From: Candidatus Hodarchaeota archaeon
Lineage (GTDB): Archaea; Asgardarchaeota; Heimdallarchaeia; Hodarchaeales; Hodarchaeaceae
NCBI GenBank assembly: GCA_029856365.1
Contig: JAHQWW010000014.1
Location: 1 to 55,069 of the forward strand
Length of the DNA stretch: 55,069 nt
Direction of reading: 5' to 3'
The notes beneath the pieces are model-generated. The model made no database searches and was not told the origin of the DNA. It was given only the letters and a program-made list of their open reading frames with translations. Numbering within the stretch: the stretch's first letter is position 1; the number at the start of each line of letters is the position of its first letter. Made by a program: the position numbers and the translations under genes. Of this stretch, positions 1-55,069 are shown piece after piece.

Positions 1-261
1 ATAACCTTTTAACAGGAAATCACACTCACCCCTACTCCCTCTCTTACGTTCGGGGATAAAAGTTTCGAACACCTCTCTCAGAACTAAACAATAATCTAAA
101 ATTGACAATTGAAATAAGCCTTCAAGGACATTATAATCTAGATGAGGATGAGTAGTAGTTCATTTTTACCGTTAAACATGAATATTTAACTTGAGGAGAT
201 TTATTACTTAATAAGAAACTTCTTAATCAACTGTTTTGAAACCTTGAAGTTTAGTGATTCT

Positions 262-1128
262 ATGACTCAAAAATCTATATATCGTTCCCCTGCAGGAAAG
301 AAAGAATTATTAAATATCTATGATAAACATTTGAGTAATCTAAACAAACCTTTTGAAGATATTTATGTTCAAACCCGATATGGTAAGACTCATATTGTTA
401 ACATTGGCAAAAAGAATTCAATCCCCTTGATATGTTTACATGGAGGAAATTCAAACACTCCTGACATGTTAACGAGTAATTTACCATTGTTAGAGAAATT
501 TAATATGTTTGCTATTGATACTATAGGACATCCAGGGAAGAGTGATGAAACAAGACTTTCTTCAAACGATTTGAGTTATGGATTTTGGTTATTAGATGTT
601 ATTAATGAATTACAGTTTGAAAAAATCAACGTTTATTCTGGATCCTTTGGAGCAGGTATTGCTATTAGATTGGCAACTGTTACTCCTAAAAGAATTAATA
701 AACTGTCATTATTTGTACCTTCAGGAATTGCTAGTGGATCCATAAAGGATCAACTGAGATTATTGATACCATATTTTAGATTTAAATTATGTCATACAAA
801 TCAGAATCTAATAAAATTATCTAGCACTATAATGACAAGATTCGATGAAGAAAGAATGGAATTACTTCAAGCAATCTTCAAGCATGTGAATATCAATCCA
901 AAAATGCCTCGTCCTGCATATAATGGTGAATTAGATGATTTAAAGGCTCCTACCATAGTTATTGCTGCAAAAAATGACATTCTATTTCCTGCTTCAAGGA
1001 TTATTCCTCGTGCTAAAGAAATTTTCCCGAATTTAATCTACACAGAAATAATAGAAGGTTTACATGAGCCAACAGAGGAAATCTATAATCATATCCACAA
1101 AATAACAACTGATTTTTTCTTTGAATAA
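262..1128 (+). CDS. alpha/beta-fold hydrolase
   Basis: LHGG oxyanion motif, DTIGHPGKS, nucleophile elbow SGSFG, late D and H (KND, GLH). ATG at 262 preferred over TTG at 244. Confidence 0.85.
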   Translation: MTQKSIYRSPAGKKELLNIYDKHLSNLNKPFEDIYVQTRYGKTHIVNIGKKNSIPLICLHGGNSNTPDMLTSNLPLLEKFNMFAIDTIGHPGKSDETRLSSNDLSYGFWLLDVINELQFEKINVYSGSFGAGIAIRLATVTPKRINKLSLFVPSGIASGSIKDQLRLLIPYFRFKLCHTNQNLIKLSSTIMTRFDEERMELLQAIFKHVNINPKMPRPAYNGELDDLKAPTIVIAAKNDILFPASRIIPRAKEIFPNLIYTEIIEGLHEPTEEIYNHIHKITTDFFFE

Positions 1129-1300
1129 AATAATCCTTAATATAAATTTCTCAATAGTATATCTTCTTCATCAGGTTTTGCCTTTTCTTAAATAAATGTA
1201 CATTAAACAAGATGTACATACTTGTAATAATTATATTAATATGCCTCAATGAAAATGTTTAAATTGCACAATTTTCACAATTCAATTTTCCCTTTAGTTT

Positions 1301-1771
1301 TTGGATAGTATGTTCATGATAACTCTTAGAGATTCTATAGAAATTAGAACATCACCTGAAAAAGTATTTAATGGCTTGATTAAAGTTTTTTCTTCACAGG
1401 AATATTTTAAAAAATGGCATAAAGACCATGTAAAATGTAGTTGGATTAAAGGTCAGTCTTTCGTGGTAGGCTCAATTCTTTATGTGGAGGAGTATTTACA
1501 TGGCGAATTGCATAAAATGAAATTTCTAGGTACAAAAAAAGAGTTAAACAGAAAAATTGAATATAAACTTCTATTTCCCATGTCAATTGTATGTCCTAAG
1601 GGTTCTTTTATTATAGAACCAACGGAAAGAAGTGCTATCTTTACTGCTACTCTTTCTTTTAGGTTTGGTTTGCTCTTCCAAAAATTAGCTAAAAGTAGAG
1701 TTGAAGCTATTATAAAACATATGAAGGAAGAAGGTCAAAATCTTAAGAATATCTTAGAAAATGAAATATGA
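1301..1771 (+). CDS. SRPBCC (START/Bet v1-like) family protein
   Basis: 'DSIEIRTSPEKVF...WH' N-terminus and C-terminal helix 'HMKEEGQNLKNILE'. Start may be a downstream ATG. Confidence 0.75.
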   Translation: MDSMFMITLRDSIEIRTSPEKVFNGLIKVFSSQEYFKKWHKDHVKCSWIKGQSFVVGSILYVEEYLHGELHKMKFLGTKKELNRKIEYKLLFPMSIVCPKGSFIIEPTERSAIFTATLSFRFGLLFQKLAKSRVEAIIKHMKEEGQNLKNILENEI

Positions 1772-1826
1772 GAAAAGCTTTTTTTCTTTGTACTCTGATC
1801 CATAATATTATCAAAATAGTGTAGTA

Positions 1827-2182
1827 ATGGGTGATGGAACAGATGCAGGAAGAATCCATTTAACTGGATCGGATTGTCCTTTTTCTATCAAAGTCCATAA
1901 TCATACACTAGTGATTTTTGAAGGAAATAGCGACTCTGCAAGGATATAACCTTCATAGCTGTACTGAAAATTCCTGAAACAATTTCATACCGTATTATTT
2001 TAGCGAGCTCCACCACAAGCACTCCCTCAACAACCAAAACAATTGTTCCCACAACCAACTCGTCTTCACTGTTTACAACCACTTATATTGAATCCTTCCT
2101 TACATCGGGATTTTCCCTTCTAGTAGTTACAATATTGGTAATCATGAAAGGATCAATTCACATAAGAGGTTATCTATTATGA
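1827..2182 (+). pseudogene. frameshifted remnant of a C-terminally anchored surface protein
   Basis: ATG1827..TAA1949, then another frame reads 'KDITFIAVLKIPETISYRIILASSTTSTPSTTKTIVPTTNSSSLFTTTYIESFLTSGFSLLVVTILVIMKG...YLL*': S/T-rich linker, GF, hydrophobic tail. Confidence 0.55.
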
Positions 2183-2255
2183 TTCAAGTAATTTAAAAAA
2201 GCCTAATTGACAGTTTTTTGGGAAATTGAAGCTTAAATTTATCATTATTAGTGTA

Positions 2256-2729
2256 TTAAAATGTTAGCTCATCTAACAGTTTTTCATAGTCCTCTTGGGA
2301 AAGTTCTACTGATTTTTCAATTATTTCTTGTTGTTTCGTTTCAATCTTCTCTGCTGCTTTCCAAAGATCCAGTTGTTGAGAAATCTTGTCACTTAATGAC
2401 TTGAGAGATACTTTTAACTTCTTGATCGATACATTCTTATAGGTTATAACAATTAAAACATGTTCCTTGGTAACACCAAATAAGCACAGATTATTCTCTG
2501 GGAAATCTGCTAAGCTTAATCCTAGTGGACCAAGTTTCAATTCTGACATACCTAGATATAATGCAGTAGAAATTGAAGCAAATCCCTCAAAATCTGATTG
2601 ACTACCAGTTTCTACAGTCACTTTTGATATTATCAATCCAGTTACGTCTGAAAGCATTATTTGCTTTATCCCTGGAGTTGATCTCATGAATTTCACTAAA
2701 AGATCATTAACAGCATTATTAATATCCAT
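2256..2729 (-). CDS. roadblock/LC7 (MglB/LAMTOR-like) domain protein with C-terminal acidic helix
   Basis: 'PGIKQIMLSDVTGLIIS...FASISTALY...LG.L...' roadblock pattern over about 120 aa, plus tail. Confidence 0.8.
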   Translation of the reverse strand: MDINNAVNDLLVKFMRSTPGIKQIMLSDVTGLIISKVTVETGSQSDFEGFASISTALYLGMSELKLGPLGLSLADFPENNLCLFGVTKEHVLIVITYKNVSIKKLKVSLKSLSDKISQQLDLWKAAEKIETKQQEIIEKSVELSQEDYEKLLDELTF

Positions 2730-2827
2730 AATTCATCCATATCTATAATTCCTTAATATTCTTTTTTGCATATTTCAGTAAATCTTATTTTTTCCTATTG
2801 ATGTTTGCAAATTCGGAGTAAGGGTTA

Positions 2828-3703
2828 ATGACAAGCATATCAAATATAGATCTTGCTGCTCAGAAGTACATTTCTAACCCTGAGATTGATGTAACTCTTG
2901 AGTTAGCTTTGAAGTTAAAACGACCCATCCTAGTTGAAGGTCCTGCAGGAACAGGTAAAACAAGTGTTGCTATCTCCATGGCACAGGCATTAAATTGGAA
3001 GTTATTCAGGATCCAATGTTTTGAGGGGATTACATTTGAAAGTGTCATTGGTGAGTTTGATTACAAGCGTCAGCTCCTCCACATTGAATTAGAAAGGCAA
3101 AAACATACCTCGTCGAGCCCAAAGGATTTAGAGGACATTTTTTCAAAAAAATTTTTCATTGAACGACCACTATTTCTCTCTTTTATCGAAAATGACCCCA
3201 ATGTATTGTTGATAGATGAAATCGATAAATCCGATGAAGAATTTGAAGCATTTCTTTTAGAAGCTCTTGGGGAGCGTCAAATAACTATACCAGAATTAGG
3301 AACATTTCATTCAAGTAATGAAAACCAAATTGTGATATTAACTAGTAATTCTAGTCGAGATTTAAGCGAGCCTCTACGTAGACGATGTCTTTACTTGTAT
3401 ATTGATTTTCCTACCCCTGAACGTGAACGTCAAATCCTTGTAACCCATACCGGAAAAAATTTTGATGATCCACTTCTTAAAAGTATTACAGGAATTGTAC
3501 ATCAGATCCGACAATACGATCTCCGTAAAGTTCCTTCCATTGCCGAAACGATTGATTGGGCGAAAGCATTAGTACTTCTAGGAAAGGAACATATTGATGA
3601 ACCAACCTTGAAGGGAACAATAACTGTCCTCTTGAAGTACCAGGAGGATATAAGCCGATTAGAAAGTCAAATGAAAGAGATTATTCGTCTAGGTTCAACA
3701 TAA
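2828..3703 (+). CDS. MoxR-family AAA+ ATPase (CoxD-like)
   Basis: GPAGTGKT Walker A, RIQCFEG, LLIDEIDK Walker B, LSEPLRRRC. Confidence 0.92.
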   Translation: MTSISNIDLAAQKYISNPEIDVTLELALKLKRPILVEGPAGTGKTSVAISMAQALNWKLFRIQCFEGITFESVIGEFDYKRQLLHIELERQKHTSSSPKDLEDIFSKKFFIERPLFLSFIENDPNVLLIDEIDKSDEEFEAFLLEALGERQITIPELGTFHSSNENQIVILTSNSSRDLSEPLRRRCLYLYIDFPTPERERQILVTHTGKNFDDPLLKSITGIVHQIRQYDLRKVPSIAETIDWAKALVLLGKEHIDEPTLKGTITVLLKYQEDISRLESQMKEIIRLGST

Positions 3704-3716
3704 TGAGGTTTGGATA

Positions 3717-5132
3717 ATGGGAGTAATTTTAGACTTCATAGCATTATTGCGTTATCTTGGTTTGCCTATCTCCCCAGATGAAACCATAACTGCTCAGAAA
3801 ACTTACCAAATTTTAGGGGTACAAGAAAAGGAAACATTACAGTTTGGATTGAAAGCATCTATTGTGAAGAAACGAGAAGACTTTCACATTTTTGATGTTG
3901 CCTTCGAGTCTTTTTTCACTCATCAATCAGCTAATATTCTAACGGATCAGGATCTTGAATCATACGAACGTGCAAAAAGTAGATTCATTGAACGACTAGA
4001 AGAAACACGCCTTCTAGAAATTGGAGTCATGTTGCTAGAAAACCAAATAGATCAAGCAGTTCAACAAGTAGAAAAAATAATGACCCAAGAAGCAGCCACC
4101 TCATCAGGTCAATCAATGAGTAGATTCATAGATCTCCAGAATAGTCTTCAGAGAGCATTTCGATTAGCATTTGGAGTTAGGGTACCTATCCGTGACTTAA
4201 CACCAAGTCAACGTCAAGATTTACCTTCAGAAACTATTAGAATGGGAACAAATCTCCAATTGTTCAAGCAGGTGATGATTAAAACGTTTCAAAATCAACT
4301 TCAAGAAAATTTAAACGAGTTAGAACGATTACAACAAGAAAATCCAGCAGAAATATCGCCTATAGACTCTTTCTTACACAAGGACCTTTCTTACCTTTCT
4401 ATATCTGTTACAAATGTGAAAGAACAGCTTATCGAAATGGGTTGCATTCTAGCTTCCCGGGAGAGACGACGTCGAAAACGTGCGAAGTATGGAAAACTTG
4501 ACTTTAGGCGGACATTTAGAAAAAATTTGGCTAATAATGGTGTTCCTGTTGATTTAGTACAAAAGAAAAAAAGAATTCAGGATCCTGAAGTAATCATTCT
4601 GAATGATGTCTCAGGATCCACAAGGTGGGTGGCAGATTGGTTTTTTGTGATTACTTATGCAGCTCGAAGTGTCTTTAAGAAAGTTAGAATATTTGAATTT
4701 GACAATACAATGGTAGAAGTTTCTGCAGCTCTAGAACGGAAAACAATTGATCGGGCACTAGAAGAAAGAGATCTATGTTGGGAAAAAACACTCCGACCAA
4801 GAAGAATTCACTCAGATTATCAAAGTTCATTGGAAGATTTCTTCCTTTTAATAAAATATCGACCAATTTCACGACGTACTACGGTATTAATTCTTGGGGA
4901 CTGTCGTGATAATGAGGGAATGTGGAATGCCACGAGACCAATCAGTGCAGAATTGTTAGAGAAGATAGTTTTACCTGCAAAAAGAGTTATTATCCTAAAT
5001 CCTGAAAATAAATCTTTATGGAATACAGGTGATTCAGTAGTTCAATACTACGATACCATAGGCGCAGAAGTATATCATATGGAGACTTTAAATGATTTAG
5101 TGAGATTCGTGTTTGAACTGAAGCATAATTAA
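3717..5132 (+). CDS. VWA-domain protein (CoxE-like), MoxR partner
   Basis: GKLDFRRTFRKNL, MIDAS DVSGS, ILGDCRDN, LNPE...W.TGDS; directly follows MoxR gene. Confidence 0.9.
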   Translation: MGVILDFIALLRYLGLPISPDETITAQKTYQILGVQEKETLQFGLKASIVKKREDFHIFDVAFESFFTHQSANILTDQDLESYERAKSRFIERLEETRLLEIGVMLLENQIDQAVQQVEKIMTQEAATSSGQSMSRFIDLQNSLQRAFRLAFGVRVPIRDLTPSQRQDLPSETIRMGTNLQLFKQVMIKTFQNQLQENLNELERLQQENPAEISPIDSFLHKDLSYLSISVTNVKEQLIEMGCILASRERRRRKRAKYGKLDFRRTFRKNLANNGVPVDLVQKKKRIQDPEVIILNDVSGSTRWVADWFFVITYAARSVFKKVRIFEFDNTMVEVSAALERKTIDRALEERDLCWEKTLRPRRIHSDYQSSLEDFFLLIKYRPISRRTTVLILGDCRDNEGMWNATRPISAELLEKIVLPAKRVIILNPENKSLWNTGDSVVQYYDTIGAEVYHMETLNDLVRFVFELKHN

Positions 5133-5167
5133 GATATTGTCATGCACATTCGTGGTTTCATACACCT

Positions 5168-5677
5168 TCATATCTCCAAACGAACAATAAATATGATATT
5201 TCCTATAATAAATCCGAATATGCATAGTGAATAGATTAATGTTCCTGGAACAATTCCATACAATGGATTACCAACTCCCAAAGGATAAAGTAAATCCATT
5301 TCACTATATAAAGGCGCATCAAGGATAATATGAGAGAAAGTTCCAAGAAAAGCGCTGAGAAGAGAGCATCCTAAGGAGTATTCAGGAAGTGAGAAGGGCA
5401 GATTCAATTGAAACTGCTCAATTAACTGCGGGAATAGATACTTAAAACAAAACCATGAGCTTATCCCAGTAAGTAGGCCTAAAAATAAGGCTCCTGTGAA
5501 TGAATGTAGAGGACCATGAAGAGGGAGCCCCATCCCTGGCAGAATAAACCATGCGGTGATTCCTTCGATATCTGGGATAACACTCCCAACAAAAAGGGCT
5601 ATCGGGTCTAAGAAAATCAGTAAAGCTTGGATAAGTATACTGATTCCCCAATGAAAAGGTGTAAATGGCAATTTCAT
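5168..5677 (-). CDS. membrane-bound metal-dependent hydrolase-like protein (YdjM/DUF457-like)
   Basis: PFTPFH, IPDIE, HGPLHS, SHIILD motifs. Start placed at ATG 5677 (or TTG 5671) rather than 5824. Confidence 0.75.
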   Translation of the reverse strand: MKLPFTPFHWGISILIQALLIFLDPIALFVGSVIPDIEGITAWFILPGMGLPLHGPLHSFTGALFLGLLTGISSWFCFKYLFPQLIEQFQLNLPFSLPEYSLGCSLLSAFLGTFSHIILDAPLYSEMDLLYPLGVGNPLYGIVPGTLIYSLCIFGFIIGNIIFIVRLEI

Positions 5678-5883
5678 CCTCTCTTTTTTTTTAGATATCT
5701 TTTCAGATAAAAATATTCCTAGCATCTCCTCTCCAAGTAATAAATCATTAACTGTTAATTTTGGCAAATTTTTGTAATATTGCAAAGTATAATATAAAAC
5801 AAAAAATACACGCGTAAAATACATTTTTGTACACTATTATGGTTACTATGAGCGCATAGTCATTTAATTCAGGTGTTGAATTA

Positions 5884-6642
5884 GTGGTATATACACTAGC
5901 AGTCATCTCAGATATTCACGCGAATATAGTGGCATTGGATGCTGTACTGAAAGACATTGAAAATAATTTCCCAGAAGTGATAGAATATTTATGCCCAGGA
6001 GACCTTGTTGGATATGGACCTAACCCTACTGAAGTGATTACTAGAATAATCAAAGAAAAATTTGTAGCAGTAACAAAAGGTAATCATGATCATGCTATAG
6101 GAGGTGGAGGCAGGGATATCGCTAATTTCGATAAATATATTAGCAATTTTAATAGATATGCTCAACAAGCAATTAAATGGCAAGCTCAAAAATTAACCCC
6201 TGAAGAAAAAACATTCCTATATCAATTACCCAGTTCACGAACCGTCTCTCACAAGAGCTATGAGATCAGCATTTCTATAATACATGGTTCCCCCCAATAT
6301 CCATTGGATGAATATATTCGGCCGAATACTCCTCAACAAAAGGATCTTTTCTCATTCATGGAGCTATTCGAGATAGGAATATTACTACTCGGCCATACTC
6401 ACATCCCATTCGTTGATAAGAGTCAATCATCTGAAACAGGTCAAGATATTTTGATGTGTAATCCCGGAAGTGTAGGTCAACCTCGTGATAGGGATCCTAG
6501 AGCTAGTTATGCTGTTCTCGACTTAGAAACACTTTCAGCAGAGATAATCAGAGTCGATTATGATATTGACGAAGTAGTGAAAAGAATCAATGAAACTGGA
6601 TTACCTGCTTTTCTGGGGGAACGATTGCAAAAAGGAACATAA
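5884..6642 (+). CDS. calcineurin-like metallophosphoesterase (MJ0912/YfcE/Vps29 superfamily)
   Basis: SDIHAN, GDLVGYG, GNHD, HGSP, GHTH, NPGSVGQPRD all intact. Confidence 0.92.
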   Translation: MVYTLAVISDIHANIVALDAVLKDIENNFPEVIEYLCPGDLVGYGPNPTEVITRIIKEKFVAVTKGNHDHAIGGGGRDIANFDKYISNFNRYAQQAIKWQAQKLTPEEKTFLYQLPSSRTVSHKSYEISISIIHGSPQYPLDEYIRPNTPQQKDLFSFMELFEIGILLLGHTHIPFVDKSQSSETGQDILMCNPGSVGQPRDRDPRASYAVLDLETLSAEIIRVDYDIDEVVKRINETGLPAFLGERLQKGT

Positions 6643-6667
6643 TTCGATCATCGTGGTGCTTAACAAG

Positions 6668-7204
6668 ATGACAATAGAATTAGAAAATGATGTATGGTGC
6701 TTTAAAATCATTGTTGCTGGAGAAGCATCAGTTGGTAAAACTACTTTAGTTAATCGCTACATCGCTGGTAAGTTTACTTCCGAATATAAGGCGACTATAG
6801 GTGTAGACATTTTCACTAGAGAAGTAACTTTTCAAAAAAAAAATGATAATTTTCGCGTGAAGCTACTAGTTTGGGATATCGCTGGACAATCATTATTTCG
6901 GGCTTTTAGAAAGAAATTCTTTGAAAATGCTCGAAGTGCGCTTCTTGTATTTGATCTGACGGCACCTAACAGTCTAAATCAGCTTAATTCATGGATAAAG
7001 GATATTCACGAAGTAACTGGTGATGTACCTCTAATTTTAATAGGTAATAAATCAGATTTAAAGGAGCTCATTGAGGTTAAACCTGAAGAGATCAGTATTT
7101 TTATTGATCAACATCCAAATGTTGTATTAAATTTTAATACATCTGCTTTGACTGGCAAGAATGTCGAAGCAGCTTTTCTTGGGTTAATTTCTCAAATCAT
7201 ATAG
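6668..7204 (+). CDS. Rab-like small GTPase
   Basis: G1 GEASVGKT, G2 ATIGVD, G3 WDIAGQ, G4 NKSD, G5 SAL. ATG 6668 avoids overlap with the upstream gene. Confidence 0.93.
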   Translation: MTIELENDVWCFKIIVAGEASVGKTTLVNRYIAGKFTSEYKATIGVDIFTREVTFQKKNDNFRVKLLVWDIAGQSLFRAFRKKFFENARSALLVFDLTAPNSLNQLNSWIKDIHEVTGDVPLILIGNKSDLKELIEVKPEEISIFIDQHPNVVLNFNTSALTGKNVEAAFLGLISQII

Positions 7205-7362
7205 TGAACTACAGATATTCAGAATATTTCTTTTGCTATCAAATGCTTTTTTGGATTAAATCACAATAATTTTAAAATATATTTAATAAATATTTATAAA
7301 GAGGAGGAAGGTTAGAAGCTTAATCATCTGAAGGAAGGACAAGTAAACTCGAGGTATACTAA

Positions 7363-7875
7363 TTGAAATATAAGATAGTATTGACGGGAGACGGGGCGGT
7401 AGGGAAGACCTCGTTAATCAACCGGTTTGTTACTGGTTCTTTCACGGGGGATTATAAAGCCACAATTGGTGTTGCTATTACTTCGAAGAGCCTCGTTGTT
7501 CAAGATCAAGAAATTTACCTGCAGATTTGGGATATCGCTGGCCAGACACTTTTTCGACAGTTTAGAAAAAAGTTTTACACAAAAGCTAAAGGAGCTTTGT
7601 TAATCTTCGATTTAACAGTACCTAAAAGCCTAGATAATCTTTATTCTTGGATTGAGGATATTCAGGACATCACAGGAGAAATTCCATTTGTTTTAATTGG
7701 AAATAAGGTGGATTTAAAGGAATTACGAGCGATTTCTCAACAAGAAATAGCTGGGTTTTTGGAAGACAATATAAGTATTTCAGCTTACTTTGATACATCT
7801 GCACTCACTGGAGAGAATGTTGAGAGCGCATTTCATGAATTAGTCTCTCAAATCTCATCTTTTAATTATCAATAG
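7363..7875 (+). CDS. Rab-like small GTPase (tandem paralog)
   Basis: GDGAVGKT, ATIGVA, LQIWDIAGQ, NKVD, SAL; GAGGT Shine-Dalgarno-like sequence before TTG start. Confidence 0.93.
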   Translation: MKYKIVLTGDGAVGKTSLINRFVTGSFTGDYKATIGVAITSKSLVVQDQEIYLQIWDIAGQTLFRQFRKKFYTKAKGALLIFDLTVPKSLDNLYSWIEDIQDITGEIPFVLIGNKVDLKELRAISQQEIAGFLEDNISISAYFDTSALTGENVESAFHELVSQISSFNYQ

Positions 7876-8186
7876 TAAATAGTAAGCGGATATTCGCCTC
7901 ATAAAAACGAAAAATATGAGAAGGAAACATGTTGTACATATTTATGGTTGATTTCAATTTACAAGGTATCTAATATTGCGTTTCATAATTTTTTTTTACT
8001 GGAAAGAATATCTGATTCACATCTTTTTATTTCAATAAGATCCAGCTAACCATTCTTCTAATTCAAACAACAATAAAAGGAAATATCAAAGTTTTTATAA
8101 TATTCTCGTGTGTTAGTATATTGTCTAGTTTTACTAGTTTTATTGATTTAATTCTCTTTTTAGATAACAGGATTGTGTTATTAAAT

Positions 8187-10481
8187 ATGAGGATAGATGA
8201 TATCTCTGAAGATATCCCACCTCAATTTAAAAACCATGTAAAAGATCTTCTTAAACAATACAATAAGAAGTACAGAGATGCAATGAACGCGCTTCGTGAA
8301 AGTGAAGAGAAATACAGGATGTTATTTGAAGAAGCTCCAATCCTCATCATATTACTTGATACAAATGGTAGAATCATTGACTGTAATGATGTTACAGGAA
8401 CAATAACGGGTTTAACAAAAAAAGAAATACTAGGTAAGCACTATAAAAAAATAGGTATATTTTTAAGGCAAGATCTCCCTAAATATGTTACTCTCTTTGA
8501 TAGTTGTTTAGAAGGGTCTGATATAACCCCTATTGAAGTAAGAATAAGAGATAAAAATGATCGTATTCATTATCTTGAAGCATTTTCGACATTAATTTTA
8601 AAAAAAGATGAAGTTAAAACTATTCAAGTTATTGCTCATGACATTACAAAACGTAAACTTGCGGAGGAAGCCCTACAAACAAGTAAGGAGATGTACAGAA
8701 CCTTAGTAGAAACAATGAAAGATGCTGTGGGTATTCTTGATAACAATGGTTTAATCATCTATGCTAACAAAAGAACTTTCGAAATGCTAGGATATTCTCA
8801 AGACGAAGTACTTCATCATCCTGTCACAGATTTCTTGGATGAAGAAAACCAAGACATTTTGAGAAAGCAATTATTCAAACAAAGAGAAAGAATAATTGAA
8901 AATTATGAACTTAGATGGACACGGAAAGATGGTTCTAAAATCAACACTATTGTATCACCAAAACCTCAATTTCATGAAGATGGGACAATTAATACCTATT
9001 TTGCTGTAGTAACAGATATTACAGAATGTAAGCAGGCAGAGGAAGAGCTAGAAAGAACAAAAAATGAAAGAGAACAAATATTAAATTCCTTAGTTGAGCA
9101 TGTTGTATTCCAGGACTTACTACAGAGAGTTTTGTGGGCAAATAAATCTGCTTGTCAATCCGTTGATAAAAAACTTGACCAACTAGTAGGAAAATATTGT
9201 TATGAAATTTGGCCTCAGAGAAGAGAACCTTGCATTGGATGTCCAATCTTTAAAGCTATTAATACGAGAAAACCACAAGAGAATGAAATAACTACTCCTG
9301 ATGGAAGAATGTGGTTTATTCATGGTAGTCCTGTCTTTGATAATAATGGTAAGATTATTGGCGCAGTAGAAACAACATTAGAAATTACTAAACGCAAGAA
9401 AGCAGAGAATGAACTCCGTGAATCCAAAGAGAAATATAAGATGCTTGTTGAAAAACTAAGAGAAGGAGTTTTATTGGAGGATGTTGGGGGATTTATTTCT
9501 TTTGTAAACCCAAGAACAGCAGAAATGCTAGGTTATTCGGAAAATGAGTTATTAGGCAAACATTACAGTTTTCTTGTCCCAGAAGAGGAGCTCGATAAAA
9601 TTAAAGCTGAATCTTCAAAACGTGTGAAGGGAATTAGTAGTACTTATGAAGCAAGTCTATTAGCAAAAGATAACCATTGTATTCCAGTTATTGTCACAAC
9701 AACTTCAGTTATTTCCCCAGAAGGTGAATTTAAAGGAGCACTTTCAGTCTTTACTGACATCACAGAACGTAAACTAATAGAAGAGGAAAGGAGGAAATTA
9801 GCAGAAAAACAAAGAGAATTCATGGATCAGATTGCTCATGAGTTAAGAACTCCTCTTACAGTTATTAAAGGATATACCGAATTCCTTTTGACACGTGAAA
9901 AGAATACAGAAAATAAACATATCTTGAATACCATTATGAATAATGTTGCTCGATTAGAAGAACTAGGATCCAGTGTCAGTGACCTTTACCGTATTGAAAG
10001 AGGCAAATTTGAAGTATTTTTAGAAAAAATGGAGCTTTGTGGCTTTATATCAGAGTTTTTAGAACCTTATCGAAAGTTGTATGAAGGACAAATTTATTTT
10101 GATAGTTCTAGGTTAAAAAATCAAATTTTTATTTATGGTGATCCTAAAAGACTGAATAATGTTTTGAATAATGTTCTTGATAATGCAATTCGAAATACAC
10201 CACGTGAAAATAGAAGGATAAACTTGGAACTGAATCTTACTGAACAAAAAGTCGAGTTAATAGTAATCGATAATGGTGCTGGGATAAAACCCGAAAATTT
10301 AGATAAAATATTCGATAAATTTACGTCATTTCCGACCAAGTATGATATCACAGGAACAGGAATAGGCCTTTACCTTGCTCGGAAAATAATCAACGCCCAT
10401 AATGGATCGATAAGCGCATACAGTAAAGGAGAGGATCAGGGAACCGAAATTAAAATAAAACTTCCAAGAATGCGTAAATAG
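8187..10481 (+). CDS. cytoplasmic multi-PAS (4x) sensor histidine kinase
   Basis: Repeated PAS/PAC ends (HDIT, TDIT, LEIT, TDIT), H-box AHELRTPL, N-box DNAIR, DNGAGI, GTGIGL. ATG 8187 preferred. Confidence 0.93.
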   Translation: MRIDDISEDIPPQFKNHVKDLLKQYNKKYRDAMNALRESEEKYRMLFEEAPILIILLDTNGRIIDCNDVTGTITGLTKKEILGKHYKKIGIFLRQDLPKYVTLFDSCLEGSDITPIEVRIRDKNDRIHYLEAFSTLILKKDEVKTIQVIAHDITKRKLAEEALQTSKEMYRTLVETMKDAVGILDNNGLIIYANKRTFEMLGYSQDEVLHHPVTDFLDEENQDILRKQLFKQRERIIENYELRWTRKDGSKINTIVSPKPQFHEDGTINTYFAVVTDITECKQAEEELERTKNEREQILNSLVEHVVFQDLLQRVLWANKSACQSVDKKLDQLVGKYCYEIWPQRREPCIGCPIFKAINTRKPQENEITTPDGRMWFIHGSPVFDNNGKIIGAVETTLEITKRKKAENELRESKEKYKMLVEKLREGVLLEDVGGFISFVNPRTAEMLGYSENELLGKHYSFLVPEEELDKIKAESSKRVKGISSTYEASLLAKDNHCIPVIVTTTSVISPEGEFKGALSVFTDITERKLIEEERRKLAEKQREFMDQIAHELRTPLTVIKGYTEFLLTREKNTENKHILNTIMNNVARLEELGSSVSDLYRIERGKFEVFLEKMELCGFISEFLEPYRKLYEGQIYFDSSRLKNQIFIYGDPKRLNNVLNNVLDNAIRNTPRENRRINLELNLTEQKVELIVIDNGAGIKPENLDKIFDKFTSFPTKYDITGTGIGLYLARKIINAHNGSISAYSKGEDQGTEIKIKLPRMRK

Positions 10482-10550
10482 AACAGATTGGAAGAAATTT
10501 TTAATACGAATTTCTTAAGAGTAGAAATTAGCCAAACCTATTGAAGAATA

Positions 10551-11672
10551 ATGTTTGAATTTACGAAATGTCAGATTTGCAATACACAACCTCAAATATT
10601 AGCTGCTTCTCTAGGGATCTGTTCAGAATGTGTTAAAAAAAATCCTGAAGAAGCAATTGAGCGTTCACGTTCATCTCATAGCAAGAATCGTGCGAAATGG
10701 TATTTAACGCCTGATATCCCGAATAGTTTAGGGGGACAACAGTGTCATATTTGCTCAAATGAATGCCTCATTGGATTAGGAGAAAGTGGCTATTGTGGAA
10801 TTAGGAAAAATGTCAATGGTCATTTAGAATCTATTGCAGGAAAAAACAAAGCACTGTTACATACATACCTTGATCCTATTCCAACAAATTGTTGTAGCAC
10901 ATACTTTTGTCCAGGAGGAACATCAGCTGGTTATCCCCAATTTTCATATCACAAAGGCCCAGAACGTGGTTATTATAATCTTGCCTGTTTTCTTTATGGA
11001 TGTAATTTTTCTTGTTTGGGTTGTCAGAATGATCAACATAGGGCGGTAAATGCAGCAGAAATATACACATTTGACAAATTTGTCTCTAAAATTCAAAATA
11101 ATCCAAAAATATCCTGCATTTGTTGGTTTGGAGGATCTCCTGAACCACAGTTGTCTTGGGCTCTCCGCGCTAGCAGACGAGCTAAGGACGCTGCGCTTGA
11201 ACGAATTCTTCGCGTGTGTTGGGAATGGAATGGTGCTGGAAATTCAAAACTTGTGCAAAACGCAGTAGCATTATCACTCAGAACAGGGGGTAATGCGAAG
11301 TTTGATTTAAAGTATTTCTCTCCTACACTCTCTCAAGTTCTAAGTGGGGTATCTAATGAACAATCGTTTAAAAATTTTGAGATTTGTTTTAATAAATTCT
11401 ATCATGAGAGAAAAGAAAACCCAGTTTTAACTGCAACAACCTTATTGGTTCCCAGTTACGTTGATAAAGAGGAAGTCAGTAATATTGCTCAATTCTTAGC
11501 TTCATTAGATAAATCTATTCCATATTCTCTTTTAGTTTTCCATCCCGATTCATTCTTAATAGATCTTCCTGTTACACCTCTCCGACAAGTCAAAGAATGT
11601 TATGAAGCTGCTAAGAATCATCTAGAAAATGTTCATATTGGCAATAAGCACCTAATTGGGTGGGCTATTTAG
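10551..11672 (+). CDS. radical SAM protein (AmmeMemoRadiSam/PFL-activase-like) with N-terminal Cys clusters
   Basis: CNFSCLGCQN CxxxCxxC motif, GGSPEP, additional CxxC/CxxxC motifs. Confidence 0.85.
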   Translation: MFEFTKCQICNTQPQILAASLGICSECVKKNPEEAIERSRSSHSKNRAKWYLTPDIPNSLGGQQCHICSNECLIGLGESGYCGIRKNVNGHLESIAGKNKALLHTYLDPIPTNCCSTYFCPGGTSAGYPQFSYHKGPERGYYNLACFLYGCNFSCLGCQNDQHRAVNAAEIYTFDKFVSKIQNNPKISCICWFGGSPEPQLSWALRASRRAKDAALERILRVCWEWNGAGNSKLVQNAVALSLRTGGNAKFDLKYFSPTLSQVLSGVSNEQSFKNFEICFNKFYHERKENPVLTATTLLVPSYVDKEEVSNIAQFLASLDKSIPYSLLVFHPDSFLIDLPVTPLRQVKECYEAAKNHLENVHIGNKHLIGWAI

Positions 11673-11901
11673 TTTTTGTTTTCTGGGAGAGTCCAAATTA
11701 TAGCTTTTTTTTCCCGTGAAATTATTTTTGTGATCAATCCTTGAAAATTTAATTCAGCCAATGCAGCTGGAATCCGATCACTACATTCATTAATTCCAAG
11801 ACTCTCGGCCTCTTTAATTAATTCAGTTGTAGTGGCCTCTTTCATATCTTTTAATAACTCGAGAATTAACGTATTTGTTTTATCTTGATCTTTCATTGAC
11901 A
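11669..11901 (-). CDS. small winged-helix-like protein
   Basis: 'LILELLKDMKEATTTELIKEA...LAEL...GLI...W' wHTH pattern; follows sufS; start uncertain. Confidence 0.55.
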
Positions 11902-11939
11902 TTTTAAACACTGTAGGAACATTGAATTTATTTGGTCGT

Positions 11940-13190
11940 TCAAGCCATAATATCAAATATTTCTTGTAAGGTTTCTACAAAGATATTAACCTCTTCAACA
12001 GTATTATACAAATACCAGCTAGGACGTAGTGTACCCACGTCGAGATGCTTTTCATGGTGGAATGCGTGCGTACAGTGGAATCCTGATCGAAGAAATATAT
12101 TTTTCATTTCATCCATTAGAATCGCAACTTCGTGTGGGTTTATTTGACCTTTCAAATCAATAGCCGCTAATGCTGCTCTCTGTTCAGGATTTTCTGGGCC
12201 TAAAATGTGTATTTTATTCCCTAAAGTTTCTCTCAAATTATTTATCATTGTTCGACTGAGAAGCTTCTCATGAGATTGGATTTTATCCATACCAACTGAC
12301 GCTAGATATTCCACAGTTGCACCTGATGCTATTGCTCCTGCATAATTCTGAAGACCTGCCTCAAACTTGGTTGGAGGACTAAGAAGCTTGATATCATGAG
12401 GATAATGAACATCAGAAACGGTTTCCCCACCTAGAATCAAAGGTTCTGTTTTTTCTAGAAGATCATATCGTCCATAGAGAAAGCCCATGCCTGTTGGCCC
12501 ACAAGCTTTATGCATAGATGCAGCAAATAGATCTACCTCCATTTTTTGGACATCAATTGGTCGATGGGGAAAACTTTGAGCTGCATCCAATTGTAATATA
12601 CCATCTCTTTCGTGTACGATTTGAGCTATCTCAGTTTCAGGAATATGGGCAGCAGTAACATTACTAGTGTGGTTTAAACTCGCGAGAAAATTCCCCTCCT
12701 CACACTTCTCCACAATTTCAGTAAATTCTTCGAGATTAAACATTCCAGTTAATGGCATTTCCATGATTTTTAATTCGATTTTTCCTAAGTTATGCAACCT
12801 AACCCATTTCACCAAATTAGAATTGTGACTTTCAGATGTTGTGATGATGGTCCCCTTTCCATTTTCTTCGAGAGAGAGACAATGGCTTCCCAAGTTTAAT
12901 GCTTCAGTTGTATTCCGTACCCACACAATTTCAGCGGGATTTTTTGCGTTGATAAACCTTGCCAAATCTTTTCGAGCGTCATCATATAGACGAGTTGTTT
13001 TTAACGAAAAAGCATGGGGGCTGCGGCCAGCACATGCAGTATATTCAGTGTAATATGCTACCAGAGCATCGATGACCTGTTGAGGCTTGAGTGCCATACA
13101 AGCCGAGTCAGCATAAATAATTGGTTTTCCATCTTTAAGTTGGTGAAGCGCTGGAAAATCAGTTCTAACTTTATTTACGTCCAATCCCAT
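11940..13190 (-). CDS. sufS: cysteine desulfurase, SufS/CsdA type (class V PLP)
   Basis: RTDFPAL, YADSA, NTTEALN, DAAQS, SMHK (PLP Lys), FEAG, RSGFHC catalytic Cys. Confidence 0.9.
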   Translation of the reverse strand: MGLDVNKVRTDFPALHQLKDGKPIIYADSACMALKPQQVIDALVAYYTEYTACAGRSPHAFSLKTTRLYDDARKDLARFINAKNPAEIVWVRNTTEALNLGSHCLSLEENGKGTIITTSESHNSNLVKWVRLHNLGKIELKIMEMPLTGMFNLEEFTEIVEKCEEGNFLASLNHTSNVTAAHIPETEIAQIVHERDGILQLDAAQSFPHRPIDVQKMEVDLFAASMHKACGPTGMGFLYGRYDLLEKTEPLILGGETVSDVHYPHDIKLLSPPTKFEAGLQNYAGAIASGATVEYLASVGMDKIQSHEKLLSRTMINNLRETLGNKIHILGPENPEQRAALAAIDLKGQINPHEVAILMDEMKNIFLRSGFHCTHAFHHEKHLDVGTLRPSWYLYNTVEEVNIFVETLQEIFDIMA

Positions 13191-13673
13191 TTTAAGAACC
13201 ACCTGTAACGAGTAAGATGCATTCAATCGCTAAGGTTAATCAATACTTCGATTTTATTGCTTTTTTACCTTCATTTTGCGTTTGAACCAACTTTTCTAGT
13301 AGTTTTTAGGACTGTTGGCTAGTAACCTAAGAGATAATTCATTTAAGAAATACATCTTTAGACTTTATGATCTCACTGAAAGGCTTATTATTAAAACCTG
13401 GGATATTGTAACATGATGTATTTCTCCCGAATATGTTCCAATCTTCAGAGATTCAAAATGCTAATTCTTTATTGAAGTTTAAGGTTAGTAGATTTATATA
13501 AAAACACTCAACAGCTTCCTTAATAACATAAAATCTTAGTATAAGAAGTAATTTTTTGATAAAACTGAAACCCCAAAATTAATGATTGATATCCAAAAGT
13601 TAATGAACCCTTAAATCGTCAGAGTAAAACTGAGGTCATCAATAAAGAAGGAAATTAGGCTGAAAAAGAGAGG

Positions 13674-14834
13674 TTGATACTTAAATTCTTGATTCCTCCA
13701 AGTATTTTCCTAAAAATGCTTAGTACACTCGTTTTTATTATTATTTCAAATAACCACGAGTTTAGATGGTATCAACTTTATAGTGGGCAATCAAATTACG
13801 TTATAAGCGATATCATTGAGGCTAAAGATGGAAATTTTATTGTTATTGGAACCAAGATGCATGGTTCAAGTGCAGCAAAGATTTGGTTAATGAAAGTAAA
13901 TACTGACGGTCACCCCTTATGGAATAAATCTTTGAGTAACTCACCAGCAGAAGGGCATTCGATTGCTGAATGTTCTGATGGGGGATTTATCATAGCTGGG
14001 GAATTCTTTAATGAATCATTATGGCGATGGCAAATTTTACTGTTGAGAATTTCTGAAGATGGTACTGTTTTGTGGAGTAAAAATTTACTCAATAAAATCC
14101 AAGATGAAAGGCCTTACGATATTCTTCGATCCAGTGACGGGGGATTCGCTATTACTGGTTCTAGAGACAAAGACAGTTATTATCGAGATTGCCTAGTAAC
14201 AAAAATCGACTCCTTTGGTAATAAACTTTGGGACTATAGCTTTGGGGGATATTCAACAGATGTTGCTTATTCTATTGTTGAGACAGCAGTGGAAGAATTT
14301 GTGGTTGCAGGTCGTACACGTTTTCTTTCAGGTAAGGGAAATACCAACATGTACCTAGCAAAATTAAATGCTAGTGGACTAATTTGGGAAAAGGCCTTTG
14401 GTGGAAGTTTATATACGAAAGCTTACGATCTACTAAAGACATCTGATGGAGGATTAGTTTTAGTTGGATGCTCACGAGAAAGTTATGAAGATGACAATCA
14501 CTTTACTGTTGTTAGAGTAGACAACGAAGGAGAAACTAAATGGAGTAAGGTCTATGATTACAAAGGAATTGGTTTTTGTATAATTCAACCTAATGACGAA
14601 AACCTAGTAATAGTTGGTGAGACTAGATCTATGCAACGTATACTAGTTTTAAAAACAGATATGAATGGAAGTGTAGTCGCTCATCAGCAATATGGCAGAG
14701 AAGAATATACGGAAAGAGTAACATCAATTATCCAAGCCTCCACAGAAGATCTAATAATGGTAGGTTATAGTGAAATAGGTGGAGATTGGGAACCACGGAT
14801 TGTTGAAGCATGGTTTCACAAAATTATAATATAA
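13674..14834 (+). CDS. beta-propeller-like repeat protein (W-x-K-x-x-GG / DGG repeats), probably secreted
   Basis: About 50-aa repeats such as 'KIDSFGNKLWDYSFGG...AYSIVET' and 'LIWEKAFGG...AYDLLKTSDGGLVLVG'. Confidence 0.65.
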   Translation: MILKFLIPPSIFLKMLSTLVFIIISNNHEFRWYQLYSGQSNYVISDIIEAKDGNFIVIGTKMHGSSAAKIWLMKVNTDGHPLWNKSLSNSPAEGHSIAECSDGGFIIAGEFFNESLWRWQILLLRISEDGTVLWSKNLLNKIQDERPYDILRSSDGGFAITGSRDKDSYYRDCLVTKIDSFGNKLWDYSFGGYSTDVAYSIVETAVEEFVVAGRTRFLSGKGNTNMYLAKLNASGLIWEKAFGGSLYTKAYDLLKTSDGGLVLVGCSRESYEDDNHFTVVRVDNEGETKWSKVYDYKGIGFCIIQPNDENLVIVGETRSMQRILVLKTDMNGSVVAHQQYGREEYTERVTSIIQASTEDLIMVGYSEIGGDWEPRIVEAWFHKIII

Positions 14835-15205
14835 ATGAATAATCGTTCTATAATCATTCTACGATATATTAATATTTTGTAATACATTTATTCGATTAAA
14901 AATAGAAAAACAATATCTTATACGCTTTCTTCTTGTATAAACTATTCTAAATATAGATCTAGAAGTTAATGCATTCTTGTTCATATTTACATGGGTTAAT
15001 GGTCTTGATTAAAGATAATAAAATTCCAATATCTCATTCTAATGAATGGATTGCGTTTAATTGCATTGGGTTATCAGTTTGAATAAAAGTAAAATCATAT
15101 GCTTAATATTTATGATAATCATTTTATTTTGTACACTTTATTTCTGGCCAAGCTGATTGAGAAGATTACTACCAGGAAAGTTAAAAATGTAAAAGTGAAT
15201 TTATC

Positions 15206-15346
15206 TTACAGTTCTCCTAAAAGGCTCCGAATTCGATTTTTGAGGGCCATTTTTTCCTGTATTATCTCATTAATTTCCTGGGAAATTGTAATTCTTGTTT
15301 CTGTTTCTTGAGGTATCGGTAATAATAAGTCCACTCTCTGACTCAT
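15206..15346 (-). CDS. 46-aa microprotein or gene relic duplicating the C-terminal HsdS-type helix of the upstream methyltransferase
   Basis: MSQRVDLLLPIPQETETRITISQEINEIIQEKMALKNRIRSLLGEL*; 28/41 aa identical to the MTase C-terminus; starts 31 nt after the MTase stop. Confidence 0.6.
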   Translation of the reverse strand: MSQRVDLLLPIPQETETRITISQEINEIIQEKMALKNRIRSLLGEL

Positions 15347-15377
15347 AATAAGATAATCACTAAGATTTTCATTCCCT

Positions 15378-17441
15378 TTAATTATTCAGGATCTCTAATG
15401 TTCGACGAATTCTCTCTCTCAAAGCCATTTTTTCCTGAATAATTTCTTCTATTTCTTGTGAAATAGCATTTCGTTTTTCCTTCTCTCGTGGTATTGGCAA
15501 AACCAAATCCATTAGTCGATTTCCTAGGGTTGAAATTGTTGATTGAATGAACGTCTTTGCTCTTATTTGATCTTGTACAATATCCGTATTAAGAGCCCAC
15601 AATAATAGGTTTTCATCTAAAAACTCTTTTTTCACTACTCTTATCTTTTTCAGATGGCTTTGGATAAGAATTTGGGTATCCTTCTCTGTTATCATTGCTG
15701 TTTTCCCTATTAAAAACGTACCATCATTTACTAATAGAATATCTCCAGCTCTAATATCCTGTTTGTCTTTATATAGCTCATATACCTCCCTTGCGACTTG
15801 TTTTTTTGGATCAATATTAATTTCCCAGTTAATAAGATCTGACGTTCTTACGAATGGAATTGGACCAGTACCATAAAATTTGGATCCTATTTCGTGTCCC
15901 CGTGTTATTTGAATTGTTCCTTTTTTTACTAAGTCACCAATTCTAACCAGTTGATATTTCCCCTCGTTTTCAATGATATATAAACGTTGAGCGATCTCTG
16001 GATTATAGTACTCGGGAATGAGAATTTGGTTCTCAATCTGGGAGCTCGTAAAGATAAAGCCTAAGTGTGATTGATCTTGCAAAGTACCCGCTCTAAATTC
16101 TCTATAATTTTCGACTATTTTGGGAAAGTCATCATTAATTATCTTATTTCCATTAGTATCTAGTATGAAATTTCCTTTATTATCTATTAGGTAGAGTGGT
16201 TTGCCGTTTTTATCGTGTCCAACGTTTTCTGTAATAGCCATAAATAAAGAATAATCTTGTTGCGGCTTACGTTTTTCTACGAACAGGAGTGATGTTTTAG
16301 TATGTGTGTGGGGGAGAAATGCGAGATGTGAACAGCTTATTAACGCTAGGATTTTCACATGTTGTCGTAAATAGTATAGAATGTATCGATCTGAAGGATT
16401 TCCAAAGATTCCATCTGGTAATATTATTCCTAATCGACCACCTGGTTTCAGAAGCTTAAGACACCGTTCAATAAAAAGTATTTGAGGTGGTTGCTTCTCT
16501 TGAAGAGTTTCGGTTTTATGCCAAGATCCATCAGCTTGTTTCTTCCATTTATGACCTAGATGGTAATCACGTAATATTTCCTTCGATTTAATGGGTATTT
16601 TTGCTCCAAATGGTGGATTTGTGCATACTATATCAAAGCTATTTAGTTTAATTGTTTCGAATACCTTTGAACTCCAGCTCTCCGGTGGATTTAGGGAATT
16701 TTCACAAAATACTACTTTTTCTTGGAAACCCAGTATAGCTAGATATAGTTGAGTAATCTTTGCTAGAAACTGATCCTTGTCAATCCCGAATAATACATTC
16801 ATATTATATGGTTCTTGTACACCTTTATTCTCATTTTTTTTTGTTTGTTGAGCTAATCTTACTATTAGAAATCCACCTGTTCCACAAGCAGGATCTATAA
16901 ATCGCTCGTTTGGCTTTGGATCAAGGATTTCAATCATTGTCTGAACTATATTTCGGGGAGTAAAGAATTGTCCTTTGTTACCTCTGAGTGATGGTCCAAG
17001 AAATATTTCAAATGCATCTCCAATTGCATCACGACTTGCTTTTATGATACTAAACTTTTCAATACTCTCCACTATTGAAGTTAATGATGTTTCATCCACA
17101 AACAATCTATCGTGGTCATCAAACATTGAGCTGTATTGGTTTTTGAGCTGATTAAATAGCAGAGTTACTCTTTCTAATATGTTACTATTTGAATAAATAT
17201 CATGGTAATTTAATTGGAAGAGAACTGGCTCATCAGGAGAACCAGTTAATTCGTCATAGATCTTACAAAACAAAAGAAAGATTAGCTGTTCAGCGAGTCT
17301 TTCGTCTCTAGTTGTTCCAACGAAATTTCCAGCAAGGTGATTTCGCATTCTCTTAAAAATTTGTTTTAAATCTTTAACCTCAACTAAATCTTTACGATAG
17401 ATTATCTTATTTGCGTCAGATGCCAGAACGGATCTCACCAC
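15378..17441 (-). CDS. N6-adenine DNA methyltransferase fused to a single TRD (HsdM-half-HsdS fusion)
   Basis: GQFFTP, DPACGTGGF (motif I), NPPF (motif IV), GIILPDG; C-terminal TRD (IPFVRTSDL, GDILL) plus LPIP-helix; no nuclease domain. Confidence 0.9.
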   Translation of the reverse strand: MVRSVLASDANKIIYRKDLVEVKDLKQIFKRMRNHLAGNFVGTTRDERLAEQLIFLLFCKIYDELTGSPDEPVLFQLNYHDIYSNSNILERVTLLFNQLKNQYSSMFDDHDRLFVDETSLTSIVESIEKFSIIKASRDAIGDAFEIFLGPSLRGNKGQFFTPRNIVQTMIEILDPKPNERFIDPACGTGGFLIVRLAQQTKKNENKGVQEPYNMNVLFGIDKDQFLAKITQLYLAILGFQEKVVFCENSLNPPESWSSKVFETIKLNSFDIVCTNPPFGAKIPIKSKEILRDYHLGHKWKKQADGSWHKTETLQEKQPPQILFIERCLKLLKPGGRLGIILPDGIFGNPSDRYILYYLRQHVKILALISCSHLAFLPHTHTKTSLLFVEKRKPQQDYSLFMAITENVGHDKNGKPLYLIDNKGNFILDTNGNKIINDDFPKIVENYREFRAGTLQDQSHLGFIFTSSQIENQILIPEYYNPEIAQRLYIIENEGKYQLVRIGDLVKKGTIQITRGHEIGSKFYGTGPIPFVRTSDLINWEINIDPKKQVAREVYELYKDKQDIRAGDILLVNDGTFLIGKTAMITEKDTQILIQSHLKKIRVVKKEFLDENLLLWALNTDIVQDQIRAKTFIQSTISTLGNRLMDLVLPIPREKEKRNAISQEIEEIIQEKMALRERIRRTLEILNN

Positions 17442-17693
17442 AATGATTTGTTCTGAATTCCCAGCATTTTAATGGCTAGTTATTCATTTCAGTGCTATTT
17501 AGATAAATTTTCTCTTGAATAATATAAAAAAAAATTCATATAGATTCTTAAAGCTCTTCATGTACAGAGTTATAAATTATCAATGAAGGCAAATGGCCAT
17601 TGAGTAGTAAAAGACCTTGTATTTAGGTTCAGTTATGCATATTAAATACACTAGAGAGAATTCATTATACTTTTTTTTAGTTGGTTAAGTCTT

Positions 17694-18521
17694 ATGCACC
17701 CAAACATGTTTGGTTATCCTGTTGAAGTTTCCAAGCATGAAGATGGGGAATGGCCCTTCGATACAAAATTTGATCAAATAGAAATTCTTCAATGTCTTAA
17801 TGCTTTCTTTGGCCATCCAGATATGCATAGCAACATCTTTCAGTTTTATGAGGTAAATAGACCGGGGTATGGAATAGATCGAGGAGTTACCGTCCTGATT
17901 AATCAACAGAATGAATACTATGCTATCAGAATCTTTACAAAACCTGGTATTATATCCAATAAAGTTCCTTTTGATCCTGCAGCTTATATCAAAGATCGGA
18001 TTCAACGGCTTTATATGGCACTACGAGACCACTATCCAGCTACTTATTTCCTTAATACAAAACACCTTTTGATCATTCTCCAGCAGTTTGTGTTTTTTCC
18101 AGTATGTCAATTCATTAATCCTAGTGAAATAAGAGATCTCTTAGAGATAATGTGGTATGCGTCTAAAGCTCGTATCCTTCTTGACTATAATCAAAATCAT
18201 TGGTTAGTTTCGGATGATGGGCATCTATTATATGTCGATACTGATTTCATGGGACAAATCCTAAAGGATCGTTATAGTGCTCTGTCTGAAAATTTTAATC
18301 AAGCAATGGTGTTCATTAACCATAAGAATTGTAATATACTTGCCAAAATATTACCAGAATTTGCAACTAGGGGAAATAATTACGCTCAATTCTTGGATGA
18401 ATTTTTCCTTGTGCTTAAAAACTACCTAGAGAGCTGGGAAAAGGTTGAGATAATCTCTGAAAAAGTTCAAAGTAAATTAGATTGTTTTCAGAACATTTTT
18501 GACAAATACTGGGCTAGGTAA
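17694..18521 (+). CDS. hypothetical protein, possible degenerate protein-kinase-like fold
   Basis: YAIRIF and LLDYNQNHWLVSDDGHLLYVDTDF resemble the VAIK, catalytic loop and DFG spacing. Confidence 0.45.
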   Translation: MHPNMFGYPVEVSKHEDGEWPFDTKFDQIEILQCLNAFFGHPDMHSNIFQFYEVNRPGYGIDRGVTVLINQQNEYYAIRIFTKPGIISNKVPFDPAAYIKDRIQRLYMALRDHYPATYFLNTKHLLIILQQFVFFPVCQFINPSEIRDLLEIMWYASKARILLDYNQNHWLVSDDGHLLYVDTDFMGQILKDRYSALSENFNQAMVFINHKNCNILAKILPEFATRGNNYAQFLDEFFLVLKNYLESWEKVEIISEKVQSKLDCFQNIFDKYWAR

Positions 18522-18527
18522 TCAAAA

Positions 18528-19070
18528 TTGTCCAGTGATTTAATGTTTAAACACATATTTGTAAGTGGGAGGCCTGGAATTGGAAAAACAACATTAATAA
18601 AAAAGATTGTAACAAAAATCAAAAGAACAAAGCCTAATTGGAATATTACAGGCTTTTATACAAGTGAATGTCGCCAAGATGGACAAAGGATAGGATTCAA
18701 CATTTATACACTAGATGGACAACAGGGTGTCCTTGCTCGATTGAATGACCCCAAATTCAAAACTACTTTTCGTGTAGGAAAATATTCAGTTAATATTGCG
18801 GATTTAAATAATATTGCTGTTCCTAGTTTGTATACAAATACAGATCTTCTCATAATTGATGAGCTAGGGAAAATGGAACTCTTTTCTCTTGAATTTAGAA
18901 AAGCTGTGGAACATGCGCTTGATAATTACCCCAGAATATTAGGAACGATTCCCTATTTCGAAAATTCTTTTCTTTCTTCTATTAAACGAAGACCTAACAT
19001 CGTAATATGGGAGTTGACACAGTTAAATCGAAAAAAGGTGTTTGAAAAGGTTATGGGGGTATTTAAATAG
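18528..19070 (+). CDS. nucleoside-triphosphatase (THEP1/NTPase_1 family)
   Basis: GRPGIGKTT, GFYT.E.R..G.R.GF, VGKY, IIDELGKME. Confidence 0.9.
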   Translation: MSSDLMFKHIFVSGRPGIGKTTLIKKIVTKIKRTKPNWNITGFYTSECRQDGQRIGFNIYTLDGQQGVLARLNDPKFKTTFRVGKYSVNIADLNNIAVPSLYTNTDLLIIDELGKMELFSLEFRKAVEHALDNYPRILGTIPYFENSFLSSIKRRPNIVIWELTQLNRKKVFEKVMGVFK

Positions 19071-19101
19071 AATAAGCCACATTAAAGTGGTATTTGATCT
19101 A

Positions 19102-19236
19102 CTAAACTGGATCCTGGTTACTCCATGATTTTAATACGTAATCTTCCGCTCCACTTTCATACTCCCTTTTTATGTCGTCAGGAGAGGTTAAAGCAGACAG
19201 AATAATAGCTAGAATATCTTTATACTTTTTATTTTG
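19102..19236 (-). pseudogene. C-terminal half of a response-regulator receiver domain (relic)
   Basis: Reads QNKKYKDILAIILSALTSPDDIKREYESGAEDYVLKSWSNQDPV**, matching REC beta4-alpha4-beta5 (IP.IILSA...GA.DY..KP). Confidence 0.75.
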
Positions 19237-19389
19237 TATTGTCAAAATAATTTGACTTATTAAAGATTTAATTTTTTTCATTGATCCTTTTTCTTTCCGA
19301 ATCAGAAGTCTTCAGAAGACTTAATTCAGTCTTAATTAACATTATCACATTTTAATTATCTCAAAATTTTAATTAGGGAGAACTAAATA

Positions 19390-20031
19390 TTAAAGATATA
19401 TTATACCAGTCTGAGAAAACCCAAAGTTGCGAATGAAACTATATGATACTTTGTTCTCATGGTATACTTCGCATACTAGTTCCATTACATTATTTTCTGC
19501 AAAATAACTCGCAGCTTTCGCTGCTAAAAGAAATGCAATTCGTTTACGTCGATAACGTGGATCAACTCCTATCCCTGCTATAATACCCTGTTTACCTAAG
19601 TGTTTTCCCTGTTTGATTAATGGTTCTATAACCAAAAATACAAAACCGACAATCCGTCCGTATATTTCGGCTATAAATGTAGAGTCTGGTTTGAAATGTT
19701 GTACATCTTCTAAAGTTAACGAGCGATAAGGGTCAGGTGCAGTAATGAAAGCCCTGTTGTAACAACGAATAAATTTTTCTGAATCTTTATTCGGATTAAA
19801 TTCTCTTATTTTTACTTTTCTTAGTAATTCTTCTCTATCATCATCTATTTCTTTTTCTATTTGTTTCATTACTGTTAATGCTTGATCCCAGCTCATTTTC
19901 ATTACAAAGAACTTGTATTTTTCTTTTATCTTCTTTTCATCTTTTTTTTTCTTTTTTGATATAGAATTTCGAAAAAAGAGTCGTCTAAGTTTGACGGACT
20001 CTCGTTCAGAGGGATCTGTTTTAATGGGCAT
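19390..20031 (-). CDS. GNAT family N-acetyltransferase with Lys-rich N-terminal extension
   Basis: GRIVGF, IGVDPRYRRKRIA (motif A), N..SYSF...GF. Confidence 0.85.
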   Translation of the reverse strand: MPIKTDPSERESVKLRRLFFRNSISKKKKKDEKKIKEKYKFFVMKMSWDQALTVMKQIEKEIDDDREELLRKVKIREFNPNKDSEKFIRCYNRAFITAPDPYRSLTLEDVQHFKPDSTFIAEIYGRIVGFVFLVIEPLIKQGKHLGKQGIIAGIGVDPRYRRKRIAFLLAAKAASYFAENNVMELVCEVYHENKVSYSFIRNFGFSQTGIIYL

Positions 20032-20158
20032 TCTTGGATTCCGTTCTTCTAGATCTTCTTTAATATGATCAGCTAAGACTGATTCTTTTTTCTTTATAGA
20101 TTAAAAAAATCTTTGAAGAGAAGGAATAATAATCCTTTCCCTTTTCGATGAATATTGA

Positions 20159-21100
20159 ATGAATTTGGTTGAATCCTTCCGTCAAGAGGTTATTGACACT
20201 CATGTTCACCCTATCCAATCATTAACCTCTGCCGAATCACTTATAAAAGAAATGGATAGAGCTAAAGTTACGAAAGCAGTTCTTTTAGCTCTTGACCTTG
20301 ATCCGAATGTTCTAGACACAAATTTAACCCTTAGAGACGAAATTGTGTATGATTTTTTGTCTTATTCACTCTTTATTGATCCATATCAGCTTCTTGATGC
20401 AATGAAAACGATTTTACGAGTGGGAAATACCTCAAACGCGCAAGTTGCAGATATAGTTCAACAATATCCTAACCGTTTCATTGGATTTGGCTCAGTAAAC
20501 CCATCGAAAGATAGTAAATATGTGAAGGTAAAACTTGAGGAAATCTCAGATCTTGATCTCAAGGGAATAAAACTTATCCCAACTTTACAATTCTTTAATC
20601 CAAGAAAGAATAAAAATCTGAAAACCATCTTCAAGTTTGCTAATAATCTAAGCTTACCGATACTAATTCACCTTGGGAAAGATCCAGGTCCCTGGGAAAT
20701 TCACACATTACAATGTGTAAAAAGGGGTCACCCTAAGTTCTGGGCTAAAATTATTAAGAAGTTTTCAAAGAATAAGATAATTTTTGCTCATCTTGGAGGA
20801 TATGGGAATACAGAGGATGAATCATGGTTGAATGAAGTTCTTGAGTTGAGCAAAAAAAATACTAATATTTATCTTGATACATCAGCAGTACCATACGATT
20901 TAGAAATTCCTTCAGTTGTTAAAAGTATTCGTGAAACATGTGGATTTGAAAAAGTACTGTTCGGCACTGACACCCCAGTAGTCATGGGAACATCCATGGA
21001 GCATTCAAGATATGTAATTGAGAACAATTCAATTTTGACTGAAGATGAAAAAAGATTGATTTTTTCAGAAAATGCAAAAAAGATTTTTCAAATTGAATGA
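20159..21100 (+). CDS. amidohydrolase_2 family metal-dependent hydrolase
   Basis: IDTHVH, GIKL.P, IHLG, AHLGG, YLDTS, LFGTD. Confidence 0.9.
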   Translation: MNLVESFRQEVIDTHVHPIQSLTSAESLIKEMDRAKVTKAVLLALDLDPNVLDTNLTLRDEIVYDFLSYSLFIDPYQLLDAMKTILRVGNTSNAQVADIVQQYPNRFIGFGSVNPSKDSKYVKVKLEEISDLDLKGIKLIPTLQFFNPRKNKNLKTIFKFANNLSLPILIHLGKDPGPWEIHTLQCVKRGHPKFWAKIIKKFSKNKIIFAHLGGYGNTEDESWLNEVLELSKKNTNIYLDTSAVPYDLEIPSVVKSIRETCGFEKVLFGTDTPVVMGTSMEHSRYVIENNSILTEDEKRLIFSENAKKIFQIE

Positions 21101-21176
21101 AGTGGTAATATACTCCAATCCGAATAATTCTATATTGAGAACTTTATATAATTATAATGATAGAGGACGATTACTT

Positions 21177-21959
21177 GTGCTTAAAGTGTGTGTTTTAGCG
21201 TCGTCTAGTAAAGGTAATGCTACTTTTGTCCGCGTGGGTACTGATAGATTCCTAATTGATGCTGGGATCAGTGCTAGAAGAATTAATAAAACACTTAATG
21301 AAATTGGAGAGAAAATCACTGATCTCACGGGGATTATCCTTACTCATGAACATCAAGATCATATTACTGGTATTAAAACCTTATCCAGAAAGTATCATCT
21401 AAAGTTCTGGGTAACTTTCGATACATATCAAAGAATAAGAAAGAAAGTAGGGAACTTCGATGCTGAGTTTATTGAGGTAGGGGAGGACTTCCGATTAGGT
21501 ACTGAACCAATTATTACCCCATACGAAATTCAACACGATTCTGTTGATCCTATTGCATTTCTTATTAAATCACATGATGGTGTTCCCCTGGTAGGTTATC
21601 TAAATGACTGTGGTAGAACCACTCCCTTCTTAATAGATGGATTTAGGAATGTGAAAGTATTAATAATTGAAGCTAACCATTCTTTCGATCTTCTTCTACA
21701 AAGCTCTTATCCTTCCTTTTTAAAACAACGATTATTAAGTCCTAAGGGGCATCTCTCGAATTGGAGTGCTGGTGAGTTCATCTCTGCAACAATGCCTCAA
21801 ATTGCAGTCCTTTCTCACCTCTCCGAAGAAAATAACACTCCTGAAAATACACTATCAGAAATCGAACCTATGTTGAGCTACCGTAATGAAAATTTAATAC
21901 CATTTTTAGTAATTGTTCCATATAAAGGAAGAAGTGCCATAATTAAGACTTTTCAATAA
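21177..21959 (+). CDS. metallo-beta-lactamase fold hydrolase (YycJ/WalJ-like)
   Basis: LASSSKGN, IDAG, THEHQDH, HD, EANH, GHLSN, HLSEENN. GTG 21177 is the likely start. Confidence 0.88.
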   Translation: MLKVCVLASSSKGNATFVRVGTDRFLIDAGISARRINKTLNEIGEKITDLTGIILTHEHQDHITGIKTLSRKYHLKFWVTFDTYQRIRKKVGNFDAEFIEVGEDFRLGTEPIITPYEIQHDSVDPIAFLIKSHDGVPLVGYLNDCGRTTPFLIDGFRNVKVLIIEANHSFDLLLQSSYPSFLKQRLLSPKGHLSNWSAGEFISATMPQIAVLSHLSEENNTPENTLSEIEPMLSYRNENLIPFLVIVPYKGRSAIIKTFQ

Positions 21960-22019
21960 ATAGAAACTATAGTCGAAAGGATAATAGAGATGATGTTATA
22001 TTCCAGGTTACAGCTATTC

Positions 22020-22415
22020 TCACGGATCAAAGGAGGGTTGTTGCATGTACATTTTTTTAATCGAGACTAACTCACCATTTGTAAGAGTTAAAATTCCAAG
22101 TTTATTTGCAAGTTCCCGAGCTGTCGCTGAGAATTGGTTTGCGCAAACCATAACCTTCGCTAAACCGGGCGTACTTGTTTGTAGCCTTTCAGCTTCTAGT
22201 ATGACATTATACCCACACGATCTAGCCCAATCTTTAACTATTACTCCAATTTTTCCGCCTATATCGATATTCTTATCTTTTGATTGATGAACCAAGTAAG
22301 AAAATTGAACTTCTTTATCATTCTTAGCCCTTATAGTGACATTTGAATCAAAGTCAAATTGTCTGAACCGTAAAAAATCTCTCACTAAGTTATTCAACTC
22401 TAATTCCATTTCCAA
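22020..22415 (-). CDS. restriction-endonuclease-like (Mrr_cat-type) fold protein, apparently degenerate active site
   Basis: 'VIVKDW...V...MVCANQFSATARELANKLGILTLTNGEL' matches the Mrr_cat C-terminus; expected catalytic D and E/Q absent. Confidence 0.65.
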   Translation of the reverse strand: MEMELELNNLVRDFLRFRQFDFDSNVTIRAKNDKEVQFSYLVHQSKDKNIDIGGKIGVIVKDWARSCGYNVILEAERLQTSTPGLAKVMVCANQFSATARELANKLGILTLTNGELVSIKKMYMQQPSFDP

Positions 22416-23036
22416 CCGACCATAACTGAGCTCAATAGCCCTATAGTTCTAACTCAATCATACTTAAAAAACTTTACCAACGGTATTAACTAGAGTAGTA
22501 CCCTTTCAATGCAATCGACTTTTCAGAAGTAACAATAAATATTCATCCTCTATTGAATCCTTGCCTTTTTTCGTCGGTTGAAAATACATATAGTAATAAA
22601 GAATGAATTTTTAGAATTACTGAGGAATTCTACAACTTAGCCTTCGAATCCTCTTAGAATTGTTATTGAGATCAATTTCTACTATAATAGTTCTTATTAC
22701 AGTTTTATTAAGAAATATCTAAACTTTAAATACCATTATGATGATTTTAAATCCATTTCCTTGTCTTATTGAATAAAATATGAATCTTTGTGCACTTTTT
22801 TATTCTGTTATGCGTTTTCTTCTTATTCTAGTATTTTTAAAAGAAGTTGCTGTTGGAAAGATAAAGCGCTGAGGATAAATAGCAATCCTCATTTCTACAT
22901 ATCTTAGATAGAATACACTAACCTTTTTAGTCTTTATGAGCTAATTATTTTTTAAAGTCAGATTCTTGACATTGACTCAACAGGAAAGCTCTGATTCTAG
23001 ACAAAATTTTTCAAAAGATAAACTATAAGATCACCA

Positions 23037-24161
23037 GTGGAGAAACAAAGCTTAATGTCAAAAAATCAAAAACAAGATGTCCAATTGGGCTTCGATCATA
23101 AAGAATGTTGGCAAATATTAAAAAAAACTGGTATTCCACGTGTATCAAAGGATAGTGTCGAAGCACTAAATAAATTAGTAACACGACGAGCCCGAGAACT
23201 TGCTACAAAAGCAGTTACTTTGGCTGCAGAAAAAGATCGAGATGAGGTTTTAGAAGAAGATTTCACACAAGCAGTAAGAATGTCATCTATTTCAACATAT
23301 GAAATTGGACAAGAGGCACCTTTTGTACATTATGTGTGGTTTATCAGTTCAGGGGGAACATGTCTTCTAAGTCGTTCTTATTCTGGATTAAAGTTTCCTG
23401 ATACGATCTTTAGTGGGCTATTGACTGGAATTTTAGATCTTATGTCAGAAGTTACTGGTAGAATGATTGAGAAGTTTTCAACTGATGATCTAACTATTCA
23501 CATCAGACGAATAGCAGATATTACAGTCGCAGTCATTTGTGATAGTGAACAAAGCGATCCTATTGATGAACTAACTGATTTATTAGCTTTCAGATTCGCT
23601 GATGTCTTTAACGAAGAAATACAGAAGGAAGTCATAGATACAAGCATCTTCGATGATTTTGCTCCAGTCTTAGATGCCCTAGTTGCTGGATCAGGTTTGA
23701 AAATTCCTATGGAAAGTTTAAGAATCATAAAAACCAGTGCTAGTCTAACTGACAAACAACTTGAGGAAACTGTCGATGCTGCCGCATTACGAGAAGAAAT
23801 GAGACGAGCACAGGAACGAATTCAAGATCTTGCTCTTTTTAAAACAGATGATAAAATCAAAGCTGCCAAAACAGCTAAAATAGAGTCATTATTTCATGAG
23901 TCTCCTGATGTTACTGAAATAAAAGCCGTATTGCGACAAGCCACAAAAGATATTAGAGAAGAATTCAATGGTGAGGAAGAACTTTCTCAGGAAGAATCAG
24001 TTGTTCAGGATATTTCACGAGAGGAAGTTTTGCAAGAGATTTCAAAAGATTTTCCAGAAATTACAACACAAAAGAAAAAACAAAAAGAAAAAACCGATAA
24101 AAAACCTATTAAGAAACCTAGAAAGAAATCAAAAAGAAAACGAAGAAGAAGGAAAAAATAG
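23037..24161 (+). CDS. histone-fold + longin-like domain fusion with polybasic C-terminal tail
   Basis: aa 17-82 align with HMf-type histone (ILKKTG..RVSKDS...A..AV.LA....R..V..ED...A); aa 96-216 longin-like (FSGLLTGI...SEV); tail 21/29 K/R. Confidence 0.75.
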   Translation: MEKQSLMSKNQKQDVQLGFDHKECWQILKKTGIPRVSKDSVEALNKLVTRRARELATKAVTLAAEKDRDEVLEEDFTQAVRMSSISTYEIGQEAPFVHYVWFISSGGTCLLSRSYSGLKFPDTIFSGLLTGILDLMSEVTGRMIEKFSTDDLTIHIRRIADITVAVICDSEQSDPIDELTDLLAFRFADVFNEEIQKEVIDTSIFDDFAPVLDALVAGSGLKIPMESLRIIKTSASLTDKQLEETVDAAALREEMRRAQERIQDLALFKTDDKIKAAKTAKIESLFHESPDVTEIKAVLRQATKDIREEFNGEEELSQEESVVQDISREEVLQEISKDFPEITTQKKKQKEKTDKKPIKKPRKKSKRKRRRRKK

Positions 24162-24202
24162 AGAAACAAAAGACAATAATATATCCTTTTCATTTAAACG
24201 AT

Positions 24203-26929
24203 TTAATGCCTGCTTTCTTTTATGAATTGTTGGTCTTTTTGACTGATACCATATAACTTAAAAACAAGAAAATCTATTTCTTCTTTTTGTTCTAATAATC
24301 TTGATAGTTCTTTTTCTATGACCGTATTCCAAATTCTTGGCTTTTCTAATTGTTCCTTCAATGAATAGTGGTCTAGGATTTCATTACTTAAACAGTATCT
24401 TAAAAATTGACGTTGAAAGGTGAATGAATAACCTGAATCTTGAAAGATATTCCAGAGTTTAGTTAAAGCTACTGCAATGTTATTTCCTATTTTTAAACAT
24501 TCTTTTACAGTTGTTTCAAGTTGAATGATAATTAAATCATCATCTATTGCATCAATATCTATAAGTGGGAATGTTTTCAGATCGTTTACCCGTATTTGGG
24601 GATAGCGACTTGAAGTTTTTTTTGCTTTACGAATGATGTTTAAATGCTCACCAATCCAATTTCCTAGCGATGAATTTAATATTCCAAGGATTAGAAGTAG
24701 TGAGTATGGTTGTTTCGGATTGTAGATCAAATGAGTATTTCTAAGAGAAAAGAATTGCTGGTCATCAAGAGTTGCGATAAACCTAGTAGCAGTTTGTCTT
24801 AGAATAATTTTCGGAGTAATAAAACGGTTTGAATTCCCTGAAATCATTAATATTTTCTTTTTTTTCTTAGAAACATCTTGGTTTGAGTCTTGAAGTTGTT
24901 TCTCATATTTTTTGTCAAATCTAACATAGGAATTTGCTAATCCTGGAACCCAAAAGAGGATATAGGGTTGTGGTAAACCATTCGAACCGTCAATAACGGG
25001 ATAAAAGTTTTTCTTGGCATGATCAGATAAAAAATGCGTTTTTAGTAAGCCACCGTATTCTAAACCACATGAAATAGATGCTAATTGACCAAGTGGCTTA
25101 GATTTTTCTTGAATATGAGAAAAGAAAAGTGGAGATTCCTGATATCTGAATATATAATTGAGGTGAGATAAAAAATGATTTTGAGAAATTCTTTGTGGTT
25201 TTCTTTCCAAAGATTCTTGCCAAATTATCTCATGATTAGATTTTGTTTGATTTCTCAAGATCAGAAGGGATAAATCAACCACAGCTGTTTTTTTGTAGTT
25301 ATAATTTGCTAGAACATAGTATAGATGATAATTCGATAGAATAAAATTCCGAATCCTCGCATAGGAAGGTAAATCTAGGAAAGAATGATCAATAACAAAA
25401 CCTAAAACACCATTCGAAGCTAAGAAATATTGTAAGCAAATACCAAGAAATAATAAGTAGGTATTGTCTCGCTTTCCGCTAAATATTGGTAATAATCGCT
25501 GAAGAGTTATTAGCTCATTCTTTAGAGATGATTCTTTGGCAAAACGGCTATGGAAAGCGAGATATGGGGGATTTGAAAGGATTATATCATATTTAGGTAA
25601 TGATTTGTCTGTATTGGCTTGATTGACAAAAAATTCAATGAAATCTCCTTGTATTAAATTGCAAGCAAACCTTTTTTTAGCTAGTTTTATCCTACAAAAT
25701 AAATCCAGGAAAATGCTGCAAATCTGAATGCAGTCTTGGTCTATATCATTCCCAAATATACTAGAAATGAGAATTTTCCTTCTTAAATCAATAAAAGAGT
25801 TCTCTACTAAGGCATTTGACATCATAAGGTTTGTTATCCATTCTAATGCAAATACAAGGAGAATTCCAGTTCCCATTGCTGGATCAAATATTTTTATGCT
25901 AGTAATGGTTTTGATCGATTTCTTTTGATTAAAACTGGCAAACGAATGAGCAACAATGGCCTCTGCAAGCTTAACTGGGGTGTAAAATCCGCCAATTTTT
26001 TGATATTTAACCTCACTATAGATCTGTGAAGAAATCTCAATCAAATAGATCAGGTGAAAATCTAGAAACCAATAACTATTTATCTGAGTGAGACTTTGTA
26101 CAGTTTGACGAAAATGTTCCATCAGTGAATCAAGAAAGTAAATATTCTCTAATTTGGAAATAAGCTCAGGATAATTAATATTACTTAACTGTTTGTAAAT
26201 TTTATCGAGGTCATTTATTTCTTTAAGAGGGAGAGAGATTAATTGATAATTAATTATCTCAAGAAGGCAATTTTGGATAGCTGTAAAAGTATTAGCCAAT
26301 AAAATGAAACGGTGAATAATAGATTTATCTTTTAACTCTTTAGGTAGATGCTTCTTCATATATTGTTTTAAGAACCCTAATAATTGTGTTTTTACGTGGT
26401 CAATAAGGCTCCATCTTAAAGAATCATTTAGAGCTTCTAATTTTGTGCTATCTAACAATATTGAAGCCAGAAACAACTCATCTAAACCAGAAATAATAGG
26501 AGACCAAATTAAAAGGTGATTATTGGAAAGAGAGAATATGTAAGTTGATTTTTGATTAATCAAACAAACCCAATCGATTGGATCAGAAATCAATTCATTT
26601 CGAATCAATTGTAAGATATAGAAGTACTTTTTTTGACTGAATAATTTATGTATTGGAGTTTCTTGGAGATAAATAAAACTAATTTTTTTAAATTGCCAAA
26701 ATAAGTCACTTTTATTTATTCTATTTTGATAAAAAATCTCATTGTAATCTTTTTTTCTTATTTGTTCAACTAAACTTAAGAAAAACTGATAACGAGTTGA
26801 ATCCTGGTTGTGAATTAGAGATTCTAAAGTATCTAGAATGATATTTAATTGCGTACGATTTGGTAAAGCTGGGATTAACGAAACAGGAATATTGTTTTTC
26901 AAAAGAAGAGGATATAAACTACTTTGCAT
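24203..26929 (-). CDS. Eco57I/TaqI-type (gamma class) N6-adenine DNA methyltransferase with C-terminal TRD; no evident nuclease
   Basis: GGFYTP, DPAMGTG, GNDID, NPPY, PKIILRQT, LLGILNS-like motif, YPQIR. Confidence 0.85.
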   Translation of the reverse strand: MQSSLYPLLLKNNIPVSLIPALPNRTQLNIILDTLESLIHNQDSTRYQFFLSLVEQIRKKDYNEIFYQNRINKSDLFWQFKKISFIYLQETPIHKLFSQKKYFYILQLIRNELISDPIDWVCLINQKSTYIFSLSNNHLLIWSPIISGLDELFLASILLDSTKLEALNDSLRWSLIDHVKTQLLGFLKQYMKKHLPKELKDKSIIHRFILLANTFTAIQNCLLEIINYQLISLPLKEINDLDKIYKQLSNINYPELISKLENIYFLDSLMEHFRQTVQSLTQINSYWFLDFHLIYLIEISSQIYSEVKYQKIGGFYTPVKLAEAIVAHSFASFNQKKSIKTITSIKIFDPAMGTGILLVFALEWITNLMMSNALVENSFIDLRRKILISSIFGNDIDQDCIQICSIFLDLFCRIKLAKKRFACNLIQGDFIEFFVNQANTDKSLPKYDIILSNPPYLAFHSRFAKESSLKNELITLQRLLPIFSGKRDNTYLLFLGICLQYFLASNGVLGFVIDHSFLDLPSYARIRNFILSNYHLYYVLANYNYKKTAVVDLSLLILRNQTKSNHEIIWQESLERKPQRISQNHFLSHLNYIFRYQESPLFFSHIQEKSKPLGQLASISCGLEYGGLLKTHFLSDHAKKNFYPVIDGSNGLPQPYILFWVPGLANSYVRFDKKYEKQLQDSNQDVSKKKKKILMISGNSNRFITPKIILRQTATRFIATLDDQQFFSLRNTHLIYNPKQPYSLLLILGILNSSLGNWIGEHLNIIRKAKKTSSRYPQIRVNDLKTFPLIDIDAIDDDLIIIQLETTVKECLKIGNNIAVALTKLWNIFQDSGYSFTFQRQFLRYCLSNEILDHYSLKEQLEKPRIWNTVIEKELSRLLEQKEEIDFLVFKLYGISQKDQQFIKESRH

Positions 26930-27453
26930 CAGAAGTCGTGTTCTTTCTTATTTCAACTTTTTGTGAATAGAATTGTCCTGCGAGATTTCTAATTGTCCAT
27001 CTTGATCATATAAAATTTTTTTTCTAATGTTGAAATCACTTTGTCAAGTTCATTATAACTCTCATTTCCTAAGTGGCTAACTGCATCCATTCTTTTTAAA
27101 ATATTTTCGGATATTATTGCGATTTTTATGATTTCATTCAACGAGCTGTCTCTTGTTGTTTTAGAAGGCTCTAATTCATCTTCTGGGGAGACAAGGAAAG
27201 GTAATGTGATTGAAACAGTAGTTCCCTGATTGTATCCTGCGGAAGTAATTTCTAATGTCCCATCATGGGCAGTAATGATTTCTTTGGTAAGATAGAGCCC
27301 TAATCATAAACGACTCGCCGAGGAGTGAAAAGTTCTAAATGGTTTTCCGACATCATCAAGGTTTGTAGATTCAATACCTACCCCATTGTCTTTTATGGTG
27401 AACTTCAGGTTTTGACCATTATCTGGAATTTTAATCCAAAATCCTAGATAGTC
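26919..27453 (-). pseudogene. histidine kinase remnant (HATPase_c plus helical C-terminus)
   Basis: Reads FTIKDNGVGIESTNLDDVGKPFRTFHSSASRL*LGLYLTKEIITAHDGTLEITSAGYNQGTTVSITLP; TGA at 27304-27306 in the G2 box; frameshifts downstream. Confidence 0.85.
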
Positions 27454-27721
27454 TTATAACAACTGGTGACTTTAAAAACGAAATCAAGTATACTACATCC
27501 TTAAACCTCCCAGTAGTTCCAAGTGGATTATTTATCTCCTTGTGAAAAGGATATCTTTAATATTATAGTTAGATTTTTATATAATAGAGCTGGATTAACA
27601 TTATTAATAGAGCGTTATTTTCTCATTCAACGAACAAAATGAACGTGAAAAACGAGAAAACGATTTTTGGACGACTTAGAGTGTGAAACTTACTACATAT
27701 TCATAAGGAATGTGATACTTA

Positions 27722-28345
27722 ATGCTAGAACGGTTAAAAGAGCTTGAAACAACCCAAAACTATTCAGAAATGCTCGAGGAGCTCCGAAAACATGAAAGTC
27801 TTACTACTCAAGCTTACAATAGATTAAGTTCTTTAATAACCAATCCAACAATAGCAGGAATCCTCAAAGCTCTAGAAGAAATGTCTATTTCCGCTACTTC
27901 TCTGTTACGTCATTGTACTGCTCTTTTAGAAGAAGAAATTATCGCTGCTCCTCTTACAGGAGAGACTGAAGTATCAAGTACTATCGCAGCTCCAGCTGAT
28001 GTCTCTAGAGACCGTGACAACATGTTTACATTGGATAGCTTAAAGACATTGTTATCAGAAATCCCACCAAGTGAAATCTCAGAAGAAGGTACAGTGATAA
28101 AAGGTAAGTTTTGGTATATCAAAGGTGGAAAGAATGAATCAATAGAACTTACTTTATCAGAAAAAAGAATCTTCGGAAAAATTCTTCTTGATCTTTTAAG
28201 ACAAATCGAAGTTGGATCAAATGAGAAGTTTTCGATCTCACCACTTGGATATGAAGCTCTACTCAGCTATCAACTTCAAAATTCATTTGGTCAGATCGTT
28301 AAAACATATGGAGAAGAATTCACATTGATTAAATTATATTCTTGA
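27722..28345 (+). CDS. hypothetical protein
   Basis: 207-aa ORF with ordinary composition, no motif recognised. Confidence 0.6.
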   Translation: MLERLKELETTQNYSEMLEELRKHESLTTQAYNRLSSLITNPTIAGILKALEEMSISATSLLRHCTALLEEEIIAAPLTGETEVSSTIAAPADVSRDRDNMFTLDSLKTLLSEIPPSEISEEGTVIKGKFWYIKGGKNESIELTLSEKRIFGKILLDLLRQIEVGSNEKFSISPLGYEALLSYQLQNSFGQIVKTYGEEFTLIKLYS

Positions 28346-28531
28346 TGTTTATGGTATGAAAAGATATTTTTATGTCTGCAAATAATGATTATGTTTATTC
28401 TTTCCCCTTTTTATATTATTCACTAATGTGATCTCGAGAAAAGTTTATATGTTGGATTGGATTACCATAATTACTAGACTAATAGTTTTTTAATCAACCT
28501 TCAAAATAAATAGAAATACGAGGTTACACTT

Positions 28532-28771
28532 TTGGAAACAGATGAAATTGAACCAAGAATAATTTCTATCTCAGCTAACATTGCAACTAGCTTAGTAGAA
28601 TACATGGACTTACTTATAGAACGAGGATATTATTCTTCACGAGAAGATATCATTCGTCAAGCCATTATTGACTTGTTTATAGATAAATTTGAGATTAGCC
28701 TTCTAGATCTTGAACCAGATCTTTTCGAATTTCCATCTTTAGAGGATATTGAAGAAGTAGACGAAGATTAG
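28532..28771 (+). CDS. ribbon-helix-helix (CopG/Arc/MetJ) regulator with acidic tail
   Basis: ISISANI...LVEYMDLLIERGYYSSREDIIRQAI; GAGGT upstream. Confidence 0.85.
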   Translation: METDEIEPRIISISANIATSLVEYMDLLIERGYYSSREDIIRQAIIDLFIDKFEISLLDLEPDLFEFPSLEDIEEVDED

Positions 28772-29165
28772 ACCAGATTTAAGGGATTTTCAAGTGGGGA
28801 AGGAGCTCACAATCCCGTTGAGCATTGTACGGAGCTAGCCACTCTTTTGAGGATCGTCTCCCTCGAATTGAGGTTCAAGACTGCAAAAACGGCTTTAGAG
28901 GATGTCCCATCTTTATATTGATTAAATTTCTTATGAAATGTTGACTCACAGAGTTGATACATTAATCCAAACATTTGCCGAACGATGGAAGAGGACTCAA
29001 ACTAGAAAGGAATAATTTTAGATATAACGTTTTCTATTTTGGTCACACAAATTCAATGGTACACAACCTACTGAAGCAAAACGTTCCATTAATTATATGA
29101 ATAATTTCTTAGAAGGATGTATTAATCTTTATTTGAATTGATTTCTTGTTGAGTTGTACCATTAT

Positions 29166-29483
29166 ATGATTGAGATTCATCTATATGGTTCATTGAAGAA
29201 AAAAATTAACCCAAACGCTTCATTTGCGGAGGATACAGTGCTTCATATCCCATATATTGAGAATGAACAATTATTTCAACTTTTAGATCGCTTAAATATC
29301 AAATTAGATGAGTGCGGGGAGTTATTCTGTAATGGTAAAGTTTCTATGGCGACTACTTTAATCCCAAAAGGAGCACGTATTGGATTATTTTCAACAGGCA
29401 TGCATCTCTTATGTGGTGGCCAACATCTGAAGGGCCATGGATTTATCACGAAAAAACCAACAAAAAAAAGTGAATATTTCTGA
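29166..29483 (+). CDS. MoaD/ThiS beta-grasp protein with His/Cys-rich C-terminal extension
   Basis: IHLYGSL, LFCNG, GARIGLF, then MHLLCGGQHLKGHG. Confidence 0.75.
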   Translation: MIEIHLYGSLKKKINPNASFAEDTVLHIPYIENEQLFQLLDRLNIKLDECGELFCNGKVSMATTLIPKGARIGLFSTGMHLLCGGQHLKGHGFITKKPTKKSEYF

Positions 29484-29500
29484 AAGGAAGCCTTTCAACA

Positions 29501-29752
29501 ATGATGGTGAAAGTAAAACTCTTTGCATCATTAAGGGAATTCGGGCCTACTAATGTTAAGCTTGGAGAAAGTTTTCCAGTCCCTCTTGATGAATCTGCTG
29601 ATATTGCTGCTTTGTTAAAAAAATTGAAGATTACTGAAGATCAAGCGAAAATAATAATGATTAATGGGAATCCAGGTAAAATGCATGAAAAACTAGAAGA
29701 GAATGATGAAGTAGCTATTTTTCCACCAATTGGCGGTGGTACATCGATATGA
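29501..29752 (+). CDS. moaD: MoaD/SAMP ubiquitin-like sulfur carrier
   Basis: VKLFASLRE, MING, DEVAIFPPIGGG(TSI). Confidence 0.88.
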   Translation: MMVKVKLFASLREFGPTNVKLGESFPVPLDESADIAALLKKLKITEDQAKIIMINGNPGKMHEKLEENDEVAIFPPIGGGTSI

Positions 29753-29764
29753 TTTCGTTATTGA

Positions 29765-30424
29765 TCACATTTGATTTAGAATTTGATCTATACCAACCAA
29801 TAAATCTTTTGGATTTTCCATCGGGAAATTTACTATTTTTAACAATATTCCTCGAAATCGTGAAATAAACTCTCTATTTGAATCATCAGAAGAAAATTCT
29901 TCAATAACATCTTGAATGTTGTCAAGCTTTTGTTCATGTCTCCTTACCTTCTCAGAAAAAATGTCCATAATTAAGGTTGCTGTAATACTTGAGAATTTTT
30001 GACCAATAATATCATGTAGAACAAGAAGATGAGGTTCAGTAGACAAAAGATCTAAATTCATAAACATACTGATCTTTTTTGCTGTAATTTCATCAACTTT
30101 ATGTAGAAGAGTACGATAGATGTTCATCTCATCAGCACTTACTGTTCCATCTACTTCGGCTCGTTTATATGTATTTGTTACTATTTCTTTTAGAATCCTC
30201 CTTTGTTTTATTAATAAGATTTGTATTTCACTTTTTGAAAAAGGGTGGTCTTTAGAATCCAATTTTGGTATTTTCTCCGAATGAATAGATAAGTCGTGTT
30301 CTATTCCAGCTATCAGTGTCTGTTCCTCCGCTGTGATCGTTAAATCCTTTAATGCCTCCTGTAATACAACCCTCATTATTTCGTCGGATGGCATTCTAAG
30401 GAGGTAGGAAATATCATCTTCCAT
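29765..30424 (-). CDS. hypothetical protein with TerB-like D-x-x-(I/V)-x-x-x-E motifs
   Basis: DLTITAEEQTLI and DGTVSADEMNIY in helical context. Confidence 0.5.
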   Translation of the reverse strand: MEDDISYLLRMPSDEIMRVVLQEALKDLTITAEEQTLIAGIEHDLSIHSEKIPKLDSKDHPFSKSEIQILLIKQRRILKEIVTNTYKRAEVDGTVSADEMNIYRTLLHKVDEITAKKISMFMNLDLLSTEPHLLVLHDIIGQKFSSITATLIMDIFSEKVRRHEQKLDNIQDVIEEFSSDDSNREFISRFRGILLKIVNFPMENPKDLLVGIDQILNQM

Positions 30425-30666
30425 GTTAAATTTGAGCTCCTTGGGCTTATTTAGCAGCTTTAAAAGTATTTTACTTTTTTAAGCTCTGATATGAATAAGG
30501 TTCTTAATGAATCTTCTGATAGATTCTGGTTATTTTAGTATTTTTTTATTAAAGAAAATTAAACAATCATTCGCAAACCTTTTATTAGTCTAAGTGCTAG
30601 ATATTTGACATCTTCCGTGATGGCGGTCAGGCTATCAATGGAGAGTGCAAATGGTGTAGATTGAAA

Positions 30667-32439
30667 ATGAGCAAGATCCTAAGAGTAAACATGAGTACTT
30701 TGGAACATTCTTTCGAAGATGTTCCAGAGAAATACAAAACACTCGGAGGAAGGGCACTTACGAGTAACATCGTTTTTGATGAAGTAGATCCGACGACTGA
30801 CCCTCTTGGGCCCAATAATAAGCTTATTGTTGCCCCAGGTATTCTCGCAGGAACGAATGCGCCATCATCAGGTCGATTAAGTGTTGGGGGTAAATCACCT
30901 CTAACAAATGGAATTAAAGAAGCAAATGCAGGTGGATTATCTGCTCAAAAACTCGGATGTTTGGGCATAAAAGCCCTGATTGTTGAAGGGCAGGCCTCAG
31001 GCGATAATTGGTACAATATTATCCTGACCAAAGATAAATGTGAAATCGTTGAAGCTAATGAGTTTCATGGTATGGGTTTATACGAATTAATTGCTAAAAT
31101 ATGGGAAAAATATCCTAACAAACCAGGTATTATTGGCTGTGGGGTTGCAGGACAGAAACAACTGACAGGGGCAGGGATTTTTGGTAATAATATTGAAAAT
31201 AGTGATCCTGGACGTTATGCAGGTCGGGGAGGATTAGGTGCAGTCCTTGGAAGTAAGAGAGTCATTGCAATAATATCAGATGATACAGGTATGGAACGTC
31301 CCAAACCAGTTGATCAAGAGTTATTTGATACTGGACGAAGAAAATTACGTGAAGCACTAAATGAACATGCGGTAACAGGAGCAATTGAAAAAGACGGGAA
31401 AGCTTATGGAGGGTTAAAGAATTATGGGACGAATATTCTACAAAACATTATCAATGAAGCAGGAGCCCTTCCTCACCGTAATTGGACTGAAGGCCGTTTT
31501 GAGGGTGCAGCCAAAATTAGTGGTGAAGCTGTTCATGAACTGGTCGACAAAGTGAAAAATAAATTCCCGAATTCAACAGCGGCCTACAATCATGCCTGTC
31601 ATCCTGGATGTGTAATCCGATGTAGTAATATCGTTCCTTATGAAGAAAATGGCGCACACCAAGTTTCACCACTTGAATATGAAACCGCTTGGGCACTAGG
31701 TACAAATTGTGCAATCGACGATCTCTATTATGTAGCTGAACTCAATCGTGTCTGTAATGATATGGGACTAGACACAATCGAAGCGGGGAACACTATCGCT
31801 GTTGCAATGGAAGGTGGTGTACTTGAATTCGGAGATGGTCCTGGGGCAGTGGATTTATTAAAGAAAGTTGCCACAGATGATGAGATCGGTAAAGTTATCG
31901 GTAATGGTGCGGTAGCAATGGGAAAATATAAGGGTGTTAGTCGCGTTGCTCAAGTTAAAGGTCAGAGTTTACCTGCTTATGATCCACGACCTATTAAAGG
32001 TATCGGGGTAACATATGCGACGGGACCTCAAGGTGGTGATCACACACAAGCGTACACAATTGCGCCAGAAATCCTGCAAATTGGTGGTAAACCAGACCGA
32101 ATGGACGTAAAAAAAGCTGAATTGTCACGAGCCTTCCAAACCACAACAGCGTATATTGATTCAACTGGATATTGTCTCTTCATTGCTTTTGCTATTCTCG
32201 ACATTGAATCTGGACTAAATGGTATGGTCGAATCGATCAACGGTTTCTTAGGCACAGAGGTTGACGTTGGCAAATATGGCGCAGATATAATTCGGATTGA
32301 ACGAGAATTTAACAAAAGAGCGGGTATGACAGCCAAAGACGACAGATTACCAGACTTCTTCTACAAAGAAGCTCTACCACCGCACAATGTTGTTTTTGAC
32401 GTACCAGACGAAGAGTTAGACAAAGTTCATCAGGAGTAA
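30667..32439 (+). CDS. aor: tungsten-dependent aldehyde:ferredoxin oxidoreductase family protein
   Basis: ILRVNMS, GGRAL, GKSPLT.GIKEANAGG, GRGGLGAVLGSK, CHPGCVIRC, EYET, GLDTIE, YDPR, GGDH, DDRLP. Confidence 0.95.
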   Translation: MSKILRVNMSTLEHSFEDVPEKYKTLGGRALTSNIVFDEVDPTTDPLGPNNKLIVAPGILAGTNAPSSGRLSVGGKSPLTNGIKEANAGGLSAQKLGCLGIKALIVEGQASGDNWYNIILTKDKCEIVEANEFHGMGLYELIAKIWEKYPNKPGIIGCGVAGQKQLTGAGIFGNNIENSDPGRYAGRGGLGAVLGSKRVIAIISDDTGMERPKPVDQELFDTGRRKLREALNEHAVTGAIEKDGKAYGGLKNYGTNILQNIINEAGALPHRNWTEGRFEGAAKISGEAVHELVDKVKNKFPNSTAAYNHACHPGCVIRCSNIVPYEENGAHQVSPLEYETAWALGTNCAIDDLYYVAELNRVCNDMGLDTIEAGNTIAVAMEGGVLEFGDGPGAVDLLKKVATDDEIGKVIGNGAVAMGKYKGVSRVAQVKGQSLPAYDPRPIKGIGVTYATGPQGGDHTQAYTIAPEILQIGGKPDRMDVKKAELSRAFQTTTAYIDSTGYCLFIAFAILDIESGLNGMVESINGFLGTEVDVGKYGADIIRIEREFNKRAGMTAKDDRLPDFFYKEALPPHNVVFDVPDEELDKVHQE

Positions 32440-32471
32440 TTTTCTCCTTCTCCTTTTCTTTTTTATTCTTT
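32440..32471 (+). terminator. pyrimidine/T-rich archaeal-type terminator after aor
   Basis: ttttctccttctccttttcttttttattcttt immediately after the stop. Confidence 0.5.
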
Positions 32472-32499
32472 CAAGAAGGATCAAACTCGCCATTCGATA

Positions 32500-33570
32500 T
32501 TATCTTGGAGCTGTTTCTTGAGGTATTTGATATTCTGATAATCTCTCCTTTGGGTACGCAGTATTTCTTATTATTATCCAAAGAACAAGAAGTAAAACTG
32601 GACTGATTATTAGAATAGTTATCGTTTGGAAGAAAACCAAACTAATTGTGTGCATAGTCAATAGGCCTAATGATATTATGAGATAACCATAGAAACCTAT
32701 GTTATTGATGGATGTTTTAGACTTTATATTCTCAATATTAATAGCCTTCAGATCTTTTAAATTACACCAAAGAAGATATAATAAATATATTAGTCCTACC
32801 CCAACCAGAATGAATAAATAGAATATATTGTAAAGCGTAGTGAGATCGGTACCTTCAATCAATATTGATGGTACTGCCGATATCCCATTGACAACTCCGT
32901 GTATTAGCATTGCATAAATAAGTTTTCGTGTCTTGATATAGGAGATTCCTAAGACGAAGGCTAAGATGAGAACAGATGAGATATGAATAATAGTCCCTGT
33001 TATATTTCCATTAAGAAGATCAGCTGGTAGATGTAAAAGCGTAAAAAACAATGAGGATGCTAAAACAGCACCAGCTGGAGACATCCCTCGTTCTTCCAGC
33101 AAGGGGATCAATGTTCTTCGATATACTAATTCTTCAAATAATGGCGCTCCTAAAATTAGAGGAACAAAGAAAATAATAATAGTTACAGGAGAAAGAATTT
33201 CTTTGGGTATGAGTAATACTTCTAATCCCCCTCTTGGAGTTTCTAATTGTAAAATCTCTATTGAAATAATTATTATAATCGTGGCAACAATAATTAAAGC
33301 CCATGTTAAACAAATTAAAAGCAAAGTAGATATCATTGCATAATGATTATGAGGAGACTGTCTAATGTATTTTAATTTAAGCCATGGAATAATCCAGAGC
33401 CAAATAATTACTGAACCTAGTATCTGACTTAGAAATAGAATAATAAGATTCCATACTGGCGTATAAAGAGGATCACTGAATTCAGGTAATCTCATTAATA
33501 TTCCTACTAAAAGTATCGATACAATGACTTGTAATACTAGAAGCAGAACCATTCCCCCAAAAGAGACCAA
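32500..33570 (-). CDS. CPBP (Abi/CAAX type II) intramembrane metalloprotease
   Basis: EELVYR, FTLLH, HGVVN and many TM helices; in-frame TAA at 33589-33591 just upstream. Confidence 0.85.
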   Translation of the reverse strand: MVSFGGMVLLLVLQVIVSILLVGILMRLPEFSDPLYTPVWNLIILFLSQILGSVIIWLWIIPWLKLKYIRQSPHNHYAMISTLLLICLTWALIIVATIIIIISIEILQLETPRGGLEVLLIPKEILSPVTIIIFFVPLILGAPLFEELVYRRTLIPLLEERGMSPAGAVLASSLFFTLLHLPADLLNGNITGTIIHISSVLILAFVLGISYIKTRKLIYAMLIHGVVNGISAVPSILIEGTDLTTLYNIFYLFILVGVGLIYLLYLLWCNLKDLKAINIENIKSKTSINNIGFYGYLIISLGLLTMHTISLVFFQTITILIISPVLLLVLWIIIRNTAYPKERLSEYQIPQETAPR

Positions 33571-33887
33571 AGCAGGAGTTAAAAAATTTTAAAAACTCTC
33601 ATCACTCTCATAAATTACCAATGAATCACTTCACACTGAAATTATAAGAAAAAAAGATCTTGGATTTACCAATGTACTCTTATCATTTAATAATCCTAAT
33701 TTTTACCTATAATCTTCTTTTCTTGAATTCTAAGGAATGTGTAAAGGAAAAATATCTAGAAATTTAAAGCTGATGAAAGCGGAATCTTCCGTATTCTAAG
33801 AGTATATTAAGTAAAAGTAATTTTCAGCATAAAAGGGAAGAAAAGCTGAAATCACCACGGATATGATAACAAAATTGGTGATGTTTA

Positions 33888-34448
33888 TTGAATCAACCAC
33901 AATCTCTTTCATCAGAAAAGAAAATCATTTTACCTAAACCTGATACCTACTTCTATCGGTTAATGCATCATAAGGGGAAGGAACTCCCACGATCCTATAA
34001 ATGGTTTAAACGATTGAATAGAATAGTAGTTCCTCTCTATAGACTCCGTATATTACCATTTTTTGGAATTGGATGGATTATTCTGATGATAACTACAATT
34101 GGTCGTCGTACTGGTAAAACTTATCGAACTCCAGTAGAATTTCACAGAATAAATGAAGTAATCCACATTACTGCTGGACGGGGAGAGAAGACAGACTGGG
34201 TTAGAAATATTCGTGCAAATCCTGAAAATTTACGGGTACAAGTCGGCTTCGGAAGTTTCCAACCAAGAGTAGAGATTGTTGAAAATATTTTAGAAAAAGA
34301 AAAATTCATTGAATGGATGATTAAAAATATCCCACGAGAAGCGGAAATGAGTTTTGGTTGGAATCGCAAGAAAGATGATCTTAAGTATACTGATTTGACC
34401 CCACTAGCTAATTTCCTGACAATTATTAGATTACATAAACCTTCTTAA
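33888..34448 (+). CDS. deazaflavin (F420)-dependent nitroreductase family (DDN-like) protein
   Basis: TTIGRRTGK.YRTP, DWVRNIRANP. Confidence 0.85.
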   Translation: MNQPQSLSSEKKIILPKPDTYFYRLMHHKGKELPRSYKWFKRLNRIVVPLYRLRILPFFGIGWIILMITTIGRRTGKTYRTPVEFHRINEVIHITAGRGEKTDWVRNIRANPENLRVQVGFGSFQPRVEIVENILEKEKFIEWMIKNIPREAEMSFGWNRKKDDLKYTDLTPLANFLTIIRLHKPS

Positions 34449-34555
34449 CAGATTTCACTCTATTATTTCACAGGAATCAAATCACATTCCTGTAAATTTA
34501 TACCAATCATTTTTTATTTCCATAAATAACGCTTCGGCTTGAGAAGATACATTAC

Positions 34556-36472
34556 ATGAATATCAATCAGTTAGTTGAAACTCTGGCGAATGATATCTCT
34601 AGCCAATCAATAATGAATATGGTCACTCGTATTTCTCAGTATCATCGGGTTCAGGGTTCTAATGGATACTTTAAAGCAGCCAAATATGTCCAATCTATCT
34701 TAGAAAAAAATGCATTAGAAACAAAGTTGTATGAATTTCCTGCTAATGGAGTTTGGGAGCATTGGGGATGGATTACACCCATCTCTTGGGATATCACTTC
34801 TGGGGAATGTTGGATAACTAAACCTATCAAAAAAAGACTTTGTAACTATCAGAATGTTCCAATGAGTGTCATTACTCATTCTAAACCGTGTAATTTTGAA
34901 GCATCTGTAATCGATGCTAGAAAAGGAGACCAGGTAGAAGATTATCAGAAAGCTAAAGGGAAAATCGCTTTAATTACTGGAAGTCCAAGAAAGATATTCC
35001 AATTAGCAGCAGAACACGGAGTAAAAGGACTAATTATCCACCCAAATGCGGAAAGAGCAGCTGATCTTGGGCCAAATGCGGTCCAATATGACGGCTTTTG
35101 GCCAATTGCTGAGAATTTATCAAAAGTAACTTCTGGCTTTTCTATTTCACACAAACAAGCTCTAGAACTTAAAAAATATCTAGAGACTAATGAAGAGGTT
35201 TTAGTTCGTTTTAAAATTGATGCAAATTTCTCAATTAATGATGGAAAGCTTCATGTGCTTGAAGCGGAAATAAAAGGATCAAAAAAACCCTTGGAAGAAA
35301 TAATCCTAATATGTCATCTTTGTCATCCTTCTGCAGGTGCAAATGACAATGCATCTGGTAGTGCAACCCTTGCTGAATTAATTTTAAGTATTAATAGAAT
35401 GATTATCAAGGGTGATTTACCACAACCAGAAAGGACCCTAAAATTTCTTTGGGTACCTGAATTTTCAGGAACCATTCCATGGTTGAAGCTCTACGACAAT
35501 CAACACAATCAAAGAAAAATTATTTCAGTTTTTAACCTTGACATGGTTGGTGAGTCTCCTAGGAAGATTGGAACACCTTTAACGATTAATTGCCCAAGCT
35601 GTGCGACTCCCTCATATCTCAAGGCACTCCTTAATAATGCTGCTAGATGTATCACTGAACAAATGGCCATATATGATGAAGACGGGCGAATCTACCGATT
35701 AAACTATCGATTAAAACCTTTTACTGGAGGAAGCGACCATCTAATTTTTAATGATAGACATTTTTCTATACCAAGTGTAATGTTAAGCCATGAGGATCCC
35801 TTTCATCATTCTAGTGCTGATTCTATTGATAAAGTTGACCCTCATGAGTGTAAAAGCGTAGCGATAATAGCTGGATCGGCTGCTTTTGGTTTATCTATTA
35901 TAGATACCCAATTCCTCAAGGAATTAGCATATTTCGTATTTTTGGAGGGAGTAGAAGATATGATACGACATGAATTATACTTAGATCAGGGAGAATTAAC
36001 AAGAAACCAGAAAGTAAGGCAGTTAAAGCTATTAGAAAGGAAAATCATAGAACAAATGGAAAGTGTGTTGGAACTCAAACCTGAAAGTGAGGTTCAGGAA
36101 AAATTAACCTATTTCTCACAAGCAATAAAAGGTCATTTTTCTCGCATAACTAGACAGTTAAAGATAGATTCAGAGGAACCAATAGAAGAAGAATTAGCCA
36201 GGATGAAGATCAAGCGTAATTATTTAGGGCCAATATCATATAAGCAACTAGATAGAACTGATCGTTCTGCAGAGGATAAGAAAACATTTGAAAGCTTAAC
36301 AAAAGAATATTGGGGAGGTATTACTCTAGAACTGCTAAATCTAGCGGATGGTACTTTAACAATAGAAGAGATCTTCCTTTTACTCAACATTTATTACCCA
36401 AATATTGAATTAAATAATGTATTATCCGTTGTTAAACTGTTTCAGAGGGAGAGAATTCTTATTGAGGTATAA
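34556..36472 (+). CDS. M28-family peptidase-like protein (DUF4910) with PA domain
   Basis: HRVQGS, HLCHP..GANDNASG, WVPE, NLDMVG, GSDH, HHSSAD. Confidence 0.85.
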   Translation: MNINQLVETLANDISSQSIMNMVTRISQYHRVQGSNGYFKAAKYVQSILEKNALETKLYEFPANGVWEHWGWITPISWDITSGECWITKPIKKRLCNYQNVPMSVITHSKPCNFEASVIDARKGDQVEDYQKAKGKIALITGSPRKIFQLAAEHGVKGLIIHPNAERAADLGPNAVQYDGFWPIAENLSKVTSGFSISHKQALELKKYLETNEEVLVRFKIDANFSINDGKLHVLEAEIKGSKKPLEEIILICHLCHPSAGANDNASGSATLAELILSINRMIIKGDLPQPERTLKFLWVPEFSGTIPWLKLYDNQHNQRKIISVFNLDMVGESPRKIGTPLTINCPSCATPSYLKALLNNAARCITEQMAIYDEDGRIYRLNYRLKPFTGGSDHLIFNDRHFSIPSVMLSHEDPFHHSSADSIDKVDPHECKSVAIIAGSAAFGLSIIDTQFLKELAYFVFLEGVEDMIRHELYLDQGELTRNQKVRQLKLLERKIIEQMESVLELKPESEVQEKLTYFSQAIKGHFSRITRQLKIDSEEPIEEELARMKIKRNYLGPISYKQLDRTDRSAEDKKTFESLTKEYWGGITLELLNLADGTLTIEEIFLLLNIYYPNIELNNVLSVVKLFQRERILIEV

Positions 36473-36633
36473 GAAGGGATTTTAGTTTGAAATCTCTTTC
36501 TTATATTAGTAAAAAAAAGTCATAAAGAATAGTTCACAAAAGAAAACAATTTACAAAAGTTAAAAAACAAGTAGTATTTGAATATAATATCATCGTTACA
36601 TATATTTAACTGTTAGTAATAGGAACTTAATAG

Positions 36634-37440
36634 ATGGTAACTATAGAACAAATTCTTTGGGGCTTATTTCTGTCCCTATTTGCTGGCCTTTCTACAACAC
36701 TTGGAGCTATTACAGTCTTTATTATAAATCCGAACGATTCAAAGATTATTAGCCTTAGTATGGGATTTTCTGCTGGTGTCATGCTAGGAGTGTCTATATT
36801 TGAGTTACTACCAGAAGCAATCAATAATTTAGAAATTTTTACTGCTGGTCTTTTTTTCTTATTAGGAATGATTGTTGTAGGACTTCTGGACTTTTTTATC
36901 CCCCATGAATACATGCATGAACATTCATGTAGTGATACAGATACGGTACCGATAAGTAATCTAAATAATCCGCGTCTTCTAAGAACAGGCTTGTTAGTAG
37001 CGATTGGAATAGCAATTCATAATTTACCTGAAGGTTTTGTAACAATTACGGGAAGTCTCTATTCCATTGAATTAGGACTTATTTTAGCTATTGCTATTGC
37101 ATTACATAATATCCCTGAAGGTCTTTCCGCAGCAATTCCAATCTATGCTGCCTCTGGTAATAAAAAGAAGGCTTTTGGAATATCTTTTCTTTCAGGTCTA
37201 GCTGAACCAGTTGGAGCTATAATTGGGTTAATAGTCCTCTTAGGCCTAGGAATGATTAATGAAGAAGTAGTAGTGATCTCTCTAGCTGTTGTAGCTGGTA
37301 TAATGACTTTTATTTCTCTTGACGAATTATTACCTATCGCTCATGAAACATGTAACGATAACGGTAATGATACTCATACTGTTACAGCTGGTATCTTAGC
37401 GGGCATGGCAGTCATGCTGGCTACTTTGATTATATTATAA
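36634..37440 (+). CDS. zupT: ZIP family zinc transporter (ZupT/GufA)
   Basis: GFSAGVM, HNLPEG, HNIPEG, SGLAEP, DELLP. Confidence 0.92.
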   Translation: MVTIEQILWGLFLSLFAGLSTTLGAITVFIINPNDSKIISLSMGFSAGVMLGVSIFELLPEAINNLEIFTAGLFFLLGMIVVGLLDFFIPHEYMHEHSCSDTDTVPISNLNNPRLLRTGLLVAIGIAIHNLPEGFVTITGSLYSIELGLILAIAIALHNIPEGLSAAIPIYAASGNKKKAFGISFLSGLAEPVGAIIGLIVLLGLGMINEEVVVISLAVVAGIMTFISLDELLPIAHETCNDNGNDTHTVTAGILAGMAVMLATLIIL

Positions 37441-37605
37441 AATTCTTAATGTAAAATTCTCCCATAAAAGATTTTTTTAGCATAGTTTTGGTTATGCTTC
37501 AAGATAAGCTTTTTTTCATATTAATTATTAGCTTATTTCAAAGTCTAAAAATATGAACCGTTATAAAGGAAAAATTCTAGAGCGATAAATGATTGTGAGA
37601 AGAAT

Positions 37606-38121
37606 ATGGCAATTAAATCCCTCCAAGAGATACTTAGAGATATCCTAAAAGACGGTCGAAAATCCCCTGGAGAATGGAAGACACTTCTCGCTCCAACTTC
37701 TGATCGTTTTGGTTCGGATTTATTGCTTTTTCATCCTACTACAGGACCTATTTATCAAGTTCGAGCTTATGAGAAGAATCCCTTTCAAATGACTGGGATG
37801 GGAACACGAATAGCCCGTGACGTTGATGAAGACTTTTTAAACCTCATTAAAACTCAAAGGTCTCGTGGTAATTTAGGAATTCTTGATCTCAATTATCGTA
37901 TTCTACGAGAGGCTATTAATGACGGTGCAAAATTGGATCAACTTTTTCTAAATGCACTCAAGGGTACTAAAGATCAGGGAATAGATTTTGTTAATCTTGG
38001 GGATGCTTTTCGATCTAGAGGTCAGAGGCCCCTCCCTTTACTCACAGATAGCCAAAAGAAACTAGATAAGGAATATAAGCGTCTCCTCAAGAGAGAAGGT
38101 AAAACTTCCATGTATGGTTGA
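37606..38121 (+). CDS. conserved archaeal hypothetical protein
   Basis: W...G.DL...HP....YQ..AY.KNP...G.G...AR pattern, recalled from haloarchaeal/euryarchaeal hypotheticals. Confidence 0.6.
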   Translation: MAIKSLQEILRDILKDGRKSPGEWKTLLAPTSDRFGSDLLLFHPTTGPIYQVRAYEKNPFQMTGMGTRIARDVDEDFLNLIKTQRSRGNLGILDLNYRILREAINDGAKLDQLFLNALKGTKDQGIDFVNLGDAFRSRGQRPLPLLTDSQKKLDKEYKRLLKREGKTSMYG

Positions 38122-38312
38122 TAGCTTTCTCGCGTTTACAAAAATCACTCCTAGTTTTAATGGTTTTTAATCGCTTTTTTCTTTCTTCGTCGTTGTAAAA
38201 GTTCATGTATTAACTCTTTTAACTTCATATCAATTAGATTTTATGTTTTAAAGATAGAAAAGTATTCATATATTTGGGATTCTACCTAGTGCTTCGAGAA
38301 CAGTGGTCAAAA

Positions 38313-39098
38313 ATGTCTTGGTATGACGAGTACAACAATTTACTTGATGATTTTACCAGCACTGTTGAAGACGAGCTTCTTCAATATGTTCGTGGCCTTA
38401 TTCTATATGGATCTTATCAAAAAGAACAGGAAGAACCAGGTTGGATTATTCCTGGAATTAGTGATATCGATTTAGTGTTGATAGTTGACATTGATGACAT
38501 TAATGAGGAGAAACCACCACGAAGACTGGCTAAAATAGGAGAGGCGTTATCTCTTTTTTTCGTTCATCCTGTGTATGCTCCCCTTCTTGATTTACGACTT
38601 CTAGAATTTACTGATTTACCCGCTAGGATTGGTATGGGTTTTTCGCCTATTCATGCAGTAGCTGCCGCCCAATTTGGAGAAGTTATTCTTGGAAAAAATG
38701 TACTGGAGAATTTTACTTATAGTGAGAAATTACTGAATCGATCTGCTAAAATCATTATCAATCAAGGTTACGAAAGCATTAAACGAGGTTATTTACATCG
38801 AGAACTGGGAGAAGAACCTACCTGTATTGAATTCGCTGATATAATTTTAGATATTGCTCACGCGGCTTTGGCTGCGAATGGAATATTTAACATAGTAAGA
38901 CCTGAAGTCCCTGAGAAGTTCGATCTTATTTTGGGAGACGAGATAGGTAGCGATGGAGTGGACATTGTATATGAGGCAAAAAAGTGGCGTATGGGTAGTC
39001 AGAAGATGAAACCACCTATGTTTCTAAGAGGATCACTCCAGCTTTCCCAACGTACTATGACCTATATTCGCAACCCTTTCAATAAATCAAATCACTAA
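38313..39098 (+). CDS. Pol-beta-type nucleotidyltransferase domain plus helical (HEPN-like) C-terminal domain
   Basis: LYGS...SDIDLVLIV; C-terminal helical bundle. Confidence 0.75.
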   Translation: MSWYDEYNNLLDDFTSTVEDELLQYVRGLILYGSYQKEQEEPGWIIPGISDIDLVLIVDIDDINEEKPPRRLAKIGEALSLFFVHPVYAPLLDLRLLEFTDLPARIGMGFSPIHAVAAAQFGEVILGKNVLENFTYSEKLLNRSAKIIINQGYESIKRGYLHRELGEEPTCIEFADIILDIAHAALAANGIFNIVRPEVPEKFDLILGDEIGSDGVDIVYEAKKWRMGSQKMKPPMFLRGSLQLSQRTMTYIRNPFNKSNH

Positions 39099-39277
39099 AA
39101 GTGTTGATTTATTATTTATGTCTTTTTTTGGGGAAATTGTTAATGTAGAGAGAATTACGTTGGCCGTGAGGAATATTTAAAGAAACACTATGAAAAACAG
39201 GATTAAATGGATTGAATTTCTTAAAAGCCTGATTTAAAGATAATCTAGGCAATGATTCAACGATTTTGTGACCTATT

Positions 39278-40756
39278 TTGGCTCTTCCTCAAATTCAGGT
39301 AAATAATTTAACTTTTTATTATAAGAACTCTGATAAAGCTGCCTTATCTAACATTAATCTAAAGTTTAATGAAGGTGAAGTCATTTGTGTTACAGGATCT
39401 AGTGGGGGAGGTAAAACTACATTTGGATTGGCGCTCTCAGGTCACATCCCACACACACTCGCAGGAGATGTTAGGGGGGAGATTATCTTTCAAGGAGTTC
39501 CAAGTTCCGATCTTTCTATCACTGACATTAGTCAATTCATTGGACTTGTCCAACAAGATCCTGAGAACCAGCTTGTGACTCCCTCGGTTCTTGAAGAAGT
39601 TGCTTTTGGCCCTGAGAATTTATCCTTACCAAAAAAAGAAATTCTTCACCGTGTAAAAGTAAGTTTAGAAACAATGGATCTTTTATCGCTGGTTTCTAGA
39701 TCTACTAATGAGCTATCTGGTGGAGAAAAACAACGCGTTGCTATTGCATCTATACTTACTATGTGCCCTCAAGTCTTAGTTCTTGATGAACCAACTTCTT
39801 TTTTAGATTTTCAAAGCTATCAAAAGCTCATTTCTACATTGAGAGAGTTAAACCTACAAAATAAAATAACTATAATTATTATAGAACACCAACCATACTT
39901 ATTTAAAGAATTGATAGATAGATTAATTGTTATTGAGCACGGAAGTATTGTTGGAGACTTTCAAAAACCTAATATTAATTTTACACAACAAAAAATTTCA
40001 CAAGAAGAACTTCAAACCATTCAGCGAATCCGCCCAAAAACTGATTCGGGTAGAGTTTTAGACATTCAAAAACTAAATATATCAATGAAAAACCGTTTAG
40101 TAGCGAAAGAAATTTCAGCAGAGCTAAGACAAGGATATGTTTATGCGATTGTCGGGCCAAATGGAGCAGGTAAGACCACACTCTTACAAGCCATACTTAA
40201 CCTTATCCCTAGCAGGGGAACAATTCTTTACAATAATAAAAAAATATCAAACACCCCTACATTTCAATTAGCGAAAAAAATCGGTCTTATTTTTCAGAAT
40301 CCTAACCATCAAATTTTCGAGAAAACTGTGTTAGAGGAAATAACTTTCGCCCCGAAAAATTTTGGGCAAGATCTGAACAAGGTTATTCTAAATGCAAAAC
40401 AGTTACTCAGGGAAGCATCGCTTGATTCCTATATAAAAATGACACCTTTTGGTTTAAGTTATGGTGAAAAACGTCGATTGAACATCTGTTCTATTTTAAT
40501 TTATGAACCTGATCTTTTACTGTTGGATGAACCATTTATTGGACAGGATCGGGCGAATATTGAATATTTAATACAGCTATTAAAGGAACGTAAATTAAAA
40601 GGACATACATCCGTTATTGTGTCTCATCGGAGAGAATTATATGATTTAGTAGATTATTTCTTTGTTCTGGACAAAGGAAAGTTAGTAGCTCAAGGAAGAC
40701 CAGAAGAAATTGTTACTTATCTTCGTGAGAATAGTATCATCGGATTTGTTTCCTAA
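39278..40756 (+). CDS. ecfA: ECF transporter fused double ATPase (A-A')
   Basis: Two Walker A motifs (GSSGGGKT, GPNGAGKT), QDPENQ/QNPNHQ, LSGGEKQR/LSYGEKRR. Confidence 0.92.
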   Translation: MALPQIQVNNLTFYYKNSDKAALSNINLKFNEGEVICVTGSSGGGKTTFGLALSGHIPHTLAGDVRGEIIFQGVPSSDLSITDISQFIGLVQQDPENQLVTPSVLEEVAFGPENLSLPKKEILHRVKVSLETMDLLSLVSRSTNELSGGEKQRVAIASILTMCPQVLVLDEPTSFLDFQSYQKLISTLRELNLQNKITIIIIEHQPYLFKELIDRLIVIEHGSIVGDFQKPNINFTQQKISQEELQTIQRIRPKTDSGRVLDIQKLNISMKNRLVAKEISAELRQGYVYAIVGPNGAGKTTLLQAILNLIPSRGTILYNNKKISNTPTFQLAKKIGLIFQNPNHQIFEKTVLEEITFAPKNFGQDLNKVILNAKQLLREASLDSYIKMTPFGLSYGEKRRLNICSILIYEPDLLLLDEPFIGQDRANIEYLIQLLKERKLKGHTSVIVSHRRELYDLVDYFFVLDKGKLVAQGRPEEIVTYLRENSIIGFVS

Positions 40757-41556
40757 TGGAAGATAAATCAAAAATATCTTTAGAAAAGGATATTTCACAG
40801 AGAGACCAAGAAAATGGTACAAACCCTCTAGTGAAATTTTTTGTAGTAATTCTAGTTTCATTAGTATTATTTGGAAGTGCAAATATAATTAAAATTTATT
40901 GTATCGTCTTTGTTATTATTATCATTTACTTATTCGGAGGATTGTCTTTTAAAGTTGCTAGACCTCGGTATAAAATGATAATAATCTTTTCATTTACTAT
41001 TTTATTAGTACAAATTCTATTTGTTCATGGTGGAGATCTTGTTTTTCATCTTATTCCGATATCGATCGGGATATATGGTCCGTTCTTCCCAATATACGAA
41101 CAAGGGATCTATCAGGGGTTAATCATAATCGGACGTTTTTGGGGTTTAATTTCAATCAGTTGGGTTTTTATTAATTCAACTAATCCTTTTGATTTCGCTC
41201 AATCGTTAACAAAAATAGGAGTTCCTTACCGTTTTGCATATTCACTGTCGTTAGCACTACGATTTACGCCAGTTTTTAGCATAGAAACCAATATCATTCA
41301 GAATGCGCAGCAAGCACGAGGACTGAATGTCAATCCCAATAATATACGGGGAATCATAAACTTACTTCAGTACACATTAATTCCTATGATTAGCTCAACT
41401 CTCAATCGAATACGTGATATTACAATCAGTATGGATGGTCGTGCGTTCGGTTGCTATTCCACTAGAAGTTATATCAAGGATATTCCTTTTACATTAAAAG
41501 ATTGGATTAAATTAGTTATTGTTACTGGTTTCTTAGTGATTTTCAGTATCTTATAA
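40756..41556 (+). CDS. ecfT: ECF transporter transmembrane T component
   Basis: LALRFTP, AQQARG, MDGRAF; overlaps the ATPase stop by 1 nt. Confidence 0.92.
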   Translation: MEDKSKISLEKDISQRDQENGTNPLVKFFVVILVSLVLFGSANIIKIYCIVFVIIIIYLFGGLSFKVARPRYKMIIIFSFTILLVQILFVHGGDLVFHLIPISIGIYGPFFPIYEQGIYQGLIIIGRFWGLISISWVFINSTNPFDFAQSLTKIGVPYRFAYSLSLALRFTPVFSIETNIIQNAQQARGLNVNPNNIRGIINLLQYTLIPMISSTLNRIRDITISMDGRAFGCYSTRSYIKDIPFTLKDWIKLVIVTGFLVIFSIL

Positions 41557-41608
41557 ATAGTAAATGATAGAAATAAAGTTATTTAAAACTATATAAAATT
41601 AAGGGGTA

Positions 41609-42346
41609 ATGATGGCTCAAGATCAATTTTATTCCGAAAGACCTTTAGTTCATCAACATATTGTTCTCATACAAATTGATAAATTGTTTTGTCATGAGGA
41701 AGTTGTACAGAGCCAAGTGGAATGGTTAAAAAATAACCTAAAAGAACTTGGATATTTTTTCCGTCCGATTTTAGTTGCAAAAAACGAGAATGTTATTCTA
41801 GACGGTCATCATAGATTGGTTGCACTTAAAGAACTGGGTGAAGAAAGAAGAATAGAAAAAATAAAAATTCCGTGCGTTGAAATTGAATATGTTGATAACC
41901 CAGAGATTACACTTGGTACATGGCATCCCATTTACGTTGAAATAAGACCTATTGGCTTTCCAGCAGAGTTTAAGAAAATTGGAGTCAAATGGAAAAAAAT
42001 ACATACTTTCTCACAAAACATCTTAAATAACCCTAAATACGGCTTTACGCTCAAAACAATGGAAGGGAACTATTTTAGTTTGAAGGGAACACAACAGGAT
42101 ATTTATAAAAAATTTCTTAAACATTATGAACCTGAATCTTTTGAATATGCTAAAACACTCGAATATGCAATTCAATCTGTTGAAGCTGGTCGAGCATCAT
42201 TCGCTCTTTTACGAACACGAGTCACAAAACAAGATGTTATTAAAACAGCTAAAAATAAGGAGCTCTATGCACCTAAAACAACACGACATATTCTTTCATT
42301 TCGATATCAAGACATAAAGGTACCTTTAGAAACTTTATTTTCTTAA
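41609..42346 (+). CDS. serK: ParB-like fold free serine kinase (SerK-like)
   Basis: HE, RPILV, DGHHR, TWHP, PKTTRH, about 245 aa; matches the recalled Thermococcus SerK layout. Confidence 0.7.
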   Translation: MMAQDQFYSERPLVHQHIVLIQIDKLFCHEEVVQSQVEWLKNNLKELGYFFRPILVAKNENVILDGHHRLVALKELGEERRIEKIKIPCVEIEYVDNPEITLGTWHPIYVEIRPIGFPAEFKKIGVKWKKIHTFSQNILNNPKYGFTLKTMEGNYFSLKGTQQDIYKKFLKHYEPESFEYAKTLEYAIQSVEAGRASFALLRTRVTKQDVIKTAKNKELYAPKTTRHILSFRYQDIKVPLETLFS

Positions 42347-42385
42347 TCTTCTTTAATTCAAGCATCAATAAACTTAATGCATTAA

Positions 42386-42988
42386 TTGGAGACATATACG
42401 TTGGAAATCGAATTAATACAAATCACACCAATAACAGGTATTGTTGAAGGAATGAAGACTTCTCGTCGCAAGGATCATATTGAAAAAATCCCAGAGAAGA
42501 TCTTTAAGTGGGGACATTGGTCTGTCTTGGAACACTCTTCTATGACCGTAAGAATCCGAGAGATTAGCCGAGCTTGCTCCCATCAGTTAGTTCGTCATCG
42601 AATCGGAGTTACATTTACTCAAGAGTCTCAACGTTACTTTGATCCATTAATGGATCCCAATTGGTTTATTATCCCTCCAAGAATTGCACAGAATGATGAA
42701 TTAAAACAAAAATATGTTAAAGCTCGGAATCGTGAGGCTGATGAATACCGTTATTATCGTGAGAATAAGATTCCAAAAGAGGATGCCAGATTTTGTCTGC
42801 CTAATGCTTGTAAAACTACTGTCACCTGGACTTTTAACATGAACAGTCTTATTTGGTTTTTTGAACAACGTTTGAAGAAGGATGCACAATGGGAAATTAG
42901 GATGCTAGCTCAAAAGCTTTTTGATTTAGTGATGACTACTGATTGGAAAGAATTTATACAATATTGGAAACCCAAGAGTAGAAGATGA
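42386..42988 (+). CDS. thyX: flavin-dependent thymidylate synthase
   Basis: GHWSVLEH, SRACSHQLVRHR...ESQRY, EDAR..LP, AQWEIR. Confidence 0.95.
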   Translation: METYTLEIELIQITPITGIVEGMKTSRRKDHIEKIPEKIFKWGHWSVLEHSSMTVRIREISRACSHQLVRHRIGVTFTQESQRYFDPLMDPNWFIIPPRIAQNDELKQKYVKARNREADEYRYYRENKIPKEDARFCLPNACKTTVTWTFNMNSLIWFFEQRLKKDAQWEIRMLAQKLFDLVMTTDWKEFIQYWKPKSRR

Positions 42989-43086
42989 CGAAATAAGGGA
43001 GTTTATAATGATATTTACCCATAATTTAAGATTGGATGCTTAGAAATAAAAAGGGAAGAAAATAAAAGGGCAATAGTGGATTCCTC

Positions 43087-44019
43087 TTAACTCTTTCTTT
43101 TACCAATCATTCTTAATATAACAACACTTGAAACTACTGCAAGGATTATTATAGGAAACTCAAAGGAATGAGTGACACCTGGAAGGAGACCACCAGCAGC
43201 TCCAATAGAGACAGGTTTATTTTGTACTAATATTTCAGATTCAAATGAGAATTTTCCTATATCTTCACCTTTTGTCATTGTTTTATATTTTTTTAATGTT
43301 CCACCTTCTGTGAATTCAATTTCCCAAATAATTTCATAGATATCATATTCTCTGTATCGTTGTTCTGTATAATCCATGTAATATATCTCCCCTTCGAACT
43401 TCATTTCACCATACCACTTATGAGTGTCTTCAGTAAACATATCTAGACCATTATTTAAATCACTTTCACCCATAAGAGAGAAACTAGTAGTAATATCTAT
43501 AAAATCTCCCATATCTCTTGTTTCTTCACCATCATCGATCCAAATAGTAGTTTCCCAATCCTCGATATTTTTTGCTAGATTATCATTGATATCATTCCAG
43601 TTAGGGTCAATAAACATAATTTGATCAGGTCCATAAACACCTCTTAATATGATGTCATTATCATCCACTATATATTGAGGATAGAATAATGATATGAATT
43701 CAGTTTGATCACTGCTGAAGTTAAAATCCTCTCTATCTTGCTCGTTACTCCAGCTGTCCCACAAAGTATAATCAAGTAATTTGTTACCTGAATCTAAATT
43801 AGTTATTTCTAGGTTATAATTCATTTGACTAAGAGAATAAGATTCATCTATTTTACCATCAGTGGTCTCTACTGTTCTTTTATATATTGTTTGAACTCCA
43901 AAGACAAGAAGATCATTTTCATTGAAATCTCTACTTTGGGCACTTACAGGTTTAGAAACTGTTAAAAGTAGCAGAAAAGTTACAGAAAATAATAATTCAA
44001 TTTTATTTATCCGTTTCAT
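43087..44019 (-). CDS. secreted/surface protein with C-terminal TM anchor
   Basis: Signal peptide (..VSA), acidic body, C-terminus 'HSFEFPIIILAVVSSVVILRMIGKRKS'. Confidence 0.8.
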   Translation of the reverse strand: MKRINKIELLFSVTFLLLLTVSKPVSAQSRDFNENDLLVFGVQTIYKRTVETTDGKIDESYSLSQMNYNLEITNLDSGNKLLDYTLWDSWSNEQDREDFNFSSDQTEFISLFYPQYIVDDNDIILRGVYGPDQIMFIDPNWNDINDNLAKNIEDWETTIWIDDGEETRDMGDFIDITTSFSLMGESDLNNGLDMFTEDTHKWYGEMKFEGEIYYMDYTEQRYREYDIYEIIWEIEFTEGGTLKKYKTMTKGEDIGKFSFESEILVQNKPVSIGAAGGLLPGVTHSFEFPIIILAVVSSVVILRMIGKRKS

Positions 44020-44142
44020 TTAGATTTCACCTTAATTTTATTTTTTAAACAATTTCACGTTCAATTTTAGATATTTATTTTCCAAAGAATTCGACAAATA
44101 AAAGGATATGTGATTGACTAAAAAATATAGGAAAAAAATCCT

Positions 44143-45450
44143 TTAGATTTTACCGTATACTCCTTTTATGAATACTAACGCTCCAAGAATGAAAAATCCC
44201 ATTCCGATTAGTAAGAGTAAGATCAAATCTAAGGAAATCTGATTAGCTTCCAAATTAAGGATCAATATCTTCCGATATACCTCACCAGTTGAATAAAATG
44301 GATTTAAGTGCCATAATTGAATATCACCGATTAAATTGGTTCTTGGTAGAGGAATGAAACCACCAGTTAAAAAAGAGAGCGGGATTGCAATCAGGCCTGG
44401 CAAATAGGTTGCCATTTTACCCCCAAGGAACGCAGCAATTCCTAAGCTTATTCCTAGAAGGGGTAACACAGCCAAAATACTCACAAGAATCACCAAAAGG
44501 GCCTGATCCACTCTTTGGAAAGGAAAACCTAAGAAATAAATAGTAATGATCACACAAGTCATTGTCAGTAATGTTGAAATGATCTGGGTAAATGTTAGAC
44601 CGAAAAGAAAGTATGATGAGGGAAAATCACTTAACTTTAATCTATCAATCGTACTCTGCTCTTGCTCGTACCCAACAATTCCTGCAACACCAGTACTTGA
44701 TGTAATTAAAACGAATATCAAGAATGCTGGAATATAAATATCAAATTCCGTAAAAGCGAGCGTTGTAATCATTTCATAATCCACGGAGAATTTTCCTGGT
44801 AAATCAAGTCCTATAACCCAAAAATGATCTAAAAAAGAATTAAGCATCTCTTCTAATAATGTGGTTGCTTCTGCAAAGCGTGCATAGGAATAGTCTCCTA
44901 TTAATTCAATGACTGTTTCTGAATAGACGTATTCAGTGGCATTTAATAAGAGTTTTCCATTAGTTGCCATAATTCGATGATTCAATCCAGCAATTAGTGT
45001 TTGTGAAAAATTAATTGGGATAATAATGGATAAGCTGATAAAACGACTTTGAACGGCTTTACCTGCGTCATCCAAGTCAGCATACGAAATGACAGAAAAA
45101 CTACGTTTATCATTCTCTGATAAAAGAATCCTTGATTGGTTTATATTCTTGATAAAGCAGGTACCAAATCCTTCTTCAAGAGGATCTCCTAATAAACCAG
45201 TTTCTGCCATATGATCATAAAATTGAGATCGAAGTGTGGAGTTTAGGTCTGGGTCCTGATCCTGATTAATGATGCCAATTTTATAATTATCTCCTGTATC
45301 CCCAATAATAACAAATGAGCTTTTCTCTCCATAAAGAAATGCAATTCCCACAATAAATAGAACGGGTATTAAGAATATTATACTCATTCTTTCGACATTT
45401 CTACCTGTCTGTTTCAAGCATTTTATGGTGTAAAGAATTATTTTATACAT
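44143..45450 (-). CDS. ABC-2 type transporter permease
   Basis: N-terminal TM, IGIINQD extracellular domain, E...TIDRL, multiple TMs. Confidence 0.88.
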   Translation of the reverse strand: MYKIILYTIKCLKQTGRNVERMSIIFLIPVLFIVGIAFLYGEKSSFVIIGDTGDNYKIGIINQDQDPDLNSTLRSQFYDHMAETGLLGDPLEEGFGTCFIKNINQSRILLSENDKRSFSVISYADLDDAGKAVQSRFISLSIIIPINFSQTLIAGLNHRIMATNGKLLLNATEYVYSETVIELIGDYSYARFAEATTLLEEMLNSFLDHFWVIGLDLPGKFSVDYEMITTLAFTEFDIYIPAFLIFVLITSSTGVAGIVGYEQEQSTIDRLKLSDFPSSYFLFGLTFTQIISTLLTMTCVIITIYFLGFPFQRVDQALLVILVSILAVLPLLGISLGIAAFLGGKMATYLPGLIAIPLSFLTGGFIPLPRTNLIGDIQLWHLNPFYSTGEVYRKILILNLEANQISLDLILLLLIGMGFFILGALVFIKGVYGKI

Positions 45451-45456
45451 TTCTCA

Positions 45457-46839
45457 TCAACCTCGTCTTTTAAAACGTAGATAACTAAAAATTATAAGAG
45501 AAAAAATCAAAAAAATTATTGAAAGAAACAGACTCATGAAGATATCAAATAAAACAAGATGAAAGTCAAAATCATAAAGTAGTACTTGACGTAAAGCATT
45601 TGCGGTGTGAGTTAGGGGTAGAAAATCCCATAAAAGAAAATCTCGTGGATAACCACTTGAGGTTGGGAAAATTCCAGGAATGAGAATTACTTTAGGGATT
45701 TCAATGAATGCTCCACTCATGAATGCAATGAATGGTGCACCAAAACCTAGTACATTCCCTACGACATCTTCGTTCGATAAAAAAGCAGTGGAAATGAATA
45801 CGAGGAATAGACAAAATGGGAAGATTGTTAAAGCAATCAAAAACCCAATGAGAATATCTCCTTGGGGGTTAAATCCTAGCATTAAGCTAGTAAGAAATAG
45901 AATTATCGTTTGGCCTATCATGATAGGGATTTGTACTAAAATTGAACCAATGATGTATACTCCTCCTGAGGAGGGAGCTAAACGAATGCGATCAAAGGTT
46001 GTATTATTAGACCTGAATTCCATGCAAAAAAACATTGAAATCAATGACGGTTGGACAATTATTCCAAAAGCAATTAAACCTGGAATAGACAATTCGAATA
46101 GGGAGTATTTTGGAATAGAAACTTCATAATCTTTATTCATTCTGATAGAAATACTTCCACCAGGCCCTTTGAATGTAGTTGTGAGATCTTGATATTCATG
46201 GATCACGATTGAGAGTACTGATTTTGCCATTTTAAAGTTAAAATAGCTTTCATCTCCTATTATACGGATTGAATCGTTAATATTTGTTGGCAAATCAGGG
46301 AAAGTAGGAAAATCTAACTGTATCATTTCATGAAGATAAAATCTAAATGTATTATGCCAGTATCTGTTCAAGATTGAAAGAGTCGTGTTAGAAAAATTGG
46401 GGCTAAGGACAATTAATATATCTAAATCTCGTTTAAATAACTTATCAGTTGCATCGGATTCTTCTTCAAATTGAGTTACTTCAAATATGTGTGGAGCATT
46501 GGTAATGTTACTATATGTTAAATTAGCAAGAATATCAATAAATTCGATACCAAATCCTTTATCAAGAACATCAGAACTGTGATACAGAGTAAAAGAAGAA
46601 TTTCCCATTATGGTTTCATTATGAAAGAGAGATTTAATTTCATCAGATAGACCTAAATCTTGATTAATTACACCTACTAAAAAAGTTTGACTTTCTCCAA
46701 CGGGGGATGTTGAAAATCCGATCCAATATAATCCAATAAAAAACAATGGATACAATATTAAATACGGAATAGTCCATTTACTTCTAAACAATTGCAGTCC
46801 CATTCGTTGTGCGACTCCAAGGATTTGTTTTAATGACAT
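45457..46839 (-). CDS. ABC-2 type transporter permease
   Basis: VGVINQD, PGLI, TFDRIRLAP, SGAF, PLTH..NALR. Confidence 0.88.
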   Translation of the reverse strand: MSLKQILGVAQRMGLQLFRSKWTIPYLILYPLFFIGLYWIGFSTSPVGESQTFLVGVINQDLGLSDEIKSLFHNETIMGNSSFTLYHSSDVLDKGFGIEFIDILANLTYSNITNAPHIFEVTQFEEESDATDKLFKRDLDILIVLSPNFSNTTLSILNRYWHNTFRFYLHEMIQLDFPTFPDLPTNINDSIRIIGDESYFNFKMAKSVLSIVIHEYQDLTTTFKGPGGSISIRMNKDYEVSIPKYSLFELSIPGLIAFGIIVQPSLISMFFCMEFRSNNTTFDRIRLAPSSGGVYIIGSILVQIPIMIGQTIILFLTSLMLGFNPQGDILIGFLIALTIFPFCLFLVFISTAFLSNEDVVGNVLGFGAPFIAFMSGAFIEIPKVILIPGIFPTSSGYPRDFLLWDFLPLTHTANALRQVLLYDFDFHLVLFDIFMSLFLSIIFLIFSLIIFSYLRFKRRG

Positions 46840-46851
46840 TAAAACTTCCTC

Positions 46852-47808
46852 TTAATTACGTAGAGCTCGACCAGTTAAGTTAATGAAGACATCTTCAAGT
46901 GATGTGCTTCTGATAGACATGTTTTCGACCTCCCAACCTTGAGTTTCAATGAAATTTAAGATGCGAGTCAATCGTGAAACAACATCAAGGGCTCGGATAA
47001 TAATTAAACCACTAGAAACATATGCATCCTCAATACCGTTAAAGGTCTTTAATGCTTTAGCTAAATCATCTAAATTATCCCTTCTATTTAAAGAGAACTC
47101 AACTAAGTCACCTTCACCAATCGAAGCTTTCAATTTCTTAGGTGTGTCTAAAACCAGGATTTTACCCTGATCAATAATAGCTACACGATCACTTAAACGA
47201 TCTGCTTCCTCCATAAAATGAGTGGTTAAAATTACAGTTTTGCCTTGGTTTGGGAGATCTTTGAGTACTTCCCAAACCGCAACACGAGATTGAGGATCTA
47301 ATCCAGGAGTAGGTTCGTCACACAATATAATCGTTGGATCATGAATTAACCCTAAGATTAAGTTTAATCTTCGTTGTAATCCTCCAGATAATGTCCGAAC
47401 TAAATGTTTACGCTTCTCAGTCAAGCCTACTCTAGCAATTAAAAAATCTATACGTTCTCGTGCTTCATTCTTTGGAATGTCGTAGATTTTCGCTAAAAAC
47501 CATAGGTTTTCCTCAACTGTCAAATCATCATAAAATGTAAGAGATTGAGGAATGATCCCAAGTGCCCTTTTGAGTTCTTTTCCGTTCTTATGAGGATCTT
47601 GTCCCATAATTGTGATTTTCCCTACATCTGGTCTTAAAAGTCCAATAATCATCCTCAAGCTAGTTGTTTTACCAGCACCATTTGGGCCTAAAAAGCCAAA
47701 AATCTCATTCTCACGAATTTCAAGAGAGATACCATCAACAGCTTTTACTAGTTTATCCCCTTTCCCAAAATATTTCTTTAGGTTTCTCACTTCAATAATA
47801 TTGGCCAT
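46852..47808 (-). CDS. ABC-2 (DrrA-like) transporter ATP-binding protein
   Basis: GPNGAGKTT, LSGG, DEPT.GLDP, TTHFMEEA, SLEDVF..LTG. Confidence 0.95.
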   Translation of the reverse strand: MANIIEVRNLKKYFGKGDKLVKAVDGISLEIRENEIFGFLGPNGAGKTTSLRMIIGLLRPDVGKITIMGQDPHKNGKELKRALGIIPQSLTFYDDLTVEENLWFLAKIYDIPKNEARERIDFLIARVGLTEKRKHLVRTLSGGLQRRLNLILGLIHDPTIILCDEPTPGLDPQSRVAVWEVLKDLPNQGKTVILTTHFMEEADRLSDRVAIIDQGKILVLDTPKKLKASIGEGDLVEFSLNRRDNLDDLAKALKTFNGIEDAYVSSGLIIIRALDVVSRLTRILNFIETQGWEVENMSIRSTSLEDVFINLTGRALRN

Positions 47809-47814
47809 TAGTTA

Positions 47815-48357
47815 TCATTCTCCTCCAATAATATTAAATTCAGGGAATTTTTCTTTAAAGAAATTCAAGGCATATTCAAGTAATTGCACATATGCATTGT
47901 ATCCAAAGATTTGTTCTTCAAGAAATTGTTTCAAAGTAGGATCTGAATCTTGGCATTTTTCCATTAGCTGTTGTAAATCTTTGATACAAACGTTTGTTTT
48001 ATCAATAAAACCTTCAAAGATCTTTACAATCATTTCTGCTCCTGATGTCGCTTTATAGGTATATCCAGTTTTATGAGTACCTTCTTTCAAAACAGTACCA
48101 TACTTTTCATTTATCTTGATTGCTCTATTAATGGAAGAAACCGATGTTGGATATTTTCCACCTGGAAAAAGGTCTGTTAGTCTTTTTGCAATAGTTCTTT
48201 GAGTCCATTGATGACCATTTAGATCTTGTGGTTCTAAAAGAAATAAAGTATCTATCCAGCCACAAAGTCCAGGAATACCGTGTTCTTCATAGTATTCAGC
48301 GAATATATCATAAAGTTGCGCCCTTAACGGACTGATCATTTGAGTTAAAACCGTCAA
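47815..48357 (-). CDS. GbsR/MarR-like winged-helix transcription regulator
   Basis: 'FAEYYEEHGIP.L.G.I...L.L...T...IA...SVSSINRAIK'; heads the ABC operon. Confidence 0.65.
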   Translation of the reverse strand: MTVLTQMISPLRAQLYDIFAEYYEEHGIPGLCGWIDTLFLLEPQDLNGHQWTQRTIAKRLTDLFPGGKYPTSVSSINRAIKINEKYGTVLKEGTHKTGYTYKATSGAEMIVKIFEGFIDKTNVCIKDLQQLMEKCQDSDPTLKQFLEEQIFGYNAYVQLLEYALNFFKEKFPEFNIIGGE

Positions 48358-48425
48358 TTGAAAAAAATATATGAAAATCTACAATAAAACTAATTATATT
48401 AATGTATTATAAGGATTTCCATTTC

Positions 48426-48444
48426 TTGAAATTCAAAATTTCAA
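48426..48444. promoter_or_regulatory. 8-3-8 inverted repeat, candidate operator
   Basis: TTGAAATT-CAA-AATTTCAA, about 70 nt upstream of the regulator/ABC operon. Confidence 0.4.
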
Positions 48445-48504
48445 AATTTTGCGATAAAAAAGTCAAAGAAATCAACGATTTTTGAGAAAAAAAGAAGGAG
48501 AAAA

Positions 48505-49761
48505 TTAAGTCTTCTTCCTTATTAAGACTGGAACTAGAATCAATAATCCTAGAACCTCAGGTATTAGGAAACTTGGTGTTGGTTGATTCGTTGATGATGT
48601 TTCAGATGTGTTCTCTGATGACTCTGATGTTGGGATTGTGGGTGGAGAAAGTTCTCCCTCGAATAGTGCTCTATATCTTGGATCATGATTAAATGGTTCA
48701 CCATTCCAGACGGGGTAGCAAATTCGATATAAAAATGATACTTCTTCTATCCCTAAGGGAGGAATCTTTGTTAACTCACTCATTGATGAAAAGAAAGAGC
48801 TCCACCAATTATATAGTTCTTGAGGGGTTCTCCATGAATATAATTGTTCATCAAAAAGTGTATTCGGATTTGCAGGTGTCGCTATAGCAGTGTGAGTGGT
48901 TCCGCTCAATTCAAGGTCATAAGTATCTTGAAATAATGACTGGAAGATAGGAACATCGTTAACTTTTATGATTGCATCTGAAATACCTGTCGTTCCATTA
49001 CTTACAGCGACAGATATGGGATTATCACTACTAACTGTTGTACCAAACAGTATTGAAAGACTGTATTTAGAAAGATCCACATCTTGTAATCGAATTTCAT
49101 TGAACGGTGGTTGAGTATTATAATCAAATTCATACGCGTCCCAGGCTCCCATTTCAATTGCTAACTTCAATTCAGAGTAGTTTTGACTGATCGCGAAAGA
49201 ATATGTCAGATTAACACTATCTATGATCGTTTTTACATTATTTTGTACTGGACTCGGTTGAAAAAAGCCATCTACTTCTAGGTATCTTACCTTCCAAGAA
49301 TAGATTCTCTTTGTATCTTCTGTAGTTTTATCAATTTGAGGAAGGATAATACCTTGAGAAGCATTTAACATAACATAATACTTCAATTCCTCCTCCAAAT
49401 CAAGAATATCATTATCATTACTATCTTGGAATAATTCAAATCCCGTTATTATTGTACCAACAAAAAATGGGTTGTTTGAGACGTTAAAAGATTGTCCAAA
49501 AAAGGGATAAAATGGAGCAATAGTAGACATACCAGTCAGTTCATCATACATAGTCAATGATAAAAATGAGGTTTCATCTGTATGAACCCACGTATAAGAA
49601 AGTCTTGAAATTTGATTGGCAATGGTTCCTGAGGAATATTCTTCTTCAATTGGTATATCAGTTGCAATTACTGGGCGAAGAAAATTACTAATGAAAAGCA
49701 AAATTGTTACGATTACAATCATTTTAAGTGAAATTTTGTCTAATCTCTTCATCTTTTGCAC
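48505..49761 (-). CDS. secreted/surface protein with S/T/P linker and C-terminal anchor
   Basis: Signal peptide; 'PPTIPTSESSENTSETSSTNQPTPSFLIPEVLGLLILVPVLIRKKT'. Confidence 0.82.
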   Translation of the reverse strand: MQKMKRLDKISLKMIVIVTILLFISNFLRPVIATDIPIEEEYSSGTIANQISRLSYTWVHTDETSFLSLTMYDELTGMSTIAPFYPFFGQSFNVSNNPFFVGTIITGFELFQDSNDNDILDLEEELKYYVMLNASQGIILPQIDKTTEDTKRIYSWKVRYLEVDGFFQPSPVQNNVKTIIDSVNLTYSFAISQNYSELKLAIEMGAWDAYEFDYNTQPPFNEIRLQDVDLSKYSLSILFGTTVSSDNPISVAVSNGTTGISDAIIKVNDVPIFQSLFQDTYDLELSGTTHTAIATPANPNTLFDEQLYSWRTPQELYNWWSSFFSSMSELTKIPPLGIEEVSFLYRICYPVWNGEPFNHDPRYRALFEGELSPPTIPTSESSENTSETSSTNQPTPSFLIPEVLGLLILVPVLIRKKT

Positions 49762-49840
49762 CTAATACTCATTTTTCCTGAGTTTTATCATACATAGATA
49801 CACCTGAGAAATTAAATTCTTTTCTTAAAATAGATATAGA

Positions 49841-49869
49841 TTAGAACAGTGTGAAACTCTCTGTTCTAA
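49841..49869. promoter_or_regulatory. 9-bp inverted repeat (hairpin or operator)
   Basis: TTAGAACAG-tgtgaaactct-CTGTTCTAA, 80 nt upstream of the surface-protein start. Confidence 0.4.
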
Positions 49870-49962
49870 AAATTAGACAAACTGTATTACTAAGATTTCC
49901 CAATCATAAAGCCAATGTTCATTGTTCATCAATCTAACATGAGAAGTACTTTTGAGAATGTG

Positions 49963-50331
49963 TTAATAAATGAAGGAAAACAGATTCAGACCTTCGAGTG
50001 TTTGGTATTTTTGATACAGATTAGCAATTAAACAGGAATGTATTGGGAATACTATGAAAATTTCTCCCACATAAATATTCTCGATAAACTCCTCTTCAGC
50101 TTTAATAATACTGTGTTCCTGGGAAATTTCACAAACGAAAGCATTAGTAATTGTTTTACTTCAATCATCATCTTGATGTAAAGTAATTTGGCCAAAGGAT
50201 TTCGAACCATCATCTAGAATAATAAAATCCTTTGATAGATGAACCCCACCACCATAGATAACTAGTTTGTTTCTTTCAGGATATTTAGCAAAGATAGGAC
50301 AATTCACAACCAAAGTAATGCGAACTCTTTT
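49963..50331 (-). pseudogene. C-terminal domain of a D-threonine aldolase/D-serine dehydratase-like (alanine-racemase fold) enzyme
   Basis: Reads LVVNCPIFAKYPERNKLVIYGGGVHLSKD...DDD*SKTITNAFVCEISQEHSII...VGEIFIVFPIHSCLIAN; TGA at 50161-50163; N-terminal barrel absent. Confidence 0.75.
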
Positions 50332-50365
50332 TCATTAGCTATTGCCATTAGTTTTTCAATATCAA

Positions 50366-51574
50366 TCATATTTTTTCTCTTTGATGAATAGTCTTTTCCC
50401 AGAAATCAGGATAAATAAATCCTGATCCTGTCCCGAATAAAACGATAGAATCAGAAGAGGAAACAAAACCTGAATCTATTAACTTTTCAATCCCTGCATA
50501 GGTAGCTGCACCTTCAGGGGATTGCATAATCCCTTCTATTTTAGCAAGTTTCCTCATTGCTACAAGGATCTCAGAGTCTCTTACTTCAACTGCTGTTCCA
50601 TTAGATTCATTTAGTGCTTTCAATATTAAATAATCTCCTATAGCTACTGGAACTCTTAAACCAAGTGCAAATGTCTTAGCATTCTCCCATACTTCTGCTA
50701 ATTTTTTCCCTTCTTGAAATGCTTTTACCATCGGAGCACAACCAGACGACTGGACAGTAACCATCTGTGGCCGATCTGAACCGATTAATCCCACAATCTC
50801 TAATTCATCAAAAGCTTTCCACATGCCAACAATTCCTGTTCCTCCACCTGTGGGATACACTATTACATCAGGAATACTCCAGTTAAACTGTTCAACAACT
50901 TCGAAAGCCATAGTCTTTTTCCCTTCAGCCCGATAGGGCTCTTTAAGGGTTGAAACATTAAACCAATTATTTTTTTTAGTTTTAAGTTTACATTTTGCCG
51001 CAGCATCTGTGATAAGTCCTTGTACAAGCTCTAAATCTCCTCCTAAGGCAATAATTGTGCTTTGTAATAGCTTTGGTGTATCTTCTGGCATAAAGACATG
51101 AGCATTTGTTCCTGTACAGGTCGCGTATGCTGATAAGGCTGCTCCAGCATTACCTGCAGTAGGAATTGAGAAATCCCGAATTCCCAATTCTAGCCCTCTA
51201 GATACAGCAGCACACAAACCACGACTCTTGAATGTTCCTGTTGGATTTTGCCCTTCATCTTTAAGATATAAATTCTTTAAACCTAAGTGGGTTCCAGAAT
51301 TCTTTAAATGCATGATAGGCGTCCAACCTTCCCCTAGGCTAAATTGAAATCTAGATTCAGTTACAGGCATGATTTCACTTAAACGCCAAATATTGTAAAT
51401 GTTTCTGGACTGAATTGATTTTTTTGAAAGAGTTTCCTTCGCTTTTTCATAATCATAAATTGGAAAAAGAACTTTACCACAAGATTTACACAAAGTATGC
51501 TTTTCTTTGTAATCAAACTCTGTTTTACAGCTGGTACATAATAATTTTGCAATACAACTTTCTTTATTTTTCAT
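50366..51574 (-). CDS. thrC: threonine synthase
   Basis: N-terminal CxxC..CxxC, SLGEGWTP, KDEGQNPTGTFKSRG, AGNAG, EGKKT, PTGGGTG. Confidence 0.9.
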   Translation of the reverse strand: MKNKESCIAKLLCTSCKTEFDYKEKHTLCKSCGKVLFPIYDYEKAKETLSKKSIQSRNIYNIWRLSEIMPVTESRFQFSLGEGWTPIMHLKNSGTHLGLKNLYLKDEGQNPTGTFKSRGLCAAVSRGLELGIRDFSIPTAGNAGAALSAYATCTGTNAHVFMPEDTPKLLQSTIIALGGDLELVQGLITDAAAKCKLKTKKNNWFNVSTLKEPYRAEGKKTMAFEVVEQFNWSIPDVIVYPTGGGTGIVGMWKAFDELEIVGLIGSDRPQMVTVQSSGCAPMVKAFQEGKKLAEVWENAKTFALGLRVPVAIGDYLILKALNESNGTAVEVRDSEILVAMRKLAKIEGIMQSPEGAATYAGIEKLIDSGFVSSSDSIVLFGTGSGFIYPDFWEKTIHQREKI

Positions 51575-51702
51575 GTGTAAACATCTTCATAAGAAAAATA
51601 AGATTTTATAGATAAAATTGATTCAATAATTGTGTAAACGCATTTTCATGATGATAATATTAAACTAGCTTTTAGAAGGCTTCTCTATCTAAAAAAATCA
51701 TT

Positions 51703-52395
51703 ATGGTTATGTTAGGTCGTGAAATAGTGTCAAAAGATGTATTATACGAAATCAATCGAGATGACATCAGAGAGAATTTCAATAAATACACAAAAAAAGC
51801 ATTTCAGATGCTTCCTGAATTGGAAAGTCCACGTATATTAGACATCGGATGTGGTTCGGGTGTTCCAACTATTGAATTGGCTAAGTTAAGTAATGGAGAA
51901 ATAATTGGAATTGACACTGATCAATCCCTCTTAGACGAATTGAATAGAAAAATTGAAGAAGAAGGTCTTAAACACCGAATGAAGACTATAAAATGTTCTT
52001 TATTTGAGATCGATTTTCCAGATGCGAGCTTTGATATCATCTGGGCAGAGGGGGTTGCATTTGTTGATTTCAAAAAGAGGCTGAAGATGTGGAAACGGTT
52101 ACTCAAGACTAATGGTTTCTTAGTTTTTCATGATAATAACAAAAACATATCCAAAAAAATCAATTTTATAACTAGTATCGGTTATAAACTTGTAAATCAT
52201 TTTCTATTACCCGAGAACAGTTGGTGGAAAGAGTATTATCATCCACTTGAAAGTAGACTTACCAAATTACGGTCGAAATATTCAAATGATCCAGAAGCTC
52301 TTAAGATAATTGAACAACACCAAAATGAGGTCAATCTTGTTAAGAAAAATCCCAAAAATGCTGGTTCAGTATTTTATATTATGCAAAAGCAATAG
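51703..52395 (+). CDS. class I SAM-dependent methyltransferase
   Basis: ILDIGCGSG, FDIIWAEG, LKTNG. Confidence 0.9.
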   Translation: MVMLGREIVSKDVLYEINRDDIRENFNKYTKKAFQMLPELESPRILDIGCGSGVPTIELAKLSNGEIIGIDTDQSLLDELNRKIEEEGLKHRMKTIKCSLFEIDFPDASFDIIWAEGVAFVDFKKRLKMWKRLLKTNGFLVFHDNNKNISKKINFITSIGYKLVNHFLLPENSWWKEYYHPLESRLTKLRSKYSNDPEALKIIEQHQNEVNLVKKNPKNAGSVFYIMQKQ

Positions 52396-52497
52396 CCTTC
52401 AGATTTTTTTTCTTTATAAAAGAAATCTCGTTTTTAGGAGGAAGCGCGAATTTGAAAACACTAAGTTGAAAAGGGGGAATCACTTGAGGTTTTATCG

Positions 52498-53997
52498 ATG
52501 GAAGAGTATAAAGTCTTACTGAAGAAGATCAAAGAATATATTGTTCTTGATCAGATAGAAAACATTCTAAATTGGGATTTTGAAACACATATGCCACCTA
52601 AGGGAGTAAAACAACGTGCAGAAGAACTTGCAATGATCGCTGCTTTGAAACACGACAAAATAGCTGACCCAGAAATAGGAGAACTTCTAAAGAGAATCAA
52701 AAACGATCCAAACTATTCTTCTCTAAATGATTTAGAAAAAAGGGATATTTATCTAATAGAACGGAAATACAAAATGGAATCTAAGATTCCCAAGGAATTA
52801 GTGGAAGAACTAGCTAAACAGAAACCTATTGCGATTGATGCTTGGAAAAGAGCGAAAAAGGAAGTTAATTATTTACTTTTTAAACCTGAACTCGACAAGA
52901 TCGTTGAACTTACAAAAAAGAAAGCACATCACTTAGATTCAGATAAAGAACCTTTTGATGCACTTGTAGAGGAATATGAGCCAGGATTGTCTTCAGCTCA
53001 ATACACAACTCTTTTTAATGAGTTAAAAAAAGGATTGATACCAATTATCCAAAAATGTGTCAGTTCACCCAAGCAGCCTGACCTCTCGTTAATAAAACGA
53101 AAATGTCCAATTGAAATCCAAAAGCAAGTGTCACAGGATATCTCCAAATTGGTTCATTATGACCTTGATCGGGGTAGGATTGATGAAACAGAGCATCCAT
53201 TTACAACAGGATATTATGATGATGTTCGTATAACAACCCATTATTATGAAGAGGATTTTTCTGATTCCTTTTATTCGGTACTCCACGAAGCTGGACATGG
53301 TTTATATGAACAGAATCTTTCTCAGGAATATAAATATCAACTAGTGGGGGAATCCAGCTCATATGGGGTGCATGAGTCGCAATCGAGATTAATCGAGAAT
53401 CTTATTGGTCGAAGTCGCGAATTCTGGGAATTTTATTTACCCAAGCTTAAAAAAATGACTGGTGATGTTTTTTCTGATATTGAATTGGATCCATTTATCC
53501 ATGCAATTAACTTAGTGAAACCCTCGAAAATTCGTATTGCTGCTGACGAGGTTACTTACAGTTTGCATATAATTATTCGATTTGAGATCGAACGTGACCT
53601 TTTATCTGGAAAAATCACTACAGAGCAGCTTCCAGAAATATGGAATTCGAAATATAAAGAATATCTTGGTGTAAATATTGAGAATGACTCTGAGGGAGTG
53701 TTACAAGATACACACTGGGCTGGTGGAAGCTTCAGTTACTTCCCTTCGTACGCCATGGGTAATATCTATAACGCACAAATGTTAGCTAAAATTGCTGAAG
53801 ATATTCCTGATTATAGAGAATTCATGAAAAAAGGTCAACTTAAACCAATTATTGATTGGCTTATCGAGAAAATCCACACACCATCTAATCTATATGATCC
53901 AATAGAACTAATAAGAAAGATTACTGGTGAAGAGATTAACCCCAAATATTTCATCGACTATCTAGAGGAAAAATACTCGAAGATCTATGGATTTTGA
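52498..53997 (+). CDS. carboxypeptidase Taq family (M32)
   Basis: HPF, DVRITT, HEAGH, HESQS, IRIAADE, QDTHW, YFPSY. Confidence 0.95.
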   Translation: MEEYKVLLKKIKEYIVLDQIENILNWDFETHMPPKGVKQRAEELAMIAALKHDKIADPEIGELLKRIKNDPNYSSLNDLEKRDIYLIERKYKMESKIPKELVEELAKQKPIAIDAWKRAKKEVNYLLFKPELDKIVELTKKKAHHLDSDKEPFDALVEEYEPGLSSAQYTTLFNELKKGLIPIIQKCVSSPKQPDLSLIKRKCPIEIQKQVSQDISKLVHYDLDRGRIDETEHPFTTGYYDDVRITTHYYEEDFSDSFYSVLHEAGHGLYEQNLSQEYKYQLVGESSSYGVHESQSRLIENLIGRSREFWEFYLPKLKKMTGDVFSDIELDPFIHAINLVKPSKIRIAADEVTYSLHIIIRFEIERDLLSGKITTEQLPEIWNSKYKEYLGVNIENDSEGVLQDTHWAGGSFSYFPSYAMGNIYNAQMLAKIAEDIPDYREFMKKGQLKPIIDWLIEKIHTPSNLYDPIELIRKITGEEINPKYFIDYLEEKYSKIYGF

Positions 53998-54011
53998 AAA
54001 TCCTATTGATA

Positions 54012-55067
54012 CTAGATAGGAATAAAAGTATCTTCTTCAATTACAGATCTTATGAATTCAACATTTAGTTTCACGATGTTTTCGACATCATCTAGACAAA
54101 TAACTTCGGATGCGGTGTGCATATACCGATTAGGGATTGAAATTAAAGCTGTGGCTGCTCCTGTTAATTGAATAGCATTGGCATCAGTTCCAGTTCCTCG
54201 ATGCCACGCTATTTTTTGATAAGGAATATTATTATTTTCAGCGATATCTATTAGTCGTTTATACAGAACTGGATTAATATTGGGTCCTCTAACGATTATT
54301 GGTCCCTTACCGAGCTTTGTATCACCTACTAGTTTCTTTTTGACTTCTGGGGAATCAGCTGCATGGCCTACATCGAATGCAATACCAACTTGGGGTTTAA
54401 TCTCTCTAGCTGCAACCGTGGCTCCTCGCAGGCCTATCTCTTCCTGAACTGTAGATACACCGTACACTCCTGCATAAAAATCTTTATCTTTCGCTAATTC
54501 GGTCATTATCTCTGCGACAATAAAAGCTCCAATGGCATCATCGAACCCAGCAGCAACTGCAAAATTATGATTACCTAATTTTTGGAAGCCATAATCAAAA
54601 ACTGCAAAATCACCAATATCTACCTTTTCCTCTGCTTCTTCTTTTGTAATACAGCCAATGTCAATAAACAGCTTTTCCATTTCAGGTACTTTTTTCCTTT
54701 CTTCAGGTTTCATTAAATGGATAGCTTTCTTTCCAATAACACCAGGGATAACACCTTTTCCTCCATTGACTTTCACTCGTTTTCCAGGCAAAGTGGTGAC
54801 ATCAAAACCACCTAGAGGTAAAAACCACAAGTATCCATTTTTATCAATATGAGTTATTTGAAAACCGATTTGGTCAATATGACCAGCTAGCATGATTTTA
54901 AAAGGATTCTCTGGATTAATAACTGCATATAGATTCCCTATACGATCAGCATATAATTTATCAACATATTTCTTGAGATATTGCTTAATTCCTTGCTGTG
55001 CAGTTAATTCATATCCTGTTGCTCTAGGAGTCGTTACTAATTTCTTTAAGAAGGCTTCATTGACATG
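54012..55067 (-). CDS. M42 (TET) aminopeptidase, 5' end beyond the window
   Basis: Frame open to window edge (..LKKLVTTPRATGYE...DRIGN); GHID, DD, QEEIG, GTDA, RYMH. Confidence 0.92.
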   Translation of the reverse strand, partial: HVNEAFLKKLVTTPRATGYELTAQQGIKQYLKKYVDKLYADRIGNLYAVINPENPFKIMLAGHIDQIGFQITHIDKNGYLWFLPLGGFDVTTLPGKRVKVNGGKGVIPGVIGKKAIHLMKPEERKKVPEMEKLFIDIGCITKEEAEEKVDIGDFAVFDYGFQKLGNHNFAVAAGFDDAIGAFIVAEIMTELAKDKDFYAGVYGVSTVQEEIGLRGATVAAREIKPQVGIAFDVGHAADSPEVKKKLVGDTKLGKGPIIVRGPNINPVLYKRLIDIAENNNIPYQKIAWHRGTGTDANAIQLTGAATALISIPNRYMHTASEVICLDDVENIVKLNVEFIRSVIEEDTFIPI

Positions 55068-55069
55068 AT

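Follow-up and report, generated by a model that had tools for sequence, protein, structure and literature searches.

The 46-codon open reading frame (ORF; P0001, ATG to TAA, 15206-15346, minus strand) found behind an N6-adenine DNA methyltransferase (MTase) gene in the window, by which we mean the whole 55,069-nt stretch of Hodarchaeota archaeon DNA analysed, is very probably the stranded 3' remnant of a second copy of that MTase gene, of the type carried by G009 and the P0010 lineage. The ORF is homologous to the end of the intact MTase gene beside it, the homology reaches well into the DNA downstream of the ORF, and the phylogenetic affinity of the fragment lies with other species' versions of the gene.

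A second copy of the methyltransferase end

The MTase gene (15378-17441, minus strand) starts with GTG, encodes 687 aa, and ends with a TAA at 15380-15378. The ATG of the ORF follows on the same strand, 31 nt past this stop, exactly where the preliminary description had put a 46-aa product. By BLASTP the ORF peptide matches the MTase without gaps at 27/39 identical residues (E 2e-14), and a direct count over 41-residue strings gives 28/41 residues shared with the C-terminal helix of the enzyme, 17 of the 28 being written with different codons; our recount thus agrees with the earlier figures, including the lack of indels. The two 41-codon stretches share 81/123 nt, and a repeat finder ranks them first among the direct repeats of the region (106 nt, 71%, spacing 178). 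The longest identical run between the ORF copy and the resident helix copy is ~14 nt. The resemblance is real and far above chance.

An assembly artefact is ruled out, as the identical ORF stands in the same context on 10 metagenome contigs from independent assemblies (nine places shown; ENA, JGI, and Logan), all of them >99.9% identical to the window. Only one arrangement occurs in the nine assemblies, and all nine metagenome copies are clonal.

Affinity of the copy

Compared over 108 nt, the copy is closest to the G009 gene tail (86/108) and the P0010-lineage tail (82/108), while no pair in the set is further apart than the copy and the resident MTase tail (74/108); the resident tail itself sits nearest to the sister species G007 (92/108). 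A maximum-likelihood tree built from these 108 nt only splits the resident gene and G007 from the rest with a bootstrap of 75, and the copy falls in the G009/P0010 group. In the protein database, the closest long protein to the ORF peptide is the G009 MTase, at 74%. The intact gene is of the G007 type, as is the rest of the genome, and a sliding window finds the G007 ortholog closest throughout (73-90%). On these sequence comparisons, the affinity of the copy differs from that of the gene next to it. The ORF peptide closes on LLGEL and its stop, and the P0010 MTase on ILGEL and its stop, with equal length and pattern; judged by this alignment, the ORF ends at the native stop position of the parent MTase family.

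No donor closer than 80% in nucleotides is present among the sampled sequences. Searching metagenome contigs with the MTase for a closer donor gave only one distant locus, and searching longer proteins with the ORF peptide gave only the G009 enzyme.

Flank, spacer, and probable truncated edge

The homology does not stop with the coding sequence. Positions 14857-15205 (minus strand) are colinear with the P0010-lineage intergenic DNA that runs from the MTase stop to the start of a PadR gene, and they accompany the remnant as a native 3' flank. In blastn, window positions 15333-14857 align with the P0010-lineage gene end and intergenic flank (locus L077, 4895-5386) over 497 nt at 73.6% identity (E 2e-82), extending ~350 nt past the ORF stop; within 14857-15205, each 100-nt block is 68-78% identical to L077. 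This flank otherwise has no second copy in its own genome or in the genus.

On the other side, a 28-nt spacer (15350-15377, minus strand) separates the MTase stop from the start of remnant homology and is 29% identical to L077, the random level. We asked whether the spacer derives from the beginning of the MBL gene downstream of the MTase in G007, but its similarity to the G007 3' flank is not significant (shuffle p ~0.5). Next to the spacer, and overlapping the start of the ORF, is what is probably the remnant's degenerate 5' edge (15334-15349, minus strand), which matches the codons of the conserved TLGNRLM stretch, with 11/17 identities to L077 and ~13/19 to the ortholog consensus, one gap, and only 16-19 nt aligned. 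In the ancestral frame, the conserved Gly codon GGA reads TGA at this edge, and a 1-nt gap follows 8 nt later. The ORF ATG (15346-15344) overlaps that TGA and has no counterpart in relatives. This is suggestive only, on an alignment of this size, of an ATG that may have arisen as a by-product of a G-to-T change in the Gly codon together with a 1-nt deletion.

No homologous anchor for the exchange showed up as an identity step to G007, G009, or P0010 in 150-nt windows covering the MTase and the 1.7 kb upstream of it. An Rfam scan of 14700-15500 returned only a chance-level snoRNA match (E 0.61), and a promoter and terminator scan stayed at the shuffle level, using bacterial-type models that are ill-suited to archaea.

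The resident enzyme and its family

The MTase domain is recognized by Pfam (N6_Mtase, PF02384, 1.9e-38), and the translation holds the catalytic motif TNPPFG, of which N275, P276, P277, and F278 are invariant among 70 homologs. In an AF2 monomer model (pLDDT 88), a TRD occupies residues ~496-651 and the C-terminal helix residues 654-686, the helix reaching pLDDT 94-97. Residues 470-687 have no direct Pfam match, and the likeness to HsdS comes by homology: the full-length homologs P0055 and P0059 (~50% identity) match PF01420 at 28.7 and 33.7 bits (cut-off 22), and the match of P0055 runs through the last helix. The model fold also aligns with the TRDs of CamA, M.TaqI, and DrdV. The enzyme is thus a single chain with one HsdS-type TRD and a C-terminal conserved helix. 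Some of the ~50%-identity homologs carry an N-terminal HSDR_N_2 nuclease domain, which is absent here, and no nuclease gene lies alongside.

Within this Hodarchaeales-like genus, the gene belongs to the syntenic core, and its neighbours are housekeeping genes. Every ortholog has one TRD and terminates in the same helix. Across 70 archaeal and bacterial homologs, the TRD equals the catalytic domain in conservation, and dozens of alignment columns in residues 514-642 are invariant.

Half-size or truncated HsdS subunits (Type I and AhdI-like) dimerise through their conserved helices. The situation here is similar in that the copied segment is the conserved helix after an HsdS-type TRD, in a family whose homologs match PF01420 through the helix; it differs in that the remnant has no TRD and the parent enzyme is a single MTase-TRD-helix chain. 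The nearer comparison set consists of single-chain gamma-class N6-adenine MTases with a C-terminal TRD (CamA, 7lt5; M.BseCI, 7qw7; M.TaqI, 2adm) and of MTase-TRD modules (DrdV, 7lo5; LlaGI, 5ffj; BrxX, 9ewz). The MTase model aligns over its full length with the structures of CamA, M.BseCI, DrdV, and LlaGI, with Z 24.7 to CamA over model residues 134-678 and Z 22.6 to DrdV over residues 16-687, and like the single-chain gamma-class enzymes, it is a solitary MTase without an adjoining nuclease gene. Sequence identity to this set is only 12-17%, however, and for the N-terminal HsdM-like helical domain the closer matches are Type I M subunits and RM.BsaXI (Z 27-29). CamA, M.BseCI, DrdV, and LlaGI are single-chain monomers acting on asymmetric sites, the best structural matches to the full-length model are monomeric enzymes, and none of the four is known to have a helix-only partner protein. 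The label of dimerisation helix, which the preliminary description gave to the copied segment, is therefore a putative and unproven one as far as the model goes.

Distribution among relatives

The copy is unique to this species. A whole-genome six-frame search with the ORF peptide in 21 congeners found one match per genome, always within the MTase frame, in frames of 516-701 codons, or 358 in the split gene of G015; a second helix match, in a 59-codon frame, occurs in G000 only. At ~20 orthologous loci (16 from the genus and 4 from metagenomes), no second helix copy lies downstream of the MTase, and the sister species G007 is likewise without it. A collection of 5.8 billion proteins contains no similar small protein (25-81 aa) other than the query, which is moderate evidence given that small ORFs are under-called.

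A neighbourhood that rearranges

Between the MTase and the aminotransferase lies a hot spot of rearrangement, with content that varies from species to species. On its right, the conserved anchor is a class-V aminotransferase gene (11940-13226, minus strand; Pfam 4.4e-93), which lies downstream of the MTase in nine of the mapped loci and is 90% identical in amino acids to that of G007. On the left, the anchors are genes for a 275-aa protein of unknown function and a THEP1-type NTPase (17694-19070, plus strand), divergent from the MTase and conserved in position. The right-hand limit of the remnant block is a beta-propeller gene (13674-14834, plus strand) that is unique at this locus in the synteny map; relatives have other genes there. 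Its only ortholog is on another contig, in G011 (69% in amino acids, 78.7% in nucleotides), with neither flank homology nor a remnant, and co-transfer of the remnant with the beta-propeller gene is thus unsupported.

Elsewhere in the window, the gene at 3717-5132 is closest to G017 and G014 (81% and 79%), with G007 further off (73%), whereas G007 is the nearest relative for two other genes; exchange between species therefore occurs.

Selection, translation, and competing explanations

The 41 homologous codons of the ORF contain no stop and no frameshift. The dN/dS of the copy against G009 is 0.09, in line with true ortholog pairs (0.08-0.17), and a hand parsimony estimate for the remnant branch is ~0.2, not 1. 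Because the copy behaves toward G009 as ordinary ortholog pairs do, and groups with other species' tails, this constraint was probably earned inside full-length genes. The preliminary description had read the many codon differences between the ORF and the MTase as a sign of selected divergence between the two, a reading that does not hold for a copy that did not arise by duplication of the resident tail and later divergence; the synonymous-rich pattern is most simply read from the alignments as ordinary divergence between species' gene copies. The identity of the population copies says nothing on selection, since these copies are clonal. Runs of T (TTTT and TTTTT) come just after the ORF stop, and none lies between the MTase stop and the ORF. 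As these are the first T-runs, the ORF is probably part of the 3' end of the MTase transcript. A weak SD-like GTGAT stands 9 nt upstream of the ATG, in a window where SD-like motifs of at least 5 nt precede ~10/46 genes. The ORF might be translated at a low level, with no indication of a selected role, and we infer that it has no function of its own. Sequence alone, it must be said, does not tell a young remnant from a selected peptide.

The main competitor to a stranded remnant is a functional, species-specific microprotein, a new gene made from a captured fragment, co-transcribed with the MTase, and acting as a free helix that docks at the enzyme's own helix site as a decoy or cap. The intact frame with its ATG and upstream GTGAT, the placement of the T-runs, the lack of lesions over 41 codons, the low dN/dS against G009, and the identity of the ORF in all metagenome copies would all suit such a peptide, but several of these points have been accounted for above (the low dN/dS by history inside a full-length gene, the identity by clonality), and the start codon looks accidental. 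The peptide was also found in none of the 21 congeners and 4 further lineages and has no small relative among the 5.8 billion sequences, so the helix-only decoy or cap first proposed for this ORF finds nothing at the same position in relatives, neither the small ORF behind orthologous MTases (~20 loci) nor a counterpart of its ATG, an outcome that the preliminary description had itself counted against the idea. Furthermore, a dimer interface for it to cap is not established, because the architecture matches monomeric MTases that hold the equivalent helix in the same chain, and the helix is well modelled in the monomer. We regard this reading as improbable. Its most specific form, in which the captured fragment would be a newborn species-specific microprotein, translated from the 3' end of the MTase mRNA and binding the helix-docking surface to tune assembly or activity, is by a shade the less probable of the two.

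Two structural explanations fare worse still. Direct repeats on the same strand, 178 nt apart, are what an in-place tandem duplication of the resident 3' end followed by divergence would leave, but each copy is closer to another species (86/108 to G009 for the ORF, 92/108 to G007 for the resident tail) than to its neighbour, the remnant flank is homologous to another lineage's flank and to nothing beside the resident gene, and the sister species lacks the duplication; the distances and the flank homology lead us to reject it, and we give it very little weight. Equally little goes to a related set of ideas, which we also reject: that the ORF marks a TRD-swap scar, that it is silent cassette material from a phase-variable specificity system, or that a second TRD was deleted and left its distal helix behind. 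HsdS-type genes shuffle their TRDs at conserved helices, and the C-terminal domain here is HsdS-like by homology. A swap scar, as offered in the preliminary description, nevertheless sits poorly with a TRD that is conserved rather than variable in the family, and a cassette with the absence of an inverted copy or of a recombinase nearby, with identity between the copies that never runs beyond ~14 nt, and with a single arrangement in nine assemblies; all orthologs, moreover, are single-TRD proteins with the same helix end. The other alternative named there, the stranded 3' end of a displaced homolog, is the one supported by the affinity of the copy, its flank homology, and its native stop.

Proposed origin of the remnant

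We propose that the stranded remnant consists of the last ~140 nt of the second copy (the last ~41 codons and the native stop) and ~350 nt of the 3' flank native to that copy, set 28 nt behind the resident stop. Its most likely origin would be recombination with orthologous-locus DNA of another species, in which one end was joined illegitimately beside the resident stop, as in homology-facilitated illegitimate recombination or "C-terminal displacement". A later rearrangement would then have brought in the beta-propeller gene. The homology, its reach into the flank, the affinity of the copy, and its restriction to this species are observed, whereas direction and mechanism are both reconstructed: the remnant may be a foreign insertion or the displaced tail of an older resident.

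Displaced, or "orphaned", 3' gene ends generated by C-terminal displacement or homology-facilitated illegitimate recombination (HFIR) are found at rhs loci and in the effector-immunity arrays of the Vibrio cholerae T6SS (PMC5361080), HFIR itself being defined in PMC3240628. As in those orphan ends, the 3' end of another allele, along with that allele's downstream DNA, lies behind an intact gene and on its strand; the phylogenetic affinity of the displaced piece differs from that of the intact gene, and the junction is without homology. Unlike them, the locus described here has no toxin-immunity logic and no array; it holds a single remnant of a housekeeping-like orphan MTase in an Asgard archaeon, where such a mechanism would be an extrapolation, and the homologous anchor was not found along the MTase and the 1.7 kb upstream.

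Significance

When a short ORF repeats part of its neighbour with many synonymous differences, it resembles a selected paralog, and the same synonymous-rich pattern arises when the copy derives from another species' version of the gene, which calls for caution wherever such ORFs are read. The resident MTase, which is conserved, solitary, and syntenic, with a conserved recognition domain, is a candidate epigenetic enzyme rather than a candidate defence enzyme. Should the peptide prove to be made and active, the locus would represent an early stage of gene birth from a recombination scar in an Asgard archaeon. As a remnant, the ORF and its flank are a concrete footprint of interspecies DNA exchange in this Asgard (Hodarchaeales-like) genus, left at a locus that has been rearranged on its downstream side in nearly every species.

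A second copy of the methyltransferase 3' end

On the minus strand, a 687-codon N6-adenine DNA methyltransferase (MTase) gene with a GTG start (15378-17441; Pfam N6_Mtase at 1.9e-38, with further matches to the Eco57I and MmeI_Mtase families) is followed, 31 nt after its TAA stop, by an ATG-initiated ORF of 46 codons (15206-15346). The preliminary description held that this ORF copies the C-terminal helix of the MTase, and the resemblance is borne out: BLASTP aligns the peptide with the enzyme at 27/39 identities without gaps (E 2e-14), while a direct count over the 41 residues originally compared gives 28 identical, 17 of them through different codons, and 81 of 123 nucleotides identical over the same codons. 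The pair forms the strongest direct repeat within the surrounding 15 kb. An assembly artefact is ruled out, since the ORF lies in an identical context on 10 contigs from independent metagenome assemblies (nine of them shown); these contigs are >99.9% identical to the window and are therefore uninformative on selection.

The same small ORF was not found behind orthologous MTases. When the peptide and the last 50 MTase residues were searched by tblastn, each of 16 genus loci held one copy, the gene's own end, with two in the window alone, and four further metagenome lineages held one copy each and no second. A six-frame search of the whole genomes of 21 congeners returned exactly one peptide match per genome, always in the long MTase frame, the only short-frame match being the window's own; a collection of 5.8 billion proteins contains no other protein of 25-81 aa resembling the peptide. 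Relatives have nothing at this position and the ATG is not conserved, two outcomes that the preliminary description had itself listed as refuting; to the extent that sequence can decide, the earlier proposal of a decoy or cap microprotein is thus refuted, and we regard a functional role for the peptide as very improbable.

The upstream methyltransferase

The MTase is a core, syntenic gene of the genus, with orthologs in 18 of 21 congeners (48-85% identity) whose neighbours are the same two divergently transcribed genes, one for a 275-aa protein and one for a THEP1-type NTPase; no nuclease gene is adjacent. The family is very large, with >6,500 matches to 15378-17441 at E<=1e-20 (homologs P0052-P0120), and homologs in both bacteria and archaea share ~50% identity across the full length. 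Some members are ~840 aa long and begin with an HSDR_N_2 nuclease domain, which the solitary Asgard version lacks. The MADS MAD2 model matches partially (346 bits against a cut-off of 720).

A confident AlphaFold2 model built on 70 homologs (pLDDT 88, pTM 0.86) comprises an HsdM-like N-terminal part, the catalytic domain, a short helix (476-493), a target recognition domain (TRD, ~496-651) and a 33-residue C-terminal helix (654-686, pLDDT 94-97). RM.BsaXI and Type I M subunits resemble its N-terminal two thirds (Z 26-29), and CamA (Z 24.7, residues 134-678), M.BseCI, DrdV, LlaGI and BrxX align with its entire MTase-TRD-helix span. Pfam gives no direct match for residues 470-687. Full-length homologs at ~50% identity do, however, pass the threshold for PF01420 (Methylase_S), one of them via the final helix, and this justifies describing the enzyme as an M-S fusion that has a single TRD. 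Across the 70 archaeal and bacterial homologs, conservation of the TRD equals that of the catalytic core. The family is thus not one in which specificity domains are exchanged, and a TRD swap is a very unlikely origin of the ORF. Over the full length, the enzyme's closest structural matches are known as single-chain enzymes that act as monomers. The premise of a "dimerisation helix" is thereby weakened, and a dimerising role for the C-terminal helix is an assumption.

Three other arrangements of MTase-related sequence were also observed. A 102-kb contig otherwise identical to the window (JGI 3300028897; locus L031) lacks 86 nt inside the TRD (15872-15957), splitting the gene into frames of 508 and 169 aa, and may therefore represent a population variant with a broken MTase. 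The closed metagenome-assembled genome of the congener G015 (CP070760.1) has its ortholog split at residue 373/374 into halves ~90 kb apart on opposite strands (984763-985866 and 1075622-1076560; loci L061 and L062), which points either to an inversion that broke within the coding sequence or to an assembly error. In another congener, a 185-codon open frame (G014:C308:26507-26932) matches MTase residues 531-679 only, at 33% identity; it comprises the distal TRD and helix with no methylase domain, and might represent either a half-S-like gene or part of a paralog.

Ancestry of the remnant

Over the 36 best-aligned codons (108 nt), the ORF, hereafter the remnant, is nearest to the ortholog of the congener G009 (86/108, against 74/108 for the tail of the resident MTase), followed by that of a metagenome lineage represented by protein P0010 (82/108 against 76/108). 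For the congener G007 the order is reversed (77/108 against 92/108), and the remnant matches the resident gene itself at 74/108. In an ML tree, and by four-point distances, the resident gene pairs with G007 (bootstrap 75) while the remnant falls among the G009/P0010 sequences, although the segment is short and internal supports are weak. On either side of the locus the nearest relative is G007, as it is for two distant window genes and, in 150-nt windows, throughout the resident gene; in ancestry the remnant is thus the odd one out.

What we consider decisive for its origin is sequence homology that continues past the stop codon. The window from 15333 to 14857 is colinear with the P0010-lineage locus over 497 nt (73.6%, E 2e-82). 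There the aligned part starts 128 nt ahead of the MTase stop and ends 364 nt past it, not quite reaching the next gene, PadR, and the non-coding part retains 68-78% identity per 100-nt block. The protein ends are also alike (LLGEL-stop in the remnant, ILGEL-stop in the P0010 enzyme), and block 15349-14857 therefore reads as a gene tail with its native flank. Compared with that locus, the non-coding flank (14857-15205) is conserved like coding DNA, at 75-78% per 100 nt and with several identical blocks of 15-25 bases; its P0010-lineage counterpart lies upstream of the PadR regulator gene, which is absent from the window locus. It may hold a regulatory element or small RNA; Rfam found nothing in it.

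The differing codons had been taken as divergence under protein-level selection; the substitution pattern does not show selection on a 46-aa product. Between the remnant and G009, dN/dS is 0.09 (13.5 synonymous, 8.5 non-synonymous differences), within the 0.08-0.17 of genuine ortholog pairs over the same codons; the many synonymous differences from the resident tail are thus ordinary divergence between two species' orthologs, each selected as a full-length enzyme. On the remnant's own branch, hand-made parsimony gives ~7 non-synonymous and 8 synonymous changes (~0.2), counts too small to decide, including R to Q and N to I at positions constant among the six closest orthologs.

Start codon and transcription

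Upstream of codon 5, the ortholog match appears to extend ~16 nt with one gap (11/17 to the P0010 lineage, ~13/19 to the consensus) before identity falls to 29% over the next 28 nt. In this gapped alignment, the conserved Leu-Gly codons TTA GGA have become TTA TGA. The single change closes the ancestral frame with a stop and also yields the ATG, which begins one base before it; a 1-nt deletion 8 nt beyond the TGA then puts the ATG frame into the ancestral one. If the alignment is right, the ORF start would be a by-product of two junction lesions, a reading that is suggestive only. The GTGAT 9 nt 5' of the ATG is weak evidence of a translation start, since anti-SD matches of at least 5 nt precede ~10 of the window's 46 long ORFs. 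Archaeal transcription terminates at oligo-T; as no T-run separates the MTase stop from the ORF, and runs of T4 and T5 appear only once the ORF has ended, the remnant is probably part of the MTase 3' UTR.

Origin of the remnant

The tract between the MTase and an aminotransferase differs in nearly every species, holding a ~275-aa gene (family F1) in most, an MBL-fold gene in G007, PadR and a 530-aa gene in the P0010 lineage, and the remnant block with a beta-propeller gene (13674-14834) in the window. The sole genus ortholog of the latter (69% aa) lies in the congener G011 on another contig at an unrelated locus, where homology stops at the gene borders, with none in the flanks; the window's propeller gene has thus been relocated or transferred, and it sits in a hot spot of rearrangement. 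Exchange between species is indicated by the 471-aa gene at 3717-5132, a sign of mosaic ancestry in that it is closest to the congeners G017 and G014 (81% and 79%) and just 73% identical to G007, whereas the MTase locus and two further genes of the window have G007 as their nearest relative (84-87%).

The simplest account is recombination with orthologous-locus DNA from a G009/P0010-type species, joined illegitimately 28 nt past the resident stop. Searches in 150-nt windows along the resident gene found no homologous anchor, nor was a donor closer than the sampled relatives found; insertion of foreign DNA or displacement of an older tail, age and mechanism are for these reasons matters that we can only infer. 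Great age is improbable: under neutral evolution, the remnant would hardly have kept 80% identity to G009 together with an ortholog-like dN/dS. As for the fallback offered in the preliminary description, the G009/P0010 affinity and the flank homology support its first part, a 3' end left over from a displaced homolog; the TRD-swap part is not supported, the TRD being conserved.

The proposed origin has parallels in homology-facilitated illegitimate recombination and in "C-terminal displacement", the process by which rhs and T6SS effector genes come to be followed by orphaned 3' ends (PMC3240628, PMC5361080). On present sequence comparisons, the 46-codon ORF is thus most probably an ordinary gene remnant; its kind is known, and only the host is unusual.

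Follow-up and report, generated by a model that had tools for sequence, protein, structure and literature searches.

A conserved single-copy protein of Hodarchaeales joins a histone fold to a longin domain and is predicted to form a double dimer

Introduction

Eukaryotic cell organisation counts histones and longin-type GTPase regulators among its hallmarks, and of all archaea Hodarchaeales are placed nearest to eukaryotes. Outside nucleosomes, histone folds (SOS, TAFs, NF-Y, CENP-T/W/S/X) act as dimerisation or DNA-contact modules; they are related to the protein described here at the level of the fold only, and none of them is known to carry a longin. Not all roles of longin domains involve GTPases.

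Roadblock/longin dimers are established GTPase platforms (PMC10933270), and both longin and Roadblock proteins, some of them longin-GTPase fusions, are described from Asgard archaea (Tran et al. 2024, PMC10933270; PDB 8yqg, 9jue, 7f8m). These share with the longin of our protein a modular, dimer-forming expansion, but none of those described has a histone fold or a polybasic tail. A Hodarchaeales histone fold fused to Roadblock/LC7 was named in one sentence, with no function given (Hocher & Warnecke 2024, PMC10919886). The proteins meant there are orthologs of the gene analysed here. The architecture, which the initial annotation of this DNA took to be undescribed, was thus already in print, so the gap lies in function rather than discovery. 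That paper uses the name Roadblock/LC7, whereas topology and best structural matches indicate a longin here, and neither the conserved helices nor the polybasic tail appear in it, nor do the lost tetramer interface, the predicted double dimer or the distribution. The fusion does not figure in two surveys of histones (PMC11390915, PMC13260811). A 2026 preprint on Asgard chromatin treats six histones of a cultured Hodarchaeon; the protein called 'HMpC' there is a histone of 72 aa and distinct from the fusion, and the longin motif is absent from its supplements.

Results and Discussion

Gene structure and start site

The window is a stretch of 55,069 nucleotides of contig JAHQWW010000014.1 from a Candidatus Hodarchaeota archaeon (GCA_029856365.1). 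The fusion gene is alone on its strand, and neither Rfam families nor tRNAs were detected in the window. Translation probably begins at the ATG at 23055 (M7, MSKNQK..), giving 368 aa, because all homologues begin at the residue matching M7. The upstream intergenic region in Table 1 takes in the six doubtful codons from GTG 23037.

Table 1. Features of the fusion gene and its upstream region in the window
Feature	Position	Strand	Residues and properties	Basis
AT-rich long intergenic region 5' of the fusion gene	22416..23054	+		ORF list, sequence
Whole ORF, histone fold-longin protein	23037..24161	+	374 aa counted from GTG	ORF list, homologues
Histone fold, alpha1-L1-alpha2-L2-alpha3	23091..23282	+	aa 19-82	Pfam, NCBIfam, PDB, AF2
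Longin domain, bb-a-bbb-aa	23322..23690	+	aa 96-218	Domain model, superposition, Foldseek, profiles, column identity
Helical, net acidic region	23697..24071	+	aa 221-345, net charge -10	Low-confidence model
Conserved helix motif LTxxQLEExVDAxALRxEL..A...I..L.LF	23745..23840	+	aa 237-268	0.81 column identity
Second conserved helix PPDVxEIKAVLRQAxxDIREE	23898..23969	+	aa 288-311	0.79 column identity
Polybasic tail	24072..24158	+	aa 346-374, 21/29 K/R, net +19	

The protein has four parts: a histone fold, a longin domain, two conserved helices within an acidic region, and a basic tail. Its public annotation is 'histone-like protein'. The initial annotation had read an archaeal histone pattern at residues 17-82, a longin-like pattern at residues 96-216, and acidic helical segments followed by a tail with 21 of 29 residues K/R. 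All of these were borne out with small shifts of boundary, the fold by PF00808, PDB and AF2, and the longin by superposition, Foldseek and the domain model.

Distribution

There are 69 full-length homologues, all at E <= 5e-39, which puts the match well outside what chance would give. The window gene is 56-97% identical to database members, several of which are labelled Hodarchaeales at NCBI. Orthologs at E < 1e-45 were found in 19 of the 21 genomes of its own family and in both sister-family genomes, as a single copy per genome, and in none of the rest of the 399-genome phylum sample; its own genome likewise carries one copy. By domain composition this is a histone fold-longin fusion, and the gene is real, conserved, single-copy and restricted to one Asgard order, Hodarchaeales.

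An assembly chimera, or a mis-called ORF joining two genes, is extremely improbable. The same continuous frame, with no internal stops, occurs in 69 database proteins from many assemblies, including single-contig genomes of 3.2 and 4.9 Mb. The suspicion of a chimera raised at first therefore falls, since the search across Asgard genomes found the architecture conserved in relatives and across many assemblies.

Histone fold

Pfam PF00808 (CBFD_NFYB_HMF) matched aa 26-80 with E 6.7e-6 when aa 1-95 were the query. The score was 22.4 bits for the whole protein and 26.7 bits for aa 1-95, above the curated cut-off of 21.4, and weak TAF and TFIID matches appeared in the Pfam search. NCBIfam archaea_histone (NF043032) gave E 3.5e-11 and 40.8-43.3 bits, below its cut-off of 50. 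PDB matches were the M. kandleri histone-fold protein 1f1e (E 6.6e-6) and HMfB (4.5e-3), with histones overall up to 7.6e-3. The AF2 helices (21-30, 38-65 and 73-82) form the helix-loop-long helix-loop-helix pattern and, together with PF00808 above its cut-off, place the segment in the histone-fold superfamily. By score, DNA-contact set and the residues at His49/Leu62, it is not a canonical nucleosomal histone of the HMfB type.

Archaeal histones (HMfB, HTkA and the Hodarchaeal HHoB) share with it the three helices, G16, the L1 R19-V-S, R52...D59 and a predicted handshake dimer, whereas the fusion is five times longer and L2 in this copy is RDE instead of RKT. The L1 arginine is R35, the pair R68...D75 is kept, L2 reads R68-D69-E70, and Q26 stands at the equivalent of HMfB R10; these four readings of the initial annotation all hold. 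In the family alignment (n=42) the L1 Arg (R19) is kept in 41 members, D59 in all 42 and R52 in 37. Position K53 of L2 is K/R in 10/42 and E/D in 27/42, and the T54 position is T in 20/42. E65 and Q78 stand at the HMfB tetramer-interface (four-helix bundle) positions His49 and Leu62; across the family the former is E in 32 of the 42 members and the latter is polar in nearly all. Growth into hypernucleosomes is therefore unlikely. This replacement of the nucleosomal tetramer-interface residues is new here. The canonical histones of the same genome all keep H..GRKT; besides the fusion, which is the second-weakest histone-fold match within that genome, there are eight single histones and one doublet.

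The net charge of the fold is +1 in the window copy, with a family mean of +4.0 and a range of 0 to +7 in canonical histones. A fold less basic than canonical histones is thus true of the window copy and false for the family, and the charge argument was dropped because the family mean lies within the canonical range. The earlier idea of a histone fold without DNA contact fits the window copy and not the family as a whole, in which K/R persists at the L2 position in 10 of 42 members and the mean charge is like that of canonical histones.

It is somewhat unlikely, in our view, that the fusion is a chromatin protein without a GTPase link. Its fold would then pair with a second copy or a canonical histone and, lacking the tetramer interface, would cap or interrupt hypernucleosomes, its tail would raise DNA affinity like histone H1, and its longin would be a protein-protein or oligomerisation module that displays or bridges chromatin. 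In favour of this, the fold-stabilising residues and the L1 Arg persist although those at His49/Leu62 have changed, the mean charge of family folds matches that of canonical ones, nine other histone genes are at hand as partners, paralogs have H1-like tails, and the public annotation agrees; L2 is nevertheless acidic in 27/42 members, and the longin domain and the dimer model described below also speak against it.

Longin domain

Family searches with the protein's own sequence gave no identity for the second domain: Pfam and NCBIfam returned nothing on aa 90-230, and the ortholog profile against the PDB gave chance-level matches only. The identity came from structure and from a wider profile. 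The domain model of aa 96-218 has pLDDT 86 and pTM 0.82. Its strands (96-104, 109-114, 146-148, 153-159 and 162-168) and helices (122-140, 174-196 and 202-218) follow the longin topology b1-b2-a1-b3-b4-b5-a2-a3, without an N-terminal helix. The best solved structural matches are Fuzzy (Z 14.3, 124 aa, rmsd 2.7), VAMP7 (13.6) and Trs23 (13.5), followed by Mon1 (Z 12.9) and Sec22 (Z 12.6). Foldseek against solved longins gave E 3e-5 to 1e-4 with TM 0.55-0.64, and the longin of a Lokiarchaeota Roadblock-Longin protein aligns at Z 9.6. A wider-relative profile of the longin clade matched TRAPP Bet5 (E 5e-5), TRAPPC1 (2e-4) and Mon1 (0.01), and Pfam Fuz_longin_1 was present in 8 of 62 relatives.

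The Roadblock/LC7 identity given in the literature was rejected. The Roadblock topology is a-bb-a-bbb-a, in which one helix precedes b1 and one closes the domain. Here the stretch from the end of histone helix 3 (aa 82) to b1 (aa 96) contains no helix, and b5 is followed by two. Roadblock chains superpose on just 91-103 residues, and their Z of 8.2-10.4 is below that of the longins. Judged from the structural models, the second domain is a longin and not Roadblock, which is new here.

Two narrower identities were also rejected. A longin SNARE (VAMP7, Sec22, Ykt6) does not fit a protein with no hydrophobic segment and no C-terminal Cys; SNARE families had no Pfam match to aa 220-374 even at E 10, an absence that by itself would not decide the matter. 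A tri-longin Rab GEF subunit (Mon1, Ccz1, Fuzzy, Inturned, HPS1/4) does not fit a single longin with the rest of the protein helical or disordered. Eukaryotic longin platforms (TRAPP Bet5/Trs23, Mon1-Ccz1, Fuzzy-Inturned CPLANE, AP sigma/mu, COPI zeta/delta) align at Z 11-14 over 117-127 residues; the fusion differs from them in having one longin where they have three, a predicted homodimer where they form heterodimers, an attached histone fold, and no known TRAPPC3-type or adaptin partners.

The longin is the most conserved part of the protein, with a mean column identity among orthologs of 0.85 vs 0.69 for the histone fold. The invariant stretch SGLxFPDTIFSGLLTGILDLMxEVTGR spans the b2-a1 loop and helix a1. 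Some relatives retain the longin and the motif helix but have no histone fold or tail. Both the stronger constraint on the longin and these relatives argue against a purely chromatin-related role.

Homodimer model

Two copies of aa 15-225 were modelled as a homodimer with a score of 0.61 vs 0.00 for the best of 3 controls; this mark was reached by 20/30 proteins solved as same-chain pairs and by 1/23 solved as single chains, but the pass may reflect likeness to known complexes, since histone and Roadblock/longin dimers are already solved. The runs agree in >= 88% of contacts, with partner pLDDT >= 77. The modelled interface consists of aa 18-80, where a histone handshake dimer is predicted, and aa 118-152, where the predicted longin pairing runs through a1 and b3, with symmetric contacts 128:128, 147:147 and 148:148. 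The homodimer is thus predicted to pair both the histone folds and the longin domains, which is new here. Since the model uses both domains, it favours self-pairing over a small histone partner, which again speaks against the chromatin-only reading.

C-terminal region and polybasic tail

Pfam gave no family on aa 220-374 even at E 10, and an Atlas search gave no usable look-alike. The first helix motif is kept in distant relatives, including tail-less and some histone-fold-less ones. The tail has neither Cys nor a hydrophobic anchor, and its flavour resembles the N-terminal tails of the same genome's own histones. In some orthologs (P0019, P0024, P0030 and P0073) it is replaced by long H1-like KKPVKKATKK repeats. 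The sister family lacks the basic tail, as do most of the distant fusions, which end acidic; it is confined to the main family, a point that is new here. The core function cannot then lie in tethering by the tail.

Polybasic tails are known to target proteins to membranes, and the protein might be a membrane-tethered GTPase regulator. In this reading the histone fold would only clamp two copies together, as it does in TAFs or SOS, anionic lipids would be bound by the tail, and the longin dimer would work as a membrane GEF or GAP in the manner of Ragulator or Mon1-Ccz1. The unconserved DNA-contact residues of L2, the eukaryotic longin platforms nearest in fold, which all act on membranes, and an Arf-family gene near the fusion in the sister family are consistent with this. 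We regard it as unlikely, however: the tail is free of Cys, hydrophobic and aromatic residues and forms no amphipathic helix, its longer variants consist of the KKP/KKA/KKT repeats that characterise H1-like DNA binders, it is missing in the sister family and in most of the distant fusions, and the L1 Arg is kept in 41/42 members.

Gene context and possible GTPase link

In its own genome and genus the gene is monocistronic with no GTPase neighbour. The order in the genus is GNAT, amidohydrolase, MBL, Mrr-like, the fusion gene and a 908-aa methylase-like gene; this synteny is at genus level only, and other neighbours flank a 73%-identical ortholog and five distant fusions. The two Ras-like genes that the initial annotation named, at 6590-7204 and 7363-7875, lie 16 kb from the fusion and show no linkage to it.

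In both genomes of the sister family, an Arf GTPase gene, a SerK-like gene and the fusion gene lie in this order on one strand. The Arf GTPase two genes upstream of the fusion is new here, but the genome of the window has at least 16 Arf-like genes, so the adjacency in two related genomes could be chance at roughly 1 in 20. In that genome the ortholog of this Arf lies on a different contig, where its surroundings are unrelated and include ThrRS and a second Arf. The intervening gene, at first ParB-like, was identified as a SerK-like putative serine kinase; its homolog in the window is 18 kb away, beside ThyX, and we do not count it as a partner.

Among longin relatives, P0099 (E 2.5e-10) is fused to an Arf-like G domain, and in the Atlas structurally similar longins (TM 0.78 to the domain) form a cluster of 376 members in which Arf/Roc/Ras domains occur. 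Close longin relatives are fused more often to winged-helix, MIT or TackOD1 domains than to GTPases. Relatives with winged-helix (P0096, P0084, P0105), TackOD1 zinc-ribbon (P0106) or receiver domains would suit a one-component-type regulator, in which the longin is the input domain for a ligand or partner, while DNA binding by the histone fold and tail is the output. Histone folds do work in transcription factors (NF-Y, TAFs), and the Pfam search gave weak TAF/TFIID hits. This is very unlikely all the same: most winged-helix matches are at or below the Pfam cut-offs, longin domains have no known ligand pocket, DNA binding by histone folds and by polybasic tails is not sequence-specific, and no conserved target operon lies beside the gene.

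Proposed role

We tentatively favour the reading that the protein is a dimeric longin platform tethered to DNA, on which a partner docks that is probably a small GTPase. The two histone folds would pair as the usual handshake dimer, and the two longins would pair via helix a1 and strand b3, as in solved Roadblock/longin dimers, to make a two-fold symmetric platform. Without tetramer-interface residues, the histone-fold dimer should not polymerise into hypernucleosomes. The fold dimer and two H1-like polybasic tails may tether the platform to a polyanion, most likely DNA, and the acidic helical region may mask the tail. The highly conserved a1 face of the longin dimer would dock the partner. 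By analogy with MglB, Ragulator, TRAPP and Mon1-Ccz1, this would most likely be an Arf-, Rag- or Rab-like GTPase. We infer the coupling of the fusion protein to small GTPases from indirect support, namely the known longin and Roadblock platforms, the Arf-like fusion in P0099, the Atlas cluster and the Arf-family gene of the sister family.

A more specific version, in which the platform would be a chromatin-anchored GEF/GAP for an Arf-, Rag- or Rab-like GTPase and would mark DNA as the site of switching, is decidedly unlikely. Nucleosome-bound RCC1 and Ran follow the same logic in eukaryotes; if this version held, chromatin would already have been linked to small-GTPase or membrane signalling in the archaeal order nearest to eukaryotes.

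Implications

One near-universal single-copy polypeptide of Hodarchaeales joins both eukaryotic hallmarks. Should it prove to be no more than an unusual histone variant, Asgard chromatin would still gain a capping or bridging element. Should a small GTPase dock on the longin dimer with the fold and tail bound to DNA, no earlier case of chromatin physically linked to small-GTPase signalling would be known in a prokaryote.

Gene, start and distribution

All homologues of the fusion protein begin at the residue aligned with M7 (MSKNQK...), so ATG 23055 is the likelier start (368 aa); residue numbers are kept from GTG 23037. The gene is alone on its strand, behind an AT-rich spacer of about 620 bp, and a convergent methylase-like gene ends 41 bp downstream. 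Its neighbours across the genus are genes for a GNAT, an amidohydrolase, an MBL hydrolase, the Mrr-like nuclease and the methylase-like protein, and this order is not retained in remoter orthologs. Restriction-modification genes look abundant here (the Mrr-like nuclease, two N6-methylases). The GNAT acetyltransferase has a Lys-rich N-terminal extension and is kept genus-wide; the data show no functional link between it and the fusion gene. No Rfam family or tRNA was found in the whole window.

Coordinates of the features discussed (G000, own genome; L, locus)
Feature	Sequence	Position	Strand	Remark
Fusion gene	window	23037-24161	+	374 codons from GTG
Mrr-like nuclease	window	22020-22415	-	flanks fusion gene in most genomes of genus
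N6-methylase/TaqI_C-like protein, 908 aa	window	24203-26929	-	flanks fusion gene in most genomes of genus
Second N6-methylase, 687 aa	window	15378-17441	-	6 kb upstream of fusion gene
GNAT acetyltransferase	window	19390-20031	-	3 kb upstream
Ras/Rab-like small GTPase	window	6590-7204	+	tandem with next
Ras/Rab-like small GTPase	window	7363-7875	+	
Four-PAS histidine kinase	window	8121-10481		after tandem Ras/Rab-like genes
245-aa protein	window	41609-42346	+	between ECF/CbiQ transporter and ThyX
Histone doublet, 142 aa	G000 C54 (L003/L005)	13348-13758	-	
Weak histone-fold match, 594-aa open frame	G000 C45 (L012)	7815-7949	+	PF00808 22.1 bits, E 7.5e-4
Two tandem Arf-like GTPases	G000 C91 (L077 5975-9260)	37975-41260		beside JAB/MPN protease and ubiquitin-conjugating (E2) gene
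Arf-family GTPase, SerK-like (ParB/Srx fold), fusion gene	L056	1765-5056	-	sister family
Arf-family GTPase, SerK-like (ParB/Srx fold), fusion gene	L058	4328-6858	+	sister family

Full-length homologues (69 at E <= 5e-39) came from many assemblies. Among 399 sampled phylum genomes, the window's family has ortholog-level matches (E < 1e-45) in 19 of its 21 genomes and a sister family from the same order in 2 of 2; no other genome has such matches. They are usually one per genome (single copy in our genome) and lack internal stops, and two of the genomes are single-contig; an assembly chimera is thereby refuted. The weaker matches found in other classes are longin proteins that stand alone, without a histone fold. 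Divergent fusions (35-40% identical) occur in the sister family and on a few unplaced metagenomic contigs, and most of them terminate in acidic, not basic, tails. The longin is the most constrained part (column identity 0.85, versus 0.69 for the histone fold).

Longin identity of the central domain

Pfam, NCBIfam and an ortholog-profile PDB search gave no named family for the central domain. The structure predicted from 42 orthologs (pLDDT 86, pTM 0.82) has the order b-b-a-b-b-b-a-a, with two helices after b5 and none before b1, and by this modelled topology the domain is therefore a longin. In an exhaustive structural comparison longin domains ranked top, each over about 120-127 residues (Fuzzy, Z 14.3; VAMP7, 13.6; TRAPP Trs23, 13.5; Mon1, 12.9; Sec22, 12.6), and the Foldseek ranking was consistent. 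Topology and both rankings bear out the longin-like segment of the initial annotation.

The architecture had been taken as undescribed, but the fusion family is already in print under the name Roadblock/LC7 (Hocher & Warnecke 2024, PMC10919886), and the window gene is a new member. A Roadblock/LC7 identity is ruled out by the helix layout and by the lower scores of Roadblock and MglB chains, which aligned only over the shared core (91-103 residues, Z 8.2-10.4). The fusion is absent from the histone surveys PMC11390915 and PMC13260811 and from a 2026 Asgard chromatin preprint, whose HMpC is a 72-aa histone. The Asgard longin/Roadblock paper PMC10933270 has no histone fusion, and full-text literature searches gave no match for longin plus histone fold in archaea.

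Searching 1.8 billion representative proteins with a profile gave 277 relatives, most with the longin at the N-terminus of 120-250-aa proteins. Pfam Fuz_longin_1 was matched by 8 of 62 relatives, and Longin, Sybindin or Clat_adaptor_s by some others. A wider-clade profile reaches TRAPP Bet5 (5e-5), TRAPPC1 (2e-4) and Mon1 (0.01) by sequence alone.

Histone fold

PF00808 matches at aa 26-80 with 22.4 bits in the whole protein and, when only aa 1-95 are searched, with 26.7 bits (E 6.7e-6; cut-off 21.4); the NCBIfam archaeal histone model gives 41-43 bits, under its cut-off of 50. Sequence matches to solved histones were M. kandleri 1f1e (6.6e-6) and HMfB (4.5e-3), and the AF2 model places the helices at 21-30, 38-65 and 73-82. 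The residues first noted are all correct: the L1 arginine (R35) and the buried pair (R68, D75) are kept, R68-D69-E70 occupies the site of canonical RKT, and the helix-1 arginine is absent, with Q26 at the HMfB R10 position. The suggested loss of DNA contact holds for the window copy (RDE, net charge +1), but not for the family, since its mean charge of +4.0 is not below that of canonical histones (0 to +7); the L2 pair is also variable in 42 family members (K53 position E/D in 27, K/R in 10; T54 position T in 20, E in 19).

His49 and Leu62 of HMfB form the dimer-dimer four-helix bundle. In the family, the His49 position is Glu in 32 of 42 members and the Leu62 position has polar residues; judged from sequence, the family as a whole has lost its polymerisation interface. 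The histones of our genome (eight singlets and the doublet) all retain H..GRKT. The doublet has two folds per chain with an RKT loop in each, and several singlets bear Lys-rich N-terminal tails. From its sequence match, the 594-aa frame may encode another large protein that has a histone fold within it.

C-terminal region and tail

Residues 221-345 are helical (net charge -10, low-confidence model), and neither Pfam nor an Atlas search gave a family or structural look-alike. Two helices are conserved, aa 237-268 (column identity 0.81) and aa 288-311 (0.79), the first even in remote relatives without tail or without histone fold. Two relatives, the database proteins P0071 and P0081, have the longin and the conserved helix and no histone fold; they may be genuinely short, or their gene calls may be truncated. 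The C-terminus of P0071 carries a CPICG motif resembling a zinc ribbon.

Lys or Arg makes up 21 of the final 29 residues, and some orthologs have long KKPVKKATKK-type repeats instead, resembling histone H1 tails. With such tails and the altered polymerisation interface, a chromatin capping or bridging protein working without any GTPase is a possible, somewhat less probable reading than the one preferred below. The tail has no Cys and no hydrophobic anchor, and a GTPase regulator tethered to the membrane seems unlikely.

Predicted dimer and small GTPases

Modelled as a homodimer, aa 15-225 scored 0.61 (best of three controls, 0.00), a value attained by 20 of 30 solved one-chain pairs and 1 of 23 solved single-chain proteins. 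Runs agreed in at least 88% of contacts, with partner pLDDT at least 77. The predicted interface combines a histone handshake (aa 18-80) with longin helix a1 and strand b3 (aa 118-152; symmetric contacts 128:128, 147:147, 148:148). Because both parts resemble solved dimers, the pass may stem from likeness, and the model is the expectation of the predictor, not evidence of binding. The predicted dimer would explain in part why SGLxFPDTIFSGLLTGILDLMxEVTGR is so extremely conserved.

Roadblock and longin dimers are established small-GTPase platforms (summarised in PMC10933270). Two findings hint at a GTPase partner: in the relative P0099 (E 2.5e-10) a longin is fused to an Arf-like G domain, and an Atlas cluster of 376 members (TM 0.78 to the longin domain) carries Arf/Roc/Ras. 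Further relatives bear winged-helix, MIT, TackOD1 or receiver domains. A DNA-binding regulator of sensor type is the least probable reading. A further hint is that in both sister-family genomes the Arf GTPase, SerK-like and fusion genes follow each other on one strand with short gaps, which counts as one observation because these genomes are related. A nucleotidyltransferase-like gene lies near this set. Our genome has at least 16 Arf-like genes, and its ortholog of the sister-family Arf is located elsewhere, not by the fusion gene. The Ras-like genes initially named lie 16 kb from the fusion gene. The 245-aa protein of the window has no Pfam hit and scores 109 bits with the NCBIfam ADP-dependent L-serine kinase SerK, far under the cut-off of 380.

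Thus the observation of the initial annotation stands and its interpretation is partly supported. We tentatively consider most likely a predicted homodimeric longin platform on DNA: the two histone folds would pair as a non-polymerising dimer, this dimer and the H1-like tails would hold the platform on DNA, and the longin dimer would dock a partner, probably a small GTPase. The function of the fusion family merits testing.
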